Assembly (NCBI GenBank): GCA_015065065.1
Contig: SVQX01000006.1
Coordinates: 1-60,005 of the forward strand
Direction: 5' to 3'
From: Oscillospiraceae bacterium
GTDB taxonomy: Bacteria; Bacillota; Clostridia; Oscillospirales; CAG-272
Length of the DNA: 60,005 nt
In this document: positions 1-60,005 of the stretch, piece by piece
Layout of the letters: each line of letters starts with the position of its first letter
How positions within the stretch are numbered: the first letter of the stretch is position 1
Translations under genes and position numbers: made by a program
The notes under the pieces: model-generated
Database searches by the model: none
What the model was told of the DNA's origin: nothing
The model's input: only the letters and a program-made list of their open reading frames with translations

Positions 1-59
1 TAGCAGTAATTGCTATCGCAGGCGCAGCAGCCATTGTTCTTAAGAAAAAAGAAAACTAA
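1..59 (+). CDS. 3' end of an upstream gene; hydrophobic stretch plus basic tail (C-terminal membrane/cell-wall anchor-like)
   Basis: Frame 3 reads AVIAIAGAAAIVLKKKEN-stop (TAA 57-59), followed at once by a terminator. Confidence 0.6.
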   Translation, partial: AVIAIAGAAAIVLKKKEN

Positions 60-70
60 TTCTTAAATGA

Positions 71-100
71 CCAAAAGCCACCCTTCGGGGTGGCTTTTGG
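71..100 (+). terminator. Rho-independent terminator
   Basis: ccaaaagccaccc-ttcg-gggtggcttttgg perfect hairpin. Confidence 0.85.
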
Positions 101-150
101 GTTAGTTGAGAGTTGAAAATGGAAAATCAAGGAACGACGGACCCGCAGGT

Positions 151-245
151 GTCATCCTGAGCGAGCGTCAGCGAGTCGAATTTTTAACAATGTGATTTCG
201 GGCTTAGCGAAATCGCGATGTAAAAAGCGCCGAAGACGGGATCTC
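151..245. repeat. REP-like element (GTCATCCTGAGCG...GAAGGATCTC type) with an internal hairpin insert
   Basis: gtcatcctgagcgagcgtcagcgagtcgaa (151-180) and ggatctc (239-245) flank an imperfect hairpin at 181-226; family recognised from memory. Confidence 0.5.
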
Positions 246-414
246 GGAGCGAGTGGGCGATGGTTGGGGGCGAAATCAAAGAGGGAAGGGGGATTTTAAA
301 GACTTTTTGATGAAAACGTAATAAAATTTTTTATGTAAAATATCACAAAAATTTTTTCGAAATATTGCGCGGATTGTTTAAATAAGAGAAATTTTTGCTC
401 AATTGATTGACTTA

Positions 415-443
415 TTGACAAAAGGACATCATTGTGTTATAAT
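415..443 (+). promoter_or_regulatory. sigma-A promoter of the str operon
   Basis: TTGACA 415-420, 17 bp spacer, TG-n-TATAAT 435-443. Confidence 0.85.
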
Positions 444-589
444 AAACTATCCGTGTGGACTTACAAAGCCATACGTATGCCCTTTGGCAGAAACGTCTGC
501 GACACAAAGGAAAGTCACATATTTTCCTCTTTGCCGCGTGATGTCTGTAATAAACATTAAATTTTCAAAGAAGGAGGAAATCAGGAAAA

Positions 590-1009
590 ATGCCAACATT
601 TAATCAGCTTGTCAGACAGGGCCGTTCCGAGCGTGTTTACAAGTCCAAGGCACCCGTTCTTCAGAAGGGCTTTAACAGCCTTGAGGGTAAGACCACAGAT
701 CAGTCTTCTCCCCAGAAGCGCGGCGTTTGCACGAAGGTAAGCACCACCACCCCCAAGAAGCCTAACTCCGCACTTCGTAAGATCGCGAGAGTAAGACTTA
801 CCAACGGTCTTGAGGTCACCAGCTACATTCCCGGAATCGGACACAGCCTGCAGGAGCACTCTGTAGTTCTTATCCGCGGAGGAAGAGTACGTGACCTGCC
901 CGGCGTGCGTTACCACATCATCCGCGGTACGCTTGATGCACAGGGCGTTGCAAACCGTAACCAGAGCCGTTCCAAGTACGGCGCAAAAGCTCCTAAGCAG
1001 AAAAAGTAA
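590..1009 (+). CDS. rpsL: 30S ribosomal protein S12
   Basis: [31 protein letters not shown] motifs; RBS aggagg. Confidence 0.99.
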
Positions 1010-1204
1010 TTTTTCGAAAAAGAGCGCGCTATCCGTCGGCGCACCAAAATGACGGCGGTAAGGAAAGCAAAATTCAATATCACGCTGAGTGTTCCTCGAA
1101 ATTTTAATGTTTATGAGAGATGATCACACAGGCGCGTGGACAAAGGAAAATGCTTTTGAGTACCTATGATTTCATTCAAAATCTAATGAAGGAGGGAAGA
1201 TACA

Positions 1205-1675
1205 GTGCCTAGAAGAGGTAGAATATCTAAAAGAGATGTATTGCCGGATCCTATTTACGGCTCCAAGCTGGTAACCAAGCTTGTCAATAACGTAATGTAC
1301 GACGGTAAGAAGGGTGTAGCACAGACCATTGTTTATGATGCATTTACTCTTATCGAAGAAAAGGTTGGACAGAATCCCCTTGAAGTGTTCCAGGCAGCAC
1401 TCGATAATATTAAGCCCGAGCTTGAAGTTAAGGCTCGCCGCGTAGGTGGATCCACCTACCAGGTACCGATGGAGGTCAGAGCTGACCGTCAGCAGACTCT
1501 CGCATTGCGTTGGCTTATCACCTATTCCAGAAACCGTTCCGAGCGCACCATGGCAGAAAGACTCGCAGGAGAGATCATGGACGCAAAGAACAACATGGGC
1601 GGCGCTTTCAAGAAGAAGGAAGAGACCCATCGTATGGCAGAAGCAAACAAGGCTTTTGCACATTACAGATATTGA
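1205..1675 (+). CDS. rpsG: 30S ribosomal protein S7
   Basis: MPRRG start, [25 protein letters not shown]. Confidence 0.99.
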
Positions 1676-1740
1676 TAAGCTGTTACAAAAGAGTTGTAAC
1701 GGTTTGATATCAATGATATTCAAAATCAAGGAGTCAGTCA

Positions 1741-3825
1741 ATGGCAAGACAATTTTCACTTGATCGTACTCGTAATATCGGTATCATGGCTCACATCGAT
1801 GCCGGTAAGACGACGACTACGGAGCGTATCCTGTTCTATACCGGTAAGACGCACAAGCTGGGTGAGACCCACGAGGGCGCGGCTACCATGGACTGGATGG
1901 TACAGGAGCAGGAAAGAGGTATCACGATCACCTCTGCTGCTACTACCTGCTACTGGAACGATCACCGTATCAATATTATCGACACCCCCGGCCACGTAGA
2001 CTTTACCGTGGAGGTTGAAAGATCTCTCCGCGTGCTTGACGGTTCTGTAACCGTATTCTGCGCAAAGGGCGGCGTTGAGCCTCAGTCTGAGACCGTATGG
2101 CGTCAGGCTGACAAATACCACGTACCGCGTATGGCTTATGTAAATAAGATGGACATTACCGGTGCGGACTTCTATCATGTACTTGACATGATGAAGGACA
2201 GATTGCACACCAACCCCGTTCCGATTCAGCTGCCCATCGGTAAGGAGATGACCTTTAGAGGTATCGTTGACCTTATCAATATGGAGGCTGACGTATACTA
2301 CGACGAGAAGGGTACAGACGTTCGCGTTGAGCCCATTCCCGAGGATATGCAGGAGCTGGCGGAGGAGTACCGTAACGCAATGATCGAGGCTGTTGCCGAG
2401 ACCGACGAGGAGCTGTTTGAAAAGTACTGCGGCGGCGAGGAGCTGACCGTTGAGGAGATCAAGACGGCACTTCGTAAGGCAACTATCGCGAACACCATCG
2501 TTCCCGTAGTTTGCGGTTCTTCTTACAGAAACAAGGGCGTGCAGAAGATGCTGGACGCAGTTGTTGACTTTATGCCTTCTCCTCTTGATATTCCCGCTAT
2601 CAAGGGTGTAAACCCCGATACGGACGAAGAGGACGAAAGACAGGCAGACGACAACGCACCCTTCTCTGCGCTCGCATTCAAGATCATGACCGACCCCTTC
2701 GTAGGAAAGCTTTGCTACTTCCGCGTATACTCCGGTGTGGTTAACTCGGGTGAAACCGTTTACAACTCCACCAAGGGTAAGAGAGAGAGAATCGGTCGTA
2801 TACTGATGATGCACGCTAACGACAGAACGGATATCGATGCTTGCTACTGCGGTGATATCGCGGCGGCTATCGGTATCAAGAACACCACCACCGGTGACAC
2901 CTTCTGTGACGAGAAGCATCCGATCATTCTGGAATCCATGGAATTCCCCGAGCCCGTTATCAGCGTAGCTATCGAGCCTAAGACCCGCGCAGGTCAGGAA
3001 AAGATGGGTACTGCTCTTGCTAAGCTCGCAGAGGAAGACCCCACGTTCCGCGCATATACCGATGAAGAGACCGGACAGACCATCATCGCAGGTATGGGTG
3101 AGCTTCACCTTCAGATCATCGTTGACCGTCTGCTTCGTGAATTCAAGGTAGAGGCAAACATTGGTAAGCCTCAGGTTGCTTATAAGGAGACCATCCGTAA
3201 GGCAGTCGATCAGGATACCAAGTACAAGCGTCAGTCCGGCGGTAGCGGTCAGTACGGTCACGTTAAGATCACTATCGAGCCCAACGAGCCCGGTAAGGGT
3301 TACGAGTTTGTCAACGCTGTTGTCGGCGGTGCTATTCCGAAGGAATACATTCCCGCTGTTGATGCAGGTATCCAGGGCGCTATGCAGTCCGGTGTGCTTG
3401 CAGGCTATAACGTAGTTGACGTTAAGGTTACTCTTAACGACGGTTCTTACCACGAGGTAGACTCCTCTGAAATGGCGTTCAAGATTGCCGGTTCTATGGC
3501 ATTCAAGGAGGCTATGAGAAAGGCAGATCCCGTGCTTACAGAGCCTATGGTTAAGGTCGTTACCATCGTTCCCGAGGAGTATATGGGCGACGTTATCGGC
3601 GACTTCAACTCTCGCCGCGGACAGATCAACAGCATGGAGGCAGGCAACGGCGGTGTTCAGGAGATCAACGCATTCGTTCCGCTGTCCAACATGTTTGGTT
3701 ACGCAACAGACCTCCGTTCCAAGACTCAGGGTCGCGGACTCTATTCTATGGAGCCCAGCCACTTCTCTGAGGTTCCGAAGTCTGTTCAGGAAGAAATTAT
3801 CAAGGCTCGCGGTAAGCAGCAGTAA
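1741..3825 (+). CDS. fusA: Elongation factor G
   Basis: [26 protein letters not shown]; 694 aa; str operon context. Confidence 0.99.
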
Positions 3826-3932
3826 TTTCTTGGTGAGGACAAGCCTCACAAAAGCGCGGCAAGAGCTTTGAGCTTGCACAAAAACAGTTCGCAAAAAACA
3901 GAAAATAAAAAATTATTTGGAGGATTCTAACA

Positions 3933-5138
3933 ATGTCAAAGGCTACATTCGAACGTACAAAGCCCCATGTCAACATTGGTACTATCGGCCACGTTGACCA
4001 CGGTAAGACCACTCTTACCGCAGCTATCACCAAGACCCTTTCTCTCGGACAGGGTAACGTTGAGTTCATGGCATACGACCAGATCGACAACGCTCCCGAG
4101 GAGAGAGCAAGAGGTATCACAATCAACACCAGACACGTTGAGTACGAGACCGAGAACCGTCACTACGCTCACGTTGACTGCCCCGGCCACGCAGACTACG
4201 TTAAGAACATGATCACCGGTGCTGCTCAGATGGACGGCGCTATCCTCGTAGTTGCAGGTACCGACGGACCTCTTCAGCAGACCCGCGAGCACGTTCTTCT
4301 TGCTCGTCAGGTAGGCGTTCCCGCAATCGTAGTATTCCTTAACAAGAGAGACCTCGTTGACGACGACGAGCTGCTCGACCTCGTAGAGATGGAAGTTCGT
4401 GAGCTTCTCTCCTCCTACCAGTTCCCCGGCGATGACATTCCGATCATCCGCGGTTCTGCTCGTGACGCTCTCGAGTCCACCAACACCGACACCTCCGCTC
4501 CTGAGTATGCTTGCATCCTCGAGCTGATGGCAGCTGTTGACGAGTACATTCCTACTCCTGACCGTCAGGCTGATAAGGACTTCCTTATGCCTGTAGAGGA
4601 CGTATTCTCCATCTCCGGCCGTGGTACTGTTGCTACCGGTCGTGTAGAGAGAGGTACTCTTAAGGTTAACGACGTAGTAGAGATCGTTGGTCTTACAGAC
4701 GAGAAGGCTACTACCACCGTTACCGGTGTAGAGATGTTCCACAAGCTCCTGCCCCAGGCAGAGGCTGGTGATAACATTGGAGCACTCCTCCGTGGTGTTG
4801 CTAAGGACGGCATCCGTCGTGGACAGGTTCTTGCAAAGCCCAACTCCGTACACCCCCATGCAAAGTTCAAGGGACAGGTTTACGTTCTTACCGAGAAGGA
4901 AGGCGGCCGTTCTAAGCCCTTCTTTGCAGGCTACCGTCCTCAGTTCTTCTTCAGAACTACCGACGTTACCGGTGTTATCAACCTTCCCGACGGCGTAGAG
5001 ATGTGCCGCCCTGGTGATAACGTTGATATGACCGTTGAGCTTATCACTCCCGTAGCTTGCGAGCAGGGACTCCGTTTCGCTATCCGTGAGGGTGGTAGAA
5101 CTGTTGGTTCCGGCGTCGTAGCTGAGATCCTTGACTAA
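3933..5138 (+). CDS. tuf: Elongation factor Tu
   Basis: [37 protein letters not shown]. Confidence 0.99.
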
Positions 5139-5193
5139 TTTTAGCTGATACAGCTTTAGTCTTTAATGCCGAAGTCTTATAGACTTTAAAGAG

Positions 5194-5237
5194 ATCCAAC
5201 CCGATACTGCGGATTTTCCGTAAATGTCGGGTTGGAT
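5194..5237 (+). terminator. Probable terminator hairpin after tuf
   Basis: tccaacccgata...tgtcgggttgga stem; T-tract is weak. Confidence 0.55.
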
Positions 5238-5292
5238 TTCGGGCGTTAATAATGATTTTCAAAAAAGCCCTCGAAAGGGGCAGAAACACAAC

Positions 5293-5426
5293 TATCTTTG
5301 AGGATTGGTGAAATTCCATACCGGTGGTAAAGCCCACAAACGCGCCGAAAAACGACGCGCCGAGCAGGTGAGAGTCCTGCGCCGACGGTGTTGCGATGAG
5401 TCGCAGAGTCCGGATGAGAAAAGATA
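5293..5426 (+). ncRNA. FMN riboswitch (RFN element)
   Basis: tatctt...ggtgaaattccataccggtggtaaagcccac...ggtgagagtcc...gccgacggt...agtccggatgagaaaagata follows the RFN consensus; upstream of an ECF S-component; terminator-like hairpin with T-run at about 5498-5529. Confidence 0.92.
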
Positions 5427-5562
5427 AAAAAAGGCCGCGGCTGCGGCACTCCATGCAAATAAGAGAGGCTCTGTTCAAGCCTTGCAAAAAGGATGTATCC
5501 CTCTCGAAAGTCAAGAGAGGACTTTTTTTATTCTTTTCCGTTATCTCGGAAAGGAAAAGCAA

Positions 5563-6201
5563 ATGTCAATAAACATAGAAAACAACAGCGGAGGAGTATC
5601 TCCCCGCAAGAAAATAAATATAAGGTATATGGCGACGGTGGGACTGCTGTCGGCACTGTCAACGGTGCTGATGTACATAGAGTTTTCCGTGCCGTTTATG
5701 CCCGCGTTCATCAAGTGTGACGTGTCCGATCTGCCCGCGCTTGTCGCGTCCTTCTCCCTTGGACCTGTGGCGGGCGTGCTGACACAGCTGCTTAAAAATC
5801 TGCTTCATCTGCCCGTGACCACAACATCGGGGGTGGGGGAGCTGGCTAATTTTATTCTCGGAGCAGCATTCGTGCTGCCTGCGGGAATAATTTACCGTTA
5901 CGTAAAAAACAAAAAGGGCGCGCTTATCGGCTCGCTTGCGGGAATGCTTGCCATGGCGGCGACAAGCTTCCCTGTAAATTTGTTTATTACATATCCGTTT
6001 TACACAAATTTCATGCCGCTTGAAGCGATAATAGGGGCGTACAGCGCGATAAACCCTGCGGTGGATTCCTTGCCTGAGGCGCTTCTTATGTTCAACGTGC
6101 CGTTTACGGCGGCTAAGGGACTTATCAGCGTGATAATAACCTTCCTCGTATACAAAAGAATATCGCCTCTGCTGAGAGGAAAGCCAAAGGCACTTAAATA
6201 A
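5563..6201 (+). CDS. ribU: ECF transporter S component, riboflavin (RibU)
   Basis: EFSVPFMPAFIKCDVSDLPAL, GVGELANF, FNVPFT motifs; hydrophobic; FMN riboswitch upstream; ATG 5563 after aagga. Confidence 0.88.
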   Translation: MSINIENNSGGVSPRKKINIRYMATVGLLSALSTVLMYIEFSVPFMPAFIKCDVSDLPALVASFSLGPVAGVLTQLLKNLLHLPVTTTSGVGELANFILGAAFVLPAGIIYRYVKNKKGALIGSLAGMLAMAATSFPVNLFITYPFYTNFMPLEAIIGAYSAINPAVDSLPEALLMFNVPFTAAKGLISVIITFLVYKRISPLLRGKPKALK

Positions 6202-6238
6202 TTGAAAATACCGTCAAAAGAAAGGACTAAAAACCGCT

Positions 6239-6745
6239 ATGACCGAAGCAATACAGGAATTTTTCCTTGAAACCGTAGGCAGGGAGTGGTGTGTATTTTT
6301 CTGCTCCATGATCCCGATAATAGAGCTTCGCGGTGCAGTTCCGATGGGCTGGGCGATGGGCTTGCCGTGGTGGCAGACCTTCCTCATCAGCATTGTGGGC
6401 AATATGGTTCCCGTCCCGTTTATTTTGCTGTTCATCAACAAATTCATAAAATTCATGTCCGGCTCCAAGGTCAAGCTTTTTAACAAAATTGCAAATTGGC
6501 TGCTTGGAAAGGTTGAGAAAAACCGCGGAAAGATTGAGAAATACGCATTTTGGGGCGTGACCTTGTTCGTAGCTATACCGCTTCCCGCAACGGGTGCGTG
6601 GACAGGCTCTCTCGTTGCCGCGGCTATCAATATGAAATTCTGGAAGGCTATGCTTTCTGCCTTTGTCGGTGTGCTTATCGCGGGCACAGTAATGACGATT
6701 ATCTCCTACGGCGGAATTGCCGCTATCGCAGGACTCTTTAAATAA
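6239..6745 (+). CDS. Putative small multi-drug export family membrane protein
   Basis: [13 protein letters not shown] and [14 protein letters not shown] signature motifs. Confidence 0.8.
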
Positions 6746-6764
6746 AACTAAAAGGATTGAAAAA

Positions 6765-7949
6765 ATGAAAAAACTGCTTTTTACGTCCGAATCCGTAACC
6801 GAAGGACATCCCGATAAGATCTCGGACAAAATATCCGACGCTATCCTGGACGAAATACTGAGTCAGGACCCCACGGCTCGTGTGGCTTGCGAAACCTTCG
6901 TTACCACGGGACTTATCGCCGTAATGGGTGAGATAACCACCACGGCGCACGTTGATTATCAGAAGGTGGCGCGCAATACCGTCCGCGAGATCGGTTACGA
7001 CCGCGCAAAGTACGGCTTTGACTGTGACAGCTGTGCGTTTATTTCGTCTATTCACGAGCAATCTCCCGATATCGCTATGGGTGTTGATAAGGCGCTTGAG
7101 GCAAAGAAGGGCGAGATGCAGGATAAGTACGATATCGGTGCGGGCGACCAGGGAATCATGTTCGGCTATGCGTGCGACGAAACGCCCGAGCTTATGCCTC
7201 TGCCAATCTCACTTTCCCACGCACTTGCAAAAAGACTTACCGAGGTGCGTAAGAGTGGTCTGCTTACATATCTCCGCCCCGACGGAAAGACTCAGGTCAC
7301 GGTGGAATATCACGACAATAAGCCCGTCCGTGTTGATGCGGTGGTGGTTTCCACCCAGCACAGCGAGGAAGTTGATATCGACACCATTCGCCGCGACATG
7401 ATAAACGAGGTGATCAACAAGACCATTCCCTCCGAGCTGCTCGACGGGAACACCAAGATATACGTCAACCCCACGGGACGCTTCGTTATCGGTGGCCCTG
7501 CGGGAGATACGGGACTTACGGGACGCAAGATAATCGTTGATACGTATGGCGGATACGCACGTCACGGCGGCGGCGCGTTCTCGGGCAAGGACCCCACTAA
7601 GGTAGACCGTTCCGCAACCTACGCGGCAAGATATATCGCAAAGAATATCGTGGCGGCAGGACTTGCAAGCCGTTGCGAGGTCGAGCTTGCTTACGCTATC
7701 GGAGTTGCAAGGCCCGTGTCGGTTATGATCGACACCTACGGCACGGCAACCGTGGACGAGGAAAAGATCGCAGAAGCGGTGCTTCGCCACGTTGACCTTC
7801 GCCCTGCGGCTATAATTGACAGATTCGGACTTCGCCGTCCCATCTACTGCAACGTAGCGGCTTACGGCCACATGGGACGGGAGGACGTAGAAGCTCCGTG
7901 GGAGAACAGAGATCTCGCACCCATACTCAAAGCAGAGCTGCTTGCATAA
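6765..7949 (+). CDS. metK: S-adenosylmethionine synthetase
   Basis: [35 protein letters not shown]; ATG 6765. Confidence 0.98.
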
Positions 7950-8084
7950 AATCCGTAATTCTGCGTTGCCGGGTGACTCAGTTGGCTTGGAGTAGGGAAC
8001 TACACCGTCGCCTCCTTCGCACCCTTGCGTCTTGTCTTACGAATTTTCTGCGGCGCAGCAGAGCTACTATCTGCTTGCATAAAA
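7938..8084. repeat. MITE-like structured element at the metK 3' end
   Basis: ctgcttgcataaaa occurs at 7938-7951 and again at 8071-8084; imperfect inverted repeat gcataaaatccgtaa / ttacgaattttctgc; central gtag-ggaa-ctac hairpin. Confidence 0.5.
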
Positions 8085-8201
8085 ACCAAATCATATAAAT
8101 TAAATATCACAACACCCCCGTGTTGCACATACGCTGTCATTAGGGCTGAATGCCACGGCGGCTGTTGCCCACGGGGAGTTTGCTCATTTGGAGGTGTTGT
8201 G

Positions 8202-8549
8202 ATGACAGACGGCAGAGTGATCTTTGAGATATTTTTGGCGGCGTTTGCCGTAATTGGCTTTTACGGAATACTGCGCATGATAGTCGAAGCGGTGTTTCCG
8301 TCCGACTACCTTGATGTTGCCGTGCGCATTTACGACGAGGAGCAGGTGGAGCGATTGGATATCATTCTCAAGATCGCCGACTCTAAAAGCTGTCGCCGTC
8401 GCGGAGAGGGACTCGTGGTGCTGATATCCTCACAGCTCATGCAGGGCGTTATGGGCTATGGCGAGGTGCTCCGTCCGGAGCTTGAGGCTCTGCTTCGTCA
8501 GTACAACGCAGATTGCTTTGTGGTAAATCTTGACCGAGAGGTCGAATAA
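8202..8549 (+). CDS. Hypothetical protein with N-terminal transmembrane helix
   Basis: ATG 8202 after ggaggt; hydrophobic N-terminus; ends 18 bp before recD2. Confidence 0.7.
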   Translation: MTDGRVIFEIFLAAFAVIGFYGILRMIVEAVFPSDYLDVAVRIYDEEQVERLDIILKIADSKSCRRRGEGLVVLISSQLMQGVMGYGEVLRPELEALLRQYNADCFVVNLDREVE

Positions 8550-8567
8550 ATAAAAAGGAGGGAGAAA

Positions 8568-10802
8568 ATGGAATACGCGGAAAACGGCGCGGCATTTGAA
8601 AACGACGGCATGGAACGGCTGTCAGGCGTTGTAGAGCGCATAATCTACCGCAACGAGGAAAACGGATATACCGTTTGCGATATCGACGTTGACGGAGAGA
8701 ATGAAATGCAGACCGCCGTAGGAATTCTCCCCTACGTTGGCGTGGGCGATAGCCTTGTGCTTTGGGGCGCGTGGATACATACGCCGAAATACGGACGGCA
8801 GTTCAAGGCGGAAAGATTTGAAAAGGAAATGCCCACCGATACCGCGTCTATTTTGCGGTATCTTTCCTCACGCACCATAAAGGGCATAGGTCCGCGTATC
8901 GCGCAGAGGATAGTGGAGGAGTTCGGCGAGGATTCGCTTGACGTTATTGAAAATCACCCCGAATGGCTGGCGCACGTGCAGGGAATATCACGAAAGTCGG
9001 CAATGAGCATATCCGAGGACTACAAGGCAAAGTCGGGTATGCGCTCGGCAATGATGTTTTTCAGAGAATATTTCGGCGCGGCTACCACGGTAAAAATATA
9101 TAAAAAATGGGGCGGTGCGGCAGTGGACGTTGCCCGCAAGAATCCTTACCGCCTTTGTGATGAAATAGAAGGTGTCGGCTTTGAACGCGCCGACAGATTT
9201 GCTATGTCCATGGGCGCGGAGCTTGACGGAGTGGAGCGGCTGATGAGCGGAATTTTGTATATGCTCTCCTCAAATGCCATGTCAAACGGACACGTCTGCC
9301 TGCCGCGAGCAAAGCTTGTGGAGGGCGCGGCGGCTCTGCTTTCGGTGTCCGCCGATAAGGTAGCCGAGGCGCTTCAGATACTTATAGATTCAGACGGCGC
9401 AAGATTGCGCGGCGAGATGGTATACGACCGTCGCGCCGATAGGCAGGAGCAGTATATCGCGGACAAGCTGATATTGCTTGAAAAGCTTTGTGCATCAATA
9501 AGTATTGATGATGTAAACGCATTTATCGCGCGTGAGGAAAGGCGCAACAGCGTGCAGTACGCCGCAGGGCAGAGAAAGGCTATATTTGACGCTCTTGAAA
9601 ATGGAGTTATGATACTTACGGGCGGTCCCGGTACGGGTAAGACCACCGTCGTCAAGGCACTGCTTGATATTTTTTCGAGTATGGATATGCGGGTGGCGCT
9701 GTGCGCTCCTACGGGACGCGCGGCAAAGCGGTTGTCCGAATCCACCACTCACGAGGCAAAGACCATTCATAGGCTTCTTGAAATGGAGTTTGGCGAGGGA
9801 GAGGAGGTAGGACGCTTCCGCCGAAACGAGCAGGACCTGCTTGATGAGGACGTGATAATTGCCGATGAGGCGTCAATGATAGATAATTCCCTTATGTGCG
9901 CTCTGCTTCGGGCGATAAAGCCGGGCGCGAGGGTGATACTTATAGGCGACTCGGATCAGCTTCCCAGCGTGGGGGCGGGACGGGTGTTAAACGACATTAT
10001 CGACAGCGGACGGTTTGCAACCGTGCGGCTGGATGAGATATTCCGTCAGTCGCAGCAGTCGCTGATAGTCACAAACGCGCACGCCGTCAACGAGGGCAGA
10101 TACCCGACGCTGACGGTCAAGGACAGCGATTTCTTTTTCCTGCCGAGGGAAACAGATGCGCAGACTGCCGCTACCGTGATGCAGCTTTACAGCGAAAGGC
10201 TGCCGAGGGCTTACGGAAGGACTACCGAAAACGGCATACAGATAATTACCCCGTCGCGCAAGGGCGAGTGCGGAACGGACAACCTTAACCGCCTGCTGCA
10301 GAGCTCACTCAATCCGCGTGCGAAGGGCAAGCGGGAAATTGCTTTCCGCGACACCGTCTACCGCGAGGGTGACAGAGTGATGCAGACAAAAAACAACTAC
10401 GACGTTGAGTGGGAGCAGGACGGATTCGACGGTGAGTACGGCTCGGGCGTTTTCAACGGCGACATTGGAGTTATTGAAAGTATTGATGCCGCCGAGGACG
10501 AGATACGCATCCGCTTTGATGACAGAGTGGCGCTCTACGATACGACCATGCTGGACGAGCTTGAGCATGCGTGGGCGATAACGGTACATAAAAGTCAGGG
10601 CAGTGAATATCCCTACGTTATAATTCCTCTGTATTCCGCCCCGCCAATGCTGCTTTGCCGAAATCTGCTCTATACGGCGATAACGCGAGCGGAAACAATG
10701 GTGATACTCGTCGGTAAGGAAGATGTTTTGCGGCGCATGGTGGATAATAAGCGGCAGTCCATGCGCTATACGGGACTTGCAGAAAGGCTTTCCTATGAAT
10801 AA
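8568..10802 (+). CDS. recD2: ATP-dependent RecD2-like SF1B DNA helicase
   Basis: HhH IKGIGPRIA, GGPGTGKT, APTGRAAKR, DEASM, GDSDQLPSVG, TVHKSQGSEY, LLYTAITRA. Confidence 0.95.
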   Translation: MEYAENGAAFENDGMERLSGVVERIIYRNEENGYTVCDIDVDGENEMQTAVGILPYVGVGDSLVLWGAWIHTPKYGRQFKAERFEKEMPTDTASILRYLSSRTIKGIGPRIAQRIVEEFGEDSLDVIENHPEWLAHVQGISRKSAMSISEDYKAKSGMRSAMMFFREYFGAATTVKIYKKWGGAAVDVARKNPYRLCDEIEGVGFERADRFAMSMGAELDGVERLMSGILYMLSSNAMSNGHVCLPRAKLVEGAAALLSVSADKVAEALQILIDSDGARLRGEMVYDRRADRQEQYIADKLILLEKLCASISIDDVNAFIAREERRNSVQYAAGQRKAIFDALENGVMILTGGPGTGKTTVVKALLDIFSSMDMRVALCAPTGRAAKRLSESTTHEAKTIHRLLEMEFGEGEEVGRFRRNEQDLLDEDVIIADEASMIDNSLMCALLRAIKPGARVILIGDSDQLPSVGAGRVLNDIIDSGRFATVRLDEIFRQSQQSLIVTNAHAVNEGRYPTLTVKDSDFFFLPRETDAQTAATVMQLYSERLPRAYGRTTENGIQIITPSRKGECGTDNLNRLLQSSLNPRAKGKREIAFRDTVYREGDRVMQTKNNYDVEWEQDGFDGEYGSGVFNGDIGVIESIDAAEDEIRIRFDDRVALYDTTMLDELEHAWAITVHKSQGSEYPYVIIPLYSAPPMLLCRNLLYTAITRAETMVILVGKEDVLRRMVDNKRQSMRYTGLAERLSYE

Positions 10803-11535
10803 TCTTTTTAAAGATAGCGGCGAAAGGCTGAGAACGTTTTTCTTTCCTCCTGTCTGCGTAGGGTGCAGGGAGGTGCTTGACGTGGGAGAGGCGGAACGCG
10901 GGGCGGTATTCTGTCCCGAATGCGCCGCAAAATGGAAAAGCCGTGAGAGGATAACCTATCTTTCGGGACTTGGCAAGGGCGGCGTGCCTCCGCTTCTCGG
11001 AGTTGGTGGTTGCTTTGATATGGTGACGCTTGTCAAATATCGTCCGTCGCGGAATTCTGCGCCCGAAAAGATAATTTATCACCTCAAGCGCAAAAGCGGC
11101 AGACGTGTTGTGAATTTTTTGGCGGGCAGGCTGGCACTTGGAATTGAGAAGGTAGAAAAGCTGCCGCCGAGTCAAGATATCCTGGTCACTTACGTTCCGC
11201 GACAGCACCGAGCCGTGTGCAAAACGGGAATTGACCAAGCCGAAAGGCTTGCACAAGGACTTTCGCGCGCTACGGGATATGAATTTTGCAGGCTCATCAG
11301 CCGCCGCGGAATATTTGCTCCCGCTCAGAAAAAGCTGGATACTGCAAAAAGACGGCAAAACGCCCGCGATATATTTCTGCTGTGCGACGGCGCGGAGATC
11401 CAGTGCGCAGGTAAAACGGTAATAATCACCGACGATCTTTTGACAACGGGTGCAACGCTTGGCGTTTGCGCCGCGTTGCTTTATAGCGCGGGCGCGGCTC
11501 GCGTGATATGTGCGACGGTGGCTGTGACGGCATAG
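10795..11535 (+). CDS. comF: ComF family protein (zinc ribbon plus PRTase-like domain)
   Basis: FFPPVCVGC...FCPEC and ITDDLLTTGATL; overlaps the recD2 stop; ends in TAG. Confidence 0.85.
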   Translation: MNNLFKDSGERLRTFFFPPVCVGCREVLDVGEAERGAVFCPECAAKWKSRERITYLSGLGKGGVPPLLGVGGCFDMVTLVKYRPSRNSAPEKIIYHLKRKSGRRVVNFLAGRLALGIEKVEKLPPSQDILVTYVPRQHRAVCKTGIDQAERLAQGLSRATGYEFCRLISRRGIFAPAQKKLDTAKRRQNARDIFLLCDGAEIQCAGKTVIITDDLLTTGATLGVCAALLYSAGAARVICATVAVTA

Positions 11536-11567
11536 GCAAGAATTTTGAAAAATGACGCTGTCAGCCG

Positions 11568-11597
11568 TTGACAAAGCCATGGAAAATATGTTATACT
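11568..11597 (+). promoter_or_regulatory. Probable sigma-A promoter of the mreB paralog
   Basis: TTGACA 11568-11573, 18 bp spacer, TATACT 11592-11597. Confidence 0.6.
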
Positions 11598-11636
11598 AAA
11601 GGGTACAGAAAAAGCGCGAAAAAAGGAGGTGGAGTC

Positions 11637-12668
11637 GTGCTTGAGCGATTTCAGAGAGATATAGCCATAGATTTCGGTACGGCGTCCGTCCTTGTTTTCG
11701 CACAGGGCAGGGGGATAGTGCTGAAAGAGCCCTCTGTTGTAGCTATCGACACGTCCACAGACCGAGTAATCAAGGTGGGACGCGAGGCTATGGATATGCT
11801 TGGCAGAACGCCCGAGCATATCGAAGCGGTAAGACCTATGAAGGACGGGGATATCGATAGGTACGAGGTCACCCTTGAAATGCTTAAATATTTCATTCGC
11901 CGTGCTTGCGGTAAGACATGGATAAGACCGAGGGTAGTGATATGCGTTCCCACGGGAATATCCGACGTGCAGATACGCGCGGTGATGGAGGCTTCTCGCG
12001 AGGCAGGGGCAAGACGCACGTATCTTATCGAAGAGCCGAGAGCCGCGGCGCTTGGCGCGGGAATGGATATTTCCTCTCCGGTGGGCAGTATGGTAGTAAA
12101 TATCGGCGGCGGTGTCAGCGATATCGCGGTCATGTCCATGGGTGGAGTAGTGGTGTCGGACTCTATTAAGATCGGCGGAGATAAATTCGACGAGGCGATA
12201 ATGCGTCACGTCAGACAGGAATACAACATTCTTATCGGTGATAGGACCGCAGAGGATATAAAGATCAGCATAGGCGAGGTGTACGAGCATGACAAGCCGC
12301 TTTACATGCGGGTGTGCGGCCGTTCACTTATCGACGGAACGCCCAAGGAGGCAACGCTCAGCTCTAAGGAGATGATAAGCGCCCTTTACGAGCCTATGAC
12401 AGCGATACTCGACTCCATCTGCTCGGTCATTGAACGTACGCCGCCCGAGCTTGTGGGCGACATTCTGCTTCACGGCATGGTCATGACGGGCGGAGGCAGT
12501 AAGCTGCACGGACTCAGCGCGCTTATAGAGCGAGTCACGGGGATCCCCACTTATATGGCGAAAAAGCCGGTGGAGAGCGCGGTGCTTGGCGCGGGACAGC
12601 TTTTGTCCCGACTTGACGGAATGCAGGAGGGTATGATATCGTTACCCTCTCACATAAGACAGAAATAA
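11637..12668 (+). CDS. MreB/Mbl-family rod shape-determining protein (paralog without mreCD)
   Basis: IAIDFGTA, KEPSVVA, EEPRAAALGAG, NIGGGVSDIA, GGDKFDEAI, MTGGGS; GTG start after aggagg. Confidence 0.9.
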   Translation: MLERFQRDIAIDFGTASVLVFAQGRGIVLKEPSVVAIDTSTDRVIKVGREAMDMLGRTPEHIEAVRPMKDGDIDRYEVTLEMLKYFIRRACGKTWIRPRVVICVPTGISDVQIRAVMEASREAGARRTYLIEEPRAAALGAGMDISSPVGSMVVNIGGGVSDIAVMSMGGVVVSDSIKIGGDKFDEAIMRHVRQEYNILIGDRTAEDIKISIGEVYEHDKPLYMRVCGRSLIDGTPKEATLSSKEMISALYEPMTAILDSICSVIERTPPELVGDILLHGMVMTGGGSKLHGLSALIERVTGIPTYMAKKPVESAVLGAGQLLSRLDGMQEGMISLPSHIRQK

Positions 12669-12725
12669 TGAGGTACGGAGCGCTGTGTGCAGTTACCCCG
12701 CGTTCCGTACTCAAATTATTTATAC

Positions 12726-12765
12726 GGTGAGTTCGTAACCATCCTCACCTAAAACAAAACTAAGG
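12726..12765 (+). ncRNA. preQ1-I riboswitch
   Basis: ggtgag-ttcgtaaccatc-ctcacc stem-loop followed by A-rich aaaacaaaactaagg tail; directly upstream of queT. Confidence 0.85.
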
Positions 12766-12795
12766 AGGCGCGGAAAATTTTCCGCAAAAAAGATT

Positions 12796-13398
12796 ATGAA
12801 GGACTCAAAAACGTCCCTTTTACCCACGAAAGCCGCGAAGCGGCGGCAAAGACTTGTAAACGTGTGCGTTGGCGCGATAACGGCGGCACTGTATGTGTCG
12901 CTGACTCTGCTGTCCGGCTTGTTCGGACTGTCGAGCGGTGCGATACAGGTGCGCATATCCGAGGCTCTTTGCGTGCTTCCCGTGTTCGTTCCGTGGAGTG
13001 CAGTCGGTCTATGGATAGGCTGTATTATTGCCAACGCCTTGACGAATGCAGTGCCGTGGGACATAGTTTTCGGCTCGCTTGCGACTCTGCTGGGTGCATT
13101 GGGGGCGCTTTTGCTGGGGACCTTTGCAAGACGGGCAAGGGACGCTGGCAGACGAAAAGCGTCTGTGCTGCTGAAAATTCTCGTTCCTCTCCCCACCGTG
13201 CTTTCAAACGCGGCGATAGTTCCGCTCGTGCTGATGTATGCATACGGAGTTACCGACATGGGATATTGGCTTTTGGTGCTTACCGTGGGACTGGGAGAGA
13301 TAATTTCCGCGTGGGTGATAGGACTTCTATTGTTGTTTCTTCTTGAGAAAAATCAAAAAATCTTCAACGTATCGGTGGCAGAAAAATTGCGCCGCTGA
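12796..13398 (+). CDS. queT: QueT family queuosine-precursor transporter
   Basis: AALYVSLT...SGAIQVRISEALCVLP, GCIIAN, DIVFGSLATL; preQ1 riboswitch upstream. Confidence 0.9.
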   Translation: MKDSKTSLLPTKAAKRRQRLVNVCVGAITAALYVSLTLLSGLFGLSSGAIQVRISEALCVLPVFVPWSAVGLWIGCIIANALTNAVPWDIVFGSLATLLGALGALLLGTFARRARDAGRRKASVLLKILVPLPTVLSNAAIVPLVLMYAYGVTDMGYWLLVLTVGLGEIISAWVIGLLLLFLLEKNQKIFNVSVAEKLRR

Positions 13399-13420
13399 TA
13401 AACATATTTAGTTTAAGGGA

Positions 13421-15211
13421 GTGATGGCTTTGAAGCGTTTGTTCGGATACCTGCGTCCGTTTGGAAAACGGATGTCGGTAGGTCTTGTTATCAAGATCAT
13501 GGGAACGCTTGTCGAGCTGGCGCTCCCTTACATTCTGAGTATTATTTTAGACGAGGCAGTTCCCGCCGCGGCGGCGGCAGGGGACACGGGTGCGGGTATT
13601 CGAGGTATAATATTCTGGAGCTGTATGATGCTTGTTTGTACCGTCGCGGCTCTTGTGCTTAACATTACCGCCAACAGAATGGCGTCGGGTGTGGCAAAGG
13701 ACGCTGCGCGCAATATCCGTCACGACCTGTTCGACAGCACAATGCGGCTGTCCTGCAATCAGGTGGATGAGTTTACAGTTCCCAGCCTTGAATCCCGACT
13801 TACCTCTGACACCTACAACGTACATCACGTCATTGGAATGATACAGCGACTCGGAGTACGCGCGCCTATTCTGCTTATCGGCGGAATAGCCATTACATTG
13901 TCGCTTGACGCAACTCTTGCGCTTGTAATGCTTGCGGTACTGCCCTTTATATCGCTTACCGTATATATCGTTTCAAGGCGCGGTGTTAAGCTGTACCGCA
14001 ATTCGCAGCGAGCGGGTGACGAGATGGTGCGTATCGTCCGAGAGGACGTTCAGGGAATTCGCGTTATCAAGGCTCTGTCACGAAAGTATTACGAGCGGAA
14101 GCGGTATGCCGCCTCCGTGGACAAGCTGGTGGGAGCGGAAACAAAAGCCTCTCTTACCATGTCGATCTCCAATCCGCTGATGAATGTTTTTCTCAACCTC
14201 GGACTTGTTGCCGTGCTTTTTGTCGGCGCCTTGCGCGTTGACGGCGGCGAGTGCGCTCCGGGTAAGATAATTGCGTTCATTCAGTATTTTACGCTTATCT
14301 CAAACGCCATGCTGTTCGTCACGCGCATATTTATGATGTGTACCAAGGGTAGCGCGTCCATGAACAGAATTTGCGAGGTTATCGACGCGGCAAATGCTCA
14401 GCCTGCACAGGTAGAGGATCAGCCGTCCGATATCACGGGTGGCGACGGCGACTACCTCACGTTTGATGGAGTGGACTTCTCCTATTTCGGATACAAGGGT
14501 GGCGCACTTAATCTGTCGGACGTAAGCTTTTCGCTCCGACGGGGCGGCACGCTCGGAATTATCGGAGCTACGGGTAGCGGGAAGACTACGGTTTTGTCCT
14601 TGCTCATGCGCTTTTACGAGCTTCCGACAAATTGCGGCAGAATATTGCTGGATGGCAAGGATATCCGAGAGATACCTCCGCGTCAGCTCCGCCGTCGCGT
14701 GGGAATCGCTATGCAGAACGATTTTCTGTACGCGGGAACTATTGAAGAAAATATCGATTTTGGCAGAGGGCTGTCCCACGAGGAGATAGTCCGCGCCGCG
14801 GAAATAGCGCAGGCGGCTGATTTTATAGGTGCGCTTGCCGACGGCTACGAACACAAAATTACCGCGAAGGGTACTAACCTCAGCGGCGGACAAAAGCAGA
14901 GATTGCTTATCGCTCGCGCCGTTGCGGGAAATCCCGAAATACTTATCCTTGACGATGCATCCTCCGCGCTTGACTATCGCACCGATGCCGCGCTTCGCGC
15001 GCGACTCCGCGAGCTTGCGGGCGAGGGAGGCACTCCCATAACCTCTATCGTTGTTGCACAGCGTATAAGCTCGGTGCAGTATGCAGATCTTATACTCGTG
15101 CTTGACGGAGGAAAGATAATCGGAAGCGGAACCCACGAGGAGCTGCTTGAGAGCTGTGACGTGTACCGTGAGATATCCGAGTCGCAGATGGGAGGTGCTA
15201 TTCTTGACTAA
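13421..15211 (+). CDS. ABC exporter, fused TMD-NBD subunit A of a heterodimer (degenerate site)
   Basis: GATGSGKT, LSGGQKQR, ILDDASSALD and VAQRIS (degenerate Walker B and H-switch typical of heterodimeric exporters). Confidence 0.92.
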   Translation: MMALKRLFGYLRPFGKRMSVGLVIKIMGTLVELALPYILSIILDEAVPAAAAAGDTGAGIRGIIFWSCMMLVCTVAALVLNITANRMASGVAKDAARNIRHDLFDSTMRLSCNQVDEFTVPSLESRLTSDTYNVHHVIGMIQRLGVRAPILLIGGIAITLSLDATLALVMLAVLPFISLTVYIVSRRGVKLYRNSQRAGDEMVRIVREDVQGIRVIKALSRKYYERKRYAASVDKLVGAETKASLTMSISNPLMNVFLNLGLVAVLFVGALRVDGGECAPGKIIAFIQYFTLISNAMLFVTRIFMMCTKGSASMNRICEVIDAANAQPAQVEDQPSDITGGDGDYLTFDGVDFSYFGYKGGALNLSDVSFSLRRGGTLGIIGATGSGKTTVLSLLMRFYELPTNCGRILLDGKDIREIPPRQLRRRVGIAMQNDFLYAGTIEENIDFGRGLSHEEIVRAAEIAQAADFIGALADGYEHKITAKGTNLSGGQKQRLLIARAVAGNPEILILDDASSALDYRTDAALRARLRELAGEGGTPITSIVVAQRISSVQYADLILVLDGGKIIGSGTHEELLESCDVYREISESQMGGAILD

Positions 15212-17021
15212 GCGTAAGAATATGGCGGAGAATACCTCTCCCGCCGAGAAAAAGACCTCCCGCCGCCGCGTGCTGTGGCGCGTGTGCGGATATATTTTCG
15301 AGCATAAATGGCTTATGCTCACAGCCTTTGCAGTTATGCTCGTCGCAAATGTTATCGCGCTTGTCGCGCCTTACTATTCGGGACTTGTGATAAACGCTAT
15401 TGAGCCGGGGCGCGGCAGTGTGGATTTTGAAACGGTAGGCTACTACTGTACTTTGCTTGTGATCATATACGTCGTGTCGGCGGCGTTTACCTATCTTTTG
15501 TCCTTTATCATGGTAAGGATAAGCCAGCGCATAGGCGCAAGAATGCGCCGACAGGTGTTTGACCATTTGACGGATCTGCCCGTAAGCTATTTTGACAGCC
15601 ACCAGACGGGCGATATCATCAGCCACATCTCCTACGATATCGACACCGTAAATGCATCTCTTTCAAACGATCTGCTTCAGATAGCCACAAGTGTTATTAC
15701 GGTGGTCGGCTCGCTTGCAATGATGCTGTCCATATCTCCGATCTTGTCCCTTGTATTTGCGGTCACTGTGCCGATATCGCTTGTGTTTGCAAAGTACAGA
15801 ACGCAAAAGGTGCGCCCAATGTTCCGCAAGCGCTCCAAGAAGCTGGGAGAATTGAACGGCTATGCGGAGGAGATGCTGTCGGGACAGCGTACTATCAAGG
15901 CGTACAGCATTGAAAATGTCATAGTGGATCGCTTTGACGGACACAACGAGGACGCTTGCGACGCATATTACCGCGCCGACTACCACGGCTCCGTTATCGG
16001 ACCTACCATGATATTCATAAACAATCTGTCCCTGACGCTGATAACGGCGCTGGGCGGACTGTTCTATCTGTTCAGCATAACCGATCCGAACCTCCCGCTC
16101 ATATTTGTTATCGACCTTGGAATGGTGTCGGCATTCGTTCAGTATTCACGCAAATTCTTCGGTCCTATCAACGAGTTTGCAAATATTTTGAGCGAAATAC
16201 AGTAGGCTACCTCTGCCGCCGAGCGCGTATTTGCTCTGCTTGACGAGCCCACCGAGCCCGCGGACGGGGAGGATGCTGTCGTCCTCTCGGGTGCAGAGGG
16301 AGATATCAAAATGGAGGACGTGCGCTTCGGCTACACCGAGGCAAAGGAGATACTTCACGGCGTAAATATCCATGCCGAGCGGGGTAAAACTATTGCTATC
16401 GTAGGACCTACTGGAAGCGGAAAGACCACGGTCATCAATCTCCTTATGCGCTTTTACGATCATAATAGCGGTAAGATACTGTTCGACGACAAGGAGCTAT
16501 CAGGCCTTACCCGCGACAGCCTGCGCTCCGCGTATACCATGGTGCTTCAGGACACGTGGCTGTTCTGCGGAACGGTGCTTGACAATATTACCTACGGTAC
16601 TGACGGTGCGACGAGGGAGGACGTTATCCGCGCAGCGAAGGCGGCGCGTATCCACGACTTTATAATGACTCTACCCGAGGGATATGATACTGTCTTGTCG
16701 GACGACGGCGTTAATATATCCAAGGGACAAAAGCAGCTTATAACCATAGCCCGAGCTATGCTTTCCCGCGCGCCTGTCCTGATACTTGACGAGGCGACGT
16801 CAAACGTGGATTCACGCACTGAAAAGCTGATACAGAACGCGCTGTACGCGCTCATGTCGGGCAGAACGTGTATCGTTATCGCCCACAGACTTTCCACTAT
16901 CCAGAACGCAGACAGGATACTCGTGGTGCGCGACGGATGCATTGAGGAGCAGGGAACACATAACGAGCTGCTTGAACGAGGCGGATTTTACGCTTCTCTT
17001 TACAACGCACAATTCAAATAA
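15204..17021 (+). pseudogene. ABC exporter subunit B, interrupted by one in-frame TAG at 16203-16205
   Basis: TMD ORF and NBD ORF (GPTGSGKT, ISKGQKQ, LDEATS, IAHRLS) are in the same frame; junction reads SEIQ*ATSAAERVFALLD; could be a real nonsense allele, a consensus error or readthrough. Confidence 0.8.
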
Positions 17022-17036
17022 ACAAGGAGGAGAGAG

Positions 17037-18050
17037 ATGAGCTCCGAAATGATACTCAAGGAATTTCCGCGCGGCGCGGATTGCCTTATTGACCTTCATC
17101 TTCATCTTGATGGCTCGCTGTCGGCGGACTGCGTGCGCCAACTTGGACAGATGCAGGAGATAGACGTTCCCGACGGCGACGTGCTTGACAGAATGCTGTC
17201 GGTGTCAGAGGGCTGCCGCGACCTTAACGAATATCTTGAAAAATTCGATTTTCCGCTGTCCCTGCTTCAAACCGAGGAGGCTATCGCATACGCGGTGCAG
17301 TCGCTGGAGGACAGATTGCTCGACGAGGGTGTAATGTATGCGGAGATACGCTTTGCACCCCAGCTTCATACGCGCAGAGGACTCACGCAAGAGCAGGTGG
17401 TGCGTGCCGCAATATACGGAAACAGCCGCTCGCCGCTTCGGGCAAGCCTTATTCTGTGCTGTATGCGAATGGGTGACAATAAGGCGGAAAATCTTGAAAG
17501 TATCCGCCTCGCTGCCAAGTATCTCGGATGCGGTGTGTGCGCCGCAGATTTGGCAGGTGCTGAGGCACTGTTTGAAAACGCGAGATTTGAGGAAGAATTT
17601 TCCCTCGCCCGTCAGCTTTGCCTGCCCTTTACTCTCCACGCAGGCGAGGCGTCGGGCGCTGATAGCGTGCGTACCGCTCTTGAGATGGGTGCGCGGCGTA
17701 TCGGTCACGGCGTGCGAAGCCTTGAGGACGGGGAAGTAGTCAAGTCCTTGGTCGAGCGAGAAATTCTCCTTGAGCTTTGTCCCACGAGTAATCTTAATAC
17801 GAACATGTTTGAAAACCTTTCGCAGTATCCTCTGCGGGAGCTGATGGCGGCGGGTGTTCGTGTCAGCATCAATACCGATAATACCGCCGTTTCCCGTACC
17901 TCCATAAGACGGGAGTGGGATTGCGTTATATCGCAGTTTTCGCTGACCGCGCAAGAGGTAAAAAAAATACTTTGCGACACGGCAGAGTCGTCCTTTGCGA
18001 ACGCTGAGACCGTGGCGTTTATGAAGGAAAAGATCCAAAACTGTTTTTGA
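17037..18050 (+). CDS. add: Adenosine deaminase
   Basis: DLHLHLDGS, YAEIRFAP, DLAGAE, HAGE, RIGHG, ELCPTSN, NTDN. Confidence 0.92.
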   Translation: MSSEMILKEFPRGADCLIDLHLHLDGSLSADCVRQLGQMQEIDVPDGDVLDRMLSVSEGCRDLNEYLEKFDFPLSLLQTEEAIAYAVQSLEDRLLDEGVMYAEIRFAPQLHTRRGLTQEQVVRAAIYGNSRSPLRASLILCCMRMGDNKAENLESIRLAAKYLGCGVCAADLAGAEALFENARFEEEFSLARQLCLPFTLHAGEASGADSVRTALEMGARRIGHGVRSLEDGEVVKSLVEREILLELCPTSNLNTNMFENLSQYPLRELMAAGVRVSINTDNTAVSRTSIRREWDCVISQFSLTAQEVKKILCDTAESSFANAETVAFMKEKIQNCF

Positions 18051-18874
18051 AAGCTGAACCTAAAATGAAACCCAAGAGAAAAATAATTGATGCACATACC
18101 CACATATTTCCCGACAAAATTGCCGAAAAGGTGTCCGAAAACATAGGAGCGTTTTACGGGCTGGATTGGTATAGCCCTGCGTCCGTCGGAAATCTTATCT
18201 CGGCGGGTAATGAGATCGGCGTTTGTCATTATCTCGTCTGCTCGACTGCTACCGTGGTGTCGCAGGTAGAGCATATCAACGATTTTATTGCCTCAGTCGC
18301 GGCGGCACATCCCGAATTTACCGCGCTGATGGCACTTCATCCCGACTTTGAAAATTACGAGGAGGAGCTTGACCGCGGAATGAAAATGGGACTTCGCGGA
18401 GTCAAGCTGCACCCCGATTTTCAACGCTTTAATATGGACGAGGAGCGGCTTATTCCCATGTACCGCGCTATCGCTAAAAGAGGACTTCCTTTGCTTATTC
18501 ACATGGGCGACGAGAGATATGAATACTCCCGTCCCTGCCGTCTGGCACAGCTTATGCGCGCTGTTCCCGATCTTACCGTCATAGCGGCGCACTTTGGCGG
18601 GTATCAGAGATGGGAGGAGGCACTTGACACCCTGCCGCCCTCCCCAAATCTGTGGTTTGACACGTCAAGCTCGCTGGGAATACTGTCCTACGACAACGCA
18701 ATGCGGCTTATGGAGCGGTTTGGAGTGAATAAATTTATGTTCGGTACGGATTTTCCGATATGGAGTCCCTCGGTTGAGGTCGAAAAGGTGGAAAAATTAC
18801 CCCTGTCTGACGCGGAATTTGAGCTTGTATTCTCCGAAAACTTCAAAAGATTGTTCAATATGTCCAATGTTTGA
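18047..18874 (+). CDS. Amidohydrolase family (Amidohydro_2-like) protein
   Basis: IIDAHTH, GVKLHP, LIHMG, AAHFGG, FGTDFP; start may instead be ATG 18065. Confidence 0.85.
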   Translation: MKAEPKMKPKRKIIDAHTHIFPDKIAEKVSENIGAFYGLDWYSPASVGNLISAGNEIGVCHYLVCSTATVVSQVEHINDFIASVAAAHPEFTALMALHPDFENYEEELDRGMKMGLRGVKLHPDFQRFNMDEERLIPMYRAIAKRGLPLLIHMGDERYEYSRPCRLAQLMRAVPDLTVIAAHFGGYQRWEEALDTLPPSPNLWFDTSSSLGILSYDNAMRLMERFGVNKFMFGTDFPIWSPSVEVEKVEKLPLSDAEFELVFSENFKRLFNMSNV

Positions 18875-18911
18875 TGCCTTGGCAAAGTGTAAAAACATTA
18901 AAAATACCATA

Positions 18912-18940
18912 TTGACAAATCGGCGGCGAGTGATTATAAT
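18912..18940 (+). promoter_or_regulatory. sigma-A promoter of the T-box operon
   Basis: TTGACA 18912-18917, 17 bp spacer, TATAAT 18935-18940. Confidence 0.88.
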
Positions 18941-18957
18941 ATTTAGTATAAAAGCAA

Positions 18958-19231
18958 AATGCGTTGATGGAATTAAGGACTTCGTTACAGCACACAGAGA
19001 GTTGGCGGTGGGTGCGAGCCAATGCGTAGGGACGAAGCTGCTGTCTCATTCCGGAGCAGGACTTTTGAAACAACAGTAAAGAGTCACGGGAGCGCCCGTT
19101 AAAGCGCGGCGGTTTGAAAGTGAACCGTATGAGAGGTCGCCTGTATCTTGGCGGCAAGCGGGGTGGTACCGCGACTGAAATGTATTTCAGCCGTCCCCAT
19201 GGCATTAAGTCATGGAGGCGGCTTTCGTTTT
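18958..19231 (+). ncRNA. T-box riboswitch, probable Leu (CUC) specifier
   Basis: Stem I with AGAGA and GGTGCGA motifs, CTC-A at 19045-19048, T-box aagcggggtggtaccgcg 19156-19173, terminator agccgtccccatgg...catggaggcggct-ttcgtttt 19189-19231. Confidence 0.9.
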
Positions 19232-19267
19232 GCCTCTGTGGAAATTTTCAGAAAGTAGGGTAAAAAA

Positions 19268-20683
19268 ATGAAAAAAGTAATATTTACCGATGTGACCTTG
19301 CGCGATAGCTTCAAGGGAGGCGAGTGTGTTTATACCTTTAAGGAAAGAGTGGAGATAGCAAAGGTGCTGGATAAGCTGCACGTTGACAGAATTTGTCTTT
19401 CTCCCATAGAAAACGTGACGGCTGACACAATGATAGTACGCACTATGGCGGCGGTGGTAAAAAACAGCGTGCTGTCCATGCCCGTAGGATTTACGGCTGA
19501 GTCTGTTGACCTTGCGTGGAATGCAGTGTCCGTTGCGAAAAAGCCCGAGCTGCTTGTTGCCGTTCCCACGTCGGCGGTGCAGATGGAATACATCTGCCAC
19601 AGAAAAGCGCCCAAGGTAATGGAAATGATTTCGGAGCTTGTAGGCGCGGCAAGAGTTAAATGTGAGCGAGTAAACTTCGCGGCTGTTGATGCGACCAGAA
19701 GCGACATGCCAATTCTCGCCGAAGCAATAAAGACAGCGGTCGATAACGGCGCGACAGAGGTAACTCTGTGCGACAGCGCGGGAATTTTCCTGCCTGATGA
19801 GATGGCGAATTTTATTGCTGACGTTATGGCGGCGGCTCCCGTTATTGCGGAAAAGGGAATTGCTGTAAGCGTACAATGCTCCAATGCCCTCAGCGTAGGT
19901 GCGGCGTGCGCCGTAGCGGCTGTCAAGAACGAAGCTGTGTGCGGCGTTTGCGTGTCCGTCGGTGGCGGTGACAGCGCGCCTGCTCTTTCCGAAATGGCAC
20001 AGATAATGAGAATAAAGGGCGACGATTGCGGCTTTTCGTGTGGCATCAAGACCACCGAGCTTCAGCGCTCGCTCCGTCAGCTCGGGCTTGTGGAAAAGAT
20101 CGCGGGCGGAGCGGCTCAGGCAGAGTCGGCGGATTCCACGGAGAGCTTCGTGCTTGACAAAAACGACGATATTGCCACCGTTGCGAAGGCGATAAAAAAG
20201 CTGGGCTACGACCTGTCCGACGAGGACGTGTCTAAGGTATACGAGTCCTTCTGCACCGTCGCCAAGCAAAAGACGGTGGATGCCCGCGAGCTTGACGCTA
20301 TTATTGCGTCGGTTGCGCTGCAGGTGCCTCCAACGTACCGACTTATAAGCTACGTTATCAACAGTGGCAGTCACATCTCCTCTACCGCCAATATTCAGGT
20401 AGAGAAGGACGGCGAAATGATAAGCGAGGTGTGCGCGGGATTTGGACCTATCGACGCGGCATTTCTGGCTGTTGATGCCGTGGTAGGCACGAGATACGAG
20501 CTGGACGATTTCCAGATACAGTCCGTGACCGAGGGCAAGGAGGCTATGGGAAGCGCACTGGTTCGACTTCGCGCAGGCGGAAAGCTGTATTCGGGAACGG
20601 GCATCTCCACCGATATAATCGGTGCGTCCATTCGTGCTTACGTCAACGCCATCAACAAGATAGCCTACGAAGAAAAGGTTTGA
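19268..20683 (+). CDS. 2-isopropylmalate synthase (LeuA)-like protein; catalytic motifs degenerate, C-terminal regulatory domain retained
   Basis: DVTLRDSFK for DTTLRDGEQ, QCSNA for HxHND, no GERxGN; C-terminal GFGPIDA...STDIIGASIRAYVNAINK. Confidence 0.85.
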   Translation: MKKVIFTDVTLRDSFKGGECVYTFKERVEIAKVLDKLHVDRICLSPIENVTADTMIVRTMAAVVKNSVLSMPVGFTAESVDLAWNAVSVAKKPELLVAVPTSAVQMEYICHRKAPKVMEMISELVGAARVKCERVNFAAVDATRSDMPILAEAIKTAVDNGATEVTLCDSAGIFLPDEMANFIADVMAAAPVIAEKGIAVSVQCSNALSVGAACAVAAVKNEAVCGVCVSVGGGDSAPALSEMAQIMRIKGDDCGFSCGIKTTELQRSLRQLGLVEKIAGGAAQAESADSTESFVLDKNDDIATVAKAIKKLGYDLSDEDVSKVYESFCTVAKQKTVDARELDAIIASVALQVPPTYRLISYVINSGSHISSTANIQVEKDGEMISEVCAGFGPIDAAFLAVDAVVGTRYELDDFQIQSVTEGKEAMGSALVRLRAGGKLYSGTGISTDIIGASIRAYVNAINKIAYEEKV

Positions 20684-20701
20684 TAAAACGAGGTAATCAA
20701 A

Positions 20702-23218
20702 ATGAAGCTGTCATTTTCCACAAAGGGCTGGGACTCCTATACCTGGGCGCAGTTTTGTGACAAGGCGGAGGAGCTTGGCTTTAACGGCATAGAAATTCAT
20801 GATATACACCACCCCGCATTCACGGGTAAGAACGATGTTTTTGACCCGACCATGATCCGCGCTACGTACAGAAATCTCGTCGACCGAGGACTTTGTGTAC
20901 CCTGTGTTGATACTGCGGCGAATATTGCCGACGGCGATAGCCTTGACGCGGGTGTTAGCGAGATTACCGAATGTATCCGCACGGCGGCGGCGTTGCACAT
21001 TCCCTTCGTGCGCATACACACCACGGGTGCGAAGGATAAGGACGCGGCGGAGGTGGACACCACCGTTTGCAGGTATCTTGATGCGCTTCGTCCCGTGGCT
21101 GTCGGCTCTGAAGTGACGCTTATAATCGAAACCGTCGATGCTTACGCCGATACGCATAGACTTAAAAACGTGCTTGATACCTATGCCGATGATAATATCG
21201 GCGCTCTGTGGGATATGCACCACACCTACCGCATGGGCGGCGAGAGCGCGCAGACGTCGCTTCAAAACCTCGGCGCATATATTCGCCATATTCACCTCAA
21301 GGACTCGGAGGTGGTAGGGGACAGAGTGGAATATCGCCTTATCGGTGAGGGCTCTCTCCCTCTTGACGACATGATGAAGGCGCTCCGCTCTATCAATTAC
21401 GAGGGCTTTATCTCACTTGAATGGGACCCCACGTGGCTTAGTGAGCTTGCGGATATGGATATTATATTCCTGCACTTTACGAGCTATATGTCAAAATACG
21501 AGAGCGGTGTCCGCAAAAAGCGCAAGAAGCTGTATGAAAACAAGACTCACACGGGCAAATTTGTGTGGCAGAAGGACTCGCTTATCGATATGACCTTCTC
21601 GGAGGTGCTGGATAAGCAGGTGGAGGAATTTCCGGATCAGTACGCCTTTAAGTATACCACGCTTGACTATACCCGTACCTACGAGGAGTTCCGCGACGAC
21701 GTGGATACCTTTGCCCGCGCGCTGGTGGATATGGGGGTTAAGGCGGGAACGCACGTTGCCGTCTGGGCTACGAATATACCGCAATGGTACATCACCTTCT
21801 GGGCAACGGTAAAGCTGGGCGCGGTGCTTGTTACCGTAAATACGGCTTACAAGGTACACGAGGCAGAATATCTGTTCCGTCAGTCGGACACCCATACGCT
21901 TGTTATGGTGGAGGGCTACCGCGACTCAAATTATAAGGAAATAATAAAGGAGCTTTGCCCCGAGCTTGAAAACCACCGTGCGGGAGAGCCGCTCCATGCA
22001 AAGCGTCTGCCTTTCTTGCGCAATGTCATCACCGTCGGCTTCCGGCAGAAGGGATGTCAGACGTGGGACGAGGCTGTGGCAAGACACGACCGCGTGCCGC
22101 TTGAGGAGGTCCGCAGAATGGCGGCGAAGGTATCTCCTCAGGACGTTTGTAATATGCAGTATACCTCGGGTACGACGGGCTTCCCCAAGGGAGTAATGCT
22201 TACCCATTATAACGTAGTCAACAACGGTAAATGTATCGGCGACCGAATGGATTTGTCTACCGCCGACAGAATGATGATACAGGTACCCATGTTCCATTGC
22301 TTCGGAATGGTGCTGTCCATGACGGCGACCATGACGCACGGAGGAACGCTGTACCCAATTCCTTATTTCTCCCCGAAATCCGCATTGGCTTGCATTGACA
22401 AGGAGCATATCACAGCATTCAACGGCGTGCCCACAATGTTTATCGCCATGTTTAACCACGAGGATTACAGAAAGACGGATTTCTCATACATGAGAACGGG
22501 AATCATGGCAGGCGCGAATTGCCCCGCCGACCTTATGAAGCGCGCAGCACAGCCGGACGAGATGAATATGACGGGAATCGTCAGCGTTTACGGACAAACG
22601 GAGGCTTCTCCGGGCTGCACCATGGGCGAGATAGACGAGCCGCTTGACGAAAGATGCGAAACGGTGGGAAGGGCATTCCCGCACGTTGAATGTAAGATTA
22701 TAGACCCCGAAACGGGACTTGATTGCCCCGACGGAGTGAACGGTGAATTTGTTGCGCGAGGCTACAACGTCATGAAGGGATATTACAAAATGCCCGAGGC
22801 GACTGCGGCTACGATCGATGCTGACGGATGGCTCCATTCGGGTGATATCGCCTGCCGCGAGCCGAGCGGCACCTATCGCATCACGGGCAGACTGAAGGAT
22901 ATGATAATCCGCGGCGGCGAGAACATCTATCCCAAGGAGATAGAGGAATTTCTCTACACCAGCCCCAAGGTAAAGGACGTTCAGGTCATAGGAGTTCCCG
23001 ACAAGCAGTACGGCGAGGAAATAATGGCTTGTATCATTCTCAAGGAGGGAGAGGAGTCCTCGGTCGAGGAAATGAAGGCGTTTGTCGCATCTCATATGGC
23101 AAGGCATAAGGTGCCGAAGTATATAGAGTTTGTAAATTCCTTCCCCATGAACGCCGCAGGCAAGATACTCAAGTATAAGATGCGCGAGGCGGCGGCAGAG
23201 AAATACGGGCTTAACTGA
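20702..23218 (+). CDS. Fusion of a xylose-isomerase-like (AP_endonuc_2) TIM barrel and an AMP-dependent acyl-CoA synthetase
   Basis: N-terminal IET, WDMHH, HIHLKD, SLEW metal-site motifs; C-terminal YTSGTTGFPKG, YGQTE, WLHSGD, GRLKDMIIRGGENI, GKILK. Confidence 0.9.
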   Translation: MKLSFSTKGWDSYTWAQFCDKAEELGFNGIEIHDIHHPAFTGKNDVFDPTMIRATYRNLVDRGLCVPCVDTAANIADGDSLDAGVSEITECIRTAAALHIPFVRIHTTGAKDKDAAEVDTTVCRYLDALRPVAVGSEVTLIIETVDAYADTHRLKNVLDTYADDNIGALWDMHHTYRMGGESAQTSLQNLGAYIRHIHLKDSEVVGDRVEYRLIGEGSLPLDDMMKALRSINYEGFISLEWDPTWLSELADMDIIFLHFTSYMSKYESGVRKKRKKLYENKTHTGKFVWQKDSLIDMTFSEVLDKQVEEFPDQYAFKYTTLDYTRTYEEFRDDVDTFARALVDMGVKAGTHVAVWATNIPQWYITFWATVKLGAVLVTVNTAYKVHEAEYLFRQSDTHTLVMVEGYRDSNYKEIIKELCPELENHRAGEPLHAKRLPFLRNVITVGFRQKGCQTWDEAVARHDRVPLEEVRRMAAKVSPQDVCNMQYTSGTTGFPKGVMLTHYNVVNNGKCIGDRMDLSTADRMMIQVPMFHCFGMVLSMTATMTHGGTLYPIPYFSPKSALACIDKEHITAFNGVPTMFIAMFNHEDYRKTDFSYMRTGIMAGANCPADLMKRAAQPDEMNMTGIVSVYGQTEASPGCTMGEIDEPLDERCETVGRAFPHVECKIIDPETGLDCPDGVNGEFVARGYNVMKGYYKMPEATAATIDADGWLHSGDIACREPSGTYRITGRLKDMIIRGGENIYPKEIEEFLYTSPKVKDVQVIGVPDKQYGEEIMACIILKEGEESSVEEMKAFVASHMARHKVPKYIEFVNSFPMNAAGKILKYKMREAAAEKYGLN

Positions 23219-23235
23219 TTTTCAAGGAGAAAGCA

Positions 23236-26200
23236 ATGAGCGAAAATAACAAGAATTTTAAACGGGAGACCGTTACAATGGACGGTAACGAGGCGGCGGC
23301 GCATATAGCTTACGCCTTTACCGAGGTGGCGGCGATATATCCCATAACCCCCTCATCTCCCATGGCCGGCAAGACGGATGCGTGGAGTGCGAAGGGCAAG
23401 AAAAACCTTTTCGGTCAGCCTGTGACTCTTGTTGAGATGCAGTCAGAGGCGGGAGCGGCAGCGGCAGTACACGGCGCGCTCGAATCGGGCTCGCTTGCCA
23501 CCTCCTTCACCTCATCGCAGGGACTTATGCTGATGATCCCCGTAATGCACCGCATTTCGGGACAGCTGCACCCCGGCGTGCTTCACGTTGCATCTCGCAC
23601 CGTGGGAACTCACGCATTTTCGATCTTCGGAGATCATTCGGACGTTATGAACTGCCGTCAGACCGGCTTTGCTATGCTGTCCACGGCAAGCGTTCAGGAA
23701 ATAATGGATATTTCGGCAGCGGCGCACCTTGCCGCTATCGAGAGCCGTGTGCCGTTCCTGCATTTCTTTGACGGCTTCCGTACATCACACGAAATTTCCA
23801 AGGTGGAGCTTATGCCCTACGAGGCGCTCGCTCCGCTTGTAAACTACGACGCGCTTGAAGCCTTCCGCGCTCACGCACTTAATCCCGAGCATCCGCTCCT
23901 GCGCTCCACCGTGCAGAATCCGGATATATATTTCCAAGTCCGTGAAGCGTCAAACGCTTATTACGACAGCCTGCCCGATATTGTTGAAAAATATCTCGGC
24001 GAGCTGAGTAAGATATGCGGCAGGGAATACCACCTCTTTAACTACTACGGTGATAAGGATGCAGAGGATATCATTATCGCTATGGGCTCGGTCAGCGGAA
24101 CGGTAAAGGAAACGGTGGACTACCTCAACGCAAAGGGACGCCGCGTCGGCTTTTTGCAGGTACACCTGTTCCGCCCCTTCTCGTTTGAGTATTTCCGCAA
24201 GGCTATCCCGGCATCCGTCAAGCGCATAGCAGTGCTTGACCGTTGCAAGGAGATGGGCGCCGCGGGTGAGCCGCTGTATCAGGATGTGCGCACCGCATTT
24301 TACGACGACGCGCAGAACGGAACCGCGCCGCTGGTTATCGGCGGAAGATACGGTTTGTCCTCCAAGGACACCGATCCCGCGCAGATAATCGCCGTATTTG
24401 ATAATCTTGCATCCGATAATCCCAAGAACGGATTTACTATCGGTATTGAGGACGACGTTACTCGCCATTCTCTGAAGCTGACCGAGCGCGTATATCCCGA
24501 TGACGAAAGGTACGAGCAGATAAACTGCAAATTCTGGGGACTCGGCTCTGACGGTACGGTAGGCGCAAATAAGTCAACCGTTGAGATAGTCAGCCAGCAT
24601 ACCGATAAATACGGTCAGGCGTACTTTGAGTACGATGCGAAAAAGTCTTACGGAGTAACCAAATCGCACCTTCGCTTTTCAGATTATCCCATTCGCTCCA
24701 GCCATTTCGTAAAGCACGCGGATTTCGTCGCGTGTCATAATCCTACATACGTATACCACTACGATATGATCTCCGAGCTGAAGGAGGGCGGCACGTTCCT
24801 GCTTGCCTGCCCGTGGAGCGCCGAGGAGCTTGAAGTAAAACTGCCCGCCTCCGTCAAGCGCGATTTGGCAGCTAAACACGCAAGCTTCTACGTAATCGAC
24901 GCGGCGAAAATAGCCGCAGAGTGCGGGCTTGGCAATCACACCAATATGGTGCTTCAATCTGCCTTTTTCCACCTGTCGGGACTGCTTCCCATAGACGAAG
25001 CGATGGACTATATGAAGGCGGGCGTGCGCAAGATGTACTTCGCCAAGGGCGAGGATGTAGTAAACAACAATATTGCCGCAATAGAGCGTGGCGGCTCGGG
25101 GCTTGTAAGGATCGAGATACCGTCCGCGTGGGCTGATGCCGTGAATGAAAACGGTAACGCTGCGAACGACCGCCCCGACGTTGTAAAGAATATTCTTGAG
25201 CCTATCAACGCTCAAAAGGGCGATGACCTGCCCGTTTCCGCCTTCAAGGGCTACGAGGACGGCGCTATCCAAATGGGACTTACCGCCTACGAAAAGCGCG
25301 CTATTGCAACCAAGGTTCCCGTTTGGAATCCCGAGGCATGCCTGCAATGTAACAGATGTTCTTATGTCTGCCCCCACGCGGTGATCCGTCCTTATCTTTT
25401 GGACGAGGCCGAAAGTGCTGGCGCGCCTGCCGATATGAAGCTTGTCCCCGCCAAGGGTGTCAAGGGACTTAAGCTGGATTATACCTTACAGATAAGTCGC
25501 GACGACTGCACGGGCTGCTCCTCCTGCGTAAACTGCTGTCCCGCAAAGGATAAGGCGCTTCGTATGGTGAGCGTTGATGAGGCAGAGGACACGTCGGCGG
25601 CTTGGGAGTACGGACTTGGAGTCAGCGAAAAGAGCAACATTTTTGATATCTACACCGTAAAGGGAAGCCAGTTCAAGCAGCCGCTTCTTGAATTTTCTGC
25701 GGCGTGCGCCGGATGCGGCGAAACGCCTTACGCGAAGCTGCTCACCCAGCTTGTCGGCGACAGAGTATATTGGGCAAACGCTACGGGCTGCTCGCAGGCG
25801 TGGGGCTCCCCCATGCCGGGAATTCCTTATACCACTAATAAAAAGGGGCATGGCCCCGCGTGGTCGAACTCGCTGTTTGAAAACAATGCGGAATTTTCCC
25901 TCGGTATGTGTCTGTCCGTCAAGATGCAAAGGCAGGCACAGCTCATCCGTGCAAAGAGATTGAGGGATATGGTTGAGGGTAATGCCGCGCTTGCATCCGC
26001 ACTTGACGCATGGATCGCCGATTTTGACAGCATGGACGACTCTCGTAAATCAGGCGAAGCCCTTGTAACCGCGCTTGAAGCCTGCACTCTTGACGGAGCG
26101 GCTGACGGCGTAAAGAGGGATATCCTTATCCACCGCGACCAGCTGTCCAAAAAGAGCTTCTGGATGTTCGGCGGCGATGGCTGGGCATATGATATCGGCT

Positions 26201-26781
26201 TTGGCGGACTTGATCACGTGCTTGCACAGGGCGAGCCCGTAAAGGTGTTTATCGTTGATACCGAGGTGTATTCCAACACGGGCGGACAGTCGTCAAAGGC
26301 GACACCTCTCGGTGCTGTGGCGCAGTTCTGCGCATCGGGCAAGAAGAGTCCCAAGAAGGACCTTGGCGCAATACTTATGACCTATGGAAACGTGTACGTC
26401 GCGCAGGTCGCGATGGGCGCGGACTATAATCAGACGGTCAAGGCGATAAAGGAGGCGGAGGCGTTTGACGGTCCTGCCGTGATCATCGCGTATACTCCTT
26501 GCTCTGCGCACGGAATCCGAGGCGGACTCGGCAACGCGCAGATGGAGATGAAGCGCGCGGTTGATGCGGGATATTGGAAGCTGTACCGCTTTGATCCGTC
26601 AAAGGAACAGCCGCTTACCCTTGATTCTGGCGAGCCCACCTTGAATTTTGAGGACTTCCTCATGGGAGAGGTGAGATATTCGTCTCTGACGCGCACCTTC
26701 CCCGAAAACGCTAAGGAAATGTTTAAGGAGGCGGGAGAATCCGCTGCCCGCGACTACGAAAAGTATAAGAATATGAAATAA
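23236..26781 (+). CDS. Single-chain 2-oxoacid:ferredoxin oxidoreductase (PFOR/NifJ family)
   Basis: YPITPSS, EMQSEAGA, GLGSDGTVGANK, two CxxCxxCxxxCP motifs, ACAGCGE, GGDGWAYDIG, YSNTGGQ; 1181 aa. Confidence 0.95.
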   Translation: MSENNKNFKRETVTMDGNEAAAHIAYAFTEVAAIYPITPSSPMAGKTDAWSAKGKKNLFGQPVTLVEMQSEAGAAAAVHGALESGSLATSFTSSQGLMLMIPVMHRISGQLHPGVLHVASRTVGTHAFSIFGDHSDVMNCRQTGFAMLSTASVQEIMDISAAAHLAAIESRVPFLHFFDGFRTSHEISKVELMPYEALAPLVNYDALEAFRAHALNPEHPLLRSTVQNPDIYFQVREASNAYYDSLPDIVEKYLGELSKICGREYHLFNYYGDKDAEDIIIAMGSVSGTVKETVDYLNAKGRRVGFLQVHLFRPFSFEYFRKAIPASVKRIAVLDRCKEMGAAGEPLYQDVRTAFYDDAQNGTAPLVIGGRYGLSSKDTDPAQIIAVFDNLASDNPKNGFTIGIEDDVTRHSLKLTERVYPDDERYEQINCKFWGLGSDGTVGANKSTVEIVSQHTDKYGQAYFEYDAKKSYGVTKSHLRFSDYPIRSSHFVKHADFVACHNPTYVYHYDMISELKEGGTFLLACPWSAEELEVKLPASVKRDLAAKHASFYVIDAAKIAAECGLGNHTNMVLQSAFFHLSGLLPIDEAMDYMKAGVRKMYFAKGEDVVNNNIAAIERGGSGLVRIEIPSAWADAVNENGNAANDRPDVVKNILEPINAQKGDDLPVSAFKGYEDGAIQMGLTAYEKRAIATKVPVWNPEACLQCNRCSYVCPHAVIRPYLLDEAESAGAPADMKLVPAKGVKGLKLDYTLQISRDDCTGCSSCVNCCPAKDKALRMVSVDEAEDTSAAWEYGLGVSEKSNIFDIYTVKGSQFKQPLLEFSAACAGCGETPYAKLLTQLVGDRVYWANATGCSQAWGSPMPGIPYTTNKKGHGPAWSNSLFENNAEFSLGMCLSVKMQRQAQLIRAKRLRDMVEGNAALASALDAWIADFDSMDDSRKSGEALVTALEACTLDGAADGVKRDILIHRDQLSKKSFWMFGGDGWAYDIGFGGLDHVLAQGEPVKVFIVDTEVYSNTGGQSSKATPLGAVAQFCASGKKSPKKDLGAILMTYGNVYVAQVAMGADYNQTVKAIKEAEAFDGPAVIIAYTPCSAHGIRGGLGNAQMEMKRAVDAGYWKLYRFDPSKEQPLTLDSGEPTLNFEDFLMGEVRYSSLTRTFPENAKEMFKEAGESAARDYEKYKNMK

Positions 26782-26795
26782 TATTCAAAGCATAA

Positions 26796-26824
26796 GGGCT
26801 GAGTCAACGCGACTCAGCCTTTTT
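26796..26824 (+). terminator. Rho-independent terminator closing the T-box operon
   Basis: ggctgagtc-aacgc-gactcagcc followed by a T-run. Confidence 0.85.
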
Positions 26825-26839
26825 GCGTATTTGTAATTT

Positions 26840-27426
26840 GTGTGCTGCTTTTTGCATCAACAGAAAGTAGTCAAATATTGACCAAAGGTTGGGAGGATGA
26901 GTCGTGATTTCAATTTTTACAAAATTGAAATTGCACTCCCCAATTCCTCCCTCCCTTTGGAAACCCACCCACTTTGGAGCTTGGCTCGTGGGCGAAAAGC
27001 CATCATGCAAACGCTCTTGCAAATTATACCGATAAGTCGCAAATTGGAAATCAGACACACCCGATGTAGCGGTGATTTATTGGGGGGCAACACCGAAAAA
27101 GATTTGAAATTTTTCTCGTTGCACTTAATTTTTAAATCTCATACGGCTTTAAAACAACCGCCCGCCCAAGGCGCACTCTTATCGACCAAGTTTCCGTCGC
27201 TCCGACGGGAACTTGGCGAGATGGGTATGCGGCAACTTTTGCGCGCGATTACGCCTTGCCCGCATACTTGCGGCAAGGCGGCGCGCAGAGGAAGGTGAGA
27301 TTCTTAAGAGAGGAAACCGTGGGTTTCCTCTCTTAAGTCGCCCTTGGTTACTTCTGTCGATACAGAAGTAACACAAATATTTTAATTATTTCTTGTGTTG
27401 CTTCTGCCGACACGGCAGAAGCAATA
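26840..27426. repeat. Cluster of REP-like hairpins
   Basis: At least six inverted repeats, e.g. ccaagtttccgtcg/cgacgggaacttgg, cttaagagaggaaacc/ggtttcctctcttaag, gttacttctgt/acagaagtaac, ttgcttctgccg/cggcagaagcaa. Confidence 0.65.
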
Positions 27427-27560
27427 CGTAATTTCACTCTCCAAACCATACACCTCTATGCACAAAAAAATAAAATATTAAAAAACACTTGATTTGGAGG
27501 GGATTGTGTGGTATATTATATATAGTAAGATGTCCAAAAATCACGAAAGGAGCGACGGCT

Positions 27561-27938
27561 GTGAGTAAAAGCAATATTCAGGAATCGGGCGAGATGTATC
27601 TTGAGAGCATTCTTGTTCTGAAGGGCAAGCTCGGGCAGGTGCGCTCCATTGACGTAGTGCATCACACGGGCTACTCCAAGCCCAGCATAAGTCGCGCCCT
27701 CGGTGTGCTTAAAGCCGACGGAATGGTGACAGTGGATGAAAACGGTTACATTGAGCTTACCGACGAGGGACGGGAGCATGCTACTAAGGTCTACGAGCGT
27801 CACCGCATCCTCTCTCTCTTTTTTGAGAGCATCGGAGTAAGCGCACCCGTCGCCGACAGCGACGCCTGCAAGGTGGAGCATGTTATAAGCGACGAAACGT
27901 TTGAGCGCATAAAGGCGCATATTTCGGACAAAAATTAA
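27561..27938 (+). CDS. DtxR/MntR-family metal-dependent transcriptional regulator
   Basis: ESGEMYLESI, SKPSISRA HTH, YERHRIL, DACKVEHVIS; GTG 27561 after aaggag. Confidence 0.9.
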   Translation: MSKSNIQESGEMYLESILVLKGKLGQVRSIDVVHHTGYSKPSISRALGVLKADGMVTVDENGYIELTDEGREHATKVYERHRILSLFFESIGVSAPVADSDACKVEHVISDETFERIKAHISDKN

Positions 27939-27965
27939 ATTTATATATAAGAAAGGAACACAACC

Positions 27966-28502
27966 ATGCCAGAACTTAAGGGAACAAAAACAGAACAAAA
28001 TCTCAGAACCGCTTTTTCGGGAGAGAGCGAAGCAAGAAACAAGTACACCTACTTTGCATCCGTAGCTAAAAAGGAAGGCTACGAGCAGATCGCGGCTATT
28101 TTCGAGGCTACCGCCAACAACGAAAAGGAGCATGCAAAGATGTGGTTCAAGGAGCTGGGCGCTTTGGGCGATACCGCTGCCAATCTTCTTTCCGCCGCAG
28201 AGGGCGAGCATTACGAGTGGACGGATATGTACGACAGATTTGCCAAGGAAGCAGAGGAGGAGGGCTTTACCGCTCTTGCCATCAAATTCCGTATGGTAGC
28301 TGCTATTGAGAAGACTCACGAGGAGCGTTACCGCAAGCTGCTGAATAACGTAGAGATGAAGGCAGTGTTCGAGAAGGCGGAGATGACCATGTGGGAGTGC
28401 CGCAACTGCGGACACCTTGTTATGGGCAAGAAGGCGCCTCTCGTTTGCCCTGTTTGCGCTCATCCCCAGAGCTACTTTGAGGTAAGAAAAGAAAACTACT
28501 GA
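27966..28502 (+). CDS. rbr: Rubrerythrin
   Basis: [25 protein letters not shown] diiron motifs; C-terminal CRNCG...CPVC. Confidence 0.95.
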
Positions 28503-28503
28503 T

Positions 28504-28542
28504 AAAAAAGTCGCCGCAGAGAAATTCTGCGGCGACTTTTTT
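28504..28542 (+). terminator. Bidirectional-type terminator after rbr
   Basis: aaaaaagtcgccgcaga-gaaat-tctgcggcgactttttt. Confidence 0.88.
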
Positions 28543-28570
28543 AATTGAAAATTGAAAGTTTAAAACGGAA

Positions 28571-28951
28571 AATTGATGAAGCTTTTCGCTTTGCGAAAAG
28601 CTTCATTTCATTGAAACGGGCGACCGCAGGCCGCCCTACGGTATAAAAATCTTTGTCTGAAAACAACCGAAAGCATCTCATTCACCGCGTAGGGGCGAAC
28701 TGTGTTCGCCCGAAACGCCGCAAAAATTATAGAAATGTTTTCGGCTGTCACCATCATGATCGTTTGGTGCGGTCTAAAGAATAAAGAATAAATAATAAAT
28801 ATCACAGTGGATAAGGGACCCACGGGGGTTATAGAGATGGCTCTTGTTGTAACCATCCAAACAAATTTAAACAAGAAAATTTGTCAGCAAAGTTCTTTGG
28901 ATCAAACCTTTCTTTCAAGAAAGGTTTGTGGGGTGTGGGGCGAAACCCCAC
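28571..28951. repeat. Composite REP/REPIN-like element, copy 1
   Basis: 28571-28748 matches 39689-39867 with about 8 differences counted by eye; contains the inverted GTAG-REP pair cgggcgacc...ccctac / gtaggggcgaac...gttcgcccg; tail 28859-28951 resembles 39876-39967. Confidence 0.85.
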
Positions 28952-28963
28952 ATAAATAATAAA

Positions 28964-30568
28964 TCACTTCAATGCATTTGCAATAGTGAGATAGTCGTTT
29001 GTTAGGATGGTGTCGATACCCATGTTGCGGAAGGCGTGGGCTTCATCGGGGTCGTCAGACCAGAACACGTTGCAGAGTATGCCGTTTGCGTGGGCGGCAT
29101 CCACCGTTTCCTGCGTAAAATATGGCTTGTAGAGTTGGATCTTATACGCTCCGAGCGCTATTGCGCGGTTGACCATGGACATGGGGTCTTTGTTGCCGTC
29201 CCAGCCGAGGCAGACCTTCATGTCGGGAGCAAATTCACGCAGCTCCGTGACACGCTTGTCGTTTGATGTCATAAAGTACACGTGCTTTTCACAGTCGTAT
29301 TTTCTTATAAGCCCGACGATCTGCCGGAACATGGGGTTAACGTCACAGTCCCAGATCTTGACGTGGATATTCATAATGACTCTGCCCGCAAACTTTTGCA
29401 GTATCTCCTCGAAGGTGCAGATTTTCAGTCCCTTGAATTTGTCGCCGTGCTTTGCGCCGAAGTCAAGGGCGAGCAGCTCTCCGTAGGTGTGGTCGCATAT
29501 TTTACCCGTGCCGTTGCTGACTCGGTCAAGAGTGTCGTCGTGGCAAGAAACCAAAATGCCGTCCTTTGTTGACCAAAGATCAAATTCGATTTCCTCCGCC
29601 CCGAGTGCCACAGCCGCACCAAACGCAGGCAGTGTGTTCTCGGGAGCGACAGCGTTAAATCCGCGGTGAGCGCAGATGCGAGGGTAGGGCATGACGTCAT
29701 CAAATTTAACCACCGACGCGCCGCCGTTGCGGTAAAGCCAGGGGCGGCGTCCCTCCTCAATGTACTGATAGTGGGATTTGAGCGCACCCTTAAAGCCCGC
29801 CGCCTTGTAATATTTGGCGTGAGGATCAATGTCTGCTATCGCAATACCCACACGGCTCTTCATATCCTCGATAACAGTTCCGTCGGGGGCAATAATGCAG
29901 CTGCAGCCGCATATTTCGGAGTCCTCGCCGAGAGAAACTGCGGAGCGCACAAGGTAAGCATTTGTGTTGTAGCAAAGGAAGCGGTTGATGATGGAAAGCG
30001 CCTCGTGAGTGTCGGTGCGCTGGTGAGAGCAACCGATAATAATATCTACATCTTTGCGCGCAAGGGGAGCGAAATTCTCATAGAAATAAAAATCGTAGCA
30101 GGTCATAAAGCCGAAGCGGATACCTTCAAGCTCGACGACATAAGGCTCTGCAAAATCGTAGCTGTAGCCGACATCAAGCTCGTTTCCGCCCTGCGCCTCC
30201 GTTTTGACCTCGCTGGGGGCGGGATGAGCCTTGAAATATTTGCCCACGCAATTTCCCTGTCTGTCAAGCACGTGAGTAGTGTTGCGCAAGCCGCTCGCCG
30301 TCCGCTCTGCCGCATTGACGCAAACGATAGCGTTGCATCTGCGGGCGGTGTCTTTCGCCTTTTGTATGATGTCGTCGTTATATTTTGCAACCATGGCGTG
30401 ATAGTTCGCTTTTGACGACTGATCCGCAGGCACGTCGCTGTATTCGGGCAGAACGATAAGGTCAAGGCTGTCGTCGCACTTGTCAATAAGAGCGACCATC
30501 TCGTCATAGCAACGGGCGGTGTCTTTTTCATTAAAAGAATAATAAGGCTGAATTATTGCAACTTTCAT
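28964..30568 (-). CDS. Fusion of a carbon-nitrogen hydrolase (nitrilase family) and a glycerophosphodiester phosphodiesterase domain
   Basis: N-terminal LPEY / YFKAH / TCYD triad; C-terminal CAHRG, PENT, EFDLWSTKDG...HD, GIDTILTND. Confidence 0.85.
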   Translation of the reverse strand: MKVAIIQPYYSFNEKDTARCYDEMVALIDKCDDSLDLIVLPEYSDVPADQSSKANYHAMVAKYNDDIIQKAKDTARRCNAIVCVNAAERTASGLRNTTHVLDRQGNCVGKYFKAHPAPSEVKTEAQGGNELDVGYSYDFAEPYVVELEGIRFGFMTCYDFYFYENFAPLARKDVDIIIGCSHQRTDTHEALSIINRFLCYNTNAYLVRSAVSLGEDSEICGCSCIIAPDGTVIEDMKSRVGIAIADIDPHAKYYKAAGFKGALKSHYQYIEEGRRPWLYRNGGASVVKFDDVMPYPRICAHRGFNAVAPENTLPAFGAAVALGAEEIEFDLWSTKDGILVSCHDDTLDRVSNGTGKICDHTYGELLALDFGAKHGDKFKGLKICTFEEILQKFAGRVIMNIHVKIWDCDVNPMFRQIVGLIRKYDCEKHVYFMTSNDKRVTELREFAPDMKVCLGWDGNKDPMSMVNRAIALGAYKIQLYKPYFTQETVDAAHANGILCNVFWSDDPDEAHAFRNMGIDTILTNDYLTIANALK

Positions 30569-30652
30569 AAGCTACCTTCCTTGAAATATGTTTTGTGCAT
30601 ATATTGTAGCACATTTTGACCGAAATGTAAAGGGGAGGGAAAAATTTGAAAC

Positions 30653-30693
30653 AAAAAGCAGGCCACGGGGTGAGAGCCGTGTCCTGCTTTTTT
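30653..30693 (-). terminator. Terminator after rpsT
   Basis: aaaaagcagg...cacgg / ccgtg...cctgcttttt stem with T-runs on both strands. Confidence 0.75.
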
Positions 30694-30742
30694 GGCGTGC
30701 CGCGGGCTGCCAGGCTATGTGCGGCGACGTACCTTATGAATT

Positions 30743-31009
30743 TTAGGCGTTCAGTGCGTTGAGCGCCTTTGTAAACTCGCTCTTTTTGTGAGCTGCGCAG
30801 TTCTTATGAATGATGCCCTTGGAAGCAGCCATATCGATCTTCTTTACAGCAACGCGGTAAAGCTCCTGAGCAGCAGCGGTATCGCCTGCCGCGAGAGCAG
30901 CCTGATACTTCTTTATGTCAGTCTTGAGCTGCGAGCGGAACATCTTGTTCTGAAGAGTCTTGGTGCGAATGACCTTAACACGCTTCTTTGCAGACTTAAT
31001 ATTCGGCAT
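30743..31009 (-). CDS. rpsT: 30S ribosomal protein S20
   Basis: MPNIKSAKKR...KGIIHKNCAAHKKS; RBS aggagg. Confidence 0.97.
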   Translation of the reverse strand: MPNIKSAKKRVKVIRTKTLQNKMFRSQLKTDIKKYQAALAAGDTAAAQELYRVAVKKIDMAASKGIIHKNCAAHKKSEFTKALNALNA

Positions 31010-31338
31010 TGAATTCAACCTCCTGTTAGAATAATGATTCTATGCTCAAACCAAACCTCATATGAGAGGGTATGCGGTCAGGCTCACATATACCCCTATA
31101 TCATAACACAAAATTTTTCAAATTGCAAGAGCTAATTTCAATTTTTTTGAAAAATTTATCACAAAAATTTCGACAGAGCAGGGCGGCTTTTTGCCTTTTA
31201 ATACTAAAAAAGCACCTCAAATGCCGTTTTTGACGGTTTGGTTTGAGAAAAAACGCCTTTTTGAGCGGCTTTGAGGGTGAATTTTTTGATGAAAAGTGAC
31301 AAAGGTAAAAAAAATTAAAAAATAATGCAGAAAAACAC

Positions 31339-31367
31339 TTGACAAGGCTTGTTTTATGTGATAAAAT
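31339..31367 (+). promoter_or_regulatory. Probable sigma-A promoter of rpoBC
   Basis: TTGACA 31339-31344, 17 bp spacer, TG-n-TAAAAT 31359-31367. Confidence 0.75.
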
Positions 31368-31705
31368 AGTAAGCTGAATTATAATCGCTTGCAGTATGGG
31401 CATTTTTCCCTTTGGAGTACCCTTTACTGTCAAAAAGCGGTTCGTACTTGTATAATTTGACGAAAGATTTTTTTGCGTTTTGTGCTTTTTGCCGAGGCAA
31501 GAAGGGAAGGCGGCGGCGTTTGGCTGCTACCGAGGCGTTTGAAGCGTCCTTCAGCGTTGCGCTGATGAGGTAGCCACCCGTTTGAAGCGGGGGTCGGGGG
31601 CTTAGCTGTCCGAAATTCGTGTCGGGCAAGCGCGGACGGAAAGAGTCGGAGTCTTATCCACAAGCGCCCCAAGCGTTCAAAATAATTGATAGGAGTGGTT
31701 ATTTA

Positions 31706-34700
31706 ATGATCAATCTTAAGGATCAACGCCTTGGCGAAAATACGAGAAAATCGTTTTCGCGCACTCGCTTTAACCTTGAGCTTCCCAATCTGGTCGAAAT
31801 CCAGACAAAATCCTATAAGTGGTTTTTGGAGGAAGGACTTACCGAGGTTTTGCACGAGGTTTCTCCCATTACAGACTTTTCGGGAAATCTGCTTATCGAG
31901 TTCGTGTCCTATTCGCTGGATGCGAAGCCTAAGTATCCCGTTGAGGAGTGTAAGGAAAGAGATGTAAACTACGCAGCTCCCCTGAAGGTAAACGTGCGTC
32001 TGACCAACAAGCAGACGGGCGAGGTAAAGGAGACCGACGTATTCATGGGTGAATTCCCCCTGATGACCGAAACTGGAACCTTCGTTATCAACGGAGCAGA
32101 GCGTGTAATCGTTTCCCAGCTTATCCGTTCCCCCGGCATGTATTACGCTTCCGAGATCGACAAGACAGGTAAGCGCACCTACGCCGCAACCGTAATTCCT
32201 TACCGCGGCGCATGGCTTGAATACGAAACCGATATCAACGGCGTTATGTACGTCCGTATCGACAAAAACCGCAAGGTACCCGTTACCATGTTCATCCGCG
32301 CGCTCGGACTTGAGAGCCGCGAGGACGTTTACGCGGTGCTTGGCGAGGACGACAGACTCAAGATCACCTTCGAAAAGGATGAGTGCGAGGCTCTGGCTCT
32401 TGCAAATCATACCTCCGCGCACGTTGAAGCGCTCAAGGAGATCTACAAAAAGCTCCGCCCCGGTGAGCCTCCCTTGGTTGAGTCCGCAGAGCTGCTGCTC
32501 AACAACTATTTCTTTGATGCAAAGCGTTACGACATAGCTCCGGTAGGACGCTATAAGTTCGATAAGAAGCTGGCTATCCACAGCCGAATCGCAGATAAGA
32601 CTCTTGCCGCTGATGTTATCTCTCCCTTGACGGGCGAGGTGCTTTACGAGGCAGGCACTTATCTTACCTACGACATGGCGCTTGCGGTGGAAAGAGCGGG
32701 CGTAAACACCGTCGACCTCATAATGGAGGACGGTAAGACGGTGGTAAGAGTGCTGTCCAACAACACCTTGGAGCCCGAATACATCCTTGGCTACGACCTT
32801 GCCGACTGCGGCGTTAAGGAAAGAGTCAAGGTTCCCGTGCTGCTTGAAATCGCAGAGGCGGCAGAGGGCGACGTTGATACCCTCAAGGCTATGGTCAAGG
32901 CTCGCATGGCTGAGCTTTGCCCCAAGCACATCACTAAGGACGATATTTTTGCATCTATCAACTATATGCTGGGTCTTGCTCACGACGTGGGCCGTGTGGA
33001 CGATATCGACCACCTTGGCAACCGCCGTATCCGTTCTGTCGGCGAGCAGCTCCAGAACCAGATGCGTATCGGCTTTGTCCGTATGGAAAAGATCATCAAG
33101 GAGCGTATGACAACGCAGGATAACGATAAGCTGACTCCTCAGGCGCTTATCAATATCCGTCCCGTTGCAACCGTTATCCGTGAGTTCTTCGGTTCTTCTC
33201 AGCTTTCTCAGTTTATGGACCAGAACAACCCTCTGGCAGAGCTGACTCATAAGAGAAGACTCTCCGCACTCGGTCCCGGCGGTCTTTCCCGTGACCGTGC
33301 ATCCTTCGATGTTCGTGACGTACACTATACCCATTACGGTAGAATGTGTCCTATCGAAACGCCCGAAGGTCCTAATATCGGTCTTATCTCCTACCTTACC
33401 ACCTACGCGCGCATCAGTGATTACGGATTTATCGAAGCGCCCTACCGCCGCGTAGATAAGGAAAAGGGAATAGTTACCGACGAGGTGGTATATATGACCG
33501 CCGACGTTGAGGATAAATATATCGTTGCTCAGGGTAACGAGCCGCTGGACGAGGAAGGACACTTCATCAACAGCAAGGTAACCGCTCGTGAGAGAACCGA
33601 GATCGCATCTATCGACGCATCCAAGATCGACTTCATGGACGTATCTCCTAAGATGGTAGTTTCGGTTGCTACCGCTATGATCCCCTTCCTTGAGAACGAC
33701 GATAACTCCCGTGCGCTCATGGGTGCGAACATGCAGAAGCAAGCAGTTCCGCTTATGGTCACCGACAGTCCTATCGTCGGAACGGGTATGGAATACAAGG
33801 CAGCCGTTGACTCGGGCGTCGTAGTCGTTGCAAATAACGCGGGCTACGTTGAACGCGTTGAGGCTGACAAGATCGTTATCGCGCAGGAGGACGGCGCGAA
33901 GGACGTTTATACGCTCCGCAAGTTCAAGCGTACCAACCAGGGCACTTGCTTCAACCAGCGCCCCATAGTTCGCAAGGGACAAAAGGTGGAGGCAGGTCAG
34001 GTTATCGCCGACGGTCCTGCAACCTCCCGCGGAGAAATTTCGCTTGGTAAGAACGCTCTTATCGGATTTATGACCTGGGAGGGTTATAACTACGAGGACG
34101 CGGTGCTTCTCAACGAAAGACTTGTAAGAGAAGACGTTTATACGTCCCTGCATATTGAGGAATATTCTCACGAGGCAAGAGATACCAAGCTCGGCCCGGA
34201 GGAGATCACAAGAGAGATTCCCAACGTAGGTGAGGACGTTCTGAAGGACCTTAACGCAGACGGTATCGTTAAGAAGGGTACCGAGGTGCGCTCGGGTGAC
34301 ATTCTCGTAGGTAAGATCACTCCTAAGGGAGAAACCGAGCTTACCGCCGAGGAAAGACTGCTCCGCGCTATTTTCGGCGAGAAGGCAAGAGAGGTTCGTG
34401 ATACCTCGCTGCGTCTGCCTCACGGAGAGACGGGTGTCGTTGTTGACGTCCGCGTATTCTCCCGCGAGACCGGCGACGAGCTTCCCGCAGGCGTTAATAA
34501 GGTAGTTAAGGTTTATATCGCACAGAAGAGAAAAATATCCGTCGGAGATAAGATGGCGGGACGTCACGGTAACAAGGGTGTCGTTTCACGTATTCTTCCT
34601 CCCGAGGATATGCCCTTCCTGCCCGACGGTACTCCTCTGGATATCGTGCTTAACCCTCTGGGCGTTCCTTCCCGAATGAATATCGGTCAGGTGCTTGAGG

Positions 34701-35632
34701 TGCATCTCGGTATCGCTTCCAGACGTCTTGGCTGGAAGATCATGACCCCCGTATTCGACGGCGCAAACGAAAAGGACATCAGCGAGTGCCTGCGCATGGC
34801 AGGTTACAGCCGTAACCTGTTTGCGGGCGAGAATCCCGAGGGTAAGGAGCTGTTTGAGGAGATCGTAAACGAGGACGGCGAGAAGGATTACCGCCTGCTC
34901 ACTCCCGAGGAGAGAGCTAACCCCGAGTATATCGAATCACTCCGCGTAGCGGATAAGCTCCGCTTGTTTGACGGTAAGACGGTGCTTTACGACGGACGCA
35001 CGGGCGAGCCCTTTGACAACCCCGTAACCGTAGGTATCATGTACTACCTCAAGCTTCACCATCTGGTAGATGATAAGATCCACGCGCGCTCCAACGGTCC
35101 TTACTCACTGGTAACCCAGCAGCCTCTCGGCGGTAAGGCACAGTTCGGTGGACAGCGCTTCGGAGAAATGGAGGTATGGGCGCTGGAGGCTTACGGCGCA
35201 GCATACACTCTGCAGGAGATCCTGACAGTCAAGTCTGACGATATCACAGGTCGCCGTAAGGCTTACGAGGCTATCATCAAGGGACAGAACATTCCCACTC
35301 CGGGTGTTCCCGAGTCCTTCAAGGTGCTTGTTAAGGAGCTTCAGGCTCTGGCACTTGATATCCGTGTGCTTGACCAGAACGGCAAGGAGATCGAGCTGTC
35401 TACGCTTTGCAACGAAGACGAGCCTCAGGTCTACCGCCGCAAGACTCCCGACTTCAAGGCTACCGCGTATGACGATGACGATATCGACAGCGCAGTAGGA
35501 CAGAGTGTTGAGACCGACGAGTTCGCGGACGCATTTATGATGCAGGACGAGAACGGCGACGCACTTGACGAAGTGATCGACGACATTTTCTCCGACGACG
35601 AGAACATCGGCGCGGATTACGACGAAGAATAA
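31706..35632 (+). CDS. rpoB: RNA polymerase beta subunit
   Basis: [48 protein letters not shown]; ATG 31706 after aggag. Confidence 0.99.
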
Positions 35633-35710
35633 TTTTCAACCACACGCACACCTCCGCGCGACACGCGCGCGGAGAGTGCGAATTTATGAAAACAGATTAG
35701 GAGAACAACT

Positions 35711-38700
35711 GTGGAGCGTAGTGAATTTTCATCCATAAAAATCGGTTTGGCATCTCCGGAAATGATTAGAGAGTGGTCCTACGGCGAGGTGACAAAGCCC
35801 GAAACCATAAACTACCGTACCCTGAAGGCTGAGATCGGCGGACTTTTCTGCGAGCGTATCTTCGGCCCGACAAAGGACGGCGCTTGTATGTGCGGAAAGT
35901 ATAAGAATTCCCACAGCAAGGAGATCATCAAGTGCGAGAAGTGCGGCGTTGACGTAACCACCAAGAAGGTGCGCCGTGAGCGCATGGGACATATCGAGCT
36001 TGCGAGCCCCGTATCGCACATCTGGTATTTTAAGGCTATTCCATCGAGAATGGCATTGGTGCTTGACATTTCCCCCAAGCAGCTTGAGCAGGTGCTTTAC
36101 TTTGCGGAAAACGTAGTAGTAGATCCAGGCACAACGCCTCTTGCTTCGGGAATGGTGCTTACCGAAAAGCAGTATATGGAATACCGCGAGATGTACGGCA
36201 ACGAGTTCCGCGTAGGAATGGGTGCCGAGGCTATTAAGGAGCTTCTCGCAAAAATCGATATAAACGAGCTTTCCGAGCAGCTCAAGAGCGAGCTGACAAC
36301 GGCAACGGGACAGAAGAAGACGCGCCTTATCAAGCGCCTTGAGGTAGTAGAGGCATTCCGCACCTCCGGCAATAAGCTGGAGTGGATGATCCTTGATGCC
36401 ATTCCCGTATTGCCCCCCGATATCCGACCCATGGTACAGCTTGACGGCGGACGTTTCGCGTCCTCCGACCTCAATGAGCTTTACCGCAGAGTCATCAGCA
36501 GAAATAACCGTCTTAACAAGCTTATGGAGATCCATACGCCCGATATCGTTATCCGTAACGAGAAGCGTATGCTTCAGGAGGCTGTTGACGCCCTTATCGA
36601 TAACGGCAGACGCGGAAAGCCGGTAACCGGTCCTTCCAACCGTCCTCTCAAATCTCTGTCCGAAATGCTCAGAGGTAAGCAGGGACGCTTCCGTCAGAAC
36701 CTTCTGGGTAAGCGTGTAGACTACTCGGGACGTTCCGTTATCGTAGTAGGTCCTTCCCTCAAGATCTATCAGTGCGGTCTGCCTAAGGAGATGGCGCTGG
36801 AGCTGTTCAAGCCCTTCGTTGTAAAGCGTCTTGTTGAGATCGGCAAGGCGACCAACGTAAAGGACGCACAGAAGAAGATCGAAAGAGTTTATCCCGAGGT
36901 TTGGGACGCACTTGAAAACGTAATCAAGGAGCATCCCGTGCTTCTGAACCGTGCGCCTACACTTCACCGTCTGTCCATTCAGGCATTCGAGCCTGTGCTG
37001 GTAGAGGGTAGAGCAATAAAGCTGCATCCGCTGGTATGTACCGCATTCAACGCGGACTTCGACGGCGACCAGATGCCCGTACACGTTCCGCTTTCCGCAG
37101 AGGCGCAGGCTGAGGCAAGATTCCTTATGCTCTCCGCAAACAACCTGCTCAAGCCTGTGGACGGTAAGGCTGTTACCATTCCTACGCAGGATATGATCCT
37201 CGGATCCTACTACCTGACTATGGAAAAGGACGGCGAGCCGGGCGAGGGTCGTGCATTCCGCGACTTCGACGAGGCTATGATGGCATATGCCAACGGTCAG
37301 CTTGGTTTGCACGCAAAGATCAAGGTAAGAGTCAGCCGCACCTTCGATGTTGTTGACGAGGAGAGCGGAGAAGTCAAGAAGGTAGAGAGAACAAGCGTTA
37401 TCACCACTACTCTCGGTCGTCTTATCTTTAACCAGCCTCTGCCTCAGGACCTTGGCTTCGTTGATCGCACAAAGCCCGAAAACGACTTCGTGCTTGAGGT
37501 TGAGTTCGTTGTAAAGAAGAAGCAGCTCGGTCAGATCATTGACCGCTGCATCAAGGCACACGGAACTGCCGTTTGTGCAAATATGCTTGACGATATCAAG
37601 GCGATGGGATACAAGTATTCCACTCGCGCCTCCTTCTCCATCTCGGTTTACGATATGACTATTCCTACCGAGAAGAAGGGCTACCTTGACGAGGCACAGA
37701 AGCGGGTCGACGTTATCACCCGTCACTTTATGCGCGGTGAGCTGTCCGAGGAGGAGCGTTACCAGGCTGTAATCAAGATCTGGAACGAAACCACCGACAA
37801 CGTAACGGGCGCACTCAACGGCTCGTTCAGCAACTTCAACCCGATCAAGATCATGGCGGACTCCGGTGCGCGTGGATCTATGACACAGATGCGTCAGCTC
37901 GCAGGTATGCGCGGACTTATGTTTGCTACCAACGGTAAGACCATGGAGCTTCCTATCAAGTCCAACTTCCGCGAGGGTCTTAATATCACCGAGTACTTCA
38001 TGGGTGCCCGTTCCTCCCGTAAGTCGCTGTCGGATACCGCGCTTCGTACCGCAGACTCCGGATACCTTACCAGACGTCTTGTTGACGTATCTCAGGAGGT
38101 CATTATCCGCGAGATCAAGTGCGATACCACCAAGGGCGCATGGGTCAACGACGTTATCGACGAAAAGGATAAGAACGTGCTTGAGCCTCTGCAGGATAGA
38201 ATCGTCGGCAGATTTACCATTGGCGACGTAGTAGATCCCACAACGGGCGAGGTTATCGTTCCTGATGACACCATGATCAGCGACGATATGGCAAACGCTA
38301 TCGTCAAGGCAGGTATCACTCAGGTTTATATCCGTACCGCTATCCAGTGTCACGCAAGACACGGTATCTGCGCTCACTGCTACGGTGCAGACCTTGCATC
38401 CGGTAAGCTTGTAAGTGTAGGTGAGGCTGTAGGTATTATCGCGGCTCAGTCTATCGGTGAGCCCGGTACTCAGCTTACCATGAGAACCTTCCACTCGGGC
38501 GGTGTTGCAGGCTCGGATATTACTCAGGGTCTTCCCAGAGTTGAAGAGCTGTTTGAAGCACGCGCTCCCAAGAAGGCGGCTGTTATGTCCGAGTACGAGG
38601 GAACTGCGTATATTCAGAGCAATCCCGACGTTCCCGGCATGAACGACGTGACCGTGCACGACGCTATGAACGTAGAGCTTGCTAAGTATAACATTCCTTA

Positions 38701-39346
38701 CGGTATGCGTCTGGCGATCACCGACGGTCAGCAGGTCAAGGTAGGTCAGGCTCTCACCGAGGGCAGCAAGGCTCCTATGGATATCATGCGTATACAGGGG
38801 CTTGACGCTGTTTACGAGTATATCATCAAGGAAATTCAGAAGGTATACCGCTCTCAGTCTGTTAACGTAAACGATAAGCATATCGAGATCATTGCACGGC
38901 AGATGACCAGACGAATGAAGGTCGAGGACGGCGGAGATACCGACCTGCTTGCGGGCTCTGTTGTAGATATGGTAGAGCTTGAGGACGCTAACAATAAGGT
39001 TCGCGCACGTATTGAGGCGGGCGAGGAAAGACTGCACGAGGCAGAGGCAACTCCTGTGCTTCTCGGTATTACCAAGGCGTCCCTGCAGACGGAATCCTTC
39101 CTGTCTGCGGCATCCTTCCAGGAAACCACCAAGGTGCTTACCGAGGCGGCTATCCGCGGTAAGGTTGACAACCTGCTCGGACTTAAGGAGAACGTTATTA
39201 TCGGTAAGCTGATTCCCGCAGGTACGGGTATGAGCTGCTATAAGAACGTAACTGTTGAGAAAACTCAGAACGCACTCGCGCCCAGAGAGGCAGAGGTCGC
39301 AGCTGACGTGATCGACGAGGAAGCTTCGGAAAGCGAAGCAGTATAA
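35711..39346 (+). CDS. rpoC: RNA polymerase beta' subunit
   Basis: [42 protein letters not shown]. Confidence 0.99.
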
Positions 39347-39348
39347 AC

Positions 39349-39388
39349 AAAAAACTCTCCCGCGACGGAAGTCGCGGGAGAGTTTTTT
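39349..39388 (+). terminator. Terminator after rpoC
   Basis: aaaaaactctcccgcgac-ggaa-gtcgcgggagagtttttt. Confidence 0.9.
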
Positions 39389-39449
39389 GTAGTTGAGAGT
39401 TGAGAGTCGCACCACGCTTTGCGTGTGTGAAAAATTGAAAATGATTTAA

Positions 39450-39677
39450 GCGGGAGGATTATATCCTCCCCTACAAATAAGCCATCACTCGTAGGGGAAT
39501 ATTGCTCCTCCGTCAAAGAAAATTATATTCTTTCGTGCGGACAGTCGGGGACGCCTGTCCCTACAATGTTGAAAAGATTTTCGTTATTGGATAATAGAAA
39601 GGTAATATAAACTTTTTGGCGTTGAAAACAACGAAAAATTCTAATAGTTTGTAGGGACAGGCGTCCCCGACTGTCCG
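39450..39677. repeat. Two further inverted GTAG-REP doublets
   Basis: gcgggaggattatatcctcccctac / gtaggggaatattgctcctccg, and cggacagtcggggacgcctgtccctac / gtagggacaggcgtccccgactgtccg (second pair is a perfect inverted repeat). Confidence 0.8.
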
Positions 39678-39688
39678 TGATAATGAAT

Positions 39689-39967
39689 AATTGATGAGAC
39701 TTTTCGCTTTGCGAAAAGCTTCATTTCATTGAAACGGGCGACCGCAGGTCGCCCCTACGGTATAAAAATCTTTGTCTGAAAACAACCGAAAGCATCTCAT
39801 TCACCACGTAGGGGCGAACTGTGTTCGCCCGAAACGCCGCGAAAATTATAGAAATGTTATTGGCTGTATTCATCGAAACAAATCTAAACAAGAAACTCTT
39901 GCATTGAAGTTCTTTGATCAAAACTTTCTTTCAAGAAAGTTTTGCGGGGGTTGGGGCGGAGCCCCAT
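39689..39967. repeat. Composite REP/REPIN-like element, copy 2
   Basis: Near-identical to 28571-28748 plus the shared tail; lacks the roughly 110 bp middle segment of copy 1. Confidence 0.85.
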
Positions 39968-39980
39968 ATTACAATATCAC

Positions 39981-42527
39981 TCACAAACTGCTTGGGTTGA
40001 AATCTATGCTGAGGATGGGCTTGGCGATGCCTTTTTGGGAGGGGGCGAAGCGTATGAGCAGCTCGGAGAAGAGCGCGCGGCTACGCTTATTGAGTCGGCA
40101 TTTGATCACCATACGCATGCGGTAGCAGTTTTCCACACGGTAGACGGGTGCTTCAAAAGGTCCGAAGCTGACGAGAGGAACGTCACTGAACTCCTTTTCC
40201 GACAGGGAAACAAGCTCTTGCGCGAGGCGCACGGAGGCAAGGGACAGCTCCTTTTCGTCGGGCGAGGAGAGAGTGAGCAGAACGATATCGCAGAACGGAG
40301 GAAAAACGAGCAGGCGGCGGAGCTTTATATCGCGCTCATAGAACAGCTCGTAGTCCTGACGGCAGGCGAGCTTGATAACATCGGAATCGGGATTCATGGT
40401 CTGAATAAGAGCAAGCCCCTCCTTGTCGGCGCGTCCCGCACGTCCGATAACCTGCGTTAGCATTGAAAAGGTGCGCTCGGCGGCGCGGTAGTCGTCCAGA
40501 TACAGCGACATATCCGCCATCAGCACGCCGACGAGAGTAACGTCGGGGAAGTCGTGTCCCTTTGTCACCATTTGTGTGCCGAGCAGAACGTCGGCACGGT
40601 GGGCGCGAAAAGAGCCGAGCATTTCGTCGTATGAGAATTTGGACGAGGTAGTGTCAGCATCCATTCGGAGAATTTTTGCCGAGGGGAGGAGGGTGGCAAG
40701 CTCCTCCTCTATCCGTTGCGTGCCGTAGCCCATTCGCACAAGATGAGGGGAGGAGCAGGTCGGGCAGGCGTCGGGATACTTACGGCGGCTTCCGCACCAG
40801 TGGCATACCATATCTCCCGACGAGTACGTCCCGCGTCGGGTGTGATAGTTCATAGCCACCGAGCAATTCGGGCAGGTGACGGCGGCGCCGCAGCTGCGGC
40901 AAACGAGCTGGGTGCTGTAACCCCGTCGGTTAAGGAACAGCACGGATTGATTTTTGTTTTCGAAATTTTCCGTAAGCTGTTGCATAAGTGACTCGCTGAG
41001 AGGGGCGACCGAGCCCACTCCCGTGTCGCGCATGTCCTTTATCTCTACGCGCGGAAGGGTGGCGTTGCCGTAGCGATTTTTCAGCTTTATCAAGTGATAT
41101 TTTCCCTCCGCCGCCTTGTGGTAGCTTTCAAGAGAGGGAGTTGCAGAGGACAAAAGCAAAAGGGCAGAGCCGTGCGCGCAACGGAAGCGCGCAATATCAC
41201 GGGCGTGATATTTTGGGTTCATGTCCGACTTGTAGGTATGCTCCTGCTCCTCGTCAATAACTATAAGTCCGAGGTTCTGAACGGGGGCGAATACGGCAGA
41301 GCGCGTTCCTACCACTACCGTGGCAAGTCCCGTGCGTATTTTCATATACGCATCGTGCCGCTCGCCTGAGGAGAGTGCAGAGTGAAGCACGGCGACCTTC
41401 GCGCCGTATCTCTGCAAAAACTGTGCCGCCATCTGTGGAGTGAGCGAAATTTCGGGCAGAAGAACTATCGCGCCCTTGCCCGAGTCCAGCATCTTGTCAA
41501 TGACGGACAAAATAACGCAGGTCTTTCCGCTTCCCGTAACGCCGTGAAGCAGAGCGGCGGCAGGCTGTCCGCTGTCCGCGAGTGCCGAAAGCTGAGTATA
41601 AGCCTCCGCTTGCTCATCACTGAGCAGAATGGGCGCACGGGTTGGAAATTCGTCAGCAGGACTGTAAGGATCGCGCCATGCAACTCGTTGGGTGATATTC
41701 AAAATCCCTTTTGACACCAACGCTTTCAGCTGTACCTTTGTAGCTCCGCACAGAGATGTTACAGTCTCTGCGTCAAGCTCGCCCTCGCGGATAATGACAG
41801 ATAGAGCCGCCGTCTGTAGTGCGGACGTGAGCTTTATGGGAGCGGACCTGTTCCGCGCGACGATAAGCTCCGCGTCCTCCGCAGAGATCGCTAAGGAGTA
41901 GTAGTCCTTTGTGGGCGTGGAGGCGGCTTTTTGCAAATTCAGCTCCTTTGTCAAGAGCTTTTTTTGTATCAGCCTGTCCACTGCGGCATCAGCCACCCTG
42001 CCGAATCTGTTTTTGAGAGAGGGCTCTGACACCTCGTCGCGGGCTAAAATGTACTCGTATACCAAAAGCTCGGAGTGTGAAAGCTCCCCTTGCTTTTCCG
42101 CGGGGACTGCTCTGTAATACTCCACAAGCCGCGACAAAGCGGACGACGGAACGACAGTGCGTACCGCCTCGCCCATGGTGCAAAGCGTTTGCTCCTTTAA
42201 AAACAGGCAAAGCGAGAGCTGCTCCTCGGACAAAACCAGCTGTTCTGCGGAGTAATCCGAGCATACGCTGTCGATAGGCTTTATCTTGTCAGTGTCCATG
42301 CCGGCAGGCAGCGCGTCGGCATCAATTATGCCCGTAACGAGAGCTATCTGTTTACGGTTGCCGCGCCCGAATGGAACGGTAACGAAGCTGCCGCGCCGCA
42401 GGGCGTGACCTATCTGCTCCTCCATGGAATGGGGGATAAAATAGTCAAAGGAACGGTCTATGACGTACGGATTGTCAAGGATATACACGCGCGCGTATCT
42501 GCCTTTGAAAAATTCCGAATTTGTCAT
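39981..42527 (-). CDS. priA: Primosomal protein N'
   Basis: HGVTGSGKT, DEEQE, SATPSLES, LNRRGY, four CxxC pairs, GTQMVTKGHDFP, QVIGRAGR; ATG 42527. Confidence 0.96.
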   Translation of the reverse strand: MTNSEFFKGRYARVYILDNPYVIDRSFDYFIPHSMEEQIGHALRRGSFVTVPFGRGNRKQIALVTGIIDADALPAGMDTDKIKPIDSVCSDYSAEQLVLSEEQLSLCLFLKEQTLCTMGEAVRTVVPSSALSRLVEYYRAVPAEKQGELSHSELLVYEYILARDEVSEPSLKNRFGRVADAAVDRLIQKKLLTKELNLQKAASTPTKDYYSLAISAEDAELIVARNRSAPIKLTSALQTAALSVIIREGELDAETVTSLCGATKVQLKALVSKGILNITQRVAWRDPYSPADEFPTRAPILLSDEQAEAYTQLSALADSGQPAAALLHGVTGSGKTCVILSVIDKMLDSGKGAIVLLPEISLTPQMAAQFLQRYGAKVAVLHSALSSGERHDAYMKIRTGLATVVVGTRSAVFAPVQNLGLIVIDEEQEHTYKSDMNPKYHARDIARFRCAHGSALLLLSSATPSLESYHKAAEGKYHLIKLKNRYGNATLPRVEIKDMRDTGVGSVAPLSESLMQQLTENFENKNQSVLFLNRRGYSTQLVCRSCGAAVTCPNCSVAMNYHTRRGTYSSGDMVCHWCGSRRKYPDACPTCSSPHLVRMGYGTQRIEEELATLLPSAKILRMDADTTSSKFSYDEMLGSFRAHRADVLLGTQMVTKGHDFPDVTLVGVLMADMSLYLDDYRAAERTFSMLTQVIGRAGRADKEGLALIQTMNPDSDVIKLACRQDYELFYERDIKLRRLLVFPPFCDIVLLTLSSPDEKELSLASVRLAQELVSLSEKEFSDVPLVSFGPFEAPVYRVENCYRMRMVIKCRLNKRSRALFSELLIRFAPSQKGIAKPILSIDFNPSSL

Positions 42528-42564
42528 GATAGACCGTTCCTTTTGATGATATTGTGGTGGTGGA

Positions 42565-42936
42565 TCAATCCTCGTCCTCGTCGTCCTCACCGCGCAGGGT
42601 TTCGGCAATGCGGGCAAGCTCCGCTTCGCGGTCGATAGGCTCGACCTCGACGGGCTCCTCCTCCTCGACGGGCTCCTTGTGAACGATAGTGTATTCTCCG
42701 CTGTGAATGCGTCCGATAGCCAGCTTGACAGCCTTTTCGTCAATAACCTCGCGGTCGATAAGGGCGTGCAGGGGCTTGTCGGTTTCCTTGTTGCCCGTCA
42801 TGGAGCGCTCTGCTTCCTCTCGCTGCTCAACGTACTCACTGGTAATAATGCGAGCGCATTTTGCAGTAGCGAGAGCTATTTCGTAGCGGTTAAAATCTCC
42901 GTTTTTGGTAAGGTCGCTGATGGTGGGGTAAATCAT
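42565..42936 (-). CDS. rpoZ: RNA polymerase omega subunit with acidic C-terminal tail
   Basis: MIYPTISDL...NRYEIALATAKCAR...KAVKLAI; position between remA and priA. Confidence 0.8.
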   Translation of the reverse strand: MIYPTISDLTKNGDFNRYEIALATAKCARIITSEYVEQREEAERSMTGNKETDKPLHALIDREVIDEKAVKLAIGRIHSGEYTIVHKEPVEEEEPVEVEPIDREAELARIAETLRGEDDEDED

Positions 42937-42966
42937 AATTATCTCCTCGTTTGATGTGGTATTGTA

Positions 42967-43248
42967 TCAGTTTTCTGCGGAATCGTCCTCGTCGCCGTCG
43001 TCAAGTCCGACATCCTCGGTGTCAAGGCGATTTGCAATAGTTTCGGTCTGGAGTGCGGACAGGATAACGTGCTCGGAGTCTGTGATGATGACAGCGCGGG
43101 TTTTTCTGCCGCAGGTAACGTCGATGACGCGAGCGTCGTCCTTCGCGTCCTGGATAAGTCGCTTGATGGGGGCGGAGTCGGGGCTGACCAGCGTAACTAT
43201 GCGGTCAACGGCGACCATATTGCCGTATCCTATATTTATAAATTTCAT
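42967..43248 (-). CDS. remA: RemA / DUF370 family protein
   Basis: [39 protein letters not shown]. Confidence 0.92.
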
Positions 43249-43277
43249 ATTTCAGTCCTCGCTTTCACTGCCTTGGA

Positions 43278-44183
43278 TCATTCAATGTTCTGTATCTGCT
43301 CGCGGATCTTTTCAAGCTCGCTCTTGACATTTACAACAGTGTGAGCTATCTCTGCATCCACGCATTTTGAACCGATAGTGTTTATCTCGCGGTTGATTTC
43401 CTGAAGCAAGAAATCAATGCGACGTCCAACGGGCTGACTGTCAGCCAACAGCTCCTCAAATGCCACGAAGTGGGAGGACAGGCGAACCAGCTCCTCGTCG
43501 ATAGCCGCCTTGTCGGCGTATATCGCGCACTCGGTTAGTATTCGGGACTCGTCAAGCGTTATTCTGTTGTCGGCAATCGCATTTTTGAGTCGCTCCTCAA
43601 ATTTTTTGCGGTACGACGTGATGTTTTCCTCGGAATGCTCGGCAATAGATGCTGCCATTTTGCGGATGCCGTCAAGCTTTGCGCGAATGTCCTCGGCTAT
43701 TCTGTCGCCCTCGCGCTGACGCGCCTCGACAAACTGTTCCACTGCCTTGTTTATGACGGGGGCAACAGTAGCCCACTTGGCGTCCTCCTCTGCCTCGGAA
43801 AGGGAAGCGTCCGCCGCCACCGTGAGCATGACTCCCGGCATTTTCATAAGAGCGGATGCGGTAAGGTCGTTTTTAACACCAAGAGATTTGGACAGCAGCC
43901 TTGCCGCCTCGACGTAGCTTCTCGCGCATTCGACGTCAGCCTCGTACAGCGTGGTTGCATCCTCCGTTTTTTCTTTGGAGTAGGAGAGGGAAAGGTCTAT
44001 CTTTCCTCTTGAAACGCCGCCCGCAAGTATAGCCGCCTTGATCTTTTCCTCAAGAGCGGAGAATATCTTGGGCGTGCGGATATTGATATCTGCGTATCTA
44101 TTGTTGACGGAGCGAAGCTCAACGGTGATCTCCAAGCCCTCCGCCACGGCAGTAGCTCTGCCGAAAGCCGTCATGCTTTTCAA
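43278..44183 (-). CDS. yicC: YicC/YloC family endoribonuclease
   Basis: SMTAFGR, ELRSVNNRY, DEELVRLSSH, GRRIDFLLQEINREINTIGSK, EKIREQIQNIE. Confidence 0.93.
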   Translation of the reverse strand: MKSMTAFGRATAVAEGLEITVELRSVNNRYADINIRTPKIFSALEEKIKAAILAGGVSRGKIDLSLSYSKEKTEDATTLYEADVECARSYVEAARLLSKSLGVKNDLTASALMKMPGVMLTVAADASLSEAEEDAKWATVAPVINKAVEQFVEARQREGDRIAEDIRAKLDGIRKMAASIAEHSEENITSYRKKFEERLKNAIADNRITLDESRILTECAIYADKAAIDEELVRLSSHFVAFEELLADSQPVGRRIDFLLQEINREINTIGSKCVDAEIAHTVVNVKSELEKIREQIQNIE

Positions 44184-44302
44184 AAAGCCGACCTCCTTAT
44201 GTGACTCCGACGCTCCCGCGCCGAAATTATATATATTTATAACTATACATAGTTATTGTACTACATTCCGCCAATTTTGTCAACAGCAATCCGAAATTTT
44301 TA

Positions 44303-45625
44303 TCAATTCGTTTGGCTTTTGAGTGTGCGCACAGCCGCCACGACCTGACCGTACATATACAGCGAGCCGAGGCAAACGGTTGGCAGTCCGTTTTGCGTTG
44401 CCGCCTGAAGTGCCGCATCAAGCGAGGAATATGCCTTTGCGGGGACACCGTGAGCCTTGAATTCCTCGGCATACCTATTGGCATCCAGCGCGCGTGGATT
44501 GTCGGGGCGGACGGTAAACGCAGAGTGTGCTACCCTTGCCATACTGCTTATCATGTAGCCGTAGTCCTTGTCAGCCATAACTCCGCTGACGATATTGACC
44601 TTTTTATCTCCAAAGCAGGTCTTGATACTGCGCACCGCTGCATCAACTCCCTCGGGGTTGTGTCCGCCGTCGGAAATGATAAGCGGGTGTCGGGAGAGTA
44701 TCTCAAACCGCCCGCGCCAGATTACGCGCTCAAGTCCCGCGACCTCGGCGGAGTAGGGAATATTCAAGCCCGCCTCACGCAGAATATCGCAAGCGGCTAA
44801 AGCGGTAAACGCATTGTACGGCTGATACGAGCCGAGCAGGGAGAGATGATATTTTCTGCCGTCGAAGGACAAATCACAGCCGTCGAGGTCCTGCGTGTGG
44901 ATAACGGTGCGCCCGAGGTCTACCCCATAAAATGGCGCGTCCTGACGCTTTGCCTCCGACGATATGACGCGGCGGATGCTATCCGCACCTTCCTTGCCAA
45001 TACCGCCGTCAAAGCCCGCGTCAAAATCCCCGTGCTGTGTGCCGAGAAGCACGGGGATGCCGTGCTTGATGATCCCCGCCTTTTGCTCAGCGATTTTTTC
45101 AAGAGTATCGCCAAGGAACGCCGTGTGGTCCATGGCGATTCCCGTTATAATGGAAAGTACTGCTGTATCAATAATATTCGTGGAGTCAAGCGCGCCGCCC
45201 ATGCCCACCTCAAGCACGACGTAGTCGCACCTGTGCCGCGCAAAATAAACGAAGGCAATAGCAGTTATAAGCTCAAACTCTGTGGGCGTGTCTGCCATGG
45301 AGTCTGCAAAGGGACGGACATATTCGGTTATCTTGGCAAGCTCACCGTCGGTAATGTCCTCTCCGTTTATCCTCATGCGCTCGTTGAAGCGCAGGATGAA
45401 GGGGGAGGTGTAAAGACCGACCTTGTAGCCTGCGCACTTGAGTATCTCGGCGAGCATGGCAGAGGTAGAGCCCTTGCCGTTGGTGCCGGCGATATGAATA
45501 AATTTCAGCCCACTTTGCGGGTTGCCAAGCCGCCGCATAAGCTCGCGCGTGCGGTCCAGCCCCGGGCGACTGCCAAGCCACGTTACCGAGTGTATATATT
45601 CAAGGGCTTCACTGTACGTCATCAT
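44303..45625 (-). CDS. folC: Folylpolyglutamate synthase / dihydrofolate synthase
   Basis: HIAGTNGKGST, YTSPFI, EVGMGGALDSTN, DGGHNP, GSLY. Confidence 0.95.
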   Translation of the reverse strand: MMTYSEALEYIHSVTWLGSRPGLDRTRELMRRLGNPQSGLKFIHIAGTNGKGSTSAMLAEILKCAGYKVGLYTSPFILRFNERMRINGEDITDGELAKITEYVRPFADSMADTPTEFELITAIAFVYFARHRCDYVVLEVGMGGALDSTNIIDTAVLSIITGIAMDHTAFLGDTLEKIAEQKAGIIKHGIPVLLGTQHGDFDAGFDGGIGKEGADSIRRVISSEAKRQDAPFYGVDLGRTVIHTQDLDGCDLSFDGRKYHLSLLGSYQPYNAFTALAACDILREAGLNIPYSAEVAGLERVIWRGRFEILSRHPLIISDGGHNPEGVDAAVRSIKTCFGDKKVNIVSGVMADKDYGYMISSMARVAHSAFTVRPDNPRALDANRYAEEFKAHGVPAKAYSSLDAALQAATQNGLPTVCLGSLYMYGQVVAAVRTLKSQTN

Positions 45626-46196
45626 TTTTACTTTTCTCCCTTGGTGGAATTACCCTGTCCCTCTCGCGCATGAATACCCGACTGCTTGCAAGCACCGCCA
45701 TAAGTCCGCCCTCCGCGGTGGCAATGCAGATGTAAAGCGGGATGCGCACCCACAGCACCTCAATGGTGTGACCGTAATATACATACATACCAATGCTTTT
45801 TATTATCATGGAGCCAAGCACGTGAGCCGCCGCCGTCGCAACAAACGCTGCTGCCGTACGCCGTGCGCGAGTGCTTTGATTTCTAAAAATAAGCCATCCG
45901 ACGATTCCCGCGACAGCACCGACAGCCGCCGCGCCGCAGGTGATTATGGGATTGATGGCGTAGCCCACAAGAACGCATCCTATCAGGTCGGCGACAGCTC
46001 CGATAACCGCACCCACAATTGGTCCAAAGAAAAATCCTCCCACGATTATGGGCAGATTTTCAAAGCTGATGCGGATATATTGGTCCACGTTTATGGCAAG
46101 ATACTTGCCGAGAACTATACTGAGTGCGGCAAGATTTGCCGACAAAACAAGACCGTACAGACTGCCGAACAGCGCGTTTTTTCGCTTTTTTTGCAT
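45609..46196 (-). CDS. folT: ECF transporter S component, folate (FolT)
   Basis: IRISFENLPI, FGPIVGA, ADLIG; hydrophobic; THF riboswitch upstream, folC downstream; ATG 46196 after aaggagg. Confidence 0.88.
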   Translation of the reverse strand: MQKKRKNALFGSLYGLVLSANLAALSIVLGKYLAINVDQYIRISFENLPIIVGGFFFGPIVGAVIGAVADLIGCVLVGYAINPIITCGAAAVGAVAGIVGWLIFRNQSTRARRTAAAFVATAAAHVLGSMIIKSIGMYVYYGHTIEVLWVRIPLYICIATAEGGLMAVLASSRVFMRERDRVIPPREKSKNDDVQ

Positions 46197-46282
46197 AAAA
46201 AAACCTCCTTTTGCCTGCTCATAGGGCAGGAAAGGGAGGAGCGCACGGAAGCATCCGTGTGAAAATTCTCTTTTTGCCGTAT

Positions 46283-46382
46283 GAAGCGGGATGCAAAGCC
46301 CGAACCGCGGCGGCATATCCGCCTTCGTCCGATCGGCAACTCCCCGTCCTATCGGCACTTGACGCTCGTGCTTTTACTCTTC
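46283..46382 (-). ncRNA. THF riboswitch
   Basis: Minus strand reads gaagagtaa...gcgtcaagtgccg...ggacggggagttgcc...cggacgaag...gcggt...gcatcccgcttc, matching the THF aptamer consensus. Confidence 0.9.
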
Positions 46383-46421
46383 AAATCAAGCGGAAACATA
46401 TTTTTTCCCACTTATGCGAAT

Positions 46422-46508
46422 ATTATACTCCTACATGAAAAATTTGTCAATAGATTTCAGATATTTTTTGCCCTCCGCGCTTGACAATAATTTTAAAAGT
46501 TGTATAAT
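46422..46508. promoter_or_regulatory. Back-to-back divergent sigma-A promoters (folT on minus, MATE on plus)
   Basis: Minus: TTGACA 46450-46445, 17 bp, TATAAT 46427-46422. Plus: TTGACA 46481-46486, 16 bp, TATAAT 46503-46508. Confidence 0.8.
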
Positions 46509-46560
46509 AAGACTGTATGCTTTGCATAAAAACGATTTAGTGTCGATAGGGAGGCGTAAA

Positions 46561-47937
46561 ATGAACACTCAGGCGAAAACAACGCGCCTCGCGATCGATA
46601 TGACCGAAGGTCCGCTGCTTGGCAAAATGATAAAATTCACCATCCCCATTATGCTTACGGGCGTATTGCAGCTGCTTTTTAACGCTACTGACCTTGTTAT
46701 GGTGGGACGGTTCGCGGGAACTGCCGCGCTTGCGGGCGTTGGCTGCTGCTCCTCGCTTATCCACCTTATTGTTAACGCTTTTATGGGCTTGTCAACGGGT
46801 GCGGGCGTTCTGTCCTCGCAAGCGATCGGCGCAAAAAAGTATGATGACCTGCAAAAGATAATCAACACCACCTTTGTTACCTCCATTGTGGCGGGATTGC
46901 TCGTCGGAGCTTTCGGGTTCTTTGCCTCGGAGCCGTTGCTTGTGCTTATGGATACTCCCGCCGATGCCTTGTCAGAGGCGGTTCGGTATATGAAAGCGTA
47001 CTTTTTGGGAATTCCCGCGTGCTTGATATATAACTACCTGGCGGCTGTACTTCGCGCGTCCGGAGATACCCGTCGCCCTTTGATCTTTTTGACTGTGGCG
47101 GGTGTTGCCAACGTGGGCTTGAATTACATTATGGTGGCGCACATCCGGCTCGGTGCTATGGGAGTTGGAATTGCGACGGCGGTGTCGCAATTTATATCGG
47201 CTGCATTGATAGTAATACATTTTTTGAAAAAGCAGGGTGTGTGCCGTATCACGGGACTCCGTCCCTCGGTAAAATTTCTCGGAAAGATAGTTACGGTTGG
47301 ACTCCCTGCGGGGATTCAGGGAATGATGTTCTCGATTTCCAACGTGCTGATACAGTCTACCATTAACGGATACGGAACGGTGGTTATGGCAGGTAACACC
47401 GCGGCGCAAAACATAGACGGATTTCTAAATGTCGCCATGAACTCGGTACATCAGACTGCTCTGAATTTCACAGGACAAAACGTAGGTGCGGGCGAATATA
47501 AGCGCGTCAAGAAAATAGCTTGGCTGTCCATGCTAATCCTCTTGTGTATAACAAGTGTGCTTATCCCTCTCGTGCTTATTTTCGGAGAGCAGCTTTTAGG
47601 TATTTACGAGCCGGGAAAGCATGACGTTATTGCCGCGGGTATGAACAGATTGCTGGTTATTTGTCCTACCTACCTTCTGTGCGGCGCTATGGACGTTATG
47701 TGCGGACTCGTCCGCGGAACGGGTAAGACTATCCAGCCTATGATAGTTGCGCTTGTAGGAACTTGCGTTTTCAGAATAGTATGGATATATTTCGTTTGCC
47801 CGTTAGCTCCGACCAATATAACTCTGCTTTATATCAGTTATCCGATATCTTGGTCGATGACCGGAGCGGCACACCTCGTGACCTTCGCCGGTGCTTATAG
47901 AAGGCTTTCAAGAGGAAAGCACAAACAACTTATTTGA
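46561..47937 (+). CDS. MATE family efflux transporter
   Basis: DMTEGPL, LQLLFNATDLVMVG, LRASGDTRRPL, GQNVGAG; about 12 hydrophobic segments. Confidence 0.93.
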   Translation: MNTQAKTTRLAIDMTEGPLLGKMIKFTIPIMLTGVLQLLFNATDLVMVGRFAGTAALAGVGCCSSLIHLIVNAFMGLSTGAGVLSSQAIGAKKYDDLQKIINTTFVTSIVAGLLVGAFGFFASEPLLVLMDTPADALSEAVRYMKAYFLGIPACLIYNYLAAVLRASGDTRRPLIFLTVAGVANVGLNYIMVAHIRLGAMGVGIATAVSQFISAALIVIHFLKKQGVCRITGLRPSVKFLGKIVTVGLPAGIQGMMFSISNVLIQSTINGYGTVVMAGNTAAQNIDGFLNVAMNSVHQTALNFTGQNVGAGEYKRVKKIAWLSMLILLCITSVLIPLVLIFGEQLLGIYEPGKHDVIAAGMNRLLVICPTYLLCGAMDVMCGLVRGTGKTIQPMIVALVGTCVFRIVWIYFVCPLAPTNITLLYISYPISWSMTGAAHLVTFAGAYRRLSRGKHKQLI

Positions 47938-47950
47938 AAGGAGAGGCAAA

Positions 47951-48571
47951 ATGATGAACGCTATAGATCCTATGCAGCTGCTTGAGGTAAACAGACAAAG
48001 ATTTATCGACATATATAAGGGCAAGATAAAAAGAGAGGGAGCGGATAAGCTGCTGGCGTTTTTGACGTCAGAGAGCTGTGACTTTTTCACTGCCCCCGCG
48101 TCGACGAGATACCACGGAAACTTTGAGGGCGGACTGCTTCAGCACAGCCTTAACGTGTACGACTGCCTTTGCGATATTCTCGCCCGTCCGAGAATGAAGG
48201 ATGTGTACGGCATCAGCTATCCCGAGGAGAGCGTGGCTATTGCCGCGCTGATGCACGACCTGTGCAAGATAAATTTCTATAAGACCTCCTATCGCAACGT
48301 AAAGAATGCGGAGGGAAGGTGGGAGAGCGTTCCTTACTACACCATTGAGGATAGCCTGCCTTACGGGCATGGCGAGAAATCGGTGTATATACTGTCGGGA
48401 TATATGAAGCTCACCCGCGACGAAGCGTTTGCCATACGTTATCATATGGGCTTTTCGGGAACGGAGGATCCGGGTACGGTCGGAAAAGCGCTTGAAATGT
48501 TCCCACTCGCATACGCGCTGAGCGTGGCTGATATGGAAGCGGCGTATTTTATGGAAGGCAAAGTAAATTAA
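47951..48571 (+). CDS. HD-domain metal-dependent phosphohydrolase
   Basis: APASTRYH...GGLLQHS, LMHDLCK, GHGEKS, RYHMG. Confidence 0.85.
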   Translation: MMNAIDPMQLLEVNRQRFIDIYKGKIKREGADKLLAFLTSESCDFFTAPASTRYHGNFEGGLLQHSLNVYDCLCDILARPRMKDVYGISYPEESVAIAALMHDLCKINFYKTSYRNVKNAEGRWESVPYYTIEDSLPYGHGEKSVYILSGYMKLTRDEAFAIRYHMGFSGTEDPGTVGKALEMFPLAYALSVADMEAAYFMEGKVN

Positions 48572-48618
48572 AATAAGAACAGGCTTTTCGCAACATGCGA
48601 AAAGCCTGTTCTTATTTT
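48571..48618. terminator. Bidirectional terminator between convergent genes
   Basis: aaataagaacaggcttttcgca-aca-tgcgaaaagcctgttcttattt. Confidence 0.9.
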
Positions 48619-48619
48619 A

Positions 48620-50308
48620 TCATTCCGTAACCTTCGGGCAATACAGCATCTCGTCGGCAACGTATGTACCGTCGCTCTTATAGACCTCGGTGCATTCTCG
48701 GTCGGTGTAGAGGACCTTATAGCCGTCACCTAAGCGGAGTGCGATAGGATCGCCCTGCCGTGCGGTAGCCGAAACGGTGCGCTCGTCCTTAGTGTTGGGG
48801 TCAAGTATTACGGTGACGGTGCGCATTTCGTGCGATGCGTCGGTAACGTACCCGAACATTTCCTCCGCCTCTGTCATATCGGTGGAGTTATAGGTGACGG
48901 TCATTCGGTAAAGTCCCGCTTCCTTTCTGTTTTCCTTGACGCCTAAATATTTAACGGCGACAATGGAAAGCGTGGTTTTGCTGACCGTATATTCAGCCTT
49001 GACGTATTGGTACTGTCCCTCCTCGCCGTACAGCGCCAGAATCTCTGCCGTGCGTTGAGCCGACGGGCGGGCGGTGATATAGAAATAATAGTTGTTTTCA
49101 TCTATCTCAAGCACGGTGTCGTCTGCCATGCCCTCCGCAACGAGTGGAGCTGCGAATTTTTCCGTAACGGTAGACTCCACGTCTGCCGACTCGCGTACGG
49201 TCGCAACGTATCGGTCGCCGTCCTTTTCGTAGGTGCGTCCGCTTGAAAGATATATCTCGGGCACGGTGCCGTTATCCGAATACATATAATCATGGGTTAT
49301 ATGCAGGGCTTCGATGAGCGTGCCGTCGCCATTGAATTTTTTGACTGAATAATTTTCAAATATTTCAAGTAGGCTCTCCGTATTGCTTGACGCCATAACA
49401 TCGGCAAGCTTTATTTCCGCGGAGTCGACGTCGATAGCTCGGCAATAAAGCGTTTCGTCGTTGGAGTAAGCTCCGTCGCTGCGGTAGGGGACGGTGCATT
49501 CACGGTTGGAATATACTGCCTTGTAATTATCTCCGAGCCGCAGAGCGATAGGATCTCCGCGCCGCGCAACACAGCTTACCGTCCGCTCGTTTTTGGTGTC
49601 GGGGTCAAGCACTACTGTAACGGTGCGCATCTCATAGGAGGTGTCGGTGGCGTGGGCGTACATGTTTTTCGCATCCCAGATACCCTTGGCGTCGTAGGAA
49701 ATACGGGCGTTTGCAAGCAGAGCTTCTCCACCGTCGTTACGTACACAGTAATAGGTGAGATCGGTCACGGTCAGCGTGTCGCGGTTGATAACGTACACGG
49801 CTTTGAGGTAAGCATAGGCTTTCTTTGTGTCAAAGGATTCGGCAATTTTTGTCGAGCGGTTGGCGGAAAGCCTGGTCGTGACGTTCAAAAGGTAGTCGTC
49901 CTGCGTAACGGATATTACCTCCTCGTCTACCGCGCCGCTGTCGATAACGGGGACCTTGAAGTATTCGTTGGATACATAAGCCTCTACCTCCTCGGGAAAA
50001 CGCACCGTGGCGACGTAGGTGTCATCCGACTTTTCGTAGGTGCGCTCACCTGCGTACAGCTCGGGCGTTACTCCGTCGTCGCAGTAAATATAGTCATCGG
50101 AGATAAGCACCTTTTCGGGCATGCCGTCCCGCTTGGTACTCCATTGAACGTAGTAGTTGTCAAAGGATTCAAGCACCGCTTCGGTGTTGTTTGCCGCAGC
50201 CACACGGCTCATGTCCACCGTGGGCTCGCTTTTGTTGCAGCCGAATAGGGAAATGCACAGGGAAGCGAAGCAAAGCATAGCCGCGGCTCGTATAATTTTT
50301 CTTTTCAT
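48620..50308 (-). CDS. Predicted lipoprotein built of two tandem ~265-aa repeats
   Basis: MKRKIIR-hydrophobic-LFGC lipobox; EMRTVTVxLDPxTKxERTVS...GDPIALRLGD...RECT...LYC occurs twice. Confidence 0.8.
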   Translation of the reverse strand: MKRKIIRAAAMLCFASLCISLFGCNKSEPTVDMSRVAAANNTEAVLESFDNYYVQWSTKRDGMPEKVLISDDYIYCDDGVTPELYAGERTYEKSDDTYVATVRFPEEVEAYVSNEYFKVPVIDSGAVDEEVISVTQDDYLLNVTTRLSANRSTKIAESFDTKKAYAYLKAVYVINRDTLTVTDLTYYCVRNDGGEALLANARISYDAKGIWDAKNMYAHATDTSYEMRTVTVVLDPDTKNERTVSCVARRGDPIALRLGDNYKAVYSNRECTVPYRSDGAYSNDETLYCRAIDVDSAEIKLADVMASSNTESLLEIFENYSVKKFNGDGTLIEALHITHDYMYSDNGTVPEIYLSSGRTYEKDGDRYVATVRESADVESTVTEKFAAPLVAEGMADDTVLEIDENNYYFYITARPSAQRTAEILALYGEEGQYQYVKAEYTVSKTTLSIVAVKYLGVKENRKEAGLYRMTVTYNSTDMTEAEEMFGYVTDASHEMRTVTVILDPNTKDERTVSATARQGDPIALRLGDGYKVLYTDRECTEVYKSDGTYVADEMLYCPKVTE

Positions 50309-50329
50309 GTTTTTCTCCAATAAAGTCGA

Positions 50330-52840
50330 TCAATCCGTAATAACGACCGTATATTCGCCTGCGTGAAGCTCAAAGCAAAGTCTGGCGCCGTCGCGGTGAG
50401 CGCAAAGCTCGGTGGAGGTAACGACCTTGCCGTTGAGAGTCAGGCTGTCACCCTTGCAGATAAAGCGAGCCTCGGCAACCGTGCCGTCGGGAACGGTGAC
50501 GGTATACGTCGTTTTGCCGTCCTTGCGCGACCAGCCGCTCTTTATTGTGCCGTAGTCGCACTTGTACTCGGCGGCGGCGGAGTTGATGTTCTTCTGTCCG
50601 CCTATCAGCTTGTCCTCTGTACGCATATCGGGACAGGGGGCGATAATAAAGCGGGAGAATGCGGGGTTATTTTCGTCGGGCAGGATTCCGCACATGCCCG
50701 AATAGAACCACTCTGCTACCGCGCCGTAGGCGTAGTGGTTAAAGGAGTTCATCTCCACCTTGCCGAAGCCGTCTGCTATGGTGTAGGAATTCCAACGCTC
50801 CCATATAGTCGTCGCGCCCTGCTTGACGGAGTACAGCCAAGAGGGATTCTCGGTCTGCAGGAGCAGGTCGTAGCAAAGGTGGGTAAGTCCCACGCGGGAA
50901 AGCACGCGGCAGAGTATCGCAGTCCCAAGGAAGCCGGTGGAAAGACGATAGCCGTTTTCGATTATCTTTTCCTCAAGTCGCTTTGCCGCAGCGGGGATTT
51001 CGTCAGGCTCAAGCAGGTCAAAGTCGATAGCCATAAGGTAAGCCGCCTGCGTGTCGTATATTGGCAATCCGTCCTTGAAATAGGTATCTCTGAAATAAGC
51101 GAGCGCCTCGCCCGTGCGGTTTCGGTAATATTCTGCGCGCTCTGACCTTCCGAGAATACGGCAGAATTTTTCCATCAGTCGCAGGTCGTTGACGTAATAA
51201 GCGGTCGCAACGTAGCGGTTGTCGGTGTAATCGTAAGCCAGCCAGTCGCCGTAGCATGCCTTCGCGCCCTTGATGCCGAAATTTCGCTCAATGTAATCCA
51301 TGTAAAGCTCCATGGACTCAAAATGCTCCTCAATAAGGCTCTTGTCCTTGTACATCACCCACATTCTGTAAGGCACGATAAGTCCGGCGTCCGCCCAAGC
51401 GGAGTTGCCGCTGTTGACAGGCTTTGCAAACATTCGGGGAGCAACGTCGCAGTAAGCGCCGTCGTTGTCTATCTGCGTATCGCGCATATCACCCAGCCAC
51501 TTGCGCATAAATTCGCGCACGTTTGCAAGGTAGGAAGCCGCGCCGATAAATACCTGCGTGTCACCCGTCCAACCAAAGCGCTCGTCGCGCTGAGGGCAGT
51601 CGGTGGGTGCGGAAAAATAGTTTCCGCGCATACCCCAAAGCACGTTGGAGTAAAGCTGATTTATGTCCTCGTGGTCGCAGACGAAATTGCCCACCCAATC
51701 AAGCTGTGAGCCAATGACCTCACCGCAGACGGACAGAATATCCACGTCGCCGTCGGCTTCTATTTCAAGATATCTGAAGCCGTAGAATGCATGAGTGGGG
51801 AAATATACCTCCTCGCCATCGCCGCTTGCGATATACACTATTCTCGCAAGAGCCGAGCGGTAGTTGCTCATATAAAGGCTGCCCTCCGCGCTGTCGTTGC
51901 CTGCCGACGCCTTGCCGTTGTCGTTGAGCATTTCAGCCACGCAAGCGTGGATGCGAGTGCCGCGTGCCGCGCGAAGCTTTATTGCGGGACGTCCGACCAT
52001 GTTCTGTCCCATGTCGTAAATAACCGACTGACCCGCCGAAAGAGTCTGCACGTCACAGCCGTTGCCCTCGGCGGAGCGAATGACGTTTACCTTGCCGTAG
52101 TCGGTGCCATTGTCCACTGTGCCGTCAATTACCCGTGCGGTTAAAGGCTTTCTTGACAGCGACTCATTCGTGCGGATGGAAGGGCCTACGCGGTCAACAA
52201 CCTGTCCCGCAAAGCCGTCGTAAAGAGAAGCGCTTATCCACTCGTGCGCATTTGGATTTTTAGATGCGTGGGGAATACGGGCGTCGTAATACTCGCCGTC
52301 CCAAAGGTCGGCGCGAAGCACAGGACCGCATATAGCCGCTTGCCAATCCTCCCCCGTTATTATGCGCTCCTCGCCGTCCTCGTATGTAAGGATTATTTCA
52401 GCAGAAAGGGCGCAGGGAGGATAATCGTAAAATCCATAGGATATTCTGCCGCAGCACCAGCCGGGCGATACCTCTGCGACGAAAAGGTTGTCCTCGCGCA
52501 CAAGAGAGGTGATATCGTATTGGTCAGCAAAGGCGCGGCTACGCGGGTCGGTCCAACCGGGCTTGTATTCGTCATAAATTTTCTCGCCGTCAACCACCTC
52601 TGCAAAAACGCGCTCCCCGTTTACGAAAAGGTCGTAAACGCCGATAGCGGTCGCGCGGACGGTTGCCCTTTTGAGATTTTTTCCTATTTTAAATTCCCTT
52701 TTCAGAGTGAGCAGACCGCCAAACGGTTCGAGGCTCAGCTCCTTGCAGTTGTACTTTCCAAAGGCGTAGCCATGGTCGCCCCAAGGGGTGGGGAAGCGCA
52801 CGGTTGCATAATCGCGGTGAGTGATAAAATGCTTGTTCAT
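50330..52840 (-). CDS. Alpha-L-rhamnosidase-like glycoside hydrolase (GH78)
   Basis: YDMGQNMVG, FYGFRY, PTDCPQRDERFGWTGD, GATTIWERW, MNSFNHYAYG. Confidence 0.92.
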   Translation of the reverse strand: MNKHFITHRDYATVRFPTPWGDHGYAFGKYNCKELSLEPFGGLLTLKREFKIGKNLKRATVRATAIGVYDLFVNGERVFAEVVDGEKIYDEYKPGWTDPRSRAFADQYDITSLVREDNLFVAEVSPGWCCGRISYGFYDYPPCALSAEIILTYEDGEERIITGEDWQAAICGPVLRADLWDGEYYDARIPHASKNPNAHEWISASLYDGFAGQVVDRVGPSIRTNESLSRKPLTARVIDGTVDNGTDYGKVNVIRSAEGNGCDVQTLSAGQSVIYDMGQNMVGRPAIKLRAARGTRIHACVAEMLNDNGKASAGNDSAEGSLYMSNYRSALARIVYIASGDGEEVYFPTHAFYGFRYLEIEADGDVDILSVCGEVIGSQLDWVGNFVCDHEDINQLYSNVLWGMRGNYFSAPTDCPQRDERFGWTGDTQVFIGAASYLANVREFMRKWLGDMRDTQIDNDGAYCDVAPRMFAKPVNSGNSAWADAGLIVPYRMWVMYKDKSLIEEHFESMELYMDYIERNFGIKGAKACYGDWLAYDYTDNRYVATAYYVNDLRLMEKFCRILGRSERAEYYRNRTGEALAYFRDTYFKDGLPIYDTQAAYLMAIDFDLLEPDEIPAAAKRLEEKIIENGYRLSTGFLGTAILCRVLSRVGLTHLCYDLLLQTENPSWLYSVKQGATTIWERWNSYTIADGFGKVEMNSFNHYAYGAVAEWFYSGMCGILPDENNPAFSRFIIAPCPDMRTEDKLIGGQKNINSAAAEYKCDYGTIKSGWSRKDGKTTYTVTVPDGTVAEARFICKGDSLTLNGKVVTSTELCAHRDGARLCFELHAGEYTVVITD

Positions 52841-52856
52841 GTTTGCTCCTTGGATT

Positions 52857-54016
52857 TTAGAAATTCAAGACCTCCGCGGAAAGGAGAGCGATCTCGCGCC
52901 TTCCGTTATGGGTGGTGTCAAAGCTGATATATTTGTTGTCGAAAACGTATCTCGCGTGAAGGTCACAGCGAATGTCGTTGGTGATCGGAACGTCGGTCTT
53001 GGCGCGCAGCAATTCCTTTTCCGCTCCCGTTTTTACGTTATACGCCATAAGATAGCGGTATCTGTTCTTGGGGTAGCCGTCGCCGATAATGTAATGACCG
53101 TCGGGTAAAACGTTGCAGTGAATATCGGGGTTGCCCGGCAGATCAAAATAGGGCATGTAATAGTTTTCCGCCGAGCCGTCGCGGACGTCGATATTGAACA
53201 TAGAGGTCACGCCGCCCACGGTACAGTGAGCAACGATGTGGTGGCTGTCCACCCAGCAGTAGTGGGAAACGTAGGTGTTGGGAAGCACAGTGCGAGCATT
53301 GCCCTCAAGGTCGCAAACCACCATTGACGTAGTCCACCAGACGCCCTCACCCGTGGAAAAATTACGGACGAGCATAACGAACAGGTCGGAGGTGGTGTTA
53401 AAGGTGATATGATTTACAAGAACCTTGTCGCCGTCAAATCCGGACAATGGCGCAAGAGTGTCGTAGAAAAGTATCTGCTTTGAACTTCCGCTTTCCATAT
53501 CCACAAGGAAAACTCCGTCCTCGTGAGGAGCTTTATCGTTTGCGAATTCGTCCTTCCAGCCGGCATAGCCGTAGCCCGGGCGGAAATCGTAGATGCGTCC
53601 GAAGTTTACGCCAAGTCCCCATTTACCGTCGGGGAGATGCATGCGGTGGCGCGGTCGGCGTATTTCTTTTCGCCCGTCGCAAAATTGTGGGTAAGGGTCA
53701 TGAATTTACCGTCCTCGTACACGTTGTAGATAACGGTGTCGGGGATGTACGGATGAAATTGGAGCATGGCACCCTGCTGGAAATTCCATGCTGTGGTTTC
53801 CCCGATCTTGAAGAACTGCCCGTTCTCAACGTAGCCGACCTCGCAAATATCCTCCGCCACGGGAAGGCGGTCCATAAAGGGTACACGGTGGCAAAGATGT
53901 CTGCCCGTTTTGCCGTCGGTGGCGCGCATATCGTAGTAGCCGAAAAAGTAGTGATATCCGTCGTCGGGGGTAATTATCTGTACCTCACAAGCGGTATTAT
54001 TTATAAGGTTGTCCAT
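52857..54016 (-). pseudogene. Hypothetical beta-propeller-like protein split by a single-base frameshift at the G4 run 53631-53634
   Basis: Adding one C on the minus strand joins ...ATACISP to DGKWGLGVNFGRIY..., giving about 386 aa; motifs HYFFGYYD, AWNFQQGAML, RCDLH. Confidence 0.7.
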
Positions 54017-54140
54017 AATAAGCTCCTTTTTAAAAGTGATATGTATTCTGTTTAAAGTATTATACCATTTTTATCCTTGCATGTCAATACGGAATTGAAG
54101 GTGACGGTATAACATTTTCGGTTGAAGGTTAAAATTGAAA

Positions 54141-54291
54141 GCGGGAGGACGATATCCCCCTACAGACGAATTCTTGGCCGCAGGGGAGGATGCCGTCCTC
54201 CCGAATATTGCAAAAATAATTTTATCAAATTTCTTTGGCGACAATCCTTTTTTACAAAAAGGCTTGTCGGGTGCGAGAGCGAGGTCCCGCA
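54141..54291. repeat. Degenerate REP doublet plus the shared tail module
   Basis: gcgggaggacgatatccccctac / gcaggggaggatgccgtcctcccg resemble 39450-39512; aatttctttggcgacaatccttttt-ac-aaaaaggcttgtcggg resembles the tail at 28890-28951. Confidence 0.6.
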
Positions 54292-54297
54292 TGTGAC

Positions 54298-55704
54298 TTA
54301 CTCCTTGCCGTTCCAGCAATAGGTACAGAGGCAATCTGGATCGACACCGGTAGCCTTCAGCATATCGTCGAGGCGATGATAGCGGAGAGAGGTGAAGTGC
54401 AGCTCGCGGCGGATCTCCTCCACCATGCGAGCGTATTTTTCACTATCGGGGTCGAGGTACTGTTCTATCAGCTCATCGTCGGGCTCTCTGCCCTCAAGCC
54501 GCATAATGACACGGTGAGTGATAAGCTCCATTTTAGCGGTGGAGCGGGAGAAGCCGAGGTATTTACAGCTATACATCAACGGGGGGCAGCCTATGCGGAT
54601 ATGTACCTCGTCGGCACCGCTTTCGTACAGAAATTCGGTTGTTTCGCGGAGCTGTGTGCCGCGCACGATAGAGTCGTCGATAAGCAGCAGTCGCTTGCCG
54701 TCGATAAGATCGTGAATGGGAATAAGCTTCATCTTGGCGATAAGATCACGCTTTGATTGTGTAGGCGGCATAAACGAGCGAGGCCAGGTGGGCGTGTATT
54801 TTACAAACGGACGAGCGTAGGGAATGCCCGACTGGTTTGCGTATCCTATGGCGTGAGCAACACCCGAATCGGGAATACCCGCAACGATATCCGGCTTTGC
54901 GTTGTCGCGCATGGCGAGCAGTCTGCCGCAGTTGTAGCGCGCCTGCTCAACGCTGTGACCCTCATAGCTTGAGGAGGGGTAGCCGTAGTATATCCAGAGG
55001 AAGGTACACATCTTCATTTTTTTGCCGGGATCGACAAGCGTTTTTACACCGTCGGCGGTGACGACGACGATCTCTCCGGGGCCCAGCTCCTTGAAGTCCT
55101 TGTATCCGAGGTTGAGGTAAGCAAAGCTTTCAAAGCTGACGCAATAGCCGTCCGACTTTTCGCCTATCTGTACAGGCGTTCTGCCTAGCCTATCGCGGGC
55201 GGCGTAAATACCCTTGGGAGTCAGCACAAGCATAGTCAGCGAGCCGTCGATGACCTCCTGAGCGTAGCGTATGCCGTCAATGAAATTTTTCTTTTGATTT
55301 ATAAGCGATGCCACAAGCTCGGTGGGGTTGATGTCGCCGTTTTGCATTTCAAAAAAATGCGCCTTGTCGCGGATGATGCCGTTTACCAGCTCCTCGGCGT
55401 TGTTTATCTTGCCTACGGTAGTAATGGCAAACGTGCCGTGGTGCGAGCGCACGAGAATAGGCTGCGCCTGAAAATCCGAGATACAGCCAATGCCTGTATT
55501 GCCCTTTAGCGCTCCGAATTCGGACGTGAATTTGGTACGGAAGGGCGCGTTTTCAATGTTGTGAATAGCCTTTGAAAAGCCGTCCTGCGCGTCGTAGACC
55601 GCAAGACCTGCGCGGCGAGTTCCGAGATGTGAGTGATAGTCAGTTCCGTAAAAAAGGTCAAATACGCAATCCTCCTTGGAGGCGACGCCAAAAAAACCGC
55701 TCAT
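54298..55704 (-). CDS. purF: Amidophosphoribosyltransferase-like protein lacking the N-terminal catalytic Cys
   Basis: LLIDDSIVRGT PRPP loop, GIPDSG, RDRLGRTP, Fe-S-type Cys (CTF, CKY, CTYC); begins MSGFFG. Confidence 0.88.
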   Translation of the reverse strand: MSGFFGVASKEDCVFDLFYGTDYHSHLGTRRAGLAVYDAQDGFSKAIHNIENAPFRTKFTSEFGALKGNTGIGCISDFQAQPILVRSHHGTFAITTVGKINNAEELVNGIIRDKAHFFEMQNGDINPTELVASLINQKKNFIDGIRYAQEVIDGSLTMLVLTPKGIYAARDRLGRTPVQIGEKSDGYCVSFESFAYLNLGYKDFKELGPGEIVVVTADGVKTLVDPGKKMKMCTFLWIYYGYPSSSYEGHSVEQARYNCGRLLAMRDNAKPDIVAGIPDSGVAHAIGYANQSGIPYARPFVKYTPTWPRSFMPPTQSKRDLIAKMKLIPIHDLIDGKRLLLIDDSIVRGTQLRETTEFLYESGADEVHIRIGCPPLMYSCKYLGFSRSTAKMELITHRVIMRLEGREPDDELIEQYLDPDSEKYARMVEEIRRELHFTSLRYHRLDDMLKATGVDPDCLCTYCWNGKE

Positions 55705-55736
55705 GGAAAATCTCCTTTATCTCTTGGAATGGAACA

Positions 55737-55765
55737 ATTATACCACAAAATTCGCCTCTTTTCAA
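55737..55765 (-). promoter_or_regulatory. sigma-A promoter of purF (short leader)
   Basis: Minus strand TTGAAA, 17 bp spacer, TG-G-TATAAT. Confidence 0.75.
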
Positions 55766-56051
55766 GTGGTTTTTGGGGGGTTGAAAAAATCTTGTTGAAA
55801 ATGCACGGCGCATATTCACCACGGAAAAATATTTTGAAAAATTAATCAAAAATTACCACGTTTACAGCGCCGCGAGCGGCTCATAATAAGAGCAGAGTCG
55901 AAAGCCACGGCGAGCTAAACGTCCGGCGTCGGCTCTCAGTGCCGACTCGGATCGTTTTGCCGAGGCACTGTATAAAGGTAAAAAAGATTGCCGATAGCCC
56001 GAGGCACACCATATCACGGTATGCGGCGGGTAGGCGCAAATCACGAAAGGT

Positions 56052-56372
56052 ATGGTCATACGAATGAAGAGAACCGATAGAAGCATAAGACTTATTATTG
56101 GTGCTGCGGCTATGTCGGCATTGTTGCTGTGCGCTGTATCGTGTACGAAAAAGAACGGACAGGAAACGGGAACTACGGCGGGCGCGGTAACCACTGCGCC
56201 GGATACTACCGTCGTAACAACCACGACGCCCACGACCACCGCACCGAACACCACCGAAACCACAACTGCACCTTCCGGCTCGGACACTAACGGCACGGAC
56301 AGCTCCGTGACCGGCACTACCGAGGGAACAACTCCCGCGGACAGTATTACGAGAGGACGCTTCATGAGATAA
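56052..56372 (+). CDS. Small Thr-rich predicted lipoprotein
   Basis: Basic N-terminus, hydrophobic core, AVSC lipobox, then a Thr/Gly-rich low-complexity region; start may be 56064. Confidence 0.65.
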   Translation: MVIRMKRTDRSIRLIIGAAAMSALLLCAVSCTKKNGQETGTTAGAVTTAPDTTVVTTTTPTTTAPNTTETTTAPSGSDTNGTDSSVTGTTEGTTPADSITRGRFMR

Positions 56373-56624
56373 GCTTCGTGTAAGTCGCAAAATGCATGAC
56401 TGCGGACACGCAATTGCGGTTTGGCTCCCGCTGGGCGGCAGATAATGTCGCTTGGCGGGGGCTTTTCTTTGCGGGAGGGAATAGTTTTAATACAAAAAGA
56501 GCAATATTTGTCTTGCTTTTGCCCATTTTTGTCTTGCAAAAGTGAAAGGCTTGCTTTATAATTAAGCTGTGCGGGCAAGTAGCCCGTAGCAAACTTTTTC
56601 AAACTCGAAAGGAGAACTTTTATT

Positions 56625-57440
56625 ATGGCATTGTCGGTTGCGTTGCAGCTCTATACCGTCAGAGATGACGTAGCTGCTGATTTTGCAGGTACTCTTGCCA
56701 AGGTAAAGGCAATGGGATACGAGGGCGTTGAGTTCGCGGGACTTTTCGGACACAGCGCGGCAGAGGTAAAACAGATGTGCGAGGATGCCGGACTTGATCC
56801 CATCTCGGCTCACGTTCCTTACCGTGATATATTGAAGAATCCCCGCGGAGTTTTGTCCGCATACGCCGAGATCGGCTGCAAGTACGTAGCAATTCCTTAT
56901 CTCATTCCAGAGGACAGACCGGGCTCGGAAAATTTCAGCGAGGTTATCGAAAACGCAAAGCTTATCGGAAAGGTGGCACGTGAGCTTGGCATGACCCTGC
57001 TATACCATAATCACGACTTTGAATTTGATAAGATAGACGGGAGATATGCGCTGGAGGTGCTTTACGATACCGTCCCCGCAGATCTGCTCCAAACTGAGCT
57101 GGATACCTGCTGGGTAAACGTGGGAGGAGAAGATCCTGCGGCTTACGTGAGAAAATATACGGGCAGAGCGCCGGTGGTGCATCTCAAGGATTTTGTCGGA
57201 TCAAAAAACGAAAATATGTACGAGCTTATAGGAATCGAAAGCAAAAAGAAGGAAACCACCGTGCCCTTTGAATTTCGCCCCGTAGGCTACGGACGGCAGG
57301 ATATGCCTGCTATTATAAAGGCTGCTGAGAATGCAGGCGCTGCTTGGGTAGTGGTCGAGCAGGACAGACCTTCAATGGAGCTTACCCCCCTTGAGTGCGC
57401 CGCAAAGAGCCGCAAATATCTTGAATCTATCGGGCTTTGA
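56625..57440 (+). CDS. Sugar phosphate isomerase/epimerase (AP_endonuc_2 TIM barrel)
   Basis: LQLYTVRD, GVEFAG, YHNHDFEF, ELDTCW, VHLKD, VVEQD. Confidence 0.9.
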   Translation: MALSVALQLYTVRDDVAADFAGTLAKVKAMGYEGVEFAGLFGHSAAEVKQMCEDAGLDPISAHVPYRDILKNPRGVLSAYAEIGCKYVAIPYLIPEDRPGSENFSEVIENAKLIGKVARELGMTLLYHNHDFEFDKIDGRYALEVLYDTVPADLLQTELDTCWVNVGGEDPAAYVRKYTGRAPVVHLKDFVGSKNENMYELIGIESKKKETTVPFEFRPVGYGRQDMPAIIKAAENAGAAWVVVEQDRPSMELTPLECAAKSRKYLESIGL

Positions 57441-57468
57441 TCCGAGTAATTAAAAAAGGAGAACGAAC

Positions 57469-58638
57469 ATGGCACAGGAAAAAATGGATGCAGGTCTTGA
57501 CTATGAGGTCAAGGAGGAAAAGGTGATCGACGCCGCAAAGAAGCTCCGCATTGGCATTATCGGATGCGGCTGGATCGCAGAATCTCACATCAGATCCTAC
57601 AAGCGCATGCCCGACGTCGAGATAGTTGCAGGGTGCGACCTTATCCCCGGCAAGGCGCAAGCCTTCATGGAAAAGTTTGAAATAGAGGGTGCAAAAACTG
57701 ATTATGCGTCACACAAGGAAATGCTTGATGACGAAAGCCTTGCTCTTGACGCGGTTTCCATTTGTACCTACAACCGTCAGCACGCGCTTCCCACCATTTA
57801 CGCGCTGAAAAAGGGAGTTCACGTAATGCTGGAAAAGCCGTTTACCGTAACTCTTGACGAGGCTATTGAGGTAATGAAGGCGGAGAAGGAGAGCGGAAAG
57901 ATTCTCTCCATCGGCTTCCAGCCTCGGCTTGATGCCAATATGCAGATGATAAAAAAGATAGTTGACTCGGGCGAGCTTGGCAAGATATACTATATCCAAA
58001 CAGGCGGCGGACGTCGCAGAGGCATCCCCACGCCCTTCGGCACTACCTTTATTGAGGATAAGACCGCGGGACTCGGCGCGCTTGCCGATATCGGATGCTA
58101 CTCGCTCGATATGGTGCTGAACGCTATCGGTTATCCGAAGCCCCTCACCGTAACGGGATATAAAAGCAATTTCTTTGGTAAGGATCCCGATACCTATCCC
58201 AATCATCCCGAATACGCGGAGCTGTTCGGCGTTGACGATTTCGCCGCGGCGTTCATTCGTCTGGAGGGAGGCATTGTTCTTGACTTCCGTATCGCGTGGG
58301 CAATGAATATCGACACCCCCGGTGACACGGTTATTCTCGGTACGAAGGGCGGCTTGCGTATTCCTTCCACCGAGTGCTGGAACGGCTCGGTCGGCGGACC
58401 TATGAAAATATATAAGACTATTGGCGGCATCAATATGGAAACGGAGGTTCCGCTTGCAAAGGCTGACGGTGTTTCTCTCTTTGACAAAAAGATCCGCAGC
58501 TTCCTTGACGCAATCAAGAACAACGGCACCGCCCCCGTCCCCTCGTCGCAGATCGTATACAATCAAGCTATTCTTGACGGTATTGCAAAGAGCGCCGAGC
58601 TTGGACACGAGGTCGAAATACGAATTCCTACGGTTTGA
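57469..58638 (+). CDS. Gfo/Idh/MocA family NAD(P)-dependent oxidoreductase
   Basis: IGIIGCGWIA, LEKP, GELGKIYY, GALADIGCY. Confidence 0.92.
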   Translation: MAQEKMDAGLDYEVKEEKVIDAAKKLRIGIIGCGWIAESHIRSYKRMPDVEIVAGCDLIPGKAQAFMEKFEIEGAKTDYASHKEMLDDESLALDAVSICTYNRQHALPTIYALKKGVHVMLEKPFTVTLDEAIEVMKAEKESGKILSIGFQPRLDANMQMIKKIVDSGELGKIYYIQTGGGRRRGIPTPFGTTFIEDKTAGLGALADIGCYSLDMVLNAIGYPKPLTVTGYKSNFFGKDPDTYPNHPEYAELFGVDDFAAAFIRLEGGIVLDFRIAWAMNIDTPGDTVILGTKGGLRIPSTECWNGSVGGPMKIYKTIGGINMETEVPLAKADGVSLFDKKIRSFLDAIKNNGTAPVPSSQIVYNQAILDGIAKSAELGHEVEIRIPTV

Positions 58639-58659
58639 TTTCAGGCATAAAGCAAAGGT

Positions 58660-58690
58660 AGCAGGGGTGCTTCGGCGCTCCTGCTTTTTT
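58660..58690 (+). terminator. Rho-independent terminator
   Basis: agcaggggtgc-ttcg-gcgctcctgct followed by a T-run. Confidence 0.85.
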
Positions 58691-58846
58691 ACATTATATT
58701 ATAAACGCGAAAAATTGCGGCTTGTGCGCAAAAATACTTAATATATTTCTGCATTTTTGTTGAAAACAACCTTTGAAAAAAATGGGATTTTGTGATAGAA
58801 TATTACTATACTTGGGTAAATATCACCAAACGTAGGGAGGGACAAA

Positions 58847-59161
58847 ATGAAAGTATATCACGTGAGATTTGGAAAAGGCGTTGTTACGGCAAACGAGGGC
58901 GGAAAAATAACCGTGGCTTTTGAAGATCCTGAGGTGGGGGAAAAGCGTTTTGCATATCCCGATGCTTTCGAAGCCTTTTTGCGCTGTGAGGATGATGCGG
59001 AGCAGAAAAAGGCGATGAAGCTTTTGGAGGCAAAAAGATCCTTGCTTGCATTGGCACAGGCAAAGCGGCAGGAGGATGAGAACGCGCGTATACGCGAGCT
59101 TGCTGCCGCATCCGAAAAAAAGATAAAGAGAACCCCACGAGCCAAAAAGTCGAGCAGTTAA
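58847..59161 (+). CDS. Small hypothetical protein (V-x-H-x-x-F-G-x-G-x-V SH3/Tudor-like start, basic helical tail)
   Basis: RBS gggagg; KVYHVRFGKGVV...FAYPDAF. Confidence 0.75.
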   Translation: MKVYHVRFGKGVVTANEGGKITVAFEDPEVGEKRFAYPDAFEAFLRCEDDAEQKKAMKLLEAKRSLLALAQAKRQEDENARIRELAAASEKKIKRTPRAKKSSS

Positions 59162-59267
59162 GCCTCTGTGTGTATTGCACGAATGATTCCCTCAAAAATT
59201 GTAACAAATGACGAAAGAGGGGATAAAAAGATGTGCAAAAAATGTGAAGGATTTTTGGAAAAAGATG

Positions 59268-59397
59268 TTGACAAGGGAAGTGGAATGTGGTATAATAATC
59301 AAGCTGTCCGCTTGAGTGGCAGCGCAAAAGTTTTTTGAAAAAAGTCAAAAAAACTTTAAGAAAACCTATTGACAAGTTGAAGAGACTGTGGTATAAT
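59268..59397 (+). promoter_or_regulatory. Tandem rrn promoters P1 and P2
   Basis: TTGACA 59268 / TATAAT 59291 and TTGACA 59369 / TATAAT 59392, each with a 17 bp spacer; boxA-like gatcattgacaactgaa at 59444-59460. Confidence 0.9.
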
Positions 59398-59618
59398 AGG
59401 CGAGTCGCGCCGAGAGTGGGAGTCCTTGAGGCAAGCGGCGATCGATCATTGACAACTGAACAACAGGAGAAGAAGTACAAGCGAAAAAGCAAGTGCGAAA
59501 TCTCAAATTTCTTTGAAGAAAAGAAGCTTCTAAAATCAGAAGCATACTCGAAAAAAGTAAAAAGAGCCAAAAACAGCTCGACAAGGTTTCAACACCCTGA
59601 GGGGTGATGAGATATAAT

Positions 59619-60005
<387 letters not shown>

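Follow-up and report, generated by a model that had tools for sequence, protein, structure and literature searches.

The formation of leucine by carboxylation of isovalerate is known from the rumen (Allison et al. 1962, 1966, cited in PMC7356843), and a statement on an isovalerate carboxylation route in methanogens is found in PMC10658910. The rumen route is known by physiology and labelling. The route proposed here for the operon shares its habitat and its chemistry, i.e. activation of the acid, reductive carboxylation to a 2-oxoacid and amination, and the operon would likewise serve an organism dependent on branched acids. The passages retrieved by our literature search assign no gene set, T-box control, LeuA-like partner or one-subunit PFOR to the rumen route.

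A similar logic, with a ligase and a 2-oxoacid:ferredoxin oxidoreductase, is used where aromatic amino acids are formed from aryl acids by indolepyruvate oxidoreductase and phenylacetate-CoA ligase (Allison 1965, in the reference list of PMC7356843). In the genome studied here this route is also T-box-led, but it concerns another amino acid, has enzymes of other families and lies on another contig, where IorA, IorB and a phenylacetate-CoA-ligase-like (PaaK-like) gene follow a T-box that we read as Phe.

We analysed a stretch of 60,005 nucleotides from an Oscillospiraceae bacterium (GCA_015065065.1, contig SVQX01000006.1), here called the window.

Organisation of the operon

The operon spans 18912-26824 and consists of a promoter, a Leu T-box, three genes and a single terminator, with gaps of 18 nt between genes 1 and 2 and 17 nt between genes 2 and 3. 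This is the anatomy given in the initial annotation, and each of its parts was located where it had been placed. The features are listed below, together with a gene directly upstream.

18047-18874, + strand: Amidohydro_2-fold protein, 275 aa (Pfam PF04909, 110 bits)
18912-18940, + strand: sigma-70 promoter, TTGACA-17-TATAAT (consensus match 12/12)
18955-19201, + strand: T-box leader (Rfam RF00230, full covariance model 1-219, 110.3 bits against a gathering score of 93, E 1.6e-23)
19045-19047, + strand: specifier codon CUC (Leu), from its column in the Rfam alignment and the sequence
19161-19173, + strand: conserved T-box sequence GGGUGGUACCGCG (sequence and motif scan)
19189-19232, + strand: leader terminator, hairpin and U-run (MFE fold of 19150-19245)
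19268-20683, + strand: gene 1, LeuA-like protein, 471 aa (PF00682, 95.9 bits; PF08502, 106.1 bits)
20702-23218, + strand: gene 2, fusion protein, 838 aa (AP_endonuc_2 TIM barrel and AMP-binding)
20702-21511, + strand: N-terminal xylose-isomerase-like TIM barrel of gene 2 (PF01261, residues 20-242, 99.9 bits against a cut-off of 31.1)
21587-23218, + strand: acyl-CoA ligase (ANL) domain of gene 2 (PF00501, 300.5 bits; PF13193, 64.2 bits; both above cut-off)
23236-26781, + strand: gene 3, one-subunit PFOR paralogue, 1181 aa (TIGR02176, positions 2-1165 of 1167, 1698.6 bits against a cut-off of 911.35)
26797-26824, + strand: operon terminator, 10-pair hairpin (26797-26819) and TTTTT

The promoter at 18912 is the only perfect match among 10 promoter-like sites between 18500 and 27500, a number that is no excess over shuffled sequences (7.6 +/- 3.1). 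In agreement with the single promoter proposed earlier, no convincing separate promoter was found for the PFOR gene; on the + strand of the operon interior the only promoter-like site is a weak 9/12 match at 22998-23025.

T-boxes induce their genes in response to uncharged cognate tRNA. Here the specifier is followed by an A at 19048 and a UUCC helix. Among 56 aligned leaders the specifier column contains CUC in 45 and CUG in 11, and no other codon; the Leu specifier proposed in the initial annotation is confirmed. CUC and CUG are synonymous Leu codons. The matching tRNA-Leu(GAG) is encoded on contig C53, and GGGUGGUACCGCG is the pairing partner of the tRNA acceptor end. In the MFE fold the leader terminator has a hairpin of 14 pairs (19189-19223), followed by UUUCGUUUU.

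A LeuA-like protein without the catalytic site

Gene 1 shares with LeuA (TIGR00973; PDB 3EWB, 3RMJ) the two-part HMGL-like TIM barrel and the C-terminal LeuA_dimer domain, both identified by Pfam. It lies directly behind a Leu T-box, as leuA does in other bacteria; in Geobacter this is a known arrangement (PMC2700814). It differs from LeuA in the loss of the metal and substrate ligands and in equivalog scores of 247-264 bits, under half of the cut-offs of 532-599 (TIGR00973, 246.7 against 598.7; NF002086, 264.1 against 532). In the alignment, the metal-site HxH is replaced by Q203-C-S205 and the catalytic Glu by V140. We take the Asp of LRD, the His-x-His metal ligands and the Glu to be the catalytic residues of LeuA. 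Across 73 relatives the HxH and Glu columns vary, as does the Arg-Asp pair, and no His is among the residues listed at either HxH position. The allosteric LeuA_dimer domain is intact (profile 2-130 of 131), and the mean identity across the family is 37% for the barrel and 66% for the regulatory domain.

The product of gene 1 therefore appears to be no isopropylmalate synthase, its metal and substrate ligands being gone, and it keeps a predicted leucine-binding allosteric domain. It had been described as a degenerate LeuA; however, the protein is conserved, its regulatory domain is intact, and it is not debris. We speculate that it is most likely a leucine-sensing partner of the ligase, with a role in regulation or as a scaffold.

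The TIM-barrel/ligase fusion and the amidohydrolase-fold gene

The ligase domain of gene 2 is well conserved, with a mean identity of 77% across the family. Among 59 sequences Y487-G497, Y630-E634, D715 and K821 show little or no variation, and we take these to be the adenylation core motifs. The top match among NCBIfam models, a generic fatty-acid CoA ligase, scores below its cut-off, and the sequence contains no pointer to the acid substrate. We propose that it may be an isovalerate-CoA ligase.

In the TIM barrel E143, D171, H198 and E240 form an E-D-H-E quartet, presumably the metal site from their strand positions and from what is known of the family; all four are kept in 32 of 68 relatives. 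The invariant acidic and His residues of the domain are E31, E181, H196 and D201. The barrel is a conserved companion of the ligase, outside the three-step scheme proposed below.

The amidohydrolase-fold gene shares 4 nt with the adenosine deaminase gene upstream of it and ends 37 nt before the promoter. In relatives, this family is usually found directly 3' of the ligase fusion: of the 72 loci with enough downstream sequence, 37 have a gene with 35-44% identity to the one in the window at most 1.5 kb after the fusion, and 35 lack it. The NCBIfam search gave no name for the protein, and the nearest solved structures have unknown function. It belongs to the module as a second conserved companion of the ligase.

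A second PFOR with an altered pocket

In domain order and length the third gene product matches the PFORs of Desulfovibrio africanus and Moorella thermoacetica (PDB 1B0P, 6CIN), to which it scores about 1300-1425 bits. Unlike these, it is under Leu T-box control and has a canonical PFOR elsewhere in the genome. The latter, found on contig C62 as the initial annotation had anticipated, is 53% identical to the operon PFOR and has the canonical pyruvate pocket. At the pocket positions Leu121, Ala219, Ile843 and Asn996 (D. africanus) it has L, A, I and N, against F, V, A and N in the operon PFOR. The carboxylate-binding Thr31 and Arg114 are kept, as is Asn996; the differences are L121F, A219V and I843A in the methyl pocket and S842Q and G217S in its neighbours. 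The fifth pocket residue, Met1202, is located in a C-terminal extension that the operon PFOR lacks.

The operon-type PFORs form one clade in the tree (support 1.000). A219V, S842Q and I843A are found in 7/7 of its members and in 0/7 other PFORs, and these sites line or adjoin the pyruvate methyl pocket according to PMC5020499. L121F (in the window) and A219V, two of the three changes in the methyl pocket itself, give larger and not smaller side chains, so that the pocket may not be enlarged. We propose that the enzyme may be a 4-methyl-2-oxopentanoate (2-oxoisocaproate) synthase with a remodelled 2-oxoacid pocket.

The isopropylmalate pathway is missing

The window contains no leuBCD, as noted before, and in the whole genome (95.9% complete) canonical LeuA, LeuB and LeuC were not found. 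leuD was not found either, which leaves no leuB, leuC or leuD to use isopropylmalate. The sole aconitase-family gene was rejected as LeuC, being a PRK11413 hydratase, and the sole Iso_dh gene was rejected as LeuB, being an NADP isocitrate dehydrogenase. ilvD is present, as is one ilvE-type branched-chain aminotransferase (contig C56).

Comparison with related genomes

The comparison covered 251 genomes of the order with a completeness of at least 90%. Of these, 105 have the fusion, 39 an unfused ligase and 107 neither form; these genomes are related, so the counts are not independent, and the sets were compiled by hand from tables. LeuB is absent from 74 of the 105 fusion genomes, compared with 22 of the 107 with neither ligase form. 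In the window's own family, 5/5 fusion genomes lack LeuB and 5/5 genomes with LeuB are without the fusion. As LeuB is also present in 31 of the 105 fusion genomes, the module does not simply stand in for it. A VorB-type enzyme is found in 97/105 fusion genomes, 34/39 genomes with the unfused ligase and 22/107 of the others. Over the 251 genomes the ligase module thus tracks both the absence of LeuB and the presence of a branched-chain 2-oxoacid:ferredoxin oxidoreductase, in favour of the earlier reading.

In related gut and rumen Clostridia the conserved core consists of a Leu T-box, the LeuA-like protein and the TIM-barrel/ligase fusion. Its usual partner in most relatives is a VorB-type branched-chain 2-oxoacid:ferredoxin oxidoreductase (VOR; 541 bits on the VorB family NF005507), often beside a branched-chain aminotransferase. 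One relative, L020, has them all behind a single T-box with the Leu specifier CUC, in the order 246-aa ORF, VorB, two further oxidoreductase subunits, aminotransferase, LeuA-like gene, fusion and amidohydrolase. T-boxes nearby whose specifiers are AUC (Ile) and GUA (Val) lie upstream of other acyl-CoA ligases beside VorB, which gives one ligase per branched-chain amino acid. Unfused ligase orthologues have a T-box motif upstream in 6 of 10 genomes examined, with CUC in five of those, and in 4 of the 10 a separate TIM gene lies directly downstream; in L106, the unfused ligase and TIM gene are followed by the amidohydrolase.

VorB has no orthologue in the window's genome, and the one-subunit PFOR paralogue is present in the operon instead. 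A VorB orthologue of at least 75% identity is absent from 8/8 genomes with the operon-type PFOR, and present at 86-100% in 3/3 examined fusion genomes without it. All three sample genomes with the operon-type PFOR are among the eight fusion genomes that lack VorB. In the window's lineage a second PFOR replaces the VorB-type enzyme. The three-gene arrangement originally described is real here, but the version with PFOR is rare, and a VorB-type enzyme with a branched-chain aminotransferase is the usual one.

Proposed function and alternatives

We consider it probable that the operon is induced by leucine starvation and makes leucine from exogenous isovalerate. Uncharged tRNA-Leu(GAG) would cause readthrough of the T-box from the promoter at 18912 across the three genes. 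Within the 838-aa fusion, the ligase domain would convert isovalerate to isovaleryl-CoA, the PFOR paralogue would form 4-methyl-2-oxopentanoate from isovaleryl-CoA, CO2 and reduced ferredoxin, and the branched-chain aminotransferase on contig C56 would complete leucine. The initial annotation had proposed this pathway, and the comparative genomics speaks in its favour; the ligase substrate and the direction of the oxidoreductase are what we infer. The linkage of ligase, oxidoreductase and aminotransferase agrees with the three steps, but these leave three conserved protein parts without a role: the amidohydrolase and the TIM barrel, which both belong to the module, and the barrel of the LeuA-like protein.

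The ligase may instead activate another leucine precursor, with the TIM barrel and the amidohydrolase adding steps, so that isovaleryl-CoA or 2-oxoisocaproate would be reached by a longer route and not by plain isovalerate salvage. The TIM barrel accompanies the ligase both as an N-terminal fusion (in about 105 of the 251 genomes) and as a separate gene (in 4/10) and has invariant residues, and the amidohydrolase follows both the fusion and, in L106, the unfused ligase with its TIM gene. That both are also found beside the unfused ligase hints at chemistry beyond the scheme. By fold, the TIM barrel could be an isomerase or dehydratase, and the amidohydrolase a hydratase, lactonase or reversible decarboxylase. 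However, only 32/68 fusions keep the canonical metal quartet, the amidohydrolase is missing at nearly half of the loci (35/72), and the sequences name no candidate substrate. A route via 3-methylcrotonyl-CoA would need an acyl-CoA dehydrogenase domain, none of which is present in the window's own genome. We regard a longer route as unlikely.

It is quite improbable that isovaleryl-CoA is used as primer for iso-branched fatty acids, so that leucine is spared and not made, and that the PFOR works oxidatively or on pyruvate. Leucine is the usual source of the isovaleryl-CoA primer. Rumen bacteria do incorporate branched acids into lipids, and the Leu T-box shows only that the operon is switched on under leucine limitation. 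This would leave unexplained the tight genome and operon link to the branched-chain oxidoreductase and aminotransferase, the link with LeuB absence, and a PFOR paralogue that replaces VorB in exactly those genomes.

We give very little weight to the idea of a classical leucine operon remnant, in which gene 1 would encode a divergent but functional isopropylmalate or citramalate synthase and the PFOR would provide its acetyl-CoA or pyruvate. LeuA is the nearest family by Pfam and NCBIfam, and leuA behind a Leu T-box has the Geobacter precedent (PMC2700814), but the equivalog scores, the loss of the metal His to Gln and Ser, the lack of any listed His in the 73 members and the unconserved Arg-Asp pair argue against a synthase, whose product would find no leuB, leuC or leuD, and the substrate pocket of the PFOR paralogue is unlike that of housekeeping PFORs.

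Least credible is a catabolic role, from leucine over 2-oxoisocaproate and isovaleryl-CoA to isovalerate: although 2-oxoacid:ferredoxin oxidoreductases are reversible and the branched short-chain acids of Clostridium sporogenes need an enzyme of the PFOR superfamily (10.1101/401489), uncharged tRNA is the wrong on-signal for degrading the cognate amino acid, AMP-forming ligases spend ATP and are not used for acid release, and the module is enriched where leucine otherwise cannot be made.

If leucine is made from isovalerate in this way, the operon and its relatives would provide candidate genes for the route from isovalerate and CO2 to leucine, which rumen physiologists have known since the 1960s.

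The operon and its T-box

The operon at 18912-26824 has the layout described in the initial annotation: one promoter, a T-box, three genes 17-18 nt apart and a terminator were all found.

Features of the operon
18912-18940, + strand, sigma-70 promoter TTGACA-17-TATAAT, consensus match 12/12
18955-19201, + strand, T-box leader (Rfam, 110.3 bits against a gathering score of 93, E 1.6e-23)
19045-19048, + strand, specifier CUC, then A (column of the Rfam alignment and sequence)
19161-19173, + strand, conserved T-box sequence (from sequence)
19189-19232, + strand, leader terminator hairpin with U-run (from folding)
19268-20683, + strand, gene 1, LeuA-like protein
20702-23218, + strand, gene 2, TIM barrel/acyl-CoA ligase fusion, 18 nt after gene 1
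23236-26781, + strand, gene 3, PFOR paralogue, 17 nt after gene 2
26797-26824, + strand, operon-end hairpin and TTTTT

A tRNA-Leu(GAG) is encoded in the same genome. We looked for a separate promoter of the PFOR gene, and the sole promoter-like site on the + strand inside the operon is a weak 9/12 match at 22998-23025; such sites are not enriched in the region over shuffled sequence. The sequencing runs listed for 18900-26850 are of DNA from animal faeces or gut, with no RNA run among them.

The gene of an Amidohydro_2-fold protein (18047-18874) lies just 5' of the promoter, as the last gene of the preceding operon. It shares 4 nt with an adenosine deaminase gene (337 aa; the pair spans 17037-18874), and because of this overlap the amidohydrolase of the window's lineage seems to belong to the transcript of the genes before it and not to that of the T-box promoter. 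ABC-transporter genes (ABC_membrane and ABC_tran domains, 13421-17021) are found 5' of the deaminase. Elsewhere the window contains an FMN riboswitch (5290-5429, +), a THF riboswitch (46282-46383, -) and the first 387 nt of a 16S rRNA gene (59619-60005, +).

Conservation of the module in relatives

Species-representative genomes were scanned with the fusion protein, and the best 80 loci of at least 600 matches were kept. Nearly all are MAGs, from ruminant and other animal guts. Among these 80, every one of the 71 loci whose upstream sequence is 1.5 kb or longer has the LeuA-like gene directly before the fusion, and 37 of the 72 loci that extend 900 nt or more downstream have an Amidohydro_2-fold gene within 1.5 kb after it. 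For 35 of the 80 at least 5.5 kb is available on both sides; here all three subunits of a 2-oxoacid:ferredoxin oxidoreductase are present in 14, a class IV aminotransferase in 13 and a PFOR in 3. Of the three-gene synteny, the pairing of the first two genes holds in all 71 loci, and the form with a PFOR is the rare one. The alpha subunit in the relatives belongs to the VorB family (541 bits vs 399), i.e. to a branched-chain 2-oxoacid:ferredoxin oxidoreductase (VOR).

In 55 of the best 80 loci the 400 nt before the LeuA-like gene contain a T-box motif; among the remaining 25 are loci short of upstream sequence and loci where the LeuA-like gene comes right after an aminotransferase. Rfam confirmed the T-box in five of the eight relatives' leaders scanned. 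Aligned together, the 55 leaders and that of the window show two codons in the specifier column, CUC 45 times and CUG 11 times. Variation limited to synonymous Leu codons is expected of a true Leu specifier, and the window's CUC stands at the specifier position of the Rfam alignment. In one relative (locus L020) the T-box, which reads CUC and scores 86 bits, below the gathering score, is followed by a 246-aa ORF, VorB, the beta and gamma subunits, an aminotransferase, the LeuA-like gene, the fusion and the amidohydrolase, all closely spaced save for one 232-nt gap.

Four relatives' loci (L051, L061, L073, L084) carry further T-boxes, upstream of acyl-CoA ligases fused to HTH_19 and Cupin_2 domains (755-797 aa).

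HTH-cupin-ligase/T-box regions in four relatives
L051:9606-14805
L061:10644-13233
L084:6971-9545
L073:4336-4577

The specifiers of these T-boxes are AUC (Ile) in four cases and GUA (Val) in one, and VorB-type subunits are found further downstream in all four loci. This layout therefore places one T-box ligase per branched-chain amino acid beside one shared oxidoreductase, and among the indirect arguments on the function of the ligases it is the strongest. The combination of a ligase with a DNA-binding domain is reminiscent of the BirA ligase-repressor. In L051 a CbiA-like gene follows the HTH-cupin ligases; a CbiA/ParA-like P-loop protein of 229-233 aa is encoded just 5' of the VorB-type genes at L051:14815-15516 and, in a further relative, at L087:10603-11292.

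Association with loss of LeuB

The sample was 251 genomes of the order with a completeness of 90% or more, and the group sets were typed by hand. About 105 contain the full fusion, and 39 contain only an unfused orthologue of the ligase (47-56% identity).

Ligase form, LeuB and VorB in 251 genomes (LeuB absent, none above cut-off; VorB-type alpha subunit, E 1e-130 or better)
Fusion: 105 genomes, 74 without LeuB, 97 with VorB-type alpha subunit
Unfused ligase only: 39 genomes, 18 without LeuB, 34 with VorB-type alpha subunit
Neither form: 107 genomes, 22 without LeuB, 22 with VorB-type alpha subunit

The proposed co-occurrence with leuBCD loss is thus seen for LeuB (absent in 74/105 fusion genomes vs 22/107 with neither form); these counts overstate independence, because the genomes are related. 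The pattern spans many families. Within the window's own family LeuB is absent in five out of five fusion genomes, and the fusion is absent in five out of five LeuB genomes.

For ten unfused ligases we fetched the neighbourhoods. None has a LeuA-like neighbour (0/10). A T-box motif lies 100-130 nt ahead of six of the ten ligases, with CUC in five of these, and in four of the ten a separate TIM-barrel gene is directly downstream, followed in one of the four by the amidohydrolase too. The constant part under Leu control is therefore the ligase; the TIM barrel recurs with it in two architectures, and the LeuA-like gene is tied to the fused form.

The window's own genome assembly (1.89 Mb, 63 contigs, 95.9% complete) contains no LeuA above cut-off. 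Its single aconitase-family and single Iso_dh genes are adjacent on contig C61 and are a PRK11413 hydratase and an NADP isocitrate dehydrogenase. ilvD is present, and one ilvE-type aminotransferase on contig C56 agrees with the expectation of a transaminase elsewhere in the genome. From this gene content, the valine/isoleucine trunk is present and the leucine branch alone is missing.

A parallel to the Leu operon exists in the same genome, on contig C48 (L115:2635-6628 = G000:C48:8134-12127), where the Rfam alignment gives UUC (Phe) as the specifier of a T-box of 86.9 bits, below the gathering score. Downstream of this T-box come IorA (713 bits), IorB, a PaaK-like phenylacetate-CoA ligase (512 bits, below cut-off), a 144-aa ORF and DAHP synthase. 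By its gene content this looks like an operon for phenylacetate-to-phenylalanine carboxylation.

The PFOR paralogue

Gene 3 encodes a full-length one-subunit PFOR (TIGR02176, 1698.6 bits). It is not the only PFOR of the genome, a point raised in the initial annotation: another, 53% identical, is located on contig C62. Only three other PFORs in the 251-genome sample are at least 65% identical to gene 3 (next best 59%). In two of these genomes (G088, G163) the gene is directly downstream of the fusion, and in the third (G217) it is on a 6.9-kb contig. The contig scan adds those of loci L008, L043 and L059 and a partial one (L013). Operon-type PFORs form one clade with a support of 1.000.

A VorB orthologue of at least 75% identity is absent from every genome with a gene-3-type PFOR (eight genomes). 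Four of them (G088, G251, G254 and G000, the window's own) have no VorB, and the other four (G252, G253, G163, G217) have only paralogues at 43-50%. Three fusion genomes examined that have no gene-3-type PFOR (G255, G012, G190) have VorB at 86-100%. G000, G088 and G163 make up three of the eight VorB-less fusion genomes in the sample.

According to a structural paper on the D. africanus PFOR (PMC5020499), Thr31 and Arg114 bind the carboxylate, Leu121, Ala219, Ile843, Asn996 and Met1202 form the wall of the methyl pocket, and mutation of the archaeal equivalents of Ile843 and Asn996 altered specificity. We transferred these positions to 14 PFORs via PDB alignments. Thr31, Arg114 and Asn996 are kept in all 14. 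The seven operon-type PFORs all have Ala843, Gln842, Val219 and a non-Gly residue at 217 (D. africanus numbering); the seven others all have Ile843, Ser842 and Gly217, with Ala at 219 in six and His in one. These residues fit an altered 2-oxoacid preference in the operon PFOR. A larger pocket is not proven by them, because two of the changes add bulk. For the VorB-type beta subunit, the BLAST alignment around the Ile843 position is too weak for its residue there to be read.

The LeuA-like protein and the fusion

Gene 1 consists of an HMGL-like barrel and a LeuA_dimer domain, and scores 247-264 bits against LeuA equivalog models with cut-offs of 532-599. In the alignment to the solved LeuA catalytic domains 3EWB and 3RMJ, the His-x-His motif is Q203-C-S205, the Glu of E-D-A-T-R is V140, and G-E-Q after L-R-D is S-F-K. 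We take these to be catalytic positions of LeuA. What the initial annotation called a degenerate LeuA is nonetheless a conserved protein whose regulatory domain is intact. The metal/catalytic columns and the Arg-Asp pair vary in 73 family members, and His is absent at either His-x-His position among the residues listed for them. Mean identity of these 73 to the window protein is 37% for residues 1-290 and 66% for residues 330-470. We read the protein as one that would no longer condense acetyl-CoA with a 2-oxoacid and would be kept for its allosteric domain; because of which parts are conserved, our guess is that it may be a leucine sensor. A PDB sequence search with its C-terminal 172 residues gave no match at E <=0.01, and a complex prediction with residues 1-295 of the fusion gave no answer (score 0.00), which counts neither way for binding.

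Gene 2 joins a xylose-isomerase-like TIM barrel (residues 20-242) to a complete acyl-CoA ligase (303-821). Over 76 relatives the mean identity is 77% for the ligase part and 43% for the barrel, and the adenylation core is invariant in the family. In the PDB the ligase domain matches enzymes of a generic kind (fatty-acyl, feruloyl and malonyl-CoA ligases, among others), and the TIM domain and the amidohydrolase match function-unknown proteins or distant decarboxylases. In the ESM Atlas the TIM domain and a relative's amidohydrolase matched nothing beyond their own Pfam families; no named relative of the amidohydrolase-fold protein was found in the PDB, NCBIfam or ESM Atlas comparisons.

The main rival to direct carboxylation is a longer pathway that uses the TIM barrel, the amidohydrolase and the LeuA-like protein. 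The barrel retains invariant acidic and His residues, which speaks for such a pathway; against it, the canonical metal quartet is whole in only 32 of 68 relatives. At the quartet positions (window residues 143, 171, 198, 240; fusions of loci L008-L087) we find EDHE in 32, ENHV in 14, KDHE in 14 and other variants in 8. An amidohydrolase gene is nearby or not in 17/15 EDHE, 12/2 ENHV and 1/13 KDHE loci, so the metal-ligand state predicts its presence by no simple rule. A de novo route via HMG-CoA and 3-methylcrotonyl-CoA is set aside, as the LeuA-like site appears dead, the LeuA-like protein is missing beside unfused ligases, and no acyl-CoA dehydrogenase domain was found in the window's own genome.

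Proposed function and implications

Uncharged tRNA-Leu stabilises the antiterminator of a Leu T-box and the operon is read through, and this would be the first step here. The ligase would then convert isovalerate, abundant in the gut, to isovaleryl-CoA, which the PFOR paralogue (VOR in relatives) would carboxylate reductively, and an aminotransferase would yield leucine. That rumen organisms make leucine from isovalerate and CO2, treated as known physiology in the initial annotation, is stated in PMC7356843, which describes carboxylation followed by amination and cites Allison's papers. Two other sources report that rumen methanogens use isovalerate and 2-methylbutyrate for leucine and isoleucine (PMC10658910) and that a PFOR-superfamily enzyme of Clostridium sporogenes acts on branched 2-oxoacids (10.1101/401489).

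The pathway and the enzyme families are already known; what appears to be new to the literature is the genetic module with its T-box logic, the dead LeuA that it retains and the re-tooled PFOR. Our full-text literature search found no description of the operon or gene set, as the initial annotation had supposed for the three-gene arrangement; subscription journals and supplements lie outside this search, and an earlier comparative T-box study there could list the genes. A term search of a 2026 review of PFOR diversity finds the word 'branched' nowhere.

Tentatively, and as a whole less likely than not, a wider reading is that gut and rumen Oscillospirales possess an undescribed self-regulating gene system by which branched fermentation acids become branched-chain amino acids. 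It would comprise one T-box acyl-CoA ligase each for Leu, Ile and Val, each with its own sensor (for Leu a catalytically dead LeuA as leucine-binding regulatory subunit, for Ile and Val a fused HTH-cupin domain). All would feed one shared branched-chain 2-oxoacid:ferredoxin oxidoreductase, replaced in a few lineages, including that of the window, by a duplicated one-subunit PFOR re-tooled as a 2-oxoisocaproate synthase.

That fibre-degrading rumen and gut bacteria depend on branched-chain acids is a sixty-year-old finding with a use in feed supplementation. The papers searched in full text assign no genes to the leucine branch of the branched-acid route. The module offers testable candidates, i.e. 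a ligase, a dedicated oxidoreductase and a leucine-responsive RNA switch, in 105 of the 251 sampled genomes of the order. Automatic annotation can be expected to name gene 1 '2-isopropylmalate synthase' and gene 3 'pyruvate:ferredoxin oxidoreductase', so metabolic models would mis-score leucine auxotrophy and carbon flow. If our reading is true, enzyme repurposing would have two instructive examples here: a biosynthetic enzyme retained solely on account of its allosteric domain, and a PFOR whose substrate pocket has been remodelled.

Follow-up and report, generated by a model that had tools for sequence, protein, structure and literature searches.

The window (the whole stretch of DNA analysed, 60,005 nucleotides) encodes a LeuA-like protein which, judging from its sequence, most likely descends from 2-isopropylmalate synthase and has become catalytically inactive. 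Its gene stands behind a leucine-specific T-box leader and is followed by the gene for an acyl-CoA ligase fusion protein. We consider it about an even bet that this dead LeuA, itself without catalytic function, senses leucine as the partner of a ligase that activates isovalerate. No paper describing the dead LeuA-like family was found in the literature.

Architecture of the LeuA-like protein and loss of the active site

The open reading frame and its parts are as follows:

19268-20683, + strand: LeuA-like open reading frame, 471 aa
19268-20077, + strand: N-terminal TIM barrel without the HxH metal site, residues 1-270
20078-20272, + strand: linker and accessory subdomain, residues 271-335, assigned from the structure model and the family alignment
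20273-20683, + strand: LeuA-type regulatory (LeuA_dimer) domain, residues 336-471, and stop codon

Pfam models matched at residues 3-266 (HMGL-like, 95.9 bits) and 337-465 (LeuA_dimer, 106.1 bits). In contrast, the protein remained far under every cut-off of the NCBIfam LeuA, CimA and NifV models, with the top score for NF002086 (264.1 bits versus a cut-off of 532) and a score of 246.7 for TIGR00973 (cut-off 598.7). It is nonetheless nearer to the LeuA models than to those of CimA (264 versus 37 bits). The structure model had a pLDDT of 89.9 overall and of about 95 over the barrel, and was aligned by Foldseek to 3ewb with a TM score of 0.91 and an rmsd of 2.2. The entries 3fig and 1sr9 aligned over about 545 columns, 3fig being the full-length, leucine-bound LeuA of M. 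tuberculosis, which the model matches along its entire length. Barrel, accessory subdomain and regulatory domain are thus common to bacterial LeuA (TIGR00973 / PRK00915; 3ewb, 3rmj, 3fig) and the LeuA-like protein, which is about 30 residues shorter. Residues 275-291 of the linker are predicted to be disordered, and mean identity across the linker and accessory subdomain is 42% in the LeuA-like family.

DRE-TIM metallolyases need the HxH metal ligands, and the C-terminal domain of LeuA binds leucine. For the individual metal-binding and catalytic residues of LeuA, we take the roles to be those generally assigned in the family. An earlier note on this DNA had quoted short strings from the protein as signs of an eroded active site and a conserved regulatory domain, and all of them are present in the full-length open reading frame: DVTLRDSFK (residues 8-16, positions 19289-19315), QCSNA (residues 203-207, 19874-19888), GGGDSAP (residues 232-238, 19961-19981), GFGPIDA (residues 391-397, 20438-20458), QSVTEGKEAMG (residues 418-428, 20519-20551) and STDIIGAS (residues 447-454, 20606-20629).

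The proposed loss of the HxH site was borne out by the alignment. QCSNA is aligned to HCHND of the solved LeuA barrels 3ewb and 3rmj, so that Q203 and S205 occupy both histidine positions, and a histidine at either position was found in none of 112 family sequences. The proposed erosion of DTTLRDGEQ was correct in part, as GEQ is lost and the R-D pair (R12, D13) is still there. GGGDSAP is aligned to GERAGN of LeuA and is variable across the family. Compared with LeuA, the protein of the window therefore lacks both HxH histidines, the glutamate (V140 in its place) and the GEQ and GERxGN motifs. The catalytic residues that differ between family members are the metal Asp (present in 15/112), the Glu of the xEDAxR motif (42/112) and the catalytic Arg (77/112). 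By these sequence comparisons, the whole family has lost its active site.

Other positions in the barrel are strictly kept. The polar residues D8, D53, S102, K113, D141 and R144 are invariant in all 112 family sequences, D169 is kept in 111 and C204 in 107 of them. Besides C204, no other conserved His or Cys cluster stood out in the 112 sequences.

Conservation of the regulatory domain and selection on the gene

The regulatory domain consists of two beta-beta-beta-alpha units in the structure model. Mean pairwise identity in the family (112 sequences) is 72% for this domain and 47% for the barrel. Among the columns that are conserved in at least 90% of 15 true LeuA proteins from the same order, the LeuA-like protein keeps 12 of 14 in the regulatory domain versus 18 of 68 in the barrel. 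Together with the 106-bit Pfam match, these values agree with the earlier description of the C-terminal domain as well kept. No full-length LeuA of the bacterial type turned up when the PDB was searched by sequence, and the regulatory domain retrieved only the domain of the Leptospira citramalate synthase (E-value 0.0018). The accessible parts of PMC10464499 and PMC9860122 do not list leucine-pocket residues.

Retention of the gene, also claimed in the earlier note, is confirmed by the orthologs. No internal stop was present in 73 of 74 orthologous coding sequences, L072 being the sole broken one. Using pairs of at least 75% identity (32 pairs, of which 30 remained after exclusion of the broken L072 copy), dN/dS ranged from 0.04 to 0.16 for the barrel and from 0 to 0.13 for the regulatory domain. 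The gene is under purifying selection and is not decaying. Relatives of the dead copy were found in at least 595 species genomes. One family member is recorded from Synergistes jonesii. The lost catalytic motifs and the one broken ortholog could be read as marks of a functionless pseudogene, which we regard as hardly credible: dN/dS is well under 1 in both domains, the gene is widespread and it has its own T-box and promoter. Simple decay was rejected on the intact coding sequences and the low dN/dS.

Promoter and T-box leader

Upstream of the LeuA-like gene, the following elements were recognized:

18912-18940, + strand: sigma-70-type promoter-like site, TTGACA, 17 nt, TATAAT (consensus match only, 12/12)
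18955-19201, + strand: T-box leader (RF00230, full model 1-219)
19190-19231, + strand: probable terminator of the T-box, an inverted repeat rich in G+C (loop of 9 nt) ahead of a T-rich tail, read from the sequence

The promoter-like site lies 15 nt 5' of the T-box, which scored 110.3 bits against a gathering score of 93 (E-value 3e-24). Its specifier codon is CUC (Leu) at 19045-19047, followed by A, and its T-box sequence is at 19161-19173. The probable terminator was missed by the terminator scan because the loop limit of the scan was 8. In 62 aligned leaders, the specifier column contained CTC 61 times and CTG once, all of them Leu codons. Reading the specifiers by eye, we assigned the T-boxes of sister ligase-OFOR-IlvE operons to Val (9), Ile (7) and Leu (1), and found CUC in 3 of 4 leaders of ligase-only orthologs, with no clear reading for the fourth. 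The leader sequences support the view that the operon is tied to leucine supply by a Leu-specific T-box.

The ligase fusion and other neighboring genes

The genes around the LeuA-like gene encode the following proteins and domains:

18047-18874, + strand: Amidohydro_2 protein, 5' of the promoter
20702-21511, + strand: xylose-isomerase-like TIM barrel of the fusion protein, residues 1-270
21569-23218, + strand: AMP-forming acyl-CoA ligase domain, also part of the fusion protein, residues ~290-838
23236-26781, + strand: single-chain pyruvate:ferredoxin oxidoreductase-type enzyme (PFOR), second paralogue in the genome

The linkage to the neighboring ligase, which the earlier note had pointed out, holds widely. 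At 77 of 80 loci, the LeuA-like gene is directly followed by a barrel::ligase gene; at the remaining 3, the contig stops within 180 nt of the LeuA-like gene. The two genes also adjoin in 21/21 carrier genomes of an order sample (101 genomes, all from the order of the present one). The gap is mostly 4-50 nt, with a few values up to about 150 nt (77 loci), and its usually small size suggests coupled translation. No fused LeuA-like::ligase protein was found at an E-value of 1e-40, which is weak evidence.

By sequence, the acyl-CoA ligase is a generic ANL-family enzyme, and mean identity of this domain among 40 orthologs is 78.5%. The ligase-fused barrel has an E143/D171/H198/E240 quartet that is intact in the window, and its model (pLDDT 94) has ketose 3-epimerase and IolI-type barrels as nearest folds. 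Its metal site is intact in 13/13 ligases without a dead LeuA, and eroded in about 40% of 40 ligases with one. The idea that docking of the dead LeuA is the sole purpose of this barrel is weakened, since barrel::ligase proteins also occur without the dead LeuA.

The PFOR gene starts 18 nt past the ligase stop codon. Its product matches TIGR02176 with 1698 bits, and there are two such genes in the genome. The PFOR of the window is 52% identical to the other paralogue and 63-70% identical to operon-linked ones elsewhere. OFOR or PFOR genes were present in 35 of 81 neighborhoods of LeuA-like genes, and a gene for an IlvE-like aminotransferase in 19 of 81.

An Amidohydro_2 gene is found at 41 of 80 LeuA-like loci; it occurs in 39 neighborhoods, usually directly 3' of the ligase, and none was detected within about 4 kb of 13 ligase genes lacking a LeuA-like gene. 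The Amidohydro_2 protein had no match in a search of NCBIfam. PDB and fold searches with this protein and with the ligase-fused barrel returned generic relatives only and indicated no function.

Distribution and pathway context

The dead copy is present in 21 genomes of the order sample. A leuA gene over the TIGR00973 cut-off was found in none of these genomes, versus 42 of the 80 without the dead copy; the counts are not phylogenetically independent, and 4 of the 21 carrier genomes are less than 90% complete. In this sample, the dead copy thus stands in for the missing leuA. The barrel::ligase gene occurs without the dead LeuA in 16 genomes of the sample, 10 of them with leuA, and about 28 further genomes have a ligase-only ortholog. 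Of the ligase genes lacking a dead LeuA, 13 were examined, and 10 have a T-box directly 5'. As the barrel::ligase exists elsewhere without it, the LeuA-like protein counts as an accessory rather than an obligatory subunit.

While LeuA is paired with leuBCD, the LeuA-like protein is paired with the ligase. In its own genome (95.9% complete, an incomplete assembly that cannot prove absence), we found no second LeuA-type gene, no leuB and no leuC. The sole Iso_dh match is the NADP-IDH (653 bits versus 335), and the sole aconitase-family match is a PRK11413 hydratase of 756 aa. IlvD is present, and IlvE is encoded on another contig (480 bits versus 307). The genome therefore encodes a ligase together with a 2-oxoacid:ferredoxin oxidoreductase and also a branched-chain aminotransferase.

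Proposed role in isovalerate salvage

It has been known for decades that rumen and gut anaerobes use branched short-chain fatty acids to make leucine, valine and isoleucine, and classical labelling work established that isovalerate is reductively carboxylated to leucine in such organisms. In the literature, we found neither a gene assigned to the acid-activating step nor a regulatory protein for the isovalerate-to-leucine route. All three enzyme types required are encoded in or next to the operons described here, with isovalerate as the proposed substrate of the ligase. As candidates for the route, the locus provides a ligase and a dedicated oxidoreductase paralogue as well as a sensor protein, which are all under the control of a leucine switch.

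Most likely, the operon would serve the salvage of isovalerate into leucine. A single T-box-controlled transcript, expressed only in the presence of uncharged tRNA-Leu, would encode the dead LeuA, the acyl-CoA ligase and, here, the second PFOR paralogue. The ligase would convert isovalerate to isovaleryl-CoA, the PFOR or OFOR would carboxylate isovaleryl-CoA reductively to 2-oxoisocaproate, and IlvE would transaminate the latter to leucine. The regulatory domain of the dead LeuA would bind leucine, and the protein, in complex with the ligase fusion, would then throttle the committed activation step, adding fast end-product feedback to the slower control by the T-box. In this scheme, we infer the isovalerate specificity of the ligase, the binding of leucine, the contact with the ligase and its inhibition.

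Several observations count against this scheme. Leucine feedback is already provided by the T-box, the ligase does not generally depend on the dead LeuA, and the Amidohydro_2 protein and the ligase-fused barrel have no role in the model. A pure sensor role also does not explain the invariant polar residues and the strong selection on the dead barrel, where a ligand site or some other activity could have been retained.

The dead LeuA dimer might instead be a structural or assembly subunit. It would scaffold the ligase with the OFOR, or bind CoA or isovaleryl-CoA in the former cleft for acetyl-CoA and oxoacid and channel the thioester to reductive carboxylation, with leucine sensing secondary or absent. 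This would fit with the selection on the barrel and with D8, D141, R144 and D169, which line the region of the old site, as well as with OFOR and PFOR genes as frequent neighbors, the PFOR paralogue of the window even being part of the same operon. We nevertheless think it unlikely, as the most conserved part of the protein is the regulatory domain rather than the barrel, PFOR or OFOR genes adjoin in fewer than half of the neighborhoods (35/81), and the ligase works without a LeuA-like protein in other genomes.

That the protein is still an enzyme appears rather improbable, since every known metal-binding or catalytic residue of the LeuA type varies among family members, the GEQ and GERxGN loops have been lost, and no His or Cys cluster besides C204 offers an alternative. 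Its chemistry would have to be metal-independent or differently liganded, for example with a CoA thioester or a 2-oxoacid from leucine salvage as substrate, perhaps together with the Amidohydro_2 protein. The latter was indeed seen solely at loci with a LeuA-like gene, and the strongly selected barrel retains its invariant set of Asp, Arg, Lys and Ser residues. Quite improbable, in our view, is a protein that binds leucine or another branched-chain metabolite and whose target is not the ligase but, for example, the PFOR or OFOR, IlvE or a transporter. The retained LeuA-type regulatory domain and the independence of the ligase elsewhere would be compatible with such a target, but the ligase is the only invariant neighbor, with a gap of usually 4-18 nt, whereas the remaining neighbors vary.

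If the dead LeuA is indeed a leucine sensor for the ligase, it would clearly exemplify the retention of a dead enzyme as an allosteric subunit of an enzyme unrelated to it. It would then also help to predict the dependence of gut and rumen bacteria on isovalerate, and might provide a leucine-responsive module for engineering. Tentatively, we envisage that the allosteric module of LeuA outlived the loss of the isopropylmalate pathway and was re-used in trans for isovalerate activation, after which the ligase-fused barrel began to lose its metal site. The replacing pathway might in this way have inherited its end-product control from the replaced one.

Comparison with known systems

HisZ is a dead histidyl-tRNA synthetase paralogue that acts as the histidine-sensing regulatory subunit of the short-form ATP phosphoribosyltransferase HisG, and both the complex and the regulation have been shown experimentally. 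The LeuA-like case differs in that both features are proposed from sequence and synteny, and its ancestral enzyme and partner are unrelated to those of the HisZ-HisG pair. The likeness would lie in the proposed logic, by which a dead paralogue from the same amino acid system is retained for the ligand-binding module it carries and exerts control in trans over a different enzyme that catalyses a committed step.

According to the accessible part of PMC2700814, Leu T-box leaders are found in Firmicutes on the ilv-leu and leuS operons and in Geobacter on leuA. Unlike these, the T-box of the window controls no recognizable leucine biosynthesis enzyme or tRNA synthetase; under its control are the dead LeuA together with the acyl-CoA ligase and the PFOR paralogue. 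The leader itself is like the known ones, with a full-length RF00230 match, a CUC specifier and a conserved T-box sequence.

Loss of the LeuA active site in a conserved protein family

The family closest to the LeuA-like protein encoded in the window is bacterial LeuA (2-isopropylmalate synthase), with which it has the fold and the regulatory domain in common; it differs from the enzyme in failing the cut-off and in its metal ligands, catalytic residues and pathway context. The gene and its family are called dead LeuA below. Its surroundings are as follows.

Features of the operon
18912-18940, promoter (12/12 consensus match), upstream of the T-box leader
18955-19201, full-length T-box leader (110.3 bits; gathering score 93)
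19045-19047, specifier codon CUC (Leu), read from the T-box alignment and the sequence
19268-20683, + strand, LeuA-like gene, 471-residue ORF; HMGL-like barrel at residues 3-266 (Pfam, 95.9 bits), LeuA_dimer regulatory domain at residues 337-465 (Pfam, 106.1 bits)
20702-23218, next gene after the LeuA-like gene, barrel::ligase (xylose-isomerase-like barrel fused to an AMP-forming acyl-CoA ligase)
23236-26781, single-chain PFOR-type gene, after barrel::ligase

The protein scored far under every cut-off of the NCBIfam models for LeuA, citramalate synthase and homocitrate synthase; its top-scoring NCBIfam model was NF002086 (264 bits versus a cut-off of 532). An earlier note had read the active site as eroded from short motifs, each of which was found where that note placed it. 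In alignments with solved LeuA barrels, QCSNA stands opposite HCHND, replacing the HxH metal ligands, and GGGDSA stands opposite GERAGN. Erosion holds for these two motifs, but not for the R-D pair, which is retained in the window protein (R12, D13). In the AlphaFold model (mean pLDDT 89.9), a barrel is followed by disorder at residues 275-291, then by a helical subdomain and a pair of beta-beta-beta-alpha units. Foldseek aligned it with the Listeria LeuA barrel 3ewb (TM 0.91, rmsd 2.2) and, over about 545 columns, with full-length M. tuberculosis LeuA structures, among them leucine-bound 3fig.

Active-site loss is family-wide. Relatives are encoded in at least 595 species genomes, and full-length ones (about 470 residues, roughly 50% identity) are numerous in Clostridia and Synergistota, some under the NCBI label 'alpha-isopropylmalate synthase regulatory domain-containing protein'. 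Histidine was found at either HxH position in none of 112 aligned members, while the metal Asp is retained in 15, the catalytic Arg in 77 and the Glu of the xEDAxR motif in 42. The C-terminal domain is well kept, as had been proposed: of the columns at least 90% conserved in 15 true LeuA proteins from same-order genomes, the family retains 12/14 in the regulatory domain, 18/68 in the barrel and 3/15 in the linker, with mean pairwise identities of 72%, 47% and 42%, respectively.

The family is under purifying selection. An internal stop is absent from 73 of 74 full-length orthologous coding sequences. Per-domain dN/dS (Nei-Gojobori), which had been suggested as a check, was computed for pairs at least 75% identical (32 pairs, 30 after leaving out the broken gene) and revealed constraint in both the barrel (0.04-0.16) and the regulatory domain (0-0.13). 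Simple decay is therefore excluded, and constraint extends to the barrel as well. The broken gene lies on a Lachnospiraceae MAG contig (L072:1763-3169) and, with its internal stop, appears as two ORFs.

Leucine T-box control and operon neighbours

Among 71 related loci with enough upstream sequence, 61 have a T-box sequence in the 260 nt preceding the family gene; the other 10 have less than 215 nt of upstream sequence or no T-box match at up to two mismatches. The aligned specifier column, window included, reads CTC in 61 of 62 leaders and CTG in one. Since the T-box carries a leucine specifier, leucine shortage turns the operon on.

The ligase fusion directly follows the family gene in 77 of 80 loci, and in the remaining three the contig stops less than 180 nt past that gene. 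Mean identity among 40 barrel::ligase orthologues is 78.5% for the ligase domain and 47.5% for the fused barrel. The canonical metal quartet of this barrel (E143, D171, H198, E240) is intact in the window and in all 13 examined fusions that lack dead LeuA; among 40 fusions following dead LeuA, 22 retain D171 and 23 retain E240, and the quartet is eroded in about 40%. The fused-barrel model (pLDDT 94) has only a generic likeness to ketose 3-epimerase and IolI-type barrels.

The window genome has two PFOR-type genes, both of which exceed the TIGR02176 cut-off (the second at locus L094, G000:C62). The operon protein is 52% identical to this paralogue and 63-70% identical to operon-linked PFOR proteins of distant taxa, which suggests from these identities that it belongs to a dedicated subfamily.

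Of 80 loci, 41 have an Amidohydro_2 gene, mostly right after the ligase; that of the window instead lies upstream of the promoter. Its product has no NCBIfam match, and its nearest PDB relatives are uncharacterised proteins. The gene (18047-18874) shares the 4 nt at its start with an adenosine deaminase gene (17037-18050). Further upstream, the second ABC exporter gene, after that at 13421-15211, appears as two ORFs, one for the membrane part (15147-16205) and one for the ATPase (16311-17021); gene splitting, a frameshift or an assembly error could explain this arrangement (15147-17021).

Distribution relative to leuA

Family-profile scores in the order sample of 101 genomes, window genome included, were bimodal, with family members at 505 bits or more and true LeuA at 343-407 bits. 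Dead LeuA occurs in 21 genomes and TIGR00973 (true leuA) above cut-off in 42. The two distributions are complementary: true leuA is found in 0/21 genomes with dead LeuA versus 42/80 without, although these counts overstate independence because the genomes are related; four of the 21 carriers are less than 90% complete. Within this sample, dead LeuA is thus seen only where leuA is not found. It is followed by barrel::ligase after 4-18 nt in 21/21 genomes.

The window genome (1.89 Mb, 95.9% complete) encodes one HMGL-like protein besides dead LeuA, which by eye looks like a carboxyltransferase beside a membrane subunit. Its sole Iso_dh protein is an NADP-isocitrate dehydrogenase, and its sole aconitase-family protein is a 756-residue hydratase. 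IlvE and IlvD are both encoded.

Full-length barrel::ligase without dead LeuA was found in 16 genomes, 10 of them with true leuA. No LeuA-like gene adjoins the ligase in the 13 of these loci examined (L111-L123, in genomes G091, G084, G064, G003, G038, G085, G023, G002, G009, G045, G096, G063 and G070). A T-box sequence lies about 100-130 nt upstream in 10/13, with CUC, by eye, in 9/10. Ligase-only orthologues lacking the barrel (48-57% identity) occur in about 28 further genomes; in 10 such loci (L124-L133) a T-box sequence is directly upstream in seven, with CUC in 3/4 leaders read. As leucine T-box ligases exist without dead LeuA, the core of the system is the leucine-controlled ligase, and dead LeuA is an add-on.

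In L111 (G091:C35:9500-18500), the T-box and barrel::ligase are directly preceded, on the same strand, by true leuA and a CimA-like gene, an arrangement that may be ancestral. In seven genomes (G013, G097, G052, G071, G078, G026 and G037) the barrel::ligase profile match contains one or two in-frame stops, so barrel and ligase may be separate genes in some lineages.

Possible role of dead LeuA

The best-supported reading is that dead LeuA may be a leucine-sensing, non-catalytic partner of the ligase, with its LeuA-type regulatory domain as the sensor. The ligase substrate would be isovalerate, with isovaleryl-CoA passing through 2-oxoisocaproate (PFOR/OFOR) to leucine (IlvE); this salvage would be the sole leucine route in dead-LeuA genomes. 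Dead LeuA would bind leucine, contact the ligase and inhibit it, which would place the committed step under rapid feedback control. As a working analogy, HisZ with HisG comes closest.

This leucine-sensor reading leaves unaccounted for the strong constraint on the barrel and the invariance of some of its polar residues, the Amidohydro_2 gene, the barrel fused to the ligase, and the ligases that cope without dead LeuA elsewhere. Dead LeuA might instead be a scaffold or channelling subunit, an enzyme of changed function, or a sensor acting on another target. A search of the main texts in a paper library found no publication on the family, none pairing 'pseudoenzyme' with 'isopropylmalate synthase', and none tying the gene set to isovalerate salvage.

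A second operon type with mainly Val and Ile T-boxes

A second operon is common in Oscillospiraceae- and Acutalibacteraceae-type loci (for example, L037:732, L030:886, L066:12220 and L013:7183). It encodes an HTH-cupin::acyl-CoA ligase, a P-loop (CbiA-like) protein, the three OFOR subunits (alpha, beta and gamma) and an aminotransferase of class IV. It was not found in the window genome, where none of five AMP-binding matches is a ligase of about 760 residues. Its T-box specifiers, read by eye in 17 cases, are GUA or GUC (Val) in nine, AUC (Ile) in seven and CUC (Leu) in one. The T-box and operon pattern is consistent with isobutyrate, 2-methylbutyrate and isovalerate being salvaged to valine, isoleucine and leucine, respectively.
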